Positions 1 through 64,000 of a stretch of 64,000 bases of DNA are shown here, one piece after another. Both the position numbers and the translations under genes were made by a program. Source of the stretch: Amoebidium appalachense (lineage: Eukaryota; Protista; Ichthyosporea); contig CAVNZM010000011.1 of assembly GCA_963693365.1 (NCBI GenBank), positions 7,551,437 through 7,615,436 on the forward strand, given 5' to 3'. The notes below the pieces were generated by a model that was not told the origin of the DNA, searched no databases, and saw only the letters and a program-made list of their open reading frames with translations. Numbering within the stretch: the first letter of the stretch is position 1; every line of letters starts with the position of its first letter.

Positions 1-113
1 CGCGGTGACAGTTCCTTCTGGGCTGTTGCTACACCTTAGAAACACAATGAAAAAAAAAAAAAAAAAAAAAAACACAATAAAAAAAACCACACGAGTAGGG
101 CACACACAACAAC

Positions 114-731
114 ATGGCTAAGTTTAACGTAGATATGTTCTACGCGTTGGCAGCGGAGGATAGCTCCCTACACACACAGATACCACAGGTCCACACACTA
201 GACGTGAGGCAAACCACCGCTTTTAGCTTCATACTTAAACACGACTCGGAAATACCACGGTGGCTTAATAGGACACTTGTAGCAAACACACCCACACTAG
301 TGACAGATGCTAAGAAGGCCCCTACTGTGGCGGCCTCTTGCTTAATGATTAAGCAGTGCATCGACCACAAAACGATGGCCGACCTGTGCACCCTCATGGA
401 GGAGCACCCGTACAGGGCCGAGCAGGCCCCCCAGGTGACGGCTCGTATCTACGAGCAGCAGTACGACGAGGAGAGAGACGAGATGGTGTCCCGTACGCTC
501 GGCCAGAAACGTCTGGCAGCACGGTTCATCTCCGACGACGAGGACGAGAACAACACCGACGACGTCGACGGTGAGCTCGAGGCCTTCACCAGGCCCGAGA
601 ACGAGCTCGAGTACACGGCCAGGCTCGTCGACAGATACCTGACGGCCGACCGGCGCCGTACGTTCAGGGCCCAGCTAAGGGAATGGAAGTACACCTTTCC
701 CACTTTAGATATGTCCCCTGTAGAAGCTTGA
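114..731 (+). CDS. Hypothetical intronless protein, 205 aa, acidic C-terminal half
   Basis: ATG in CAACATGG context. The ORF is non-repetitive with coding-like codon usage. No domain recognised. Confidence 0.45.
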   Translation: MAKFNVDMFYALAAEDSSLHTQIPQVHTLDVRQTTAFSFILKHDSEIPRWLNRTLVANTPTLVTDAKKAPTVAASCLMIKQCIDHKTMADLCTLMEEHPYRAEQAPQVTARIYEQQYDEERDEMVSRTLGQKRLAARFISDDEDENNTDDVDGELEAFTRPENELEYTARLVDRYLTADRRRTFRAQLREWKYTFPTLDMSPVEA

Positions 732-1244
732 CTGCATTCTTTGAAAGGGAGTATCGGGTCTTTGAAGGCCTTTGTGAGCTAGCTGGTGACGTGAGTGCTA
801 GGGAAAAGGGTTCGAGTTTGCTCGTAAACCTCTCTCTGTAAATACAGACACTGCACGCATGTTTGGGGAGCATGATGATGTGGATGAGGTGGTGTTGCAT
901 GTTTAACGTCACTTGCTTGCCATGCACGAGGTGAAGTTTTTTTTTTTTTTTTTTTTTTTTTTCACGTTTTGTTCCCGGAGGGCCTTTTCAGGCCCTCTCT
1001 AGTAGGGAAACTACCGTCTACCACACAGCACCGACAGTACACTAGTTAAGGTGCTATCTATGAGTTCAGCTAAGCTAAACCATCCTTCACAACCTAACTA
1101 TAAGTACACACTTTGCCCAGGGCTACTACCCCAGCCACGCCGGCAGGAGGCTCCAGTCCTCCCCTCCATTCAAAACCTAGCAATAAACGTTAACCGAGGG
1201 CTCTCATTGGTCGATCTACAGTATTGGGAAGTCCTAGGTGTTGC

Positions 1245-2446
1245 ACGTCGGCCGGTTCGCTATGAGGGCCCGCCCGGCCGGTTCGCCACGGATACAAGCG
1301 GTTCAGGGCGGATCCGGGCCAAAATTCGCCGAGAGCCGCGAAAGATCTGCAGCCAATTACACAAGCCATTCGACGCGATCTGTGTAATGCGAATGCCCAG
1401 CTCACGGCAGAGACACTCCTGACAGGCACCCAATCGATCGGAGCGCGGCGAAAGCATGAAACAGGATATAGCAATAAACAATAACACATAGATTTGAAGT
1501 ATGTAAAAGGCTTTAAAGAATATTAAAACACCGTACGTACAGGTATGCACATGCACGCGAACAAGGACAATGTCGCCGCAAGTGTGAGTCTAGGTCCTTG
1601 CTTGTTATATAGAACGCATGCCGACCAATCAAACCACGCTTGAGCGTTGCAAAATCCCTTTTTCATGATCGCGGTGCCACTCCTACCTGCCCATTCCTAT
1701 TCAGTATTTAAGCTAAATTAAATAGTAATATAATGATTTTTATCATTTATTTATACATTATATTTATTATTTGTAGATTATATGTACAATGTCGACCGTA
1801 ACTACATGCTCCTTAGCGTCCTTTGCTTTGTCACCAATATGTGAGCCGAAAATTCCCATTTACCCGCATATTTCTTAGTTCTCGTCTATGATTGGTTCAC
1901 GTAAACAATTTCTTATCGCTTTGTTACCATCTTGCCACCCGCCGCACTGATCAGTTTCAGATGACGAGTGGCTCACACGCTGTGCAGTACAGCGGCCGAC
2001 GCAGTTTGTTGCCGTTTTTCACTTTTTTACGGCTGAAAACCGGCCAAAGCGCGTCCTTCCTGTGTCGCATAAAGACAAACAACCATAGGTCAAATTTTGC
2101 ACATAAGCTTGTAAGCCAATGACCTTGGGGTTTACCAAGTTTCAACTCGATCTGACATTGGGTTGTCACGCTACAGTGTCACCAATTTTCGGGTCGCACC
2201 TCAAACCAAGAAAAGGTACCATCGCTTTTGTGAGCTTTGCCAAAAAACCCAATGTCAGAATTGATTGAAAATTTACAGAATAAGAGTTTACATATATATT
2301 TAGTACGTAGCATATTTTGGTGGAAAACTGTTAGAGATTTCTCTCTCCACAATTTCTCAAATTATATGCAAAATGTTCGGGTCGGGGACTTTTGGCCCGA
2401 TTTGCCGGCCCGGCCGGGCGGGCCATCATAGCGAACCGGCCGACGT
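1245..2446. mobile_element. Non-autonomous DNA transposon (MITE-like), ~1.2 kb
   Basis: 37-bp terminal inverted repeats at 1245-1281 and 2410-2446 (ACGTCGGCCGGTTCGCTATGA[G/T]GGCCCGCCCGGCCGG, 1 mismatch), plus a subterminal CGGGCCAAAA match. AT-rich interior with no transposase. Confidence 0.75.
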
Positions 2447-2460
2447 CTTGTGTATAATAT

Positions 2461-3449
2461 TTACGGTGGGTATGGGTGGATGATGGGGTGTGGTGGTGGT
2501 GGTGGTGGGGGGTTGCTGCCTAACATTATGTGTTGTTGTACGTATGTTGTGGCGATGTTTTTGTGGACTAAAAGGTGGGTTTTACAGGGCACACCGGATC
2601 TGTGTGTGTTCCGGCAGTCAGAACAGGCCGGCCGGGTGTGTGTGGGGGGTGTATTTGTTGGTGTTTTGGGTTTTTGGAGAGCCATACTTTTCTTTCTACG
2701 GGTGGTGGGTATATGGTGGTGTTTTTGCATTTTGGGGTGGGTGGGGGGGAGTGTTGTGTTCCGTGGGTGCCAAATTTTTGAAAAGAAGAAGGATTGCAAC
2801 TCTACTGTGATTTTTCCTAAGATGGCCCGGGTGGTGGTCTTGGTGGTGCCGGTGGCTGCAAGTAGTGGGCCCACCGATCGTGGGCAGAATCCCCGTTCGA
2901 CCCACTTGGTGTCTTCGGGGTCAGGTGGGTCACCGTTGCCTCCTATCCAGTTTATCCATGCACATTGGTCTACCACCGTGGCTGCCGTATGGTGGTGCTG
3001 TGCCGTGGGGGTGTTCAAATTTGGATGACGAGTGTGCAGGACGTTGTGGATGCAGGCTGTGATGGCGGTGGTCAGGGTGGGGACTTCCCCGGCATGGGCC
3101 GGGCAGGCCCAGAGGTGGGTGGTGGTCTCAGGGTGCTGGCTGCACCGGGGGCATGTGGGCTGTGTAACGACGGTGGGGTGATCTCGGTGTAGCCGTGCTA
3201 TGGTAGGCAGGGTGCCCATGGCCAGGGACAGGCTACGAGTGTTTCCTCTGACTGCCCCGATGGTTGCCTGTGTGGGCCCCTTGTTGAGCTTGAGGGGGTT
3301 CCGTTCGGCTGGGAGCAGTCTGGGGTCGGCTAGTATGGACATAGTCTTGGTCTTGCCGGCCATGTCGGTGAGGAAGTCCTTGTTCAACCGGTTCAGTGTA
3401 CCGGGAATGTTGCCGGGGATACGGTGGCCTTGTAGTCGTAGGAAGTATT

Positions 3450-3450
<1 letters not shown>
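2461..3450 (-). pseudogene. LINE ORF2 C-terminus with CCHC zinc knuckle
   Basis: TLPT...CPRCSQHPETTTHLWAC motif typical of non-LTR ORF2 C-termini. Confidence 0.8.
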
Positions 3451-3498
<48 letters not shown>

Positions 3499-3560
3499 GG
3501 CCGGAGGTAGGGGGGGGGGGGGGGGGGGAGGACTCTTCCTGCATTGGCTGCCTTGTCTGC

Positions 3561-5960
3561 ACAGTGGCCCCCCTGCAGTACCGCAAATCCCCGGGAGCAC
3601 CACCCCTACCCATTCAGATCGAGCCCCCAGATGCGCACATCAGAGTGCTAGGGGTCAACATCACCCTCCAACGACACACCCGGCCCAACGATGGGAAGGC
3701 CATGCAGCTGACATTACAGGCCACCACCATACTAGCCCGTAAAATGCTGGCACACAGCCAAGTGATCTACGTAGCCAACACTGAGTGTGGTGGCCCCGGC
3801 CATCCTCTTCCTCCTCAAAGGGTCAGTTATTAGCAACACGTGACCATGCAGGCAATCGACAGCAAGTGGAGAGACCTACTCCGTCGGAAGTGTGGTTTCC
3901 ACCGGAGCACCCCGTCCGGGCTGCTACACCATCCCACTCTAGGGGGACTGGCCAGCATCGTCGAATCAGCAGCAAGCACCATGGTCACGGAGCTGTGTGC
4001 CCTGCTGGAAACACCAGGACCAGCAGGGGACGTGGTCCGGTACCGAGCCTGGCAGCAGCAACACGTGACAGGCCTACCCTACCCACCCCTGCAAGCACCC
4101 CCAGCCAAACTTTACAGGCTAGGGGGAAAGCAGCTCCACAACTATTGGGCCCATATCACGGGGATCCTTCACGAGCGGCACCTGAGTATTGGGGAAACCC
4201 CCCCCCCAAAAAACACAAGCACCCCCACCCCACCCCGGGCCCCCCCCCTCCCCCCAAGGAGAAGGAGGGGGAAGCAGCAACAACAACCAGCACCCCTATC
4301 AACACCGTTTTCCCGGACCACACCTTTGCGGCCCACATCGGCCCCCACACACACCCCCGTCAACTCTCCACGGTGGAGGACACCATGGTACGGCCGGGGG
4401 TGTTCCGGGCGTTCCCCGAACTGCCCCACCCCCCAGACCTACTACACCCGGGAGCTACACAGTGGTACATGTCCATCATCAAGGGGGCCATCCCCATCGC
4501 AGACAAACTACGGCCAGCACCCAGACCACACACCCACCACACCATTGACCTCGTGGCAAACCACCCCGTTGGTGCATTCGTGGTGGAAATAGTTAAGAAC
4601 GGGCAATACGAACTCAGCCAGGTGGTGGCCCACACCACCCACAACGGGGAGGCTTGGGTCAAAATAGCCCATCTACGGGACAACACAGATGAGGAGGGGC
4701 TGAGATGGCACCGACCCACGTGGAACGACCCACATGGAACAGCCCATTTCCGCTTTTGCCCTGGTGACTGCAAATACGGCCACTCCCCATGGAACCTAGC
4801 CTACACCCCGGCCACCCTCTCCCCCAACCCCGGGTACGCAGACGGAGAGGGGGAAGGGTTAGACACGGAGCCAGAATCGGAGTCGACGGGGCCCAGCGAC
4901 GACTCCGACGACTCAGAGGACTCTAACACCGACAGCACCAGCAGCAAATACGAGCCCCCTGAGCCCCCAGCCGATAACCACACCCACAACAAGCAGTGTG
5001 TCGGGTGGACCCGTGCTGTGGAGGTGATACGGGCAGACCCCTACGTGGCCTTCAAGACCCGAATCACCACCCACATGGTAGTCCCGAAGTACCATAAGGA
5101 CTTCATCAACACCGACAGTATCGACATCTACCAAGTCATCGCACTGAAGGATGGCTCCGATCCGGCCGAGCAGTGGAGGAAGATACACCATTTTCGGCGG
5201 CATCTTCCTCCCCACCAACAGGCATCACCCCAGATGCTCCACCTGCAAGCCAACGAGGAAGCCACACCCTTACCGGGGGACCTCCCCGGCCCACCCCCCC
5301 CCAGCAGCCACCACCGGTAGGGTCACCACCAGGACACAAGTGCACGGCCCACCCGGCTGACCTGCCGAGCCCACCCACTCCCCGTAGGCTCACCTACACC
5401 GACTTGGTGCCCCAGGCCACCTATGACGAGTGGCAGCAGCAAATCACCCTGATCCCCCCAGACCAACCGATCACCGTTTATACGGACGGCAGCCTCATCC
5501 ACCCGGGCAGGAGGATAGCCCAGGCCGGAGCCGGGGCTGTGCTGGACACCCCGGACCGGAAAGCACCACCAGTGACGGCCAAGACCAGGCTCCATACGGC
5601 CCTATCATCCACCCAAGCCGAACTCACAGGGGTACTACTAGCCCTCCTGCTCACCCCCACCACCACCCCCATCCACATCTTGAAGCTCGATAACCTCGGA
5701 GTAGTCGACCGATGGACGGCAAATATAGACCCCACCACACCCCGTCGACGTAAGCTAAAGTTCTCCCACATAGTGGAATGGGCTCACGTACGAGACCAAC
5801 TCTCTCTCCGGCAACCACTGGCAGGCTCTGTACAGGTATCGTGGGTGAAGGGGCACCAATCCAACACCAAACGGTACGGTCAACGGAATAACGAGGCAGA
5901 CAAGGCAGCCAATGCAGGAAGAGTCCTCCCCCCCCTCCCCCCCCCCCTACCTCCGGCCCC
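3561..5960 (+). pseudogene. Inverted internal LINE segment including the RNase H domain (~5470-5920)
   Basis: Motifs VYTDGS, SSTQAEL, LDNLGVV, WVKGH and NNEADKAA lie on the strand opposite the rest of ORF2. Confidence 0.85.
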
Positions 5961-6831
5961 GGGGGGGGGGGGGGGGGGGGGGGGGGGAACACCCCCGGCC
6001 GTACCATGGTGTCCTCCACCGTGGAGAGTTGACGGGGGTGTGTGTGGGGGCCGATGTGGGCCGCAAAGGTGTGGTCCGGGAAAACGGTGTTGATAGGGGT
6101 GCTGGTTGTTGTTGCTGCTTCCCCTCCTTCTCCTTGGGGGGGGGGGGGGGGGCCCGGGGTGGGGTGGGGGTGCTTGTGTTTTTTGGGGGGGGGGTTTCCC
6201 CAATACTCAGGTGCCGCTCGTGAAGGATCCCCGTGATATGGGCCCAATAGTTGTGGAGCTGCTTTCCCCCTAGCCTGTAAAGTTTGGCTGGGGGTGCTTG
6301 CAGGGGTGGGTAGGGTAGGCCTGTCACGTGTTGCTGCTGCCAGGCTCGGTACCGGACCACGTCCCCTGCTGGTCCTGGTGTTTCCAGCAGGGCACACAGC
6401 TCCGTGACCATGGTGCTTGCTGCTGATTCGACGATGCTGGCCAGTCCCCCTAGAGTGGGATGGTGTAGCAGCCCGGACGGGGTGCTCCGGTGGAAACCAC
6501 ACTTCCGACGGAGTAGGTCTCTCCACTTGCTGTCGATTGCCTGCATGGTCACGTGTTGCTAATAACTGACCCTTTGAGGAGGAAGAGGATGGCCGGGGCC
6601 ACCACACTCAGTGTTGGCTACGTAGATCACTTGGCTGTGTGCCAGCATTTTACGGGCTAGTATGGTGGTGGCCTGTAATGTCAGCTGCATGGCCTTCCCA
6701 TCGTTGGGCCGGGTGTGTCGTTGGAGGGTGATGTTGACCCCTAGCACTCTGATGTGCGCATCTGGGGGCTCGATCTGAATGGGTAGGGGTGGTGCTCCCG
6801 GGGATTTGCGGTACTGCAGGGGGGCCACTGT
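3561..6831. repeat. ~845-bp inverted duplication (3561-4406 vs 5986-6831)
   Basis: Near-identical reverse-complement sequence. The ORF track shows the same peptides on both strands (3785+/6607-, 3840+/6552-). Confidence 0.9.
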
Positions 6832-8180
6832 TGCCCGTGTTGGAGTACCACGGGCGAGGACTGAAAACTTGTCTGGGTGTGGTTCCAAGTCATGGTAGTA
6901 AAAAAAGGGGGCAGATAAGTCGAGAGTTTGCTGGATGCTCTCCTTGTTGGGGCCAAACCATGTTGTGTCGTCGGCGAAGGCTACACTGGCAGACGTCACA
7001 CACGTGTTTGTGCCGGTGTGTGGTGCTGTGTCTGTGGGGGTAGGTGGAAAGTGTCCCCCTTGCCGTGCCTTTTGATGGCTGTCAAAACTGGATCGTAGAA
7101 AATAATCCACAGAATGGGGGAGAGGACAGCCCCTTGGGCCAGGCCGTTTTCAACAGGGAAAGACTCAGTGTGCCCCTGGTCTGTGCACACCGTGGCCGTA
7201 CGATTGTGCCACATGTGCCGGAGGAGGGTGATTAGCTGGGGGTCGGTGCCCAGGCGGGTGAGCCCCAGTTCCACCGAGGGCCAAGACACCGTGTCATATG
7301 CCCTCTTAATGTCCTGTTGGACGATCCATAGTTCCTGGTCGTGGTCTATGGCATCATCTATCGTCTCTCGGATGATAGCCAGCGCCCCGTCGATACCCGG
7401 GCCCGGCACGAACCCGAAATTCCCCCCCGGGAGGAGGGTGGGGTGCTGCCGGAAGATCGAGAGTAGGCGCTGGTTGATGACCGATTCTAGCAGCTTCCGT
7501 GCCGTTTCCAAGAGTGCTATCGGTCGGGTTTTGTCGAAGTCACTTTCCCATTCCCCTTTCGGTAGGGGATGGATGGTGTGGTGCAGCCATGACCTCGGTG
7601 TGGTCCCCGTGGCCAGACATCCGTTGATGATATGTAGGAGCCGTGCTAGCCCTTTTGGCCCCAGGTGTTGGAAGTATTCGTACAGTAACTGGATTTCCGT
7701 TGGGCCGGGGGCCTTCCCTCCCTGTCGGCTTTGGACGATCTGTTGGAGCTCGTCGTGGGTGGCCGGGTGCATTATAGACCCTAATGGGGAGTCTTCGGGG
7801 GGGATCGGTCGATAGATGTCAGCCCACCTTGGGTCGGCGAGCATCTCCTCGATGTGTGGGTTCCTGCGGGCCGTCCTCCGGTGATAAGTTCCACGAATGA
7901 CGGTCTCCGTGTCAGCCCACTCCGTGAGGTACTCAGTGCCCGTTGTGGTGACGTGCTTGACTAACGTAGCCGAGACGTTCACACTCCCCCGGTCTAAAAT
8001 GCTGCTTAGTGCTCGCCGGAGTTCGTCCACCATACGCTTGCACCGTGCTTCTGCTGCTGCTGTTGCCCGTAGCCAAAGGAGTTTTTGCCGTTTCCTTCGG
8101 AGTTGGGACCTGTATAGTTGTAGTTGCTCCCGCATGGTTTCCTCCCACTCCTCCCACTGCCTCCCTGTCTGAGACAGGTG
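6559..8180 (-). pseudogene. Non-LTR reverse transcriptase domain, frameshifted near 7010
   Basis: GKAPGP, RPIALLE, QDIKRAYDTV and GLAQGAVLSP in one frame; catalytic FADDT in the next frame. Confidence 0.92.
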
Positions 8181-11100
8181 GGCTGCTGGGGGGGTGGGCG
8201 GGGTGCTGCTGCCGCGTGGGTAACCCGTGCCGTGCCTGCTGGCCAGGGCTGCACTCTGCTGCTGTGGGCCGTTGCGGCTGCGTGGGTGTGGTCTGTAGCT
8301 GTTGGTTGCCCGTGGGTGGCCCTGGCGGGGTCTGCAGGCGGGGTGGCCCCTGCATTGGCTGCCGGTGTGGGCTGCCTGCTTGGGCTTCAGCCTGCGGCTG
8401 CTGCTGCTGGCTTGGTTGCTCCTGTTGGTGCTGTCTGCTGGGTGGCCCGTGCTGGGCCTGCCGGCCGGGGCTGCAATCTGCTGCTGCATGCAGCTGCTGC
8501 AGTGTGGGTGTGATTTGTTGCTGCTGGCCGGGTGGCCTTGGCGGGGCCTACAGGCTGGGTGGCCCCTGCTGTGACTGCCGGTGTGGGCTGCCTGCTAGGG
8601 CTGCAGCCTGAGGCTGCTGCTGCTGGCTTGGTGGCTCCTGTTGGTACTGTCGGCTGGGGGGGCCGTGCTGGGCCGGCCGGCCGGGGCTGCACACTGCTGC
8701 TGCAGGCAGCTGCGGCAGTGTGGGTGGGGTCGGTTGCTGCTGGCTGGGTGGCCCCTGCTGTGGCTGCCGGTGTGGGCTGCCTGCTGGGGGTGCAACCTGA
8801 GGATGCTGCTGCCAGTGCTGGCTTGAAGGCTCCTGTTCGTGCTGTCGGCTGGGTGGCCCGTGCTGGGCCGGCCGGCCGGGGCTGCGATCTGCTGCCGCAG
8901 GCAGCTGGTGCAGTGGGGGTGTGGTCGGTTGCTGCTGGCTGGGTGGCCTTGGCGGGGCCTGCAGGCTGGGTGGCCCCTGCTGTGACTGCCGGTGTGGGCT
9001 GCCTGCTGGGGCTGCAGCCTGTGGCTGCTGCTGCTCGCTTGGTGGCACCTGTTTGTGCTGTCGGTTGGGTGGCCCGTGCTGGGCCGGCCGGCCGGGGCTG
9101 CAATCTGCTGCTGCAGGCAGCCACTGCAGTGTGGGTGTGGTCGTTTGCTGCTGGCTGGGTGACCCTGGCAGGGCCTGCAGGCTGGGTGGCCCCTGCTGTG
9201 GCTGCCGGTGTGGGCTGCCTGCTGAGGCTGCAGCCTGAGGCTGCTGCTGCTGACTGGGTGGCTCCTGTTGGTGCTGTCGGCTGGGTGGCCCGTGCTGGGC
9301 CTGCCGGCCGGAGCTGCCCGTCGCTGCTGCAGGCGGCTGCTGCAGTGTGGGTGTGGTCGGTTGTTGCTGGTTGGGTGGCCCTGGCAGGGCCTGCAGGCTG
9401 GGTGGCCCCTGCTGTGGCTGCCGTGGTGGGCTGCGTGCTGGGACTACAGCCTGAAGCTGCTGCTGCCAGCTGGGTGGCTCCTGCTGGTGCTGTCGGCTGG
9501 GTGACCCGTGCTGGGCCTGCCGGCCGGGGTTACCCTCCGCTTCTGCAGGCAGCTGCTGCAGTGTGGGTGTGGTCGGTTGCTGCCGGCCAGGTGGCCCTGG
9601 CAGGGCCTGCAGGCTGGGTGGCTCCTGCTGTGGCTGCCGGTGTGGGCTGCCTGCTGGGGCTGCAGCCCGAGGCTGCTGCTGCTGGTTTGGCGGCTCCTGT
9701 CGGTGCTGTCGGCTGGATGGCCCGTCCTGGGCCTACCGGCTGGGGTTGCAGTCTGCTAGCTGCTGCTGCTGCCGTGTGGGTGTGGTCGGTTGCTGCTGGC
9801 TGGGTTGTTCTGGCAGGGCCTGCAGGCTGGGTGGCCCCTGCTGTGGCTGCAGGTGTGGGCTGTCTGCTGGGGCTACAGCCTGAGGCTGCTGTTGCTGGCG
9901 GGGTGGCTCCTGTTGGTGCTGTCGGCTGGGTGGCCCGTGCTGGGCCTGCCGGCCGGGGCTGCACGCCGCCGCTGCAGGCAGCTGCTGCAGTGTGGGTGTG
10001 GTCGGTTGTTGCTGGCTGGGTGGCCCTGGCAGGGCCTGCAGGCTGGGTGGCCCCTGCTGTGGCTGCCGGTGAGGGCTGCCTGCTGGGGCTACAGCCTGCG
10101 GCGGCTGCTGCTGGCTTGGTGGCTCCTGTTGGTACTGTCGGCTGGGTGGCCCGTGCTGGGCCGGCCGGCCGGGGCTGCAATCTGCTGCTGCAGGCAGCTG
10201 CTGCAGTGTAGATGTGATCTGTTGCTGCTGGCTGGGTGGCCCATGCAGGGCCTTCAGGCTGGGTGGCCCCTGTTGTGGGCTGCTGGCGGGGGCTTCAGCC
10301 TGAGGCTGCTGTTGCTGGCTTGGTGGCTCCTGTTGGTGCTGTCGACTGGGTGGCCCATGCTGGTCCTGCCGGCCGGGGCTGCCTGCTGGGGCAGCGGCAG
10401 GCTGATGCAGCAAAGTGGGTGTGGGTTGGTGCTGCTGGGTGGGGCTGCAATCTGCTGCTGCAGGCAGCTGCTGCCGGGTGGGTGTGGTTTGTTGCTGCTG
10501 GTCGGGTGGCCCATGCAGGCCCTGCAGGCTGGGTGGCCCCTGCTGTGGCTGCCGGTGTGGGCTGCCTGCTAGGGCTGCAACCTGAGGCTGCTGCTGCTGG
10601 CTTGGTGGCTCCTGTTGGTACTGTCGGCTGGGTGGCCCGTGCTGGGCCGGCCGGCCGGGGCTGCAAACTGCTGCTGCAGGCAGCTGCTGCAGTGTGGGTG
10701 GGGTCGGTTGCTGCTGGTTGGGTGGCTCTGGCAGGGCCTGCAGGCTGGGTGGCCCCTGCTGTGGCTGCCGGTGTGGGCTGCCGGCAGGGTCTGCAGCCTG
10801 CGGCTGCTGCTGCTGGCTTGGTGGCTCCTGTTCGTGCTGTCGGCTGGGTGGCCCGTGCTGGGCCGTCCGGCCGGGGCTGCAATCTGCTGCCGCAGGCAGC
10901 TGGTGCAGTGTGGGTGTGGTCGGTTGCTGCTGGCTGGGTGGCCCTGGCGGGGCCTGCAGGCTGGGTGGCCCCTGCTGTGACTGCCGGTGTGGGCTGCCTG
11001 CTGGGGCTGCAGCCTGAGGCTGCTGCTGCTGGTTGGGTGGCTCCTGTTGGTTGGGTGGCCCGTGCTGGGCCTGCCGGCCGGGGCTGCACGCTGCTGCTGC

Positions 11101-11580
11101 AGGCGGCTGCTGCAGTGTGGGTGTGGTCGGTTGTTGCTGGCTGGGTGGCCCTGGCAGGGCCTGCAGGCTGGGTGGCCCCTGCTGTGGCTGCCGATGTGGG
11201 CTGCCTGCTGGGGCTGCAGCCTGCGGCTGCTGCTGCTGGCTTGGTGGCTCCTGTTGGTGCTGTCGGCTGGGTGGCCCATGCTGGGCCGGCCGGCCGGGGC
11301 TGCAATCTGCTGCTGCAGGCAGCTGCTGCAGTGGAGGTGTGATCGGTTGCTGCTGGCTAGGTGGCCCATGCAGGGCCTGCAGGCTGGGTGACCCCTGCTG
11401 TGGCTGCCGTTGTGGGCTGCCGGCAGGGGCTTCAGCCTGAGGCTGCTGCTGCTGGCTTGGTGGCTCCTGTTGGTGCTGTCGACTGGGTGGCCCATGCTGG
11501 GCCTGCCTGTTGGGGCTGCCTGCTGGGCCAGCGGCAGGCTGATGCAGCAAAGTGGGTGTGGGTTGGTGCTGCTGGGTGGA
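8180..11580. repeat. Tandem array of ~216-bp (72-codon) units between APE and RT
   Basis: The motif recurs at ~8468, 8684, 8879, 9095, 9311, 9527 and onward. About 15-16 diverged copies. Confidence 0.9.
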
Positions 11581-11599
11581 TCCGGGGTCCCCCTTCTCC

Positions 11600-13100
11600 T
11601 GATACCACCCCGTCTGGGACGGGTGTGCCTGGGGGGGGGGGGGGGGGGGGGGGGGTGTCCTGGGGGGTGGGGGGGATGCCCGGGAGGTTGTTGGGGTCGG
11701 CTGTGTACAGTGGGAGGATGATGGGACTGCTTGTTGGGGGTACCGGTGGGGGGGGCTCCGGAGGGGGAGGGGGTGCTGGCCAGCCATATTGGACGGCCAG
11801 CTCCTTGGCCCTCTCCCAGAAACCCTGTGGATTTGCCGCCCGGTCCGTTGCATTGAGGAGCCGGTGTAGCTCCGCGTGCTCGTTGTCCTCCAGGAAGACC
11901 TTCGTCGGTTTTGACGTGGACTTCTCTGGTTTGCTCTTGGTCCGGCCCACTGTGGTTTTTGCCACCGAGAGAATGGTGGCGGCCATGTACTCCCATCTCC
12001 CTTCCACCTCCGCCTGGGTAGGGGTGGTGGTTGGGGGGGACGTGAAGGCTGCCTCCGTGCCGGTGGTAAAACGTGCCCAGTCCTCCTGTGTGGTGTTCGG
12101 TTTCAGCTGGAGTCTCGGTGTGGGTTGGTTTCGGGTTGGCCCTGGTCCCTGGCCCGGCAGGTTAGGATGGGGCCCGGTTTCGCACCAGGCCAGGTGGTGG
12201 TCGGTGTGAAGATCCGGTAATTCCGTGACGGAGGCTGAGACCAGTGCCGGGCGTAACGCCGCCGGGATGTATACGTAGTCGATGCGTGAGCGGTGGGGAC
12301 CGCTGTGGTACGTATATTCCCTGGTGGTGGGGTGTTCGGCTCGGTAGCTGTCTATGAGTAGATGGGCGTCCATCAGCTCGTGGAGCAGCCCAGGCACGAG
12401 TCCTGTGGGCATTGCCTGTGCTGAAGTGGGGCCGGTTTCGGGCCGTGCCCTGTCCAGAGTTGGGTGGCAAACCTCGTTGAAATCTCCGGCCACGATGACG
12501 GTGGTGTCGTTGGGGGCCGGGAGGGAGGTGAGAAAACTGGCTACCTGTGAGGTGAGTCGGCGGGCCTGTCTGACGTTTCCCTGTGTTGCATTCGTGTGTT
12601 GATAAAGTCCTATCACCCACATTGTGTGCCGTTTTGTGTGATATGGAATAGCTAACATTCGTGCATCTTTGCTATGTGGTTTTCCTTGGTGTCTAAACCA
12701 CGTTTTGTTTGTAAGTATCACCACCCCCGTGTAGCGGAATCGTGTTTCCTAGTCCCGGGCTAGTGACGGTGTGGTTTGGTCATTGGTCGAGCTCTCTGCC
12801 ACCGGGATACCGGCCTCTGAGGCAGAGAGTGTTGTGTGTGTGTGTCCAGTGGTGGTGGCTGGTGGGCATACATACGTGGCACGCATGGGGATACTTTCGT
12901 TTCGAATGGAAAACTTTGTGCGTGTGAAGGAGCCCGGGGTGGTCCCGGTCTCCGTCAGAATGACTACGTCCATGTCTGCAAAGGTGAGCCCACCTGGCTG
13001 CCTCAACGATCTTGTCCTGGCCGGTACGAGTGGTAGGTCCGGCCAGGTTTATAGTTCCAATCCGAATGTGGCTGTGTGGTTTGGCCGGTGGTAAATTTGC
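11600..13100 (-). pseudogene. APE-type endonuclease domain of the LINE, frameshifted
   Basis: IGTINLAG, DVVILTET, GVVIL, VIVAGDFN, SRIDYVY and TDHH, spread across three frames. Confidence 0.9.
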
Positions 13101-14288
13101 GTGGATGATGGGTGAGACTAGCTCCCCTTCAAGTGCTTCCAGGGCTGTGTTCTGGTGGATCATGTCTGTGGCCTCTGGACCCGGACTTTGCGCCGTGCCG
13201 AGTGTTTGTGTGGTGTCAGGCGCTACCCCCTTTGCCGGCGCCGGGTGTCCGGGCGGGGGGGATGGGGTGGGCATTATGCCTGCCCGTCCCCACGTGGTGG
13301 GGGACGGGCACCTTGGTCAGTTCCCCGTGTCGAGTTAACCGAGGACCTGTGTGGTGTGGATGGGCGTGTGGGCTGTGTGGGTTGGCGTTGTGAGGGGGCC
13401 CCTGGGTAACCCCGCCTTGGCTGGGGGGGGCGCCGCTGTTGGGGTGTTGTGCCTCTGTGGGCCTCAATGGCTCGGTGGCTTGGGGGTCTCGGGTCTCTGG
13501 GGTGGAGTGCTCTCCCTCCCTCCCCCCTCCCCCCCCCCCCTAGCCCCATTCAAGCGGGCTTTCAGTGTGCGGGCAAGGCGTGTCGTATCCTATTGTGTAT
13601 GTACTAGAGACACGGCACTCTACTAAGAGTGTACACACACGAAAAGGAACGAACGTGTACGGAAAAACGGTAAAGTTTATTCAGACCAGGCTCCGACGGG
13701 CAAACTTAGATCCGTACGGAATGAGACTAAGTTACAACTGAGGCCATCAAGGCCGTGCCCTCAAAGATCATCATCACCTGGCCCCCCTAAGATGCCACAT
13801 TCCAAACGTTCCGATCTACTTTATCGTGCGCCTGCACGAGCTAAGTCGATCTACTCAAACCAATATATTTATCCATGTCTCACCCCTCACCCTCCCCCTA
13901 GTGGCACCGCAGAGTCTAAATCTACATTTCATACTATCCTCCCCCCCCCTCCCTCCCCCCTTTCCTCTACATCGAAATATATAAATACGTTTGGCAACAT
14001 ACACTATCAAACCTTGCCAATACTTACAAAAGGGCTTCTGCCCGAACAATCACATTCCTAAGTCCTCCGACGATCTATCCTACACACTAATTAGAATTCT
14101 ATTGGTCGGCCGCCCCGGCTGACGTGGTCCTGCCCTGCGCCGGCAGAGGCAAGATGCACGCAGCTGTACAGCTATCTTGAGGCCCCGGACTTGATCTTGA
14201 TGATCTGTGGACCCGGGCCACCCCCCCCCCCCCCCCCCCCCCCCCCCCCGATCTCGATCGTAGACTTAGGCTGATCTGCTGAGACGGA

Positions 14289-14666
14289 TTAGTATATGTC
14301 AAGGCGGTCCCCTAGCCGTTCGAGCATGCTTGCTAGCAGGGGGCACAGTGTGGAACGGGTGGGGGCGTTAGTTTTACCTGGTATGGCGCCGGCGTAGTCC
14401 GTCCTGCGTGAGGTAGACCTCTCCATCTCCTCTGTTTCCTCCTTTCCTCTTTTTCCCGACAACCGCTCGTTTCCATCAGAGCCCGGGGGATGATGGGGGT
14501 TCGCTCCCACCCCCATGCTTTCCCCCATCGGTTGTGTGGTTTCTACCGACTCGGTTGCCCTATTCGTGTGATTGGGTGTGGGTGAGTTTGAGGTGGATAG
14601 TGCAGAGAGGGGCATGTCCCCGTCTAGCTCCATGTGGTTTTCCCGGTTGGGGGTGGGTGCAGCCAT
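14289..14666 (-). pseudogene. Probable N-terminal remnant of LINE ORF1
   Basis: ATG-initiated low-complexity ORF upstream of APE on the same strand. It is cut off by an AT-richer insert. Confidence 0.4.
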
Positions 14667-15478
14667 GTTTTGTGTAGCGTTTATTTGCTACTAGTAGATG
14701 GTTGTTAACTTTGTGTGTGCGAAATGGGTGAGTGCGGGATGCTGGGATCTGTGGATAAGGCTATTCTGTGCGCGTTCTACTCTGCTACTGTGTGTGTGAA
14801 TTCTGTGCCGTTAATGTTTTTCCCCCCAGACACAGATCACTACCACTGAAAGAGGAAACGTTGGTTTTGTGTCAAGTGCAGAGATAAAGGGGGGGCTCCT
14901 TTCCGGCGCGTAACTCCCGTGCCCACCGGCCTACGGGGATGGCTTTTAGTGTCCCCTGTAGCTGACGTGTACCTCTATCCGCTGGAGTTTTTCTGGGTCC
15001 GGCTGTTAGGCGTGCTAAGAGTTCTCCGTTGGACTAGAGGAGCTAGAAAACACGTTTTCACGTGTTTCCGACCAGTTTTCGTGGCGACCTGTGCTAATTA
15101 AATTTTAACCAGACAAAAATGCGCGGAATGTCCACTCTGAATGGCCATCGCTATGGGTTCTGGTGCGGTCTATTGTGCCTATTGGTTGACTTAGTGCGGA
15201 ATTTGCAGAATCATGCAGCCTAATCACCGATTACATGTGGTTTTGATGTGATCGGGAGCCGGACATGGTGCGACTGAACGAGGTGAAGTTCAATAAGAGG
15301 GATAGGAAGGAGGTGATGGAGGTAGATAACAAAAAGAAGGAGAGTGGAAAGAAAGGGGAAAAAGCAGAGAAAGAGGGTGAACAGCCAGATACACTCACAG
15401 TGTTGGTCAAGCAGGTTGCCGAGCTCTCCCAGCCGGTGGACACGGCGGTCGTGGGCGCGGTGGATGTGGAGGACAGCA

Positions 15479-16193
15479 GCCGGAAATGTAAACATCGAAC
15501 GTTTCGTTCCGTACATTTGTGCCACACGGTGGGTGGCATATTCCATCCTCAAATTTTCTGATTTGTGCTCTTGAGGTCGAACGCCAACGTGGCAGCAGCT
15601 GCAAAAGCCCATAAACAGAGAGGAGATCAACAAGTTCATGGCCAGCACAAAGTCTATGGCTCCTAATTTGCACTGGAACAGTGATAGTGTATGTGCAAGA
15701 AGGAGGTGCCTCAGGTGCACCGGGCACACAACCATGTGCTCGCATGCATTGAGCTCGGCCATGGCGAAAAAAAATTGCTGCAGTTGTACGGGCCCTTTTC
15801 TAAAAAGAAGCGGCGGGTTAATGAGCTCAAACTGTTCAACGGAAAGGCGAAAATAATTGTTGGATAACGAATCGTGGTGCAAAATAGAAGATAAGAGCAA
15901 ATGGGTAATGACATTTCTCGAATCAAGCTACGTTTAAAGCTTATCTGATAAAAGAATAACATATATGGTTTTAATGAGCTGTCATTAGCGAATGGCCCAT
16001 CGATCTGAGACATCTTGTTTTGGCGGCCGTGGGATGATTCGAACCCAGCAGCACAAAAACAGGAGCCCAGCCATGCCCCTCACTTCCGGAACTCTCCAAA
16101 AAAACAAAACAAAAAAACAAAACAAAAAAAACACAAAAAAAAAACACACACTTTCTCAGCTAGCGGTACCCACTATGCCATGGTGCTGACAAA

Positions 16194-16234
<41 letters not shown>

Positions 16235-16337
16235 ACCAGTCCCCTTCTCGACAGTTGGTCGCATGCTCGATGGTTGCACAAGCACACACTCGCACACACA
16301 CACCGGTCGGCGCACACGCACGCACACAAGCACAAAC

Positions 16338-16397
<60 letters not shown>

Positions 16398-16423
16398 GCA
16401 CGCACGCAAACTCGCAGGCGAAC

Positions 16424-16459
<36 letters not shown>

Positions 16460-17102
16460 GCACTCAAGCACACGCGCACACATGCATGCACGAATACACA
16501 CAAACACACATAGGTGCACACACACACGCGGGCGGGCGCGCACGCACACGTGCGCACACACGCACACAACACACATGCACGCACACACACCCACACACGT
16601 ACACGCACAGACACACACACACACTCATGAACACACACACACACACACACATACACACACAGGCCCTGGAGGCCACCGTCACGGCTGCCCGTCAAGTGCA
16701 TGAGTTTGTCCCGTGGCATCAAAAGGTACATGTGACAGTCTAGCTAGCTATCTGTTTCGGTTTTATCTAGCTTGTTCTCTTTTCTCGTGGGACGTACCGG
16801 TGGACAGTGAGCAGAGATGACAAAAATACCTGTGATGATTCCTATTACATATGCACACGGTTGCCAGTGCATTTTCTTTCTTTCTGCTTCGTACTTGGGT
16901 GGGAGAGTGAGGTTACCGGTTGAGAGTATTCGGGTTTTGGATTTTGGGGTTTGGGTTGCGGGGGGTAGGCGCGGGGGGAGGGGGGGGAGGGGGGAGGGTC
17001 TCGAGTCACGAGTATGTTCTGTGGCCACTAATATTATAGTATGTATGAACCAGAAATTTCGGCTGCAGTAGAAACAGCACTTTACATAACACTCCTTCCT
17101 TC

Positions 17103-17138
<36 letters not shown>

Positions 17139-17185
17139 CTCCCTCCCCTCCCTCCCCCCCCCCCCCCCCCCCCCTCTCTCTCTCC

Positions 17186-17247
<62 letters not shown>

Positions 17248-17258
17248 TTTTTTTTTTT

Positions 17259-17289
<31 letters not shown>

Positions 17290-18564
17290 AGGGGGCTGTG
17301 TTACATTATTAGCCAAGGCACACCTTTACCGGCTTATACATTCTAGAAGAAATAAAAAGGCCTACGTACTGATAATATGTACAACCACAGACGTTACGAG
17401 TACATACACAATCTTGGTGTTCTTTCGGCCTCTGCACAGCTAACCATGTTAAATCCCGAACGTTTCTAGATTCGGTGGTCAGTGTTTTGTGGCACCGTCA
17501 ATGTCCCTAAGTCCCATATAATTGAGATAATGGTTGTATATAGTTGCTGGATAAATTTTGACATCAGCCTAGAACCATCGCTACCCGCCCCCCCCCCCCC
17601 CCCCCCCCCCTCCTCCCTCCCCCTCCAAAAAAAAAAAGGAAAAAAAGAAAAGAAAATAAAAGAAAAGGGAAAAAATGAAAAATGAAAAAGAAAAAACAAG
17701 AAAGAAGAAAGAAGCAGAAGGAGGGGAGGATGCAAGGCAGGAAACACAATCACTACTCACTCACCAAACTACAAGTTATAAGCCCTCTGCATATATGCTT
17801 CGTGTGTACACTGCACAAAAAAAGCCTCCAACAACATTTTCTTTGATGACAAACATCAACAAAAGCAACATTAAGGATTATCTTTATAGTAATTACTGAA
17901 CAATAATAATAGTTGCATGAGTCTGAGAGAGAGATCATGAAGGGGTCTACCGTCATCATGATCAGAAACCTACAGACATCCTACAGACATCACAAGCAAA
18001 CACAGGTCTACAAGATTTGCAGAGCTCTGCGATTAAAAGAAAACACAAACCTTAACAGGTATAATCTTACCATCATGTGATATTTAACATGACATTGTAC
18101 GCCTACTATAACTTAATTTTTTAAATTTAAAAGGTGTTCACCTATTGGCAACGTGTGCTGGGCACAGGGGATTGCCAGCCGCCTTAGCCTCGTGCATTGC
18201 CCTGACCTGCTTCTCGTTCAGGTTGCCCATCGTAAACAGTGTCTCCTGTGGATATACCCGTGGATATATTAGCGTGAAAGTCATGTCTTGTCGAAATGGA
18301 GGTGGATATGCTAGCCCACAAGTCATTCCTTGTTATTATGCAGATAGATATGCAGGTGGACACATTAGCCCACAAGTCATTTCTTGTCATCACACAGATA
18401 GATTCGCAAGTTGATATGTTAGCCCGGAAGTCGTTCCTTGACAAAATGCAGATAGATATTCCAGGAGAGGTACGGATATGTTAGCCTGTAAGTAGCACGT
18501 TTTTTAATGCAGATACGTAAGTGGATGTGGAGAGGAGGCAGGGGGAAGGAGGTGGGGGCGGGGG

Positions 18565-18603
<39 letters not shown>

Positions 18604-18950
18604 GAGGCAAGGGGTTGGGTGGGGGTGGGGGTGGGGATGGAAAGAGGAGAGACAAAAGCAAAGGAGAAAAGGGGGAGTGTGTGTGTGTGTGAGCGAGAAA
18701 GAGACCCAGAAAAGCGGGAGTGCCAGAGGGAGAGAGAGATAGAAGAAAGGAGGGGCGAGCGCAGAGGGAGGGGGGGGGGGGGGGAAGAGGGGGGTGTTGG
18801 GGTGTGGGGGGGGGGGGGGGAATGGGGCGAGAGATACAAGAGGGGGGAGGGGTGGGGTGTGGCTGGGGGGGGGGGGGGGGGGGGGGGAGGGATGGATAGA
18901 TGCAGGGAGGGTGAAAGAAAGAGAGAGGGGGGGGGGGGGGGGGGGGGGGG

Positions 18951-18986
<36 letters not shown>

Positions 18987-19053
18987 AACGGTACACTTGG
19001 TGCAGAGGAGAAACACGTGAACAACAGCATCAGGCCAGCAAGGGAAGGGAAAG

Positions 19054-19084
<31 letters not shown>

Positions 19085-19430
19085 AGAGAGGGGAGAGGGG
19101 GGGGGGGGGGGGGGGTAAGTCAAGTATTACTACCCTGCATGGGTGGCCGCAGTTTGTACAGACCACACCGTTTGCATGCTGGGGCTGGACCTGGATGCCA
19201 TGCAGCCACATGGCCGTGGATACGTCCTCGAGGTGCCCAATGGGCTGGGGGGGGGGGGGGGGGGGGGGGGGGGGGTGTTAGGATGCTAAAGGGGTTAGAA
19301 TGCAAGCGAGTGCTTTGGGGGGGGGGGGGGGGGGGGGGGGGGTTAGGATGCTAAAGGGGTTAGAATGCAAACGAGTGCTTGGGGGGGGGAGGGTTTAGGA
19401 TGCTAAGGGGGTTAGAATGCAAACGAGCGC

Positions 19431-19516
<86 letters not shown>

Positions 19517-19668
19517 TAACAATGCATAAGAAGAGAGAATGCAAAGGGGAAGGGGGGGGGGGGGGGGGGGTAGAATGCAACATAACGCAGGCGCGATTCT
19601 ACAAATGAAAAGAAGCAGTGTGGAATAAGGGAGGGTGGGGTGGTGGTGGTGGTGGTGGTGGTGGTGGT

Positions 19669-19705
<37 letters not shown>

Positions 19706-19965
19706 GCTGAGATGGGTTTTCGGAATGCATTACAGGGTCTGGAGTGCACATTCACGAGGGACATATACAACAAGGATGCTGAAAAAAAGAGCACAGACAA
19801 CCGTGTGCATCATAAGCAGAGCTCATCCTCAGGGTGTTCATCGTTATCACTATCGCTAATCACATATCATCAGTATAAAACATCTACTATGATGTTAAAC
19901 ACAATGCCATTGCTTTTCTCGGTTGTGGGCAGGGGGAGAGAGGAAGGGGGTAGGGGAGAAAGGGC
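15479..19965 (+). repeat. Segmental duplication, copy 1 (direct repeat of 31181-35490)
   Basis: Colinear near-identity from GCCGGAAATGTAAA to GGGTAGGGGAGAAAGGG. Differences are mostly microsatellite length and scattered substitutions. Confidence 0.92.
18138..19244 (-). pseudogene. Duplicated last two exons of the GT31 gene (19134-19244, 18138-18245)
   Basis: Near-identical peptides to copy 2 (PIGHLEDVSTAMWL...; ETLFTMG...). No upstream GT31 exons are seen. The donor is GTAGTA instead of GTAAGT. Confidence 0.7.
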
Positions 19966-20984
19966 GGGGGGGGCGGGGGGGGGGGGGGGGGGGGGGGGGG
20001 GGGAGGGAGTGATATTTTGTGTGGGTAAACGGAGAAGCAGAGAGCACAGATGGGTGTTATGATATACACAACACAGAGACACACGGGAAAAACACAACCG
20101 GAGAGGTGGAACGATTTCTGGAACCATAGGAAATGAATACGACTGCTTGAGATTTATTCCAAGATGAAGTCCCTTTTATACTTGGGAATGTGAAAACGAT
20201 AAACCAATCAAAAGAAGGAAAACTCTATTTTCCAATCAGAAAGACGAAAACTATGAGTGTAAAATATATTGATTAAAATGTCTGTCGACACATAGAATAT
20301 AAAACTCAATCCCCTGATGAAAGAAACTTCTAATAAAAGCACGGAAACATTTAACAAAATGAAACCACTTATGTAACTATTAATTCATAACATACATTTA
20401 TACATGTTCTTATCATAACACGTCTAAATATAATTATTCCTAATAGTTGGAGAACATAGCACAATGCTACGTCGTGAGAAAGGAATGAGAAAGGAATGTA
20501 AGTTACTATATTTGGGAAAATACGAACGAGATATGATTGGATGACATATATAGATTTTGACGCAAACGACAATACGTGTGCGCGAGCTAAGTATGTCGAT
20601 ACGTACACAGATCTAAGATGTCGTGTACACGGAAACAGAAAGGAAAGAAAGAAATGAAGAAAGGAAAAGGAAACAAACTACAACAACTAATAAACAAATA
20701 CAAAATATGATAGCTATAGTGCTAACAGCAAAAGTAGTGCCCACAGTCGCTGGTTCATGAACGTGAAAGGCAACGTGCATCTGCAGCCAGCAGACACACG
20801 CACACGCACGCACACACACACACATACACACACACACACAGACACAGACACAGACATAATCACAGGACGGACACAGACCAGACAGACAAACGCCATATGC
20901 ACAAAAGCAGGCAACACAAAACTAACCTTCAAAGGGCAGCATGGTCCAAAACAATCAGCACGGTGGCTGCGCGATCTGCGGAGG

Positions 20985-21095
20985 GGATCTGTGACCAGGC
21001 GACCTGCGGGAAGGGAACTGCGACCAGGCGACCTGCGGGAAGGGACCTGCGACCAGGCGACCTGCGGGAAAGGACCTGCGGACCTGCGGGAAGGG
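20985..21095. repeat. 29-bp minisatellite, ~3.5 copies
   Basis: GACCTGCGGGAAGGGA[A/C]CTGCGACCAGGC repeated in tandem. Confidence 0.8.
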
Positions 21096-21432
21096 GGAAG
21101 AGAAATGGAGCAAACAACGTGCGTACAGGCTTAAATGGAGAAAAAATTGCAAACCGGATTGGGATTTAGCCAATCACTATTCGCCGCGCCTGATTAGGAA
21201 AAAGATAAAAATAGATTTCGGCTCGCGCGCGCGCGTGCATCAGCTTGGTGCCCTTAGCGCTACCCTTAGTGCCCTTAGTCACAACTATCAGACTATAGTT
21301 ACGTGTCCTCCACTTCTTTGTTCTTGACCATTTTTTCGGCATGAAAGGGTTTCTGTTACTTCTTGCTGTCCTTCTTAGCGTGCTTGCTTGTCTTTTTTTC
21401 AACATGGGTGTCACTGGCGCTTTCGACTTCTT

Positions 21433-21481
<49 letters not shown>

Positions 21482-21511
21482 GCTCGCACGCACACACACT
21501 CACACATGCAC

Positions 21512-21543
<32 letters not shown>

Positions 21544-22173
21544 GGCGCGCACACACAGGCACGCACACACACACAGGCGCACACCTACACAACACACACA
21601 GCACAGGCACACACAAGCGCACACACGCACACACCCTGTTATCCCTGATCATGATGCCCCCTCCCCCCTCCCTCTTCCCCCCCGCGCACCCCCCCCCCCC
21701 CCCCCCCCCCCCCCACCCACCCCACCCACCCACCTACAAAGACGAAAACATTGTACATGTATTGCATACACAAATATACTCGCACATATACATACACACA
21801 TTCACTTTTAATCTTTCAGGCTACATGTGCAATATACATTAATTATGCACAGTCGATAGAATTCGTTGTGAAAACCCCCCCCCCCCCCCCTCCCCCTCCC
21901 CCCCCCCCTCCTCGTTCCCCCCATATGCAATGGGGATAATATTGTTTCCCGCTATTAATAAAAAAAATCACCGTTCTAACTTCCTAAGACCGAACCACTT
22001 GTAACACCGACAGTTTCGGTTGTGTGGAACCCCCCCCCCCCCCCCAACCCCCCCCCCCAACCCACCCACCACCACCTTACCAATATTGAGGTGTACACTG
22101 CCCCCACATCCCCAACTGTGTGCTGAATATCCCGTGCTAGGAAACCAATAACGTGAAAGTAACACATGCCGCA

Positions 22174-24410
22174 TGTGGGTAGTTATTGAAAAAACCAATA
22201 ATGTCTAGGTAACATACTATGTACATATACTATGCTACAAAGGGGGTTCTATACGAGCTACAACGTTGTGTTTTTTTCGTGTGACCCTCGTACTCCAGGG
22301 GCACATTCACCATCCCCCCCATAAACTTTGTGGTAAAGTTCTCGTGCTAGAAGCTGTTCTGTGGGTAGTTATTGAAAAAACGAATAATGTCTAGGTAACA
22401 CATGTACATATGCTATGCTACAAGGGGGGTTCTATTCGAGCTACAATGTTGTGTTTTTTTTGTGTGACCCTCGTACTCCAGGGGCACATTCACCATCCCC
22501 CCCATAAACTTTGTGGCAAATCTCTCGTGCTAGAGGCTGTTCTGTGGGTAGTTATTGAAAAACCAATAATGTCTAGGTAACGTATGTACATATACTATGC
22601 TACAAGGGGGGTTCTATACGAGCTACAACGTTGTGTTTTTTTCGTGTGACCCTTGTACTCCAGGGGTACATTCACCATCCCCCCCATAAACTTTGTGGTA
22701 AATGTCTCGTGCTAGAAGCTGTTCTGTGGGTAGTTATTGAAAAAACCAATAATGTCTAGGTAACACATGGACATATACTATGCTACAAGGGGGTTCTATT
22801 CGAGCTACAATGTTGTGTTTTTTTCGTGTGACCCTCGTACTCCAGGGGCACATTCACCATCCCCCCCATAAACTTTGTGGCAAATCTCTCGTGCTAGAAG
22901 CTGTTTTGTGGGTAGTTATTGAAAAACAAATAATGTCTAGGTAACATACTATGTACATATACTATGCTACAAGGGGGGTTCTATACGAGCTACAACGTTG
23001 TGTTTTTTTCGTGTGACCCTCGTACTCCAGGGGCACATTCACCATCCCCCCCATAAACGTTGTGGTAAATCTCTCGTGCTAGAGGCTGTTCTGTGGGTAG
23101 TTATTGAAAAACCAATAATGTCTAGGTAACACATATACATATATTATGCTACAAGGGGGGTTCTATTCGAGCTACAACGTTGTGTTTTTTTCGTGTGACC
23201 CTCGTACTCCAGGGGCACATTCACCATCCCCCCCATAAACTGTGTGATAAATGTCTCGTGCTAGAAGCTGTTCTGTGGGTAGTTATCGAAAAAACCAATA
23301 ATGTCTAGGTAACACATGTACATATACTATGCTTCAAGGGGGGTTCTATTCGAGCTACAACGTTGTGTTTTTTTCGTGTGACCCTCGTACTCCAGGGGCA
23401 CATTCACCATCCCCCCAATAAACGTTTGGTTATATTTCTCGTGCTAGAGGCTGTTCTGTGGGTAGTTATTGAAAAACCCAAAAATGTCTAGGTAACACAT
23501 GGACATATACTATGCTACAAGGGGGGTTCTATACGAGCTACAACGTTGTGTTTTTTTCGTGTGACCCTCGTACTCCAAGGGCACATTCACCATCCCCCCC
23601 ATAAACTGTGTGGTAAATTTCTCGTGCTAGAAGCTGTTCTGTGGGTAGTTATCGAAAAAACCAATAATGTGTAAGTAACACATGTACATATATTATCAGC
23701 TACAAGGGGGGTTCTATTCGAGCTACAACGTTGTGTTTTTTTTGTGTGACCCTCGTACTCCAGGGGCACATTCACCATCCCCCCCATAAACTGTGTGGTA
23801 AATGTCTCGTGCTAGAAGCTGTTCTGTGGGTAGTTATTGAAAAAACCAATAATGTCTAGGTAACACATATACATATATTATGCTACAAGGGGGGTTCTAT
23901 TCGAGCTACAACGTTGTGTTTTTTTCGTGTGACCCTCGTACTCCAGGGGCACATTCACTATCCCCCCCATAAACTTTGTGGTAAATTTCTCGTGCGAGAG
24001 GCTGTTCTGTGGGTAGTTATTGAAAAAACCAATAATGTGTAAGTAACACATGTACATATATTATGCTACAAGGGGGGTTCTATTCGAGCTACAACGTTGT
24101 GTTTTTTTCGTGTGACCCTCGTACTCCAGGGGCACATTCACCATCCCCCCCATAAACTGTGTGGTAAATGTCTCGTGCTAGAAGCTGTTCTGTGGGTAGT
24201 TATTGAAAAAACCAATAATGTGTAAGTAACACATGTACATATACTATGCTACAAGGGGGGTTCTATTCGAGCTACAACGTTGTGTTTTTTTCGTGTGGCC
24301 CTCGTACTCCAAGGGCACATTCACCATCTCCCCTTATAATTTGTGGTGAATTTATCGTGCTAGAAGCTACTCTGTGGGTAGTTAGTGAAAAAACCCGATG
24401 CTTATAAGTA
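22174..24410. repeat. ~183-bp tandem satellite, ~12 copies
   Basis: TGTGGGTAGTTATTGAAAAAACC...GCTAGAAGCTGTTC recurs every ~182-186 bp. Non-coding. Confidence 0.95.
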
Positions 24411-24686
24411 ACGCATGCACAAATTGTCATCACAGCATTACACTACCATAGTAGTTGGTCGACAATAACGATATATTGGGAATGTGGACACCATATTGTA
24501 AACCAAAAAATAATAACACCATAATATACTACACATACCTAACAATGTATTGTGAATGAATAAAATACTTGCTTACGTGCTGGTAACATACGAGAAACAA
24601 GGATTCTCTCGCTCTTTTTTTCTTTCTTTTTTGTTTGTTTTTGTGTTTGTGTGTGTGTGTGTGCGTGTGTGTGTGTGTGTGTTTAA

Positions 24687-24720
<34 letters not shown>

Positions 24721-25049
24721 CGTTTTGCAGATATATCGACTAGAGTCCCTCATCAGGGGAACACATTCACAGTACTTTATTAAGATCGGCCTTCAAGGCC
24801 AAAAAAGCTCGATCTCGAGTAAGATTAGATAGCATTTTATGAGGCCGGCCAGGCCTTAAATACAAAAAGGAGAAAAAACAACACACAGCTAAACATAGAT
24901 CTAATATTAGCTAAATCAATCGACACACTGGTACATTGCCTGGAGTAAACAGCATCTATCCCACTGGTACATGTACTGTCATCATCCAACCAACACCCGT
25001 GTAGTACCTTTGTCAAGCGTTCCTACGATACTACATAAGAGAAGAGAGG

Positions 25050-25296
25050 GTTATATGTGTACGTGTGTACGTGTGTACGTGTGTGTGTATGTGTGTATGT
25101 GTGAGGGAGGGAGGGAGGGAGGGTTGGGAGGGAGGGAGGGAGGGAGGGGGGAGGGAGGGGGGAGGGAGGGAGAGAAAGAGAGAAAGAGAGAGAGTGTGCA
25201 TGTCTGTATGTGTGTGTGTGTGTGTGTGTGTGTTTGCGTGTGTGTGTGAGTGCATATGTGAGTGTGCATGTGCATGTGCATGTGCATGTGCATGTG

Positions 25297-25347
<51 letters not shown>

Positions 25348-25819
25348 AAGGAGGGAGGGAGGGAGGGAGGGAGGGAGGGAGGGAGGGAGGGAGGGAGGGA
25401 GGGATGGAGGGAGGGAGGGAGGGATGGTTGGGAGGGAGGGAGGGAGGGGGGAGGGAGGGAGGGAGGGAGGGAGAGAAAGAGAGAGAGACTGTGTGTGTGT
25501 GTGCATATCTGTATGTGTGTGTGTATGTGCGTGTTTGCGTGTGTGCGTGTGTGCATGTGTGAGTGTACATGTGCATGTGTGTGTGTCTGTGTGTGCATAT
25601 GTGCATGTGTGTGTGTGTGTGTGTGTATGCGTGTCTGTGTCTGATGTGTGGATGTCTGTGTATGTTGTGTGTGTGTGTATGTCTGTGTGTGTGTATGTGC
25701 TCAGTTGAAAGGGAAGGGGGGGAGAGGGGGGATGCACCGTGTGTGTGCATGTGTGCACGTGTGTGTGTGTGTGCTCTGTGGAGAGGGAAGGGGGAGGGGG
25801 GAAATGCACCGTGTGTGTG

Positions 25820-25873
<54 letters not shown>

Positions 25874-26012
25874 TTGTGTGTTTGTCTGTGTGTGCATGTC
25901 TGTGTGCGTCGTGTGTGGTGTGTGTGTGTATGTGCATGTCTGTGCATGTGTGCATGTGCTCGGTGGAGAGGGAAGGGCAAGGGGGGGATTCGTGTCCGTG
26001 CATGTGTGCGTG

Positions 26013-26065
<53 letters not shown>

Positions 26066-26296
26066 ATGTATGTGTGTGTGTATGTGCTCAGTTGAGAGGG
26101 AAGGGGGGGGGGGGGGGGGATGCACCGTGTGTGTGCATGTGTGCACGTGTGTGTGTGTGTGTGCTCTGTGGAGAGGGAAGGGGAGGGGAGGAAATGCACC
26201 GTGTGTGTGCATATGTGTGTGTGTCTCTCTGTATGTGTGTGTGTGTGTGTTGTGTGTTTGTGTGTGTGAGCATGTCTGTGTACGTCGTGTGTGTGT

Positions 26297-26375
<79 letters not shown>

Positions 26376-26516
26376 GGTGTGTGTGTGTGTCCCGGTGTGC
26401 ATGTGCGTGCGTGTGTGTGAGTGCATGTTTTTGGAGTGCATGTTTTTGCATTGTGTGCGAGCATGTGGATGCCTTGGTGAGAACAAGATTGGACGGTGTC
26501 GAATGCTGTGTGTGTT

Positions 26517-26550
<34 letters not shown>

Positions 26551-26570
26551 CTGTGTGCGTGTGTGTTTTT
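25050..26570. repeat. Compound microsatellite field of (GT)n, (GGGA)n and (GTGCAT)n with local duplications
   Basis: Direct reading of the sequence. Confidence 0.9.
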
Positions 26571-26726
26571 TTGGGGGGAGAGGGGTAGTAGGAGGACAAG
26601 AGGGGGGGGGGGGGGGGGGGTGGTAAAGAGTACGAGAGAAAGGGGTAGAATTTCAGACATGTGGAGGCTTGAGCAAAAGCAGGTTAAGTCCATAATGGGT
26701 AAAACCGGCGCTGGAACGAGAGGGAA

Positions 26727-26765
<39 letters not shown>

Positions 26766-27293
26766 GATGATGTGTGCATTCGAGGGTGGCAGCCAAAGAA
26801 GCAAAGCATCGCAAAGGACATTGGAATAGAGGGACACAGGACCAAAACAGGATCAATGGGAGAAGAGGGAAAAAAATTAATAGTTACCGGGGAGGGATAA
26901 GAAGAAATACTGCAAGTAATCGAGGCGAACAGGTATGGGGGGAACCGGGCAGGAAGAAGGGGGGGGGGGGGGGGGGGGGGGAGTGAAGGACGAGAGGGTG
27001 GGTCACAAGACAGAGATTATTCAGTACAGACTAAGGCTTCAGTCGGGAAGGGAGGGGGGGGGAGGGGGGGGGGGAGGGGAGAGGAGGGGTGGGGGGGGGT
27101 CATAAAAGGACAAGGAAAGGAGGTGATTTCAGCAACCAGTCGAGGCTTGAACAAGAGTAGGTGAAGTTTGTAACGGTTAGCAAAACTGGTGCTAGAACGA
27201 GAGAGGAAACACACAGTGAAACGTAAAAGAGGGTAGAGAGTTGAGAGGAAGAAGGGGAAGTTTGTGTGTGTGCGTGTATGCATGGGTGGGTGG

Positions 27294-27406
<113 letters not shown>

Positions 27407-27700
27407 TGTGAGTGTGTGTGTGAGTGGTTACACTGGCAGCGTCCGTGGTGATGGGTTTGGGGGGGAAGGGGGTGAGGGGAGTGAGGGATGTTTCGAAGAA
27501 AGAAAAGTATTGCAAGTAACAAGGGGGCATAAAGACATAGGACTAAAACAATATGGAGGGGGAGGAGGGGGGGGATGCTGTAAACTTTGATGCGTCTCGG
27601 GGACGTGTGTAGGGACTGCGAGTTCTCTTAGATTTGCATTTCAGAATTTTTACTCTATTCCTCCAGGTTTTTTTTATATTTTTTTTAGGGTTGGGTTGGG

Positions 27701-27759
<59 letters not shown>

Positions 27760-29169
27760 GTCATTACTTTCCTGTATTATCCTTTATGCTACTTCAAGTT
27801 TTATACCCTACCGCTTACACAGGATGTAGGCTGGTGAAAGGTTTAATGGTGGGACGTTCGGTGACGTTTGTACCACGGACCACGGGAACATCTTCCCCAG
27901 GAACAGTATTCAAAACGAAGAACTTTTATATTTTGAGGTGCTAAAAACGTGAGGACCACTTGTTATGGCCGTTGCCCTTCTCAATCTTGGTACGGAAATG
28001 CACCCATATTATACTGCAAATGTATTGTATATGACGTGTGTATATCGTACAGGTACTGGTAGTATATTGATAGTACCTCCTACGTAATGATTTGTTCGCA
28101 TTCGAACATACTGGCAGTATATACTGAGACTATAACCAATATATGGTTTCCTTAGCTGTGTCCGTATTGGTGACAGTATTATAGATGTATTCGTGACATT
28201 GCCAATACCACTTGTGCCTTAGATATTCGCAATAGGATAAAAGTTTTCTTGCTATATCATGTTTATGTCCTACTAATATGGATGTGATATGGGTAGGATA
28301 TGATCTACATAATGTCAGTATATGTCCACCCTAATACCACGGTATTAGCAATGTACTGCGCATACAAGGACTACACTCCGAACATGTTTGTTGAACATGT
28401 GTTGGCAATACATTCACAATATTGCAACTACATAGGTAAAGTGACCTGTTCTTTCATCCCCAATATTGTACCAATATATTGGCAATAAAATACACGCCCC
28501 ATATTTTCGGTTGCTTTTACCTATTGATAATAGGTGCATAATAGTCTTGATATTGTGACGGATACATTGGCAATACATTTGGACCGTATTGAGACCCTAT
28601 TATAAGCATATCACAACCCTATAACCAATAGCGACGTTATGTTTGTATCGGCCATATGGGACATATGTGTTGGGTATATTGCCAATAACCCAAAATGGTC
28701 AGGAATAATACATTCATAATATATTGGCAATAGTCTTGCCACGTTGGACAATACCATAATTTGACACAAAATTATCCTACATTTTATATATTCATAACTT
28801 ATTGACAATACTCCGCAAGCAATAGTATAATACCGAATAAATACATTGACAATATCGAAATTGTATTGTTAATAGGCACACGTACACGCGTTTTGAGATA
28901 TTGCCAGTACATTACTCATACGGTATATAGTTATTGGTGGTAGACCCGGCATGGTATGACAATAATATCAAAATATGTTGCCGATATTACGTCAATATTA
29001 CAGTTCTATTACACTTCTATAGCGTCTCTACCACAGAAAATCTCTACTCGCAATACATTGGCAATGGATAATTGATATTACTTCAGTATTAATTTGGTAT
29101 TTTTACGATATTGGCAATAGATAATAGCCTCACAATATTGGCAATACCGCCGGGAAGTTTGCTGATGGA

Positions 29170-29179
29170 GTGTGTGTGT

Positions 29180-29210
<31 letters not shown>

Positions 29211-29668
29211 GGGGGGGGGAGACTTTGAACGTGCATGCAATAGACTTCATAAGATGAAAGCACACAAGCTGTGTGCCACACGGCCTCACGTAAGGGCATG
29301 CATGCATGGGGAGGGAATGTGTGTGTGTGTGTGTGGGGGGGGGGACTTTGAACGTGCATGCAATAGGCTTCATAAGATGAAAGCACACAAGCTGTGTGCC
29401 ACACGGGCATGCATGCATGGGGAGGGAATATGTGTGTGTGTGTGTGGGGGGGGACTTTGAACGTGCATGCAATAGACTTCATAAGATGAAAGCACACAAG
29501 CTGTGTGCCACACGGGCATGCATGCATGGGGAGGGAATGTGTGTGTGTGTGTGGGGGGGGGACTTTGAACGTGCATGCAATAGACTTCATAAGATGAAAG
29601 CACACCGTCTGTGTGCCACACGGGCATGCATGCATGGGGAGGGAGTGTGTGCCAGGGTGTGTGTGTGT

Positions 29669-29717
<49 letters not shown>

Positions 29718-29815
29718 GATTTTGAACGTGCATGCAATAGACTTCATAAGATGAAAGCACACAAGCTGTGTGCCACAAGAGCATGCATGCATGGGGAGGC
29801 CTAGGGAGTGTGTGT

Positions 29816-29846
<31 letters not shown>

Positions 29847-30020
29847 GGGGGGGAGGGGGGAGGGGGAAGACTTTGAACGTGCATGCAATAGACTTCATAA
29901 GATGAAAGCACACAAGCTGTGTGCCACACGGGCATGCATGCATGGGGAGGGAGTGTGTGTGTGTGTGTGTGTGGGGGGGGAGGGGGGGGGGGAGACTTTA
30001 AACGTGCATGCAATAGACCT
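29170..30020. repeat. Tandem array of an ~85-bp core plus a variable (GT)n(G)n linker, ~6.5 copies
   Basis: GACTTTGAACGTGCATGCAATAGACTTCATAAGATG at ~29221, 29344, 29453, 29561, 29717, 29868 and 29993. Confidence 0.9.
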
Positions 30021-31180
30021 GAAAAGCAAGTGTGTACCAAAAGGGACCTGGACTTCTTTGTATACAATCGATATTAAATCGGTTGAAAACAGCAAAACAA
30101 GACTTGTACATATATAATAACCACAAGATACTAAACCATCCAGAACCAGAAAAAACAAGATGCCTACATGCTATGATCCATAAGATGCTTGTTAACATAA
30201 ATACAGAAACCGTAAGATGCTACCAGTATCAACCGTCATATATTAAAATACCCCAGCCAGCCCCTGTGGCCATACCCAGCCCCTGACACATACAACAAAA
30301 TCAAAACACACCCCTCACCACTCCCAACCTCCTATTCATCTTCGCTTTCATCACTGTCCTCTTCAATAACATGTACATCTAAAACTTGCTTTGCTCGTGT
30401 CCTGGCACTGCGGGCAGGGGCTGATTTCTGACTCGGTTTTGGTTTCCTTGCTCGACCACTTTCTTTCCCTTAAAGTTTCTTCCCCTCGACCTTCTTCTCG
30501 CCCATACTGATCATGTCATCCAATTACTGATCTAGTGCCGTCTCAAATTCCGTCTCTTCCTGGCACTGCCGTTTGTACGCATCGAAAGCAATATCTGACA
30601 CTCCTCTCTTTACACCCTGGGACAATGCAGGGGGGTTCGACATCATGGAGGGAAGAGAGGCACCAAAAGATGTTTTTTTTTGCAGAGTGCGGGATTGGGA
30701 AAAAGTGGGGTGCAGTGTAGGAGTGTTGGTAACGGCGGCGAGGGACGGATTGAAGAGGTGTACGGGCATGACAGAGGAGAAACCGTGTTGGGTGATACCG
30801 GGCGGGGGGAGGGCAAGAGAGGGCAGGGGGAGGTTGAGGGGGGTTTTGGGTTGAGTGGTACCGGGCGGGAGGAGGGCGGGGAGGGGATTTTGATTGGTCG
30901 TACCAGGGGGGGGGAGGGGGAGGGCGAGACCGTGTTGGATGGTACTGGAGGTGGTAATGTCGGGGAGGGGCTGGGGGTCATCTTTCCACCCACGAAGTTT
31001 CTGCGTGCTCTCGTCGATTGTTCTACGGTATGATTCCCTCATGGTAGCAATATGTGACTGAAGCCTGGCAATATCGGCCAGGCATGTTTCCCTTTCAGTC
31101 TGATGTTCCAGGATCTCGGCCACCTTTTCAACAAGCTGCCGTTCGAGGTCCCGATTCTTTTCCGATAACGCCTGACCGCG

Positions 31181-31863
31181 GCCGGAAATGTAAAGACCGA
31201 ACGTTTCGTTCCGTACATTTGTGCCACACGGTGGGTGGTACTTTCCGTCCTCAAATTATCTGATTTGTGCTCTTGAGGTCGAATGCCAACGTGGCAGCAG
31301 CTGTAAAAGCCCATAAACAGACAGGAGATCAACAAGTTCATGGCCAGCACACAGTCTATGGCTCCTAGTTTGCGCTGGAACAGTGATAGTGTATGTGAAA
31401 GAAGGAGGTGCCTCAGGTGCATCGGGCACACAGCCATATGCTCGTATGCATTGAGCTCGGCCATGGCGAAAAAAAATTGCTGCAGTTGTACGGGCCCTTT
31501 TCTAAAAAGAAGCGGCGGGTATGATGAGGAACTGTCAAACGGAAAGGCGAAAATAGTTGTTGGATAACGAACCGTGGTGCAAAATAGAAGATAAGAGCAA
31601 ATGGGTAATGACAATTGTCGAATCAAGCTACGTTTAAAGCATATCTGATAAACGAAAACCATATATGGTTTTAATGAGCTCTCATTAGCGAATGGCCTAT
31701 CGATCTGAGACATCTTGTTTTGACGGCCGTGGGATGATAGGAGCCCAGCCATGCCCCTCACTTCTGGAACTCCAAAAAAAAAACAAAAAAAAAACAAAAA
31801 AAAACACACACCCACACATACTTTCTCAGCTAGCGGTACCCACTATGCCACGGTGCTGACAAA

Positions 31864-31921
<58 letters not shown>

Positions 31922-32021
31922 AGTCCCCTTCTCGACAGTTTGTCGCATGCTCTATGGTTGCACAAGCACACACTCGCACACACACACCGGTCGGCGCACA
32001 CGCACGCACACAAGCACAAAC

Positions 32022-32109
<88 letters not shown>

Positions 32110-32946
32110 GCACACACGCGCGCGACGCGCGCGCACGCGCTCGCGCGACGCGCGCGCACGCACGCGCGCACGCAAACGCGCACGCAAACGCGCACGCAAA
32201 CGCGCACGCACGCACGCACGCACGCGCATGCATGCACACGCGCACACATGCATGCACGAATACACACATAAACACACATAGGTGCACACACACGCGCGCG
32301 CGCGCGCGCGCACACGCGCGCACACACGCACACAACACACATGCACGCAAACACACCCACACACGTACACGCACAGACACACACACATTCATGAACACAC
32401 ACACACACACACACATACACACACAGGCCCTGGCCATGGAGGCCACCGTCACGGCTGCCCGTCAAGTGCATGAGTTTGTCCCGTGGCTTCAAAAGGTAAA
32501 TGTGACAGTCTAGCTAGCTATCTGTTTCGGTTTTATCTAGATTGTTCTCTTTTCTCGTGGGATGTACCGGTGGACAGTGAGCAGAGATGACAAAAATAAT
32601 TGTGATGATTCCTATTACGTATGCACACGGTTGCCAGTGCGTTTCTTTCTTTCTGCTTCGTATTTGGGTGGGGCAGTGAGGTTACCGGTTGAGGATATTC
32701 GGGTTTTGGATTTTGGGGTTTGGGTTGCGGGGGGTGGGGCGGGAGGGGAGGGGGGGGGAAGGGGGGGAGGGTCTAGAGTCACGAGTATGTGCTGTGGCCA
32801 CTAATATTATAGTATGTATGAACCAGAAATTTCGGCTGCAGTAGAAACAGCACTTTACATAACACTCCTTCCTTCCTCCTCTCTCTCTCTCTCTCTCTCT
32901 CCCTCCCTCCCTCCCTGCTCTCCCCCTCTCACTCGTCTCTCCCTCT

Positions 32947-32978
<32 letters not shown>

Positions 32979-34257
32979 TCTTTTTTTTTTTTTTTTTTTT
33001 TTGGGGGGGGGGGGGGGGGCTGTGTTACATTATTAGCCAAGGCACACCTTTACCGGCTTATATATTCTAGAAGAAATAAAGATGCCTACGTACTGATAAT
33101 ATGTACAACCACAGACGTTACGAGTACATACACAATCTTGGTGTTCTTTCGGCCTCTGCACAGCTAACCATGTTAAATCCCGAACGTTTCTAGATTCGGT
33201 GGTCAGTGTTTTGTGGCACCGTCAATGTCCCTAAGTCCCATATAATTGAGATAATGGTTGTATATAGTTGCTGGATAAATTTTGACATCAGCCCAGAACC
33301 ATCGCTAGCCCCCCCCCCCCCTCCTCCCTCCTCTCCAAAAAAAAAAGGAAAAAAAGAAAAGAAAATAGAAGAAAAGGGAAAAAATGAAAAATGAAAAATA
33401 AAAAACAAGAAAGAAGAAAGAAGAAAAATCAAAACAGAAGGAGGGGAGGATACAAGGCAGGAAACACAATCACTACTTACTCACCAAACTACAAGTTATA
33501 AGCCCTCTGCATATATGCTTCGTGTGTACATTACACAAAAAGCCTCCAACAACATTTTCTTTGATGACAAACATCAACAAAAGCAACATTAAGAATTATC
33601 TTCATAGTAATCACTGAACAATAATAATAGTTGCATGAGTCTGAGAGAGAGATCATGAAGGGGTCTACCGTCATCATGATCAGAAACCTACAGACATCAC
33701 AAGCAAACACAGGTCTGCAAGATTTGCAGAGCTCTGCGATTAAAAGAAAACACAAACCTTAACAGGTATAATCTTATTCACCATCATGTGATATTTAACA
33801 TAACATTGTCGGCCTACTATAACTTAATTTTTTTAATTTAAAAGGTGTTCACCTATTGGCAACGTGTGCTGGGCACAGGGGATTGCCAGCCGCCTTAGCC
33901 TCGTGCATTGCCCTGACCTGCTTCTCGTTCAGGTTGCCCATCGTGAACAGTGTCTCCTGTGGATTTACCCGTGGATATATTAGCGTGAAAGTCATGTCTT
34001 GTCGAAATGGAGGTGGATATGCTAGCCCACAAGTCATTCCTTGTTATTATGCAGATAGATATGCAGGTGGACACATTAGCCCACAAGTCATGTCTTGTCA
34101 TCACACAGATAGATTCGCAGTTAGATATGTTAGCCCGAAAGTCGTTCCTTGAAAAAATGCAGATAGATATTCCAGGAGACGTACGGATATGTTAGCCTGT
34201 AAGTAGCACGTTTATAATGCCGATACGTAAGTAGATGTGGAGAGGAGGCAGGGGGAA

Positions 34258-34291
<34 letters not shown>

Positions 34292-34636
34292 GGCAAGGGG
34301 TTGGGTGGGGGTAGGGGTGGGGATGGAAAGAGGAGAGACAAAAGCGAAGGAGAAAAGAACGGAGAGAGAGAGTGTGTGTGAGCGAGAAAGAGACCCAGAA
34401 AAGAGGGAGTGCCGGAGGGAGAGAGAGATAGAAGAAAGGAGTGGCGAGCGCAGAGGGAGAGGGGGGGGGGGGGGGGGGGGATAGAGGGGGGGTGTTGGGG
34501 AGGGGGGGGAGGGGGGGGGGGGATGGGGCGAGAGATACAAGGGGGGGAGGGGGGAAGGGGCGGGGTGTGGCTGGGGGAGGGGGGGGGGGGGGGGGGGGGG
34601 ATGGATAGATGCAGGGAGGGTGAGAGAAAGAGAGAA

Positions 34637-34667
<31 letters not shown>

Positions 34668-35193
34668 GAGAGAGAGGGGAGGGGGGCAAGGGGGGGGGGG
34701 GGGGGGGGAGAGCAACGGTACACTTGGTGCAGAGGAGAAACACGTGAACCACAATCCATTATCAGGCCAGAACGGGAAGGGAAAGTTGGGGGGGGGGGGG
34801 GGGGGGGGGGGGGGGTGTAAGTCAAGTATTACTTACCCTGCATGGGTGGCCGCAGTTTGCACAGACCACACCGTTTGCATGCTGGGGCTGGACCTGGATG
34901 CCATGCAGCCACATGGCCGTGGATACGTCCTCGAGGTGCCCAATGGGCTGGGGGGGGGGGGGGGGGGGTTAGGATGCATGCTAAAGGGGTTAGAATGCAA
35001 GCGAGTGCTTTTGGGGGGGGGGGGGGGGGGGGGAGGGGGGGTAACAATACATAAGAAGAGGGGGTTAGAATGCAAAGGGGAGGGAGGGGGGGGGGGGGGG
35101 GTAGAATGCAACATAATGCAGGCGCGATTCTACAAATGAAAAGAAGCAGTGTGGAATAAGGGAGGGTGGGGTGGTGGTGGTGGTGGTGGTGGT

Positions 35194-35232
<39 letters not shown>

Positions 35233-35490
35233 CTGAGATGGGTTTTTGGAATGCATTACAGGGTCTGGAGTGCACATTTACGAGGGACATATACAACAAG
35301 GATGCTGAAAAAAAGAGCACGAACAACCGTGTGCATCATAAGCAGAGCTCATCCTCAGGGTGTTCATAGTTATCACTATCGCTAATCACATATCATCAGT
35401 ACAAAACATCTACTATGATGTTAAACACAATGCCATTGCTTTTCTCGGTTGTGGGCAGGGGAAGAGAGGAAGGGGGTAGGGGAGAAAGGG
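31181..35490 (+). repeat. Segmental duplication, copy 2
   Basis: Colinear with 15479-19965. Confidence 0.92.
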
Positions 35491-35511
35491 GCGGGGCGGG
35501 GCGGGGCGGGG

Positions 35512-35546
<35 letters not shown>

Positions 35547-35833
35547 AGGGGGAGGGCGGGGGGAAGGAGGGGGGAATGTATGCATCAGTGTGGAAGGCAG
35601 CTAGAAGGTTACAGACACTCCGGGGCAGGGGCAGGGGGCGGGGGGAGGGAGGAAAGTAGGGGCACACCTTCAAGTCGTCTCTGTTCTTGACGATGTACTT
35701 GACACAGTCATGAGACAGACCGTAGAAGTAGCCCTCATTGAACGGTATGTGCTGCTGGTTGTCGTACCTGTGTGTGTGTGTGTGTGTGTCTGTGTGTGTG
35801 TGTGTGCGCGTGTCTGTTTTTTTTTTTTTTTGT

Positions 35834-35872
<39 letters not shown>

Positions 35873-36364
35873 GGGGAGAGGGAGGGTTGGTTACTTCCAA
35901 GCATATGACAAAAACGGGTCATACTGCTTGCAAGACATGGGCTAGGCCCTACAAAACTATCAGAACGAAAAGCAAAGAAAATGAAAGGCTTTACTAATCC
36001 CTCGTAGTATGAAGAGTTTAACGCCAAAAAACGAAAAGAACATAGCACTTGAATAATAACACCCGAGTTGCACTATAATTACTTTGAAAGTGGAAAAAGG
36101 ACGATTCCCCGTTACTCCTTGTATCGGGCTTTCTGTTTTCCGGCTCACCTGCAACTCCACATATTGTTATCAGACACATCATGTCGGTGTGAATCTTTTA
36201 CTGCCCTTCTTCTCTCCGTGTCTATGTATTTCTCACGTCACGTTGAATAGGGCAACTGAGCGGGAAAAAGGAGGGAAAAAAGGGCTGGGGGAGGGGGGGG
36301 GGGGAGAGGGAGAGAGAGGGGAGGGGGGGGGTTTGGGGTTGTTGTTGTTATATGTCTACGTGTC

Positions 36365-36419
<55 letters not shown>

Positions 36420-36685
36420 ACGCGCGCGTGCGCGCAGGTGTGTGTTTGAATGTGTGTGCGTGTACGCACACGCGCATTTGTGTGTTTGGGGAGAGAAGGG
36501 GCACGGCGAGAGAGGGGGGGGGGGGGGGGGGGAGGGGTTGGAGGGTTGGAGGGGTGGAGTGGGTTCACACACAGCCTGACGGAGATACCACTTTGAGTTT
36601 GGATCCCGGATGGGCTGGATGCGAACAGAGCGGTTGCCAATGTACTTCTTGCGGTGGCTCTTTAGGCCCTTAAAGTGCTCGAGAA

Positions 36686-36686
<1 letters not shown>
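33849..36686 (-). CDS. Spliced host gene, GT31 (beta-1,3-galactosyltransferase-like), last four exons: 36589-36686, 35668-35767, 34837-34947, 33849-33956
   Basis: GT-AG exons join in phase to give KYIG...PIRDPNSKW|YD...GYFYGLSHDCVKYI...|...LEDVSTAMWL, matching GT31 motifs. The upstream exon with the DxD motif was not located. Confidence 0.8.
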
Positions 36687-36741
<55 letters not shown>

Positions 36742-37161
36742 CGCGCGTGTGTGTGCGTACGTGCGTGTGTGCGGGTGCATGTTTGTGTCTTTTGAGGAGT
36801 AGGAAGAGAGAGGGGGGTGGAGGATAATCAGCCCCAAAACAGATGAATGCGGCATTGTTATAGATATACAAGCAGGGAGGGTGTGGTCCGTGGTATAAAG
36901 GAAGGCTGGTTTGGACAGTTGATTGGAACATTGTGTGTGGTGTGGGTGAAGATGGTGGGTGGGTGGATGGGTAGGTGGGTCGGGAAGGGCGAAGGAGGAA
37001 GGATGGGGAGGGGGGGGGGGGGAGGGGGGGCGGTGGGGTGGGGGCGGGCCTGGGAGAAAGTGGGTAGGAAGGGGGGGGGGGGGGGGGGGGGGGGGTGTCT
37101 TTTTTTCTTTTCTTTTCTTTGTTTTTTCTTTCTTTCTTTCTCTTCTTTCTTTTCTTTTTTT

Positions 37162-37194
<33 letters not shown>

Positions 37195-37202
37195 GGGGGG
37201 GG

Positions 37203-37250
<48 letters not shown>

Positions 37251-37952
37251 GGCATGAAGTATATAAACACGTACGTGTGTCAGGAAAAACGGGAGGGAGT
37301 GAGGGGAAAATTTGGGGAGGGAGTACACACACACGAAAAAGGGGGGGTGGGGGGAAGGGGGTTTGGGGGGGAAGGGGCAAGGGCTGGGTGAACGGGTTGA
37401 GACAGGTGTTTGTGAGGGAAAGAGAGCAGGGGGGGGGGGGGTAGTAAAAACACATGTCCGGACAACGAAACACATGAAATGATTCATGGGTTGTGATAAA
37501 AGGTGACAACCATTTCACATTGAATATTGGCCGTAAAACTGATGATATTAGTATGCTTGACAGCTAGATCATACCTGAACAAGCACACCCAATGAGACCC
37601 GAAGGGGGGGGGGGGGGGGGGGGGGGGGGGGAGGAAGGGAGAGGAAGAAGGAAGGGACGGTGGGGGGGGGGGGGGGGGGGGGTAATTGCAAAAACACTTA
37701 AAATGCACCAGATAATGGGTGGTATTTCCACCTCAACACCCCATCTGTCGTTCCCAGCGCATGCCCACTACTATCGAAGGACAAAACAGTGAACCGTTCA
37801 GTCACTCATGGTGCAAGAAGCAGTGTGTGTGTGTGTGTGTGTGTGTCTGTATGTCTGTATGTGGGTGTGTGTGGTGGTGGTGGTTGGTGGGGAGGGGGGA
37901 GGGAGGCAGAAGGGGAGAGAGACATACACACGCAAACACAAAATATTGCCCA

Positions 37953-39247
37953 CCTTTGGCTTCTTCTGCAGCCCTCCGCCCTGTGCGCCTTGGGGAATGG
38001 GCCGCTTCAAGGCCCCAGGGGGCTGGTTGATGGGTCTGATCCCCACGGGCTGCTTTCCCCCGCCTGTACCATCCGGGTGAGATCACAGGCATAAACATGT
38101 GATTCCCAAACAGAAAAAGAAAGAAAGGAAGAAAGGGGAGGGAGAAAGGATAGCAAAGAAGAAGAAGGAGAAGGAGAAAAAAGAAACTGATGCAGCATAG
38201 GTGCTATGAGCACTACGCTGTTACATAGCATCACTTAGTTTGCGATGCCATTGCACCCCAACCAACAGAACAGACATACATATACGTTAACTACAACCAG
38301 AAAGGGTCTAGACCACGGGCTGTGCAGAAGAAGAAGGGCATAGGAGAATGTTTAAAGTAAGGCGCTCCGGATGGTTATCAATGTTATGTCCAACTACCGG
38401 CGGAGAATAGCCGGGACAGAGAAGCAGGGGACACATGGAAGCAAGTCATGTCTGGGAAGCAAGTCATGTCTGTGCCTAGAGCAAAAAGCAAGAAGGAGTG
38501 GATAAAAGGCTACAGACAGACTGCTAGACGGGAAGGGGGCCGAATAATGGGGAGAACACGCAGAAGCTGGGTGGCCCAGCAGCCAAAACAATTACATAAA
38601 GAATGAAAAACTATAAACCCAAACAGATCATCTGTGGTTACCATTCACTGGCCATCATACAGAACTCTGCCAAAACAACCCAGGCGTTCACCACCTTTGC
38701 CCTCTTAAGCTATCCCTGCCAGAAAAATAGGGGAAAACAATGTCCTTAACAAACCCTGTGCTCCTCCCTCTCCCCCTTCCCCCTCCCCCCCACACCACCG
38801 CCACCACCACCACCACCACCACTACCAACAACAACAACTTCCCAATCCACCACCTCCCTCCCTCTCTCTGTCCATCTATTCTTCACTATATCCCCGTCCC
38901 CCAGTACCCTCCTTCCTCCCCTCCTCCCCTCCCTCTCTTTCCCACTCTCCCTCCCATTCTCACTCTCTTTCCCACTCTCACTCCTATTCTCCCTCTCTCT
39001 CACTCTCACTCTCTCTCTCTCTCTCTCTCCCCCCCCCCCCCCCCCCTCCCTCCCCCCGGTCTCCCCATCCCCCCCCCCTCCTCTCTCCCTCATCACTCTC
39101 TTCCAACACCTCCACGCACCACCACAACTTACCCAGTGCCGTCAGCTGCTCCGCCGGGTTCATCGAACGGGCAGGATTAGGCGAGCTTGGTGGCGGAAAG
39201 GGCTTCTTGACAGGGGGCCCGCCCCCAGAGGGGCGAATCCCTGACAT
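37953..39247 (-). CDS. Candidate 5' exons (39133-39247 and ~37953-38063) of a host gene, possibly the GT31 gene
   Basis: An ATG exon ends in a G|GTAAGT donor and is phase-compatible with a CAG|GC...AAG|GTGGGC exon. Linkage to GT31 is unproven. Confidence 0.4.
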
Positions 39248-39708
39248 GTTTGAAAAAGAACCACTGTTTTGTTTTTGCGAAGGTATGGAAGCTGCGTGCA
39301 ACGCTATCGGCCAGCAAAGGTGAATAAAACCGCAATTCAGTATGCTAGCTAGTGCATGGTAGGGTTGTATATACGTAGGCGTACCTGAAACATTGCTTCT
39401 ACATACCCATCGATCCTCCCTTTTCAGACTGAGTGATGTTCAGTCCTTCGCGAGCGTGAGTGATAATATCGATGCTATCGATGTCTCCTCACACGTACTG
39501 ACGGTGTGCACGCGCTGCGATGAACTTTACGTTCGCTGATTTTTCCTTACACTCTCGCGACCGCGTGCATGCTTTCTGTCGCGGCGCCTCGACGGTTCGA
39601 TAGAGTCCAGTGTTCGCTGAATGTGTAAGGAATAATAAGGAGCCAGCTCAGTAGGTGGCAGCGATGTCTCAGGCTTGTCCGGAACAAGTGGCTCAGCCAC
39701 CGAAGTCC

Positions 39709-39750
39709 ATACCACGGCCATCTAGAAGTGTTTCTAGATGGCCGTGGTAT
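39709..39750. repeat. Perfect 19-bp hairpin with 4-nt loop
   Basis: ATACCACGGCCATCTAGAA-GTGT-TTCTAGATGGCCGTGGTAT. Confidence 0.9.
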
Positions 39751-39776
39751 ATATGCATACGCCGGAAGCACGGCCC

Positions 39777-40169
39777 TTGGGATATTCGGGTTGGTTGTAA
39801 GGTTTTCCGGGTCGGGCCGAAGGCCCTAACGGGCCGCAGGCCCGTCTATTGGGCCATAGGCCCTAGGCCTGGGGCCTGGGGCCCGGGGCGCCGGGGACCG
39901 GGGGGCCCGGCCCGGCCCGCGAGCCACCCCCCCCCCCCCGGCCCGGCCCGGCGGCCCGGGGTTAGCAAACTCTGCTAACCCCGGGCCGCCGGGCCGGGCC
40001 GGGGGGGGGGGTGGCTCGCGGGCCGGGCCGGGCCCCCCCGGTCCCCGGCGCCCCGGGCCCCAGGCCCCAGGCCCCAGGCCTAGGGCCTATGGCCCAATAG
40101 ACGGGCCTGCGGCTCGTTAGGGCCTTCGGCCCGACCCGGAAAACCTTACAACCAACCCGAATATCCCAA
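39777..40169. repeat. ~390-bp GC-rich palindrome (arms ~190 bp, loop AACTC at 39968-39972)
   Basis: The arms are reverse complements except for one substitution, one extra CAGGCCC unit and homopolymer length differences. Confidence 0.95.
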
Positions 40170-40726
40170 TATTGCTTCATTCTGATTGGTTGTCACACCA
40201 CGGGGTTTCCCGATTGTTCTTCGAATGACATTTGCTATCACTATCAGACAGTTCTCCAATATCAGAACAGAAAACGGTCTCTACCCAGATGGCCAGATGG
40301 CCAGGTCAAATTCAGTGTGTGGAAAAAGGTGGATAAAACGGGATAAAACGGTGAGCAAAATGATCTGGCCATCTGGCCATGTGGCCATGGAATCTCTATA
40401 TCTAAAAATAGCTGCCACTGCGCCGGGGCGTGGTTCCGGGAGGCAGGGGAGGCACGTGAGCACTCACTGGCCCTGCGCCGGGGCGTGGTTCCGGGAGGCA
40501 GGGGAGCAGGGGAGGCAGGGCGAGGCACGTGAGCACTCACTGGGGCCTGGTTCCGGGAGGCAGGGGAGCAGGGGAGCACTCAGTGTGTGGGTGTGCATAT
40601 GGCAGGGGAGCAGGGGGGCAGGGGGGCAGGGGGGCTGGGGAGCAGGGGAGACTGGCATGCCACTCACGGGGAGGATAGTGTATGTTGGCACGTGTGGGTG
40701 TGTGGGTGATAAAGGCAGAAGCCACA

Positions 40727-41701
40727 ACACGTGTGGTGTCTAAACAGCCTATAGGCATGCTCCGTGTGCAGGCACCAATTTCTACCCTCTTCTGGTTGGT
40801 GCCAAGAGGCAGCGCCCTACACGTGTGGTGTCTAAACAGCCTATAGGCATGCTCCGTGTGCAGGCACCAATTTCTACCCTCTTCTGGTTGGTGCCAAGAG
40901 GCAGCGCCCTACACGTGTGGTGTCTAAACAGCCTATAGGCATGCTCCGTGTGCAGGCACCAATTTCTACCCTCTTCTGGTTGGTGCCAAGAGGCAGCGCC
41001 CTACACGTGTGGTGTCTAAACAGCCTATAGGCATGCTCCGTGTGCAGGCACCAATTTCTACCCTCTTCTGGTTGGTGCCAAGAGGCAGCGCCCTACACGT
41101 GTGGTGTCTAAACAGCCTATAGGCATGCTCCGTGTGCAGGCACCAATTTCTACCCTCTTCTGGTTGGTGCCAAGAGGCAGCGCCCTACACGTGTGGTGTC
41201 TAAACAGCCTATAGGCATGCTCCGTGTGCAGGCACCAATTTCTACCCTCTTCTGGTTGGTGCCAAGAGGCAGCGCCCTACACGTGTGGTGTCTAAACAGC
41301 CTATAGGCATGCTCCGTGTGCAGGCACCAATTTCTACCCTCTTCTGGTTGGTGCCAAGAGGCAGCGCCCTACACGTGTGGTGTCTAAACAGCCTATAGGC
41401 ATGCTCCGTGTGCAGGCACCAATTTCTACCCTCTTCTGGTTGGTGCCAAGAGGCAGCGCCCTACACGTGTGGTGTCTAAACAGCCTATAGGCATGCTCCG
41501 TGTGCAGGCACCAATTTCTACCCTCTTCTGGTTGGTGCCAAGAGGCAGCGCCCTACACGTGTGGTGTCTAAACAGCCTATAGGCATGCTCCGTGTGCAGG
41601 CACCAATTTCTACCCTCTTCTGGTTGGTGCCAAGAGGCAGCGCCCTACACGTGTGGTGTCTAAACAGCCTATAGGCATGCTCCGTGTGCAGGCACCAATT
41701 T
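40727..41701. repeat. 92-bp perfect tandem repeat, ~10.6 copies
   Basis: TAAACAGCCT at 40741, 40833, 40925 and onward to 41661. The units appear identical. Confidence 0.97.
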
Positions 41702-41887
41702 GTTGTGCCTTCCTTTTTTGGTTAGATCTATACCCGGCCAATGGTTAGCAGCCACGGGTTTGTTTTCATCAAGCTTAGACGTGATACTTTGCCAACCATC
41801 AAGGCCGTTTGAGTGACAATGACCGTTGATTGGAGAGATCTATCCCATTGAGCCTTGGCACCATTGCTGTAAGCTGCTTTGTACCGT

Positions 41888-41900
41888 GGCATATAAAAGC
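41888..41900 (+). promoter_or_regulatory. TATA box GGCATATAAAAGC, with upstream CCAAT/ATTGG
   Basis: 95 bp upstream of ATG 41995. The same 13-mer precedes the convergent gene. Confidence 0.7.
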
Positions 41901-41994
41901 AGCACACACGGTCACATTCACTCATTTCAACACTGACACTCAATAGTAAAAGGCGACACACAACAAACTTGTTTTTCAAACACTCACACGAAAC

Positions 41995-43104
41995 ATGGAT
42001 TCTTGGAAAGAGGAGCTTCAACAGCTGCAGAAGCGCTTTGATTTTCTGTACACGGACCATTCGTCTCGCTTAACGGCCCTGCACACCGACGTCACCAGCC
42101 TCCGCACCGACCTCACCAGCCTCCGCAGTCAAGTGACCAATGAGAATGCTGCGCGTACCCCCCAACCCCCCCAACCCCAGCCCTCTGATGTAGAGGCACG
42201 ACTGAGGGCAGCCGAAGAGCAGATCAAGACCCTGCAGGCCGAGCTTGCCAGCCTGCAACGGGCTGCAGCACCCCACCGGGATGGCCAGGTGGCCTATGAA
42301 AACTACATTTTCAGTGGCCCTTGCAAGACTACCCCTGTGGCCATGACCACCACTGTGACTGCCCCCACCCCTGCCGCCAAGACCGCCCCTGTGACTGCCC
42401 CCACCCCTGCCGCCAAGACCGCCCCTGTGACTGCCCCCACCCCTGCCGCCAAGACCGCCCCTGCCAAGACCACCCCTACCACCAAGACCACTCCTGCCAA
42501 GACCACCCCTACCACCAAGACCACTCCTGCCAAGACCACCCCTACCACCAAGACCACTCCTGCCAAGACCACCCCTGCCGCTAAGCCCAGGCCCAAGCAC
42601 ACCAAAACACCTGAGACTTCGTTGCATGACCATACGATGGACCTCGATGCACAGCTAACTAGTGTGAGGGGGGAGCTCCAGAATGCTCGAGAGCGTGTCA
42701 AAGAGGCAAAGGCGGCTGAAGATGAAATGGCGGAGGGCCTGGCCATTGCTGCTGTGTGTGCAGCCCAAAACACCATAAAAAGCATCCGAAGGAAGATTCT
42801 GCGACGGGAGAAGAACTTGAAGGCATACACAGGTGGTAATGAGTCTGTCTCTTCACCTGCCTCACCCGCCAAACGCGTCCATGATCAATGCGATTGGGAC
42901 TCAGATGAAGCATTCAACCCCAAGCGGCTCAAACGACGGGCAAATCAGGTACTCGATGATATGACAGATGACGAATCTGCGTCTGATCGTGAGTCGGTCG
43001 TGTATGACCGCAAACCTGAACCCAAACATAAACAAACTGAAGAAATTCCCCTCATTGATCTTGACCAGGAAGAGTTTGACCAGTATGAGCATGAGATGTA
43101 CTGA
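41995..43104 (+). CDS. Coiled-coil protein with central TAPTPAAK/KTTP repeats and a basic/acidic tail, 369 aa
   Basis: TATA box, AAACATGG start context, heptad pattern and in-frame repeats. Confidence 0.8.
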   Translation: MDSWKEELQQLQKRFDFLYTDHSSRLTALHTDVTSLRTDLTSLRSQVTNENAARTPQPPQPQPSDVEARLRAAEEQIKTLQAELASLQRAAAPHRDGQVAYENYIFSGPCKTTPVAMTTTVTAPTPAAKTAPVTAPTPAAKTAPVTAPTPAAKTAPAKTTPTTKTTPAKTTPTTKTTPAKTTPTTKTTPAKTTPAAKPRPKHTKTPETSLHDHTMDLDAQLTSVRGELQNARERVKEAKAAEDEMAEGLAIAAVCAAQNTIKSIRRKILRREKNLKAYTGGNESVSSPASPAKRVHDQCDWDSDEAFNPKRLKRRANQVLDDMTDDESASDRESVVYDRKPEPKHKQTEEIPLIDLDQEEFDQYEHEMY

Positions 43105-43506
43105 TTTGATTGGTCGACTAAGTGGCATTCTCTTTTGATTTGTATTTGAATTGATCGGTCTTGATTTATTTGTTTCTTTTCTCTTTTAGTTTGTATTTGA
43201 ATATACTCGGTCCAAGTTGATTTGTTCTTTGTAATCTGACTAGACTATCATGTACGTACTTACTCTTTTTCTATACAATCACTTGTGTTCATATTAAAGG
43301 ATTCTGTGTACGTGGACCACGGAAACATACACCATTTTTTGCAGTGCTTCATGCTATAAAATAACCATGAGAGACACAAACAAATACACTAAGTGTGTAC
43401 ACGTCTACCCATAGGCCCAAGTGTTGACATGTCTGCCCACAGTTCCCTAAGGCTTAAAGCACACATCTGCCTGTATGCCATAAACTTTACTTTCACCACA
43501 AGACAC

Positions 43507-44652
43507 CCACCTAAGTACACGTCTGCACCACCCTAAGTACACTGTGGTGCACAGCCCCACCCTAAGTACACTCTGCACCACCCTAAGTAACCCTAAGTAC
43601 ACTCTGCACCACCCTAAGTACACTCTGCACCACCCTAAGTACACGTCTGCACCACCCTAAGTACACGTCTGCACCACCCTAAGTAGACCTCTGCACCACC
43701 CTAAGTACACGTCTGCACCACCCTAAGTACACTCTGCACCACCCTAAGTACACCTCTGCACCACCCTAAGTACACGTCTGCACCACCCTAAGTACACGTC
43801 TGCACCACCCTAAGTACACCTCTGCACCACCCTAAGTACACGTCTGCACCACCCTAAGTACACGTCTGCACCACCCTAAGTAGACCTCTGCACCACCCTA
43901 AGTACACGTCTGCACCACCCTAAGTAGACCTCTGCACCACCCTAAGTAGACCTCTGCACCACCCTAAGTACACGTCTGCACCACCCTAAGTAGACCTCTG
44001 CACCACCCTAAGTACACGTCTGCACCACCCTAAGTAGACCTCTGCACCACCCTAAGTACACGTCTGCACCACCCTAAGTAGACCTCTGCACCACCCTAAG
44101 TACACGTCTGCACCACCCTAAGTACACGTCTGCACCACCCTAAGTAGACCTCTGCACCACCCTAAGTACACGTCTGCACCACCCTAAGTAGACCTCTGCA
44201 CCACCCTAAGTACACGTCTGCACCACCCTAAGTACACGTCTGCACCACCCTAAGTAGACCTCTGCACCACCCTAAGTACACGTCTGCACCACCCTAAGTA
44301 GACCTCTGCACCACCCTAAGTACACGTCTGCACCACCCTAAGTACACGTCTGCACCACCCTAAGTACACGTCTGCACCACCCTAAGTAGACCTCTGCACC
44401 ACCCTAAGTACACGTCTGCACCACCCTAAGTAGACCTCTGCACCACCCTAAGTACACCTCTGCACCACCCTAAGTACACGTCTGCACCACCCTAAGTACA
44501 CCACCCTAAGTACACGTCTGCACCACCCTAAGTAGACCTCTGCACCACCCTAAGTACACGTCTGCACCACCCTAAGTACACCTCTGCACAGCCCTAAGTA
44601 CACCTCTGCACCACCCTAAGTACACTCTGCACAGCCCCACCCTAAGTACACT
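43507..44652. repeat. 22-bp tandem array (~50 copies), each unit containing CCCTAA
   Basis: CTGCACCACCCTAAGTA[C/G]AC[G/C]T repeated. Confidence 0.97.
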
Positions 44653-44730
44653 CAATGTTAAGTACATCTGCACACAAGCACTAGAATAGCCTGAGGCTAC
44701 TCTCTAATAGCGGCCCCTTTTTTCACCGTG

Positions 44731-45582
44731 TCAAGGCCAGTTGATATATTCGTCTGAAGACTCGGAAGACGCCCCAGAGCTGCTGGCTTCACTGGCTCGT
44801 GCCCTTTTCTGCTGTCCCCGTGTCAAGGTCTTGGACTCGGAAGACGAGTGCTCCTCAGAAGACGAGTACTCCTCAGGTCCCCATATCAAGGTCTTGAACC
44901 AAGGAGGCACTTCCTCCTGTACCGCCGACCCAGAGCTTCTGACTTCCTCTCGTGTCCTCTTCTGCTGTCTTGGTGGTTTCTCCCGTGTCTTGGACCCCTG
45001 TGTGAAGGTCTTCCAGTTGAAATAAGGAGGCACTGGAGAATGGTGCTCCTCCTCCGACCCAGAGCTTCTGACTTCCTCTCGTGTCCTCTTCTGCTGTCTT
45101 CGTGGTTTCTCCCGTGTCTTGGACCCCTGTGTGGTGTGCAAACGTGAGCGCTGCAGGGGCAGGGGGGCCAAGTCCACGGGATAGGAGCTGCCATGCTCGC
45201 CAGCACGAAGTGCAGGTGCCGCTGCCAGGACAGGGGGTGCCACGGTTGCTGCTGGGGGTGCCACGGTTGCTGCTGGGGGTGCCACGGTTGCTGCTGGGCG
45301 TGCCACGGTTGCTGCTGGGCGTGCCACGGTTGCTGCTGGGCGTGCCACGGTTGCTGCTGGGGGTGCCACGGTTGCTGCTGGGGGTGCCACGGTTGCTGCT
45401 GGGGGTGCCACGGTTGCTGCTGTAGTGGTGCGCTTGCTTAAAGCCATGCGGGCGTGCCTAGCAAGGGCGCACGCGAAACGGGTCTGGGTGTCCCGCAGGT
45501 CCTTTGCATCCCGCTCCAAAGTCTTGAGTCTTGTCTCTATTTTTTCAGCGCGCCTTTCTAGATCTTTGATGTTAATACTCAT
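44731..45582 (-). CDS. Coiled-coil protein with (AATVAPP)n and Ser/Arg/Lys-rich duplicated segments
   Basis: ATG at 45582, 84 bp downstream of a TATA box. In-frame 21-bp repeats and an ~80-bp internal duplication. Confidence 0.75.
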   Translation of the reverse strand: MSINIKDLERRAEKIETRLKTLERDAKDLRDTQTRFACALARHARMALSKRTTTAATVAPPAATVAPPAATVAPPAATVARPAATVARPAATVARPAATVAPPAATVAPPAATVAPPVLAAAPALRAGEHGSSYPVDLAPLPLQRSRLHTTQGSKTREKPRRQQKRTREEVRSSGSEEEHHSPVPPYFNWKTFTQGSKTREKPPRQQKRTREEVRSSGSAVQEEVPPWFKTLIWGPEEYSSSEEHSSSESKTLTRGQQKRARASEASSSGASSESSDEYINWP

Positions 45583-45665
45583 TTTCGTGACAGTTGGATG
45601 TACGTTGTGTGCCAAGGGAGAAGCTAGCTAACATGGAAAAGGTGTGTGGATTGAAGAGAGTATGG

Positions 45666-45678
45666 GCTTTTATATGCC
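45666..45678 (-). promoter_or_regulatory. TATA box GGCATATAAAAGC, with several CCAAT boxes upstream (45716-45782)
   Basis: Exact reverse complement of 41888-41900. Confidence 0.7.
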
Positions 45679-46529
45679 GTGCCCGGCTTTGGCATCAGAT
45701 GCTTTATTGCATTAGATTGGTTGGATATACCCCAGCCGCGACGCTTGATTGGATCTAGAGATCGCGTGAATATCTGATTGGCTAATTGTCATTTGGGCAT
45801 CTTGGTGTATCCGATAAGTTGGGGCTCAACCAAATCTGCTGACTGATTGATGAATTCTGATTGGATCAACAAGAGCATGTTTTGACTTGAGAATTGTCAT
45901 TTGACAGATTGGATTGTAATCCGATCTTTGCAACTTGGCCGTCAGTGTTTGAACACAATGTATTTTGATGTAGCAACTCCTAAAAAAACACGAATATGCT
46001 TCCCAACAATTACGAGCATTATTCTGTCTATCAGGGATACAAAAATTGGTCAGGAAAAGTACACAATCACATGGTGCTGACTGCTTGAACACGATGTCAA
46101 CTGATAGCGAATCGGTGCACTGCCTGCTGGGAACAACATGTCACTTTTTGAGCAGCACTTAGGAAACTCGCGCTCACGTGGATCCAATACTTATACACCA
46201 ACCAGAAGTGTGCGCACAAAAAGGGGTCCGAGCTGGATACAAATGGCTTGGTGTGTGTGTGTGTGTGTTTTATTTTGCACTGTGTAAGGAGCGCTTTTTT
46301 TTGTTCACACTGCTTTACTTTGTAAATAATCAGTGGCGAGTTTTTTTAGTTCACGGTGTGTTTGCGCATCATAGGATTTTGCTTTATTTTGCATTGTGTA
46401 AGAGGAACGTTTTTTTTTGGGTCACACTTTTGCTTCGTAAAAATAAGAGGGACGTTTTTTTTGTTCACACTGCTTTGCTTCGTGGATAAAAACTAAACAC
46501 CTCCTGCCCAACCGGCTGCAAACGACACA

Positions 46530-46892
46530 ATGGATGAAAGTTTAACAGTCACACAGCGCCAAGATGCACACACCGAGCAGCTGCAAGAGACCAACAAGAT
46601 GCTGAAGGAGGCCAACGAGGGGCTGCACGGGCTGATCCAGCAGCTGAGGGAGTTGAACAACGACATGGACAAGGACAACGACGCGCTGCGCACAATGAAC
46701 AAGAACCAGCGGGAGGTGATCAAGGGCCTGCAAGAGGAGCGCAACAAGGTGTGCGAAGAGAACAAGAATTTGGTGGTGGAGAACCAAGAGCTGCAGCTGG
46801 AAAACGACAAGCTGAAGAAGCAAAAGGACTTTCTACGGGCCTGTCTCATACGGCTGGGCCAGTCCGCTAAGACTCCGGATGAAACGGATTGA
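46530..46892 (+). CDS. Small coiled-coil protein, 120 aa
   Basis: Continuous heptads, strong GC3 bias and CACAATGG start context. Confidence 0.75.
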   Translation: MDESLTVTQRQDAHTEQLQETNKMLKEANEGLHGLIQQLRELNNDMDKDNDALRTMNKNQREVIKGLQEERNKVCEENKNLVVENQELQLENDKLKKQKDFLRACLIRLGQSAKTPDETD

Positions 46893-46950
46893 TACAATCA
46901 TGAGGGATAACACTTGCGAGTGATTTCATTCTGTTACTTAGTATGTATTA

Positions 46951-47252
46951 ACGTCTAAGCTTGATGAAAACAAACCCGTGGCTGCTAACCATTGGCCGGG
47001 TATAGATCTAACCAAAAAAGGAAGGCACAACAAATTAGTGCCCTGCACACGGAGCATGCCTATAGGCTGTTTAGACACCACACGTGTAGAGCACTGCCTC
47101 TTGGCACCAACCAGAAGAGGGTAGAAATCAGTGCCCTGCACACAGAGCATGCCTATAGGCTGTTTAGACACCACACGTGTAGGGCACTGCCTCTTGGCAC
47201 CAACCAGAAGAGGGTAGAAATCAGTGCCCTGCACACGGGGCATGCCTATAGG
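46951..47252. repeat. Inverted copy of ~41480-41781 (80-bp unique segment plus ~2.4 diverged 92/93-bp units)
   Basis: ACGTCTAAGCTTGATGAAAACAAACCC... is the reverse complement of the sequence just after the 92-bp array. Confidence 0.92.
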
Positions 47253-47929
47253 CAGTGATGGGGTGAGTAGGATGAGTAGCTTGAGTACCTACTCATCTGG
47301 TCTCCCCCCGGGTGTTCCAATTTCCTTTTGGATTGAGATTTAGGTATACCCGTAGCCCACAGTAGATGAGTACGTACTCATCCTACTCATCCTACTCACT
47401 ATATGACAATTGCATATTTTTATACCTAAAAAGGAAACCTTTACCATATTTGGGTGAGTAACATCTAGTGGGGGAAACTTGTCTGTGTTACTCAGAATGA
47501 GTACCCTGAGTAAGATATTGTTACTCATGAAACAAATAAAAAACCATAAAATTTTATGCTCAGAGTAACTTGAATTACTCAGGGCAAAGGAAAACGTTGG
47601 CTTTTTTATGCCTTAACCTCAACGATAACAGATTCTCGTGGGTGGAAGCGCAACTGGCCGGAGTGTGGACGGAACTTCAGGCAGAAGGCTCACTTGGAAA
47701 CCCATCTGCGAAAACACACAGGCGCCCTGTTCAAATGTGATTATCCGGAGTGTTCAGCTGCATATACAACCCCAGCTTCGTTGTCAACACACATGTGGAA
47801 ACACAAGTCAGAAAAACCCTTTATTTGCAGCGATTGTGGCAAGGAATTTATACATCCAAGTTCATATCGTGTGCATCAGAGATCGCATTCTGGCGGGAAC
47901 TCTTTCAGATGTGATTATATGGGATGCAG

Positions 47930-48110
47930 ATACAGTTGAACCTACCATCCTTTCCTAAACTTGCCAACATGACCACGGGTCATGAAAGGAGCTAGGCTAG
48001 TGGCATGGTCATGCAAGATTACAAGAACCTTGGCCTATACCGGCAGAGGCCCGTGGCTGCCCACGGGCCGCGTACATGAGCGAATAAATATGTTGCGAGC
48101 CCCATTGACA
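47930..48110 (-). ncRNA. Predicted omegaRNA scaffold at the IS607 right end
   Basis: Expected position for a TnpB/Fanzor guide RNA. Hairpins GGCCCGTGG..CCACGGGCC (48048-48069) and CATGACC..GGTCATG (47968-47984). Boundaries are inferred. Confidence 0.55.
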
Positions 48111-49987
48111 TCTCTGTCAATGACCAACCCACAATGTTTACACTTGAACACCTTAGAACCTCCAAGACCCTGGTTGATCTGTCCACACCTCCCACACGTT
48201 TTGCTGGTGTAGGATTCATTGACAAACACCACTGCAGTTCCCCGTTGCTCTGCTTTACACACCAGCCGTTGTCGAAACTTGGCATGCTGCCAACCCATCA
48301 TGCATCGGACGCTCTTGCTGCGAAGTTTCCTCTTGCCCCTACGTGACATACTCCCAGAGTCAAACCAAGGAATAACTACCACGTCGAAGTTGGAGGTGAG
48401 CCATCCAGCGGCCTTCCAGTGTGCGTCGGCAATAAGGTTCTGAACCCTTCGGCGCATTCGGAACAGGGCCTTTCTCATCCGATACCGACTTTTGTGTTTA
48501 ACAGATGTCTGTGTCAAACGACTTTTCAGCTGGTCCTCACGGTTGAGCAGCCGACTGATGCGTTTGATGTCCCCGGGAAAAAGGTGTGTGACCTCCTTGT
48601 TACAGGGGTCATAGACAGTCTGGAAGGTTCTAATACCAGGATCAAGTGCACATATCCGCCTATCGTGTTGTTCGGTTAGAGGGGTTTGGCTATCACCCCC
48701 CGGTACCCGATATGTAATTGATAGGTAGAAATGCCCGTCCCTGGTCATCAAGAGCCGCCCATCTGTTTCCATTTCACCCGGTTGTACTTGCTCCGCAAGT
48801 TTCAAATGCCCACCTTCGGGGCACATCGTTGGGGCAAAAATGGCGTGTGTACCATTGAACTTGGTGAGTGCGCGGGGTATTAGAATTGATTGATATCCGT
48901 CCTTTTTGGATCTATACCGGACAAAGACACTGGTTGCCTTTAAACCCCTCTTCTTAGCATAACGTGCCTTTGCCTTCTGCGAACCCACGGCCCCGAAAAA
49001 ATCATCCACCGCGCCGTTACGAAAAAGGTTTGGCACACGCTTCTTGTATTCTTCGCAGTCTGGAATGCTTTTGTTGTTGACAAATTGCTTGCGATATTCG
49101 GTTTTGTCCATGCTTCCCTTCAGGTCGTGAAGACCTACACATTGATTGAAGATCTTCCTTGCCACTCCGAAGCATTCGACCAACCATCGCTTTTGTTCCT
49201 TTGTTGGGATCACACGGATGAGTTTTGTGCGGACCAAAAGCTCGGTCCTTTCCCGCAAAGCCAAAACGTTCACTCCACAGGCCACATAATCGTCAAGCTC
49301 CGGAGGCCGTCCATTAAGACGATCCTTCAAATAGAGTTTCTGCTCTTTCTTCATGTGTTTCGATGCCATGCGCTTTAGTCTTTTGACGTTCCTTTCCGCT
49401 TCCCTCTGTTCCATTGCACTTGTTTCCGTACTTGCGACGTCCATGATGCTTACAGACAAAGTGGGTGGTGACGGCGATAAGGTCTTCCGCGAGTTCATCT
49501 GTATTGGACTCGTCTGCGTGATTGAGAACCACGATTTTGACCCCATATGCTTCCAGAATCCACCACAGCAGGTCACCGGCGAGTTGACACAGCCTGTCAT
49601 TGTGGGCAACCACAATCTCTCTGACATTTCCCTTGCTTGCCTGTTCCAAAATGGACAGCAGTCCTCTGCGCTTAAAGTTGACGCCACTCCCGACATCAGT
49701 GACAATTTCGTGATTGGGACACCGTTCACGCAGATACTGAACTTGCCGGTCGAGGTCCGTGCGCTGTTTGTGGGATGAGACCCGTGCGTAGGCAACATCA
49801 ACTCTGTCTGTTCGTGTGTCCGTTTCACACCCGAGCAACGTGTCAATGTCCGAGGTGTTGTACAGGCGGACATTGCCTGGTGTTCTAACAATTCGGATGC
49901 GTCCCTGGTTTGCCCATCTCCGAAGTGAGGATCCCGATACCCCGTACTTCTTTCTGGATTGAAGTCCAGATATGTACTTGGTGCCAT
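48035..49987 (-). CDS. tnpB: Fanzor2/IS607 TnpB RNA-guided nuclease (start uncertain)
   Basis: RuvC-I ALDPGIRTF, VVIP in place of the canonical Glu, shifted Glu in VNESYTSKTCGRCG, and CKHC...DRDVNGARNI. N-terminal FWN..LWLPT..SWF segment. Confidence 0.93.
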   Translation of the reverse strand: MAPSTYLDFNPERSTGYRDPHFGDGQTRDASELLEHQAMSACTTPRTLTRCSGVKRTHEQTELMLPTHGSHPTNSARTSTGKFSICVNGVPITKLSLMSGVASTLSAEDCCPFWNRQAREMSERLWLPTMTGCVNSPVTCCGGFWKHMGSKSWFSITQTSPIQMNSRKTLSPSPPTLSVSIMDVASTETSAMEQREAERNVKRLKRMASKHMKKEQKLYLKDRLNGRPPELDDYVACGVNVLALRERTELLVRTKLIRVIPTKEQKRWLVECFGVARKIFNQCVGLHDLKGSMDKTEYRKQFVNNKSIPDCEEYKKRVPNLFRNGAVDDFFGAVGSQKAKARYAKKRGLKATSVFVRYRSKKDGYQSILIPRALTKFNGTHAIFAPTMCPEGGHLKLAEQVQPGEMETDGRLLMTRDGHFYLSITYRVPGGDSQTPLTEQHDRRICALDPGIRTFQTVYDPCNKEVTHLFPGDIKRISRLLNREDQLKSRLTQTSVKHKSRYRMRKALFRMRRRVQNLIADAHWKAAGWLTSNFDVVVIPWFDSGSMSRRGKRKLRSKSVRCMMGWQHAKFRQRLVCKAEQRGTAVVFVNESYTSKTCGRCGQINQGLGGSKVFKCKHCGLVIDRDVNGARNIFIRSCTRPVGSHGPLPV

Positions 49988-49997
49988 TGTGGGGCAT
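49314..49997 (-). CDS. tnpA: IS607 serine recombinase TnpA (MerR-like HTH plus resolvase)
   Basis: SLRRW..G HTH, YARVSS..Q..DLDRQ, DVGSGVNFKRRGL, DRL and ELAEDL motifs. Confidence 0.95.
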   Translation of the reverse strand: MPHNGTKYISGLQSRKKYGVSGSSLRRWANQGRIRIVRTPGNVRLYNTSDIDTLLGCETDTRTDRVDVAYARVSSHKQRTDLDRQVQYLRERCPNHEIVTDVGSGVNFKRRGLLSILEQASKGNVREIVVAHNDRLCQLAGDLLWWILEAYGVKIVVLNHADESNTDELAEDLIAVTTHFVCKHHGRRKYGNKCNGTEGSGKERQKTKAHGIETHEERAETLFEGSS

Positions 49998-50384
49998 ACT
50001 ATAAGGTATAGAAAATATTTGAAGTTGCCCAACATTGGCAGTTTCAGATAACAAGAATAAGTGTGCCCTTTGTGACACTTGCAGTGGGTTGTTGTTGTTG
50101 CCTTTTACAACCACCGCTCTGGACACAAGATCGAACAGCTATCAAATTGACCATATATATGACAAAGAAAAACAAGGTTGCCAAAGATCATTGTAGCAGC
50201 AAATCATACCGGCACAAGGCCAGTTTGACCGTCCACCAAAGAGTGCACACGGGCGTAAGACCATATTCCTGCCATATCTGCGCTGCCACTTTTCATACTC
50301 GATCCTCGTGGAGTCATCACGAGCGAGCACACAGACAATTGGTCGAAACAAGCAAAGTTGTGGATGGCATTCCACAAAATTTTA

Positions 50385-50530
50385 CCCTTACGTGCTATGT
50401 AGGTGGCACAGGTCTTGCGGAACTCGTGGGCGCGCTTCCCAGGGAGTAGGTAGATGATCTCGAGGAGGTCACGGAATGAAGCCACTGGGGTGAGCTTCCC
50501 CACTCCATTGATGCGAAGTGGGCCTCGCGG
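50385..50530 (-). pseudogene. Fragment of a viral-type DNA-binding domain (Bro-N/KilA-N-like)
   Basis: LRINGVGKLTPVA..LEIIYLLPGKRAHEFR resembles a segment I recall from large DNA virus proteins. Truncated. Confidence 0.55.
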
Positions 50531-50695
50531 GCGAGAAGGGTGGGGGGGGATCATTTCTCTGAAAAATAAACAAATTTGTGTGCGCACACACAAGCATGCG
50601 CTCGGACGACACGTTGGGTGTGGCCCTGCTTATATACGCGTGCTGCACCATCCGGGGCGCAGTCGCACACACACACGCACTGCGCGATACCTGCA

Positions 50696-51214
50696 TTATT
50701 CTCTACACTGCCGCCTATTTTTCTGTACTGATTCATATAACTGCAGCGACAGAATGTCGCACCCCATGTCATGCCAAAGGAAGTCCTTCAAAAAGTCGAT
50801 TCGCAGAAGGGTTGTTCGTTTTCTCTTTGCCTCCATGGGGACCGCACGTCCCTCGCTCATGCCCTCCTCCTCCGTCGGATCCCTCGGTGGCAGCAGCGAC
50901 AGCGTGGTGTCCCAGCGCTCCCAGGTCAGCCGAAACGACTTGCCCCAATCCAGGTCGATGGTCACCGCATCCCCGGCCCCCTCCAGCGGACACGTCGAAA
51001 ACACAAGGTGGTTGAGTCCAGTCCTGTTCGACGTTTCCACCGACTGCAGCGGCAGCATCGTGTCCGACAGCATCGTGTCGCCCCTGCCGAGTCTTGCGTG
51101 GAGCTGTAGCGGCCGGCTTGCCACCCTCCCGGCGCCGTTCGAGTCGAACGTCATGTTGGATACAAGCAGCGACAGCCGATTGACAAATAGCTTCAGGTCC
51201 TGCTCAAAAGCCAT
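50696..51214 (-). CDS. Hypothetical protein
   Basis: ATG at 51214 (ACCATGG), ~50 bp downstream of GGTATAAAAGC (51265-51275). Confidence 0.6.
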   Translation of the reverse strand: MAFEQDLKLFVNRLSLLVSNMTFDSNGAGRVASRPLQLHARLGRGDTMLSDTMLPLQSVETSNRTGLNHLVFSTCPLEGAGDAVTIDLDWGKSFRLTWERWDTTLSLLPPRDPTEEEGMSEGRAVPMEAKRKRTTLLRIDFLKDFLWHDMGCDILSLQLYESVQKNRRQCRE

Positions 51215-51764
51215 GGTCGGTTCTGGTGCAGATTCAGACTGGCAGCTCCCCGTGTCAGACACACGCTTTTATACCCTCCAGAGTCCCCGCCTGCGTCGGC
51301 GCACACTCATTCGCAAGGTGCCAGTTCTCGAGGCGCTGCATGACCACGAGTGCGCGCTTGCGTGTTTCGGCGTGTGTGTACGTGGGCCCGAATCGGAGTG
51401 TGAGGTGCTGAGCGTGCGCTGTTGCACAAGCATGTGGACCGCAGGTGTGCGACCGGGAGACATTGTGGTGGCGTGCGAGATCAAGCGCGCAGAATCAGGG
51501 TGGCGCAAGGTGTCCCTCGAGCTCGAGGAGGGTGCGTGGACCAGCAACCTGTGCGCGGCTGGGTGCAAGCGGAGAAAGTGGTTTCACAGGGGTTGTGCAG
51601 GGCAAGCGCCCAAAATTTTGGGGTAGAGGTCATGCCAAAACAAGGAGGTCAGTCCAAAAAGAGGGGTCACAGACGTGCAAGGAAGTACGTGTTTGCCAAC
51701 GAGTTCATGCCAAAATACAGGAGACTGGTGCTCCGCCAGAGCGTGCGAGTGAAGCGTAAATGAG

Positions 51765-61943: not shown

Positions 61944-62935
61944 CCCGGCCCATATCCACCTGCGCGTTCACCACCCTGTTCTCCTGCCCCCGCCCCCTAC
62001 CCAGTCCACCGATTTCTCCACAAACCAGAGAGAACACGGCAGTGCCCATGAACGTTTGGCCCGCATTTTGCTAGAGAACAGCATCGCCGGTCCCCCCCAT
62101 GTCTCCCGGAACCCAAGAGAACACCATGGCATCCCCAACCATGTCTCCCGGATCCTTGGAGAACAGGTGCTGGGGGTGGACCCTGTTCGCCGATTGCTTT
62201 TTCCTAGGAGCGGGGCCTGGGGGGCATGAGGGGCACGCGAGGCACGCGATGGCACAGTGGTCTCACGGGTCTGTGTGCCACAGGCGCCCCCCCAGCCCCC
62301 CCCCAGGCCCCCGGAACAGGCAACGCGGAACCACAACTTCGTTCCAAAGCAGCGCCAGATGTGCCAATAAACGGCCAAAGCAGCGCGCAGTTGGCTACCC
62401 CGCTATTCGATCTGATTGGTCGAAAGCGTTCAAGATCCTGACCAAGGTTTCAGAATCTGTTTGTATCGTTGATAGGACTATTTCTTCGCGATTTCTGTTT
62501 GAAATGTGACCGAATTGTTTATAAAACTATCTTGAATATGAAATTAGGTATAAAACGTTTGATTTTATTCTTATGTTTGGTTCTAAGGAATAGAAGAGAA
62601 AAAGGCATCAGCTGTCATTGAAAAATCTTGAAGCACTGGCATTGCCTGCTCTTCGCGGGATCTGATTGGATCTTGAATTGGGTGTGATCCAATCCCCAGC
62701 AGCCAATCGTGCAGTTTGGTGATCTGGATCTGAAAGCATTCTCCCAATCAAACGCGTGACTGGATATCATTTCGTCAGCATCAGTTGGGAATTGGCTTCT
62801 AAGGGCACGGCACAGCTGATAGGGTGTCACTTTCACACACCTTCTGTAGTGTCAACATCAAAGGCTTTGAAGTCGCTTGTTAGGTCGCCTTTTACTGATT
62901 TTCGCTTTGCACCCCCATTTCTACACACACACACC

Positions 62936-63799
62936 ATGGAACAAGTAGGCAAGCGCAGCTACAAATGGCTGACCGATCACCTTTTCACTAAGAACACTTA
63001 GGACAAATACATGGTCAAGTGCCGCGCTTGTGTCGCTGACATGCACAGCGACCAGATCCCCTCGCATGTGAAGGTGTGCAGGGAATTAAACCACTGCCAG
63101 GACGCCATCCTTACCCTCGTCGCCGCAGAGAACGCCGTCGGGCCCGCGCGCGACAAGGTGCGTCCGTTGGTCACGGAGTTCGGGGGGTGCGCAGTGGCTG
63201 CACAGTCCGTCGTGCCGGGTCTGCGCCAGTACCTGCAGCAGCCTGGGCGCAACGTCGTGGGCGCGGCTAAGGCACGGGCGGTGGCGCAGGCGCTCCACGA
63301 CATGGCAGAGGCGGCTCGGGCGGTTAAGGACGGGTATGTGGGTTTTTGGTCGGCTGAGGATGCTGTGGAGCGCAACAAGCAAGCGCTGCGCCATCGGATT
63401 GCCGAACGTGTCCACCGCCGCCAGGGCGGGGAGGGGCCCGGCCAGTTCGCCTACGTTCCCCGCCCCCCCGGTTCTCCCCGTCCAAACCTCCTCCCCTTTG
63501 CGCTCACACCCGGGGAGCTTGCAAGTGGCAACGTGCTCCGGCAGTGCGAGATATTTCTGTTTGATCGAGTGCAGAGGGATCCGAAGTACCCTCCCGGGAA
63601 ACGTATCGACTCGGACGATGTGTGGGGGGCGGAGGAGAGAGACTCTGCTCTTGCGGCATCGATCGATGAGTGGGCGGTGGAGGTTCCCGTTTGGTGGGAT
63701 GAGGGCAACCACTATTTTGTTCAGGACATGGAGATGATTGAGCAGCGCCTGCGGGAGGGGTATGATTGGGTGATGAAGGTTGTTGCGGAGCTTGAGTGA
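62936..63799 (+). CDS. Hypothetical protein, with ATG 62936 in frame but a TAG at 62999-63001 (open from 63011)
   Basis: CACCATGG context at 62936, upstream CCAAT-rich region and a long high-GC3 ORF. Confidence 0.65.
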
Positions 63800-63819
63800 G
63801 GGCTGGGGGGGGGGGGGTT

Positions 63820-63920
63820 GATGGGGTGGTGTTAGCATGAGCTAGATGGGGGTTGGTTTAATGGGATGGTGTTAGCATGAGCTAGATGGGGGTTGGTTTG
63901 ATGGGATGGTGTTAGCATGG
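63820..63920. repeat. ~40-bp tandem repeat, ~2.5 copies
   Basis: GGTGTTAGCATGAGCTAGATGGGGGTTGGTTT repeated. Confidence 0.8.
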
Positions 63921-64000
63921 GAGGGCTTGGAAGTTGTTTGATGTGCTTCCGGGAGAAGTTCATGCACGAAATAAACCAAGCATCTGTGTATCATGCTGCT

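Follow-up and report, generated by a model that had tools for sequence, protein, structure and literature searches.

Background

Fanzor nucleases have been studied in vitro as well as in human cells, and their role in their own hosts has been left open (PMC10530073, PMC10432273). The presence of a DPG motif in RuvC-I serves as the criterion for a Fanzor2 (PMC10711439), and the name IS607EU denotes eukaryotic IS607-type elements that carry a Fanzor2 with a serine recombinase, IS607 being said to integrate strictly at GG (PMC13565253). The TAMs of characterised Fanzor2s are 3 nt long (PMC11832414, PMC13565253). ApmFz2, or ApmFNuc, from an IS607 element of Acanthamoeba polyphaga mimivirus (PMC11832414, PMC10530073) has the TAM GGG and an omegaRNA of 247 nt. 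The eukaryotic Fanzor2 nucleases NlovFz2 and MmeFz2 have the TAMs CCG and TAG, and no clear transposase was found at either locus; the same study describes Fanzor "ghost" loci, short derivatives without the ORF but with the RNA region of the right end (PMC10432273). The bacterial elements CboIStron and ISXfa1 combine a serine recombinase with a scarless empty site that holds one copy of the core, GG, and that the nuclease is expected to cut (PMC10690162, PMC10711439). In CboIStron, TAM and TnpA target are identical, and the letters immediately upstream of the core are different at the right junction (PMC10690162); in ISXfa1, the core is part of the scaffold (PMC10711439).

Here we describe a locus within a 64,000-nt stretch of Amoebidium appalachense DNA (the window), which holds an intact, insertion-polymorphic IS607-type element with a Fanzor2 (IS607EU/Fanzor2; Table 1). 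It has in common with ApmFz2 (PDB 9b0l) the pairing of tnpA and Fanzor2, the DPG motif, the shifted Glu, the N-terminal domain and, in a predicted model, the whole fold. It differs from that system in its sequence (22% identity), in its junction CTG and predicted TAM RCTG, in having 108 nt between stop codon and element end and in its location, a virus-like stretch of a genome rich in repeats. Like NlovFz2 and MmeFz2, it is a Fanzor2 for which the TAM, here a predicted one, is other than GGG, here with an intact recombinase and with filled and empty sites both seen. With CboIStron and ISXfa1 it shares the serine recombinase, the scarless one-core empty site and the nuclease expected to cut that site, but CTG is found at every junction seen and, unlike in bacterial IS607, the active site is of the Fanzor type and the protein falls outside the cyanobacterial clade. 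It is not a canonical GG-core bacterial IS607, although it probably works like one.

Table 1. Features of the element, its target gene and the surrounding region (window coordinates)
Feature	Position	Strand	Remarks
C2H2 zinc-finger gene, left part	47625..47926	+	Pfam zf-C2H2, E 8.5e-14
C2H2 zinc-finger gene, right part	50200..50449	+	Pfam zf-H2C2_2, E 1.1e-05
Left-junction CTG	50197..50199	-	holds the putative recombination core; single CTG at the empty site
Right-junction CTG	47927..47929	-	right end reads ...TGTATCTG
tnpA, 227 aa	49314..49997	-	N-terminal MerR-like HTH and serine-recombinase domain
Fanzor2 ORF, 650 aa	48035..49987	-	ATG 10 nt past the tnpA start
Folded Fanzor2 N-terminal domain, from residue 110	49314..49660	-	+1 frame inside tnpA
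Predicted omegaRNA region, scaffold and guide	47907..48130	-	structured right end
Predicted 20-nt guide (right flank)	47907..47926	-	unique in the window
Predicted TAM at the empty site, GCTG	50197..50200	-	RCTG consensus from three left junctions
Virus-like host region	40170..64000	.	short ORFs, D5-like primase-helicase, patatin, Fic, several C2H2 genes

The recombinase and the nuclease

The tnpA ORF is open and encodes an HTH-bearing serine recombinase, positioned upstream of and overlapping the nuclease, in accordance with the definition of IS607EU. The product matches Pfam Resolvase (E 7e-18), with weak matches to MerR, and its catalytic Ser74 lies within YARVSS (codon at 49778). The Fanzor frame is open from 50035 to 48035, giving 666 aa from the first ATG or 650 aa when counted from the one at 49987; a nuclease start at 49369 was rejected as too short, since the folded N-terminal domain lies upstream of it. 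The RuvC residues D449 (in DPG), E591 and D626 (in RDVN) occur in the Fanzor arrangement, with six residues separating E591 (Ealt) from C598, the first Cys of an intact C4 zinc finger, and all three, as well as G451, are invariant across an alignment of 91 sequences.

A single-sequence fold of the protein was poor (pLDDT 38.8). The predicted model used here reached a pLDDT of 75.7 and had mimivirus Fanzor2, 9b0l, as its best structural match (Foldseek E 6.5e-24), with residues 110-643 aligning to residues 53-518 of that structure, N-terminal domain included (Z 24.9, rmsd 4.3, 419 aligned). In a midpoint-rooted tree with a long branch, the protein was placed in a clade of 45 tips (support 0.945) together with a protist transcript protein from EukProt and loci from giant-virus MAGs, separate from a cyanobacterial clade of 56 tips (support 0.937). 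Fold and tree agree with the preliminary description of this DNA, made from the letters alone, which had recognised an apparently intact IS607-Fanzor2 from the two open ORFs and the D/E/D residues. Its mention of a new nuclease holds for a new member, the best sequence matches being 39-41% identical, and not beyond that, as Fanzor2 nucleases have already been characterised. The protein is likely to be an active RNA-guided nuclease.

The +1 frame within tnpA is stop-free, as were 2 of 20,000 and 39 of 20,000 sequences in two synonymous null sets. The location of the Fanzor2 N terminus inside tnpA is striking, yet it is clade-wide, being found in 40 of 40 relatives. Nesting as a eukaryotic adaptation to leaky scanning was considered and rejected, because 27 of these 40 belong to the cyanobacterial clade.

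Ends of the element and its empty sites

Together with the CTG triplets at both junctions, the element covers 47927..50199 on the minus strand (2273 bp), and GCAG is found at 47926-47929 and again at 50196-50199. Since a 2270-bp deletion preserves the zinc-finger frame in many registers, that frame is insufficient by itself to fix the ends; they are fixed instead by contigs from public sequencing runs. An empty zinc-finger allele, as had been reconstructed earlier on paper, exists in the contigs of three of the four runs (X7, X4 and X16, with three study codes); it is exactly 2270 bp shorter and joins 47925 to 50196, with four letters that fit either side. Of the two registers initially put forward for the ends, the one at GCAG is, with near certainty, where the element ends, and the one at 47937/50206 is incompatible with this joint.

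Comparison with other copies, which had been suggested as a check, agrees with ends at the CTG junctions. Loose ends of other copies fall at 47923/47927 and at 50199/50200: among the 22 of 69 matches listed, all seven at the right end match at least to 47927 and both at the left end stop at 50199 or 50200. CTG (element strand) is all that both junctions of the other copies have in common. A second target was also seen, in which a CTG at 55108-55110 on the minus strand, empty in the window, is filled by another copy in run X4, the left-end loose end of that copy being an exact match to 55111-55137 (27/27, chance 0.00), which brings the empty/filled site pairs seen to two. The junctions and the two empty sites share CTG, and GG is absent from the junction. 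Because CTG alone is common to the junctions, the recombination core is placed in CTG and not in the GG of characterised IS607. The right end of relatives reads ...ATCGG in 11 of the 18 with a mapped right end, compared to ...TGTATCTG here. In at least three other loci the match runs on for four letters past the right CTG, to 47923, a point against the mechanism proposed below.

No second copy of the element or of its ends was present within the window, where two other flanks of run copies were also not found. No close copy came up in viral contigs, whether the search used the nuclease, the pattern of the right end or TnpA, and metagenome contigs gave only seven distant loci (31-37%). Filled junctions of the window were not seen in the contigs of the four runs, which drop rare variants and are hence no evidence on this point. 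A short derivative of about 110 bp with about 13 bp of the left end, which we infer from one loose end in three runs, appears to retain nearly the entire non-coding right end, as do the "ghost" loci.

Predicted TAM, guide and omegaRNA

TAM and guide were assigned by the logic of PMC10690162 and PMC10711439. The left junctions read TTTG-CTG in the window, CGCA-CTG at the second site and CACG-CTG in the X20 copy, and the right end reads TAT-CTG. The TAM can be predicted with good confidence to contain CT(G), and for exactly 5'-RCTG the odds are about even. A purine precedes CTG in all three left junctions (chance about 11%); in the region as a whole, 461 of 962 CTGs have a purine before them and the background for a preceding T is 26%. 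Because only three left junctions are known, the choice of discriminating base depends mainly on the need to avoid self-cutting. In relatives, target and right end differ at -3 in 6 of the 10 loci with both ends examined by eye (the left ends of the other four being unresolved), whereas RCTG would require discrimination at -4. The TAM had originally been sought within CCGGTATGATTTG on the minus strand, which is probably incorrect, as the shared CTG (50199-50197) lies just beyond that stretch and only its last G falls within RCTG.

The predicted guide would start CATCCCATAT. The earlier suggestion that it targets the empty zinc-finger allele is borne out as a sequence match, the 20-nt right flank being identical in the empty alleles, with no differences within the predicted guide region. 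Positions 47910-48075 fold at -60.5 kcal/mol, a modest signal (z -2.57). Rfam gave no match over 47850-48300, and the search for a pseudoknot, itself uninformative, gave no clear partner for the 3' end, either in this element or among relatives.

Proposed mechanism and alternatives

The best explanation for these observations, to which we give a probability of roughly two in three, is a CTG-targeting IS607-type transposon that forms a circle by means of its serine recombinase and whose Fanzor2 is predicted to cut the vacant site. The evidence for it includes both ends, the one CTG at empty sites, the two site pairs, the intact catalytic residues and the predicted Fanzor2 fold. The serine recombinase would likely move the element as a circle into CTG sites, with TnpA recombining within CTG, most likely at TG because ATCTG at the right end corresponds to the clade's ATCGG. 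The omegaRNA scaffold would end with the right-junction CTG, the guide would begin at 47926 and Fanzor2 would read a 5' TAM, most likely RCTG. Since the right junction is TCTG, Fanzor2 would leave the filled site uncut and would cleave the empty allele of the zinc-finger gene, which offers GCTG and a perfect 20-nt match. Repair from a filled copy would restore the element, which is homing as shown for bacterial IS607 TnpB. A wider proposal, which we put forward tentatively and would sooner doubt than accept, is that the family is mobile at present, that its recombinase as well as its nuclease now use a CTG target instead of GG, that RCTG is told from TCTG one base further out than in characterised Fanzor2s, and that the family spreads by homing among endogenous-virus copies and also drives a swarm of guide-only minis of about 110 bp.

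The junction data are unable to separate CT from TG, and a shift of one base is possible, if rather doubtful, with CT as the core, a scaffold ending in ...UAUCU, RCT as a TAM of 3 nt and a guide whose first G reflects a target preference of TnpA. Such a TAM would discriminate at -3, like those of ApmFz2, ISXfa1, CboTnpB and six relative loci, but the ATCGG of the clade aligns letter for letter with ATCTG, which argues for a core at TG, and every right junction listed has the G expected of a core base. It is unlikely that TnpA moves the element while Fanzor2 is non-cutting in the host, whether silenced, without a working omegaRNA or binding only, given that the protein has kept all of D449, E591, D626 and the C4 finger, that the overlapping frame has been held open against chance and that the short derivative appears to keep its non-coding right end; consistent with a non-cutting protein, on the other hand, are the modest fold signal, the lack of a pseudoknot and the presence in three runs of perfect-target empty alleles together with element copies, though those copies carry other guides.

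The empty allele is scarless with a single GCAG, and one CTG when empty and two when filled is also exactly what a fixed 3-bp target-site duplication would look like, of the kind that a cut-and-paste transposase working in trans produces for Fanzor2* elements; TIR transposons are known to capture Fanzor2s (PMC10711439). This origin is very improbable, since the element encodes an intact serine recombinase, its ends show neither a self-match nor a long inverted repeat, and a single core, GG or CG, is likewise the pattern in relatives. The right end ...GGTTCA at 47937, given in the preliminary description along with the TAM within CCGGTATGATTTG, has next to no chance of being correct: a 2270-bp deletion there also preserves the zinc-finger frame, but the actual empty allele has its joint elsewhere in all three runs, and in other copies the match to the element continues to 47927.

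Recombinase, nuclease, filled site and matching empty allele are all in sequenced material, so that Fanzor homing becomes testable in its own host; if the reading of a CTG switch with homing is true, the locus would offer a natural eukaryotic system in which to watch Fanzor homing at known alleles. The CTG junction departs from the strict-GG integration stated for IS607 (PMC13565253), and the predicted TAM, outside the GGG/CCG/TAG set described for Fanzor2, would give compact editors a modestly broader choice of targets.

Host region

The region around the element runs past the end of the window, and among its scanned ORFs there was no major capsid protein, packaging ATPase, polymerase or integrase; the ESM Atlas gave nothing usable for two of its ORFs. 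The patatin has its sole viral-contig relative in a giant-virus MAG contig (44%), giant-virus contig L167 having only patatin in common, and the D5-like helicase has close relatives that are unnamed and viral relatives that are only distant. Microsatellites, satellites, a reverse transcriptase and C2H2 genes are present in the window, and the element lies in a virus-like stretch of a genome that is rich in repeats and likely eukaryotic.

Ends of the element and its empty alleles

C2H2 zinc-finger coding sequence lies on either side of the element, and because its frame survives a 2270-bp deletion at many registers, the doubt about the ends in the preliminary description, which had placed them between 47930/50199 (GCAG) and 47937/50206 (GGTTCA), was fair. 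The ends were mapped in four (X7, X4, X16, and X20) of the 20 public sequencing runs containing the window or part of it, X20 being without coverage of the element flanks. In X7, X4, and X16, a contig runs from 47925 straight on to 50196, the four letters GCAG being assignable to either flank, which indicates that an empty zinc-finger allele lacking the 2270 bp does exist, as had been supposed, and that the junction is in the GCAG register and not at 47937/50206. Other copies, which the preliminary description had proposed as a means of fixing the ends, narrowed the junction further. Among the rows listed (22 of 69), all seven right-end loose ends, i.e., contig ends where the match to the window breaks off, match as far as 47927 or beyond, and the two left-end ones stop at 50199 and 50200, so that the junctions have CAG in common, which reads CTG on the element strand.

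The flank of the left-end loose end in X4 is an exact match to window positions 55111-55137, immediately after a CAG at 55108-55110, indicating that the window also holds a second target site, 4.9 kb from the element, in its empty form; two further loose-end flanks had no match anywhere in the window. Copies range from near-identical (e.g., 3 differences in 681 bp) to diverged, and the family is insertion-polymorphic. At least three other loci match the four letters past the right-end CTG (window 47923-47926), possibly a right-end variant carrying an extra 6-bp unit. A short motif, TTG(G)GCAA, recurs close to each end, always in one orientation (47960-47970, 50020-50030, and 50178-50185), and these repeats are candidate TnpA binding sites.

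Coordinates of the element genes and of the palindrome in the window
Feature	Coordinates	Strand	Description
tnpA	49997-49314	-	227 aa; weak MerR-type HTH and Resolvase domain (E 7e-18); Ser74 in YARVSS
Fanzor2 nuclease frame	50035-48035 (open)	-	650 aa when started at ATG 49987
GC-rich palindrome	39777-40169		390 bp, near-perfect; 127-nt arms 95% complementary, with further internal pairing; left edge of virus-like region

The element encodes an intact Fanzor2

Both ORFs reported as open at first reading, tnpA and the nuclease frame on the minus strand, are confirmed, as is the Fanzor2 arrangement of the RuvC residues: D449 lies in DPG, E591 lies six residues ahead of the first zinc-finger Cys, and these and D626 are invariant in an alignment of 91 sequences (the window protein and 90 picked from the 120 listed homologs). 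Among the matches listed (120 of 584), the best identity is 39-41%. A structure model built with an alignment (pLDDT 75.7) had as its top match the mimivirus Fanzor2 ApmFz2 (PDB 9b0l; E 6.5e-24, Z 24.9, rmsd 4.3, 419 aligned), with model residues 110-643 aligned to chain residues 53-518. Since the ApmFz2 N-terminal domain begins at residue 53 (PMC11832414), this domain is included in the match. In a midpoint-rooted FastTree phylogeny of 118 sequences, drawn from 151 candidates that included 66 of the 120 homologs (short or duplicate cores were left out), the nuclease sits on a long branch inside a 45-tip clade (support 0.945) that also holds three giant-virus MAG loci and a transcript from Phalansterium, and the four cyanobacterial proteins fall in a separate 56-tip clade (support 0.937). 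Sequence and modelled structure identify the nuclease as a Fanzor2, and the element, which is real, intact, and exactly delimited, agrees with the IS607EU definition (PMC13565253).

The whole of tnpA is contained in the Fanzor frame, which is +1 relative to it. This +1 frame has no stop within tnpA, and was stop-free in only 2/20000 and 39/20000 of two synonymous nulls. A tnpA match was present at 59 of 86 related loci, whole-looking in 46; among 40 non-duplicate relatives, all had the +1 frame, with at least 60% of tnpA covered in 40 and at least 85% in 33. Nesting as a eukaryotic invention was ruled out, as 27 of these 40 belong to the cyanobacterial clade. Overlapping IS607 ORFs in general are already known (PMC3673617 and PMC6188088), and nothing was found in the literature on TnpB/transposase overprinting.

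Target site and predicted TAM

The three known left junctions, given on the element strand, are TTTG-CTG, CGCA-CTG, and CACG-CTG; at the right junction the letters are TGTAT-CTG. Canonical IS607 has a GG core (PMC13565253), whereas the junction here is CTG without GG. No natural non-GG eukaryotic IS607 was found in the open literature; Repbase, subscription papers, or supplements may list such ends. Cores other than GG occur in other clade members too. Apparently non-GG cores were seen in relatives L072:1435-3251 and L080:886-2702 (right end ...ACCG, GCG at the left junction) and in relative L035 (to about 3136; right end ...TGCA).

In the bacterial element CboIStron, the recombinase targets the same TGGG that serves as the TAM, the core forms the last letters of the scaffold, and a one-base difference spares the right junction, TCGG, from cutting (PMC10690162); ISXfa1 acts likewise (PMC10711439). 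By analogy, the element would be cut at its right junction if CTG alone served as the TAM; the preceding base would therefore have to discriminate, and the TAM would be RCTG if the core is TG, or RCT if it is CT. The right ends at 18 related loci, placed by eye from pairwise divergence, read ATCGG (11), AGCGG (2), ACCG (3), ATCAG (1), and TGCA (1), and the alignment of the element's ATCTG with the clade's ATCGG favours the TG core and hence a predicted RCTG. Three points speak against RCTG: a purine at 3/3 left junctions is expected by chance at ~0.11 (461 of 962 CTGs have one), characterised Fanzor2 TAMs are 3 nt (PMC11832414, PMC13565253, and PMC10432273), and discrimination is at -3 in six of the 10 relative loci, with unresolved left ends in the remaining four. 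The predicted guide, 47926-47907, occurs once in the window; the letters at which the empty alleles depart from it (47627, 47649, 47724, 47846, 50520, 50542, and 50568) all lie outside the predicted target. Guide use and homing are, like the TAM, predictions.

Right-end RNA and short derivatives

The predicted fold of the right end has a free energy of -60.5 kcal/mol (z -2.57; 1/200 shuffles equally good), and this region had no Rfam match. In the ApmFz2 omegaRNA, scaffold positions -4 to 0 form a pseudoknot (PMC11832414); no convincing partner was found here, nor in relatives by an identical search, which is uninformative. A loose end at 48004 in X20, X7, and X4 runs on into a diverged copy of 48007-48027 followed by nine letters equal to 50187-50195 (compared by eye), and this joint suggests a ~110-bp derivative that combines almost all of the non-coding right end with ~13 bp of left end. 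Contig depth when summed, which is not copy number, is highest over the right end (in X7, 10086 vs ~1000 in the body).

Genomic setting

Microsatellites and satellites abound in the left 39 kb of the window, where a reverse transcriptase is also encoded. An 871-bp inverted repeat (3561-4431/5961-6831; 98% complementary, 1.5 kb spacing) adjoins the reverse transcriptase ORF at 6996-8489. The GC-rich palindrome could be a hairpin end or an origin. To its right are short ORFs including a D5-like primase-helicase, a patatin, a Fic, and several C2H2 genes, and we interpret the region as virus-like and endogenous to a eukaryote; the ORFs scanned included no capsid or polymerase gene. The patatin has a single viral relative (44%), on a giant-virus MAG contig that has no second gene in common with the window. 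A 92-bp unit forms two oppositely oriented arrays (40635-41782 and 46951-47240) on either side of ~5.2 kb that includes a 22-bp satellite (43601-44600) and coiled-coil ORFs, a foldback-like arrangement.

The interrupted zinc-finger gene is damaged beyond the insertion, having no in-frame start ahead of its first finger, which is without its first Cys. The empty alleles differ at both places, so the window copy probably decayed since or around insertion. Joints 47517->50659 and 47607->50570 in three runs (window 47240-47610 and 50570-50700), together with an imperfect inverted repeat at 47263-47399, suggest that the gene itself sits in another element having short deletion derivatives. At 51765-52941, a protein with Cys/His 'C.HG' repeats and no Pfam match precedes a separate ORF for an endonuclease-like tail, an arrangement that resembles genes of large DNA viruses.
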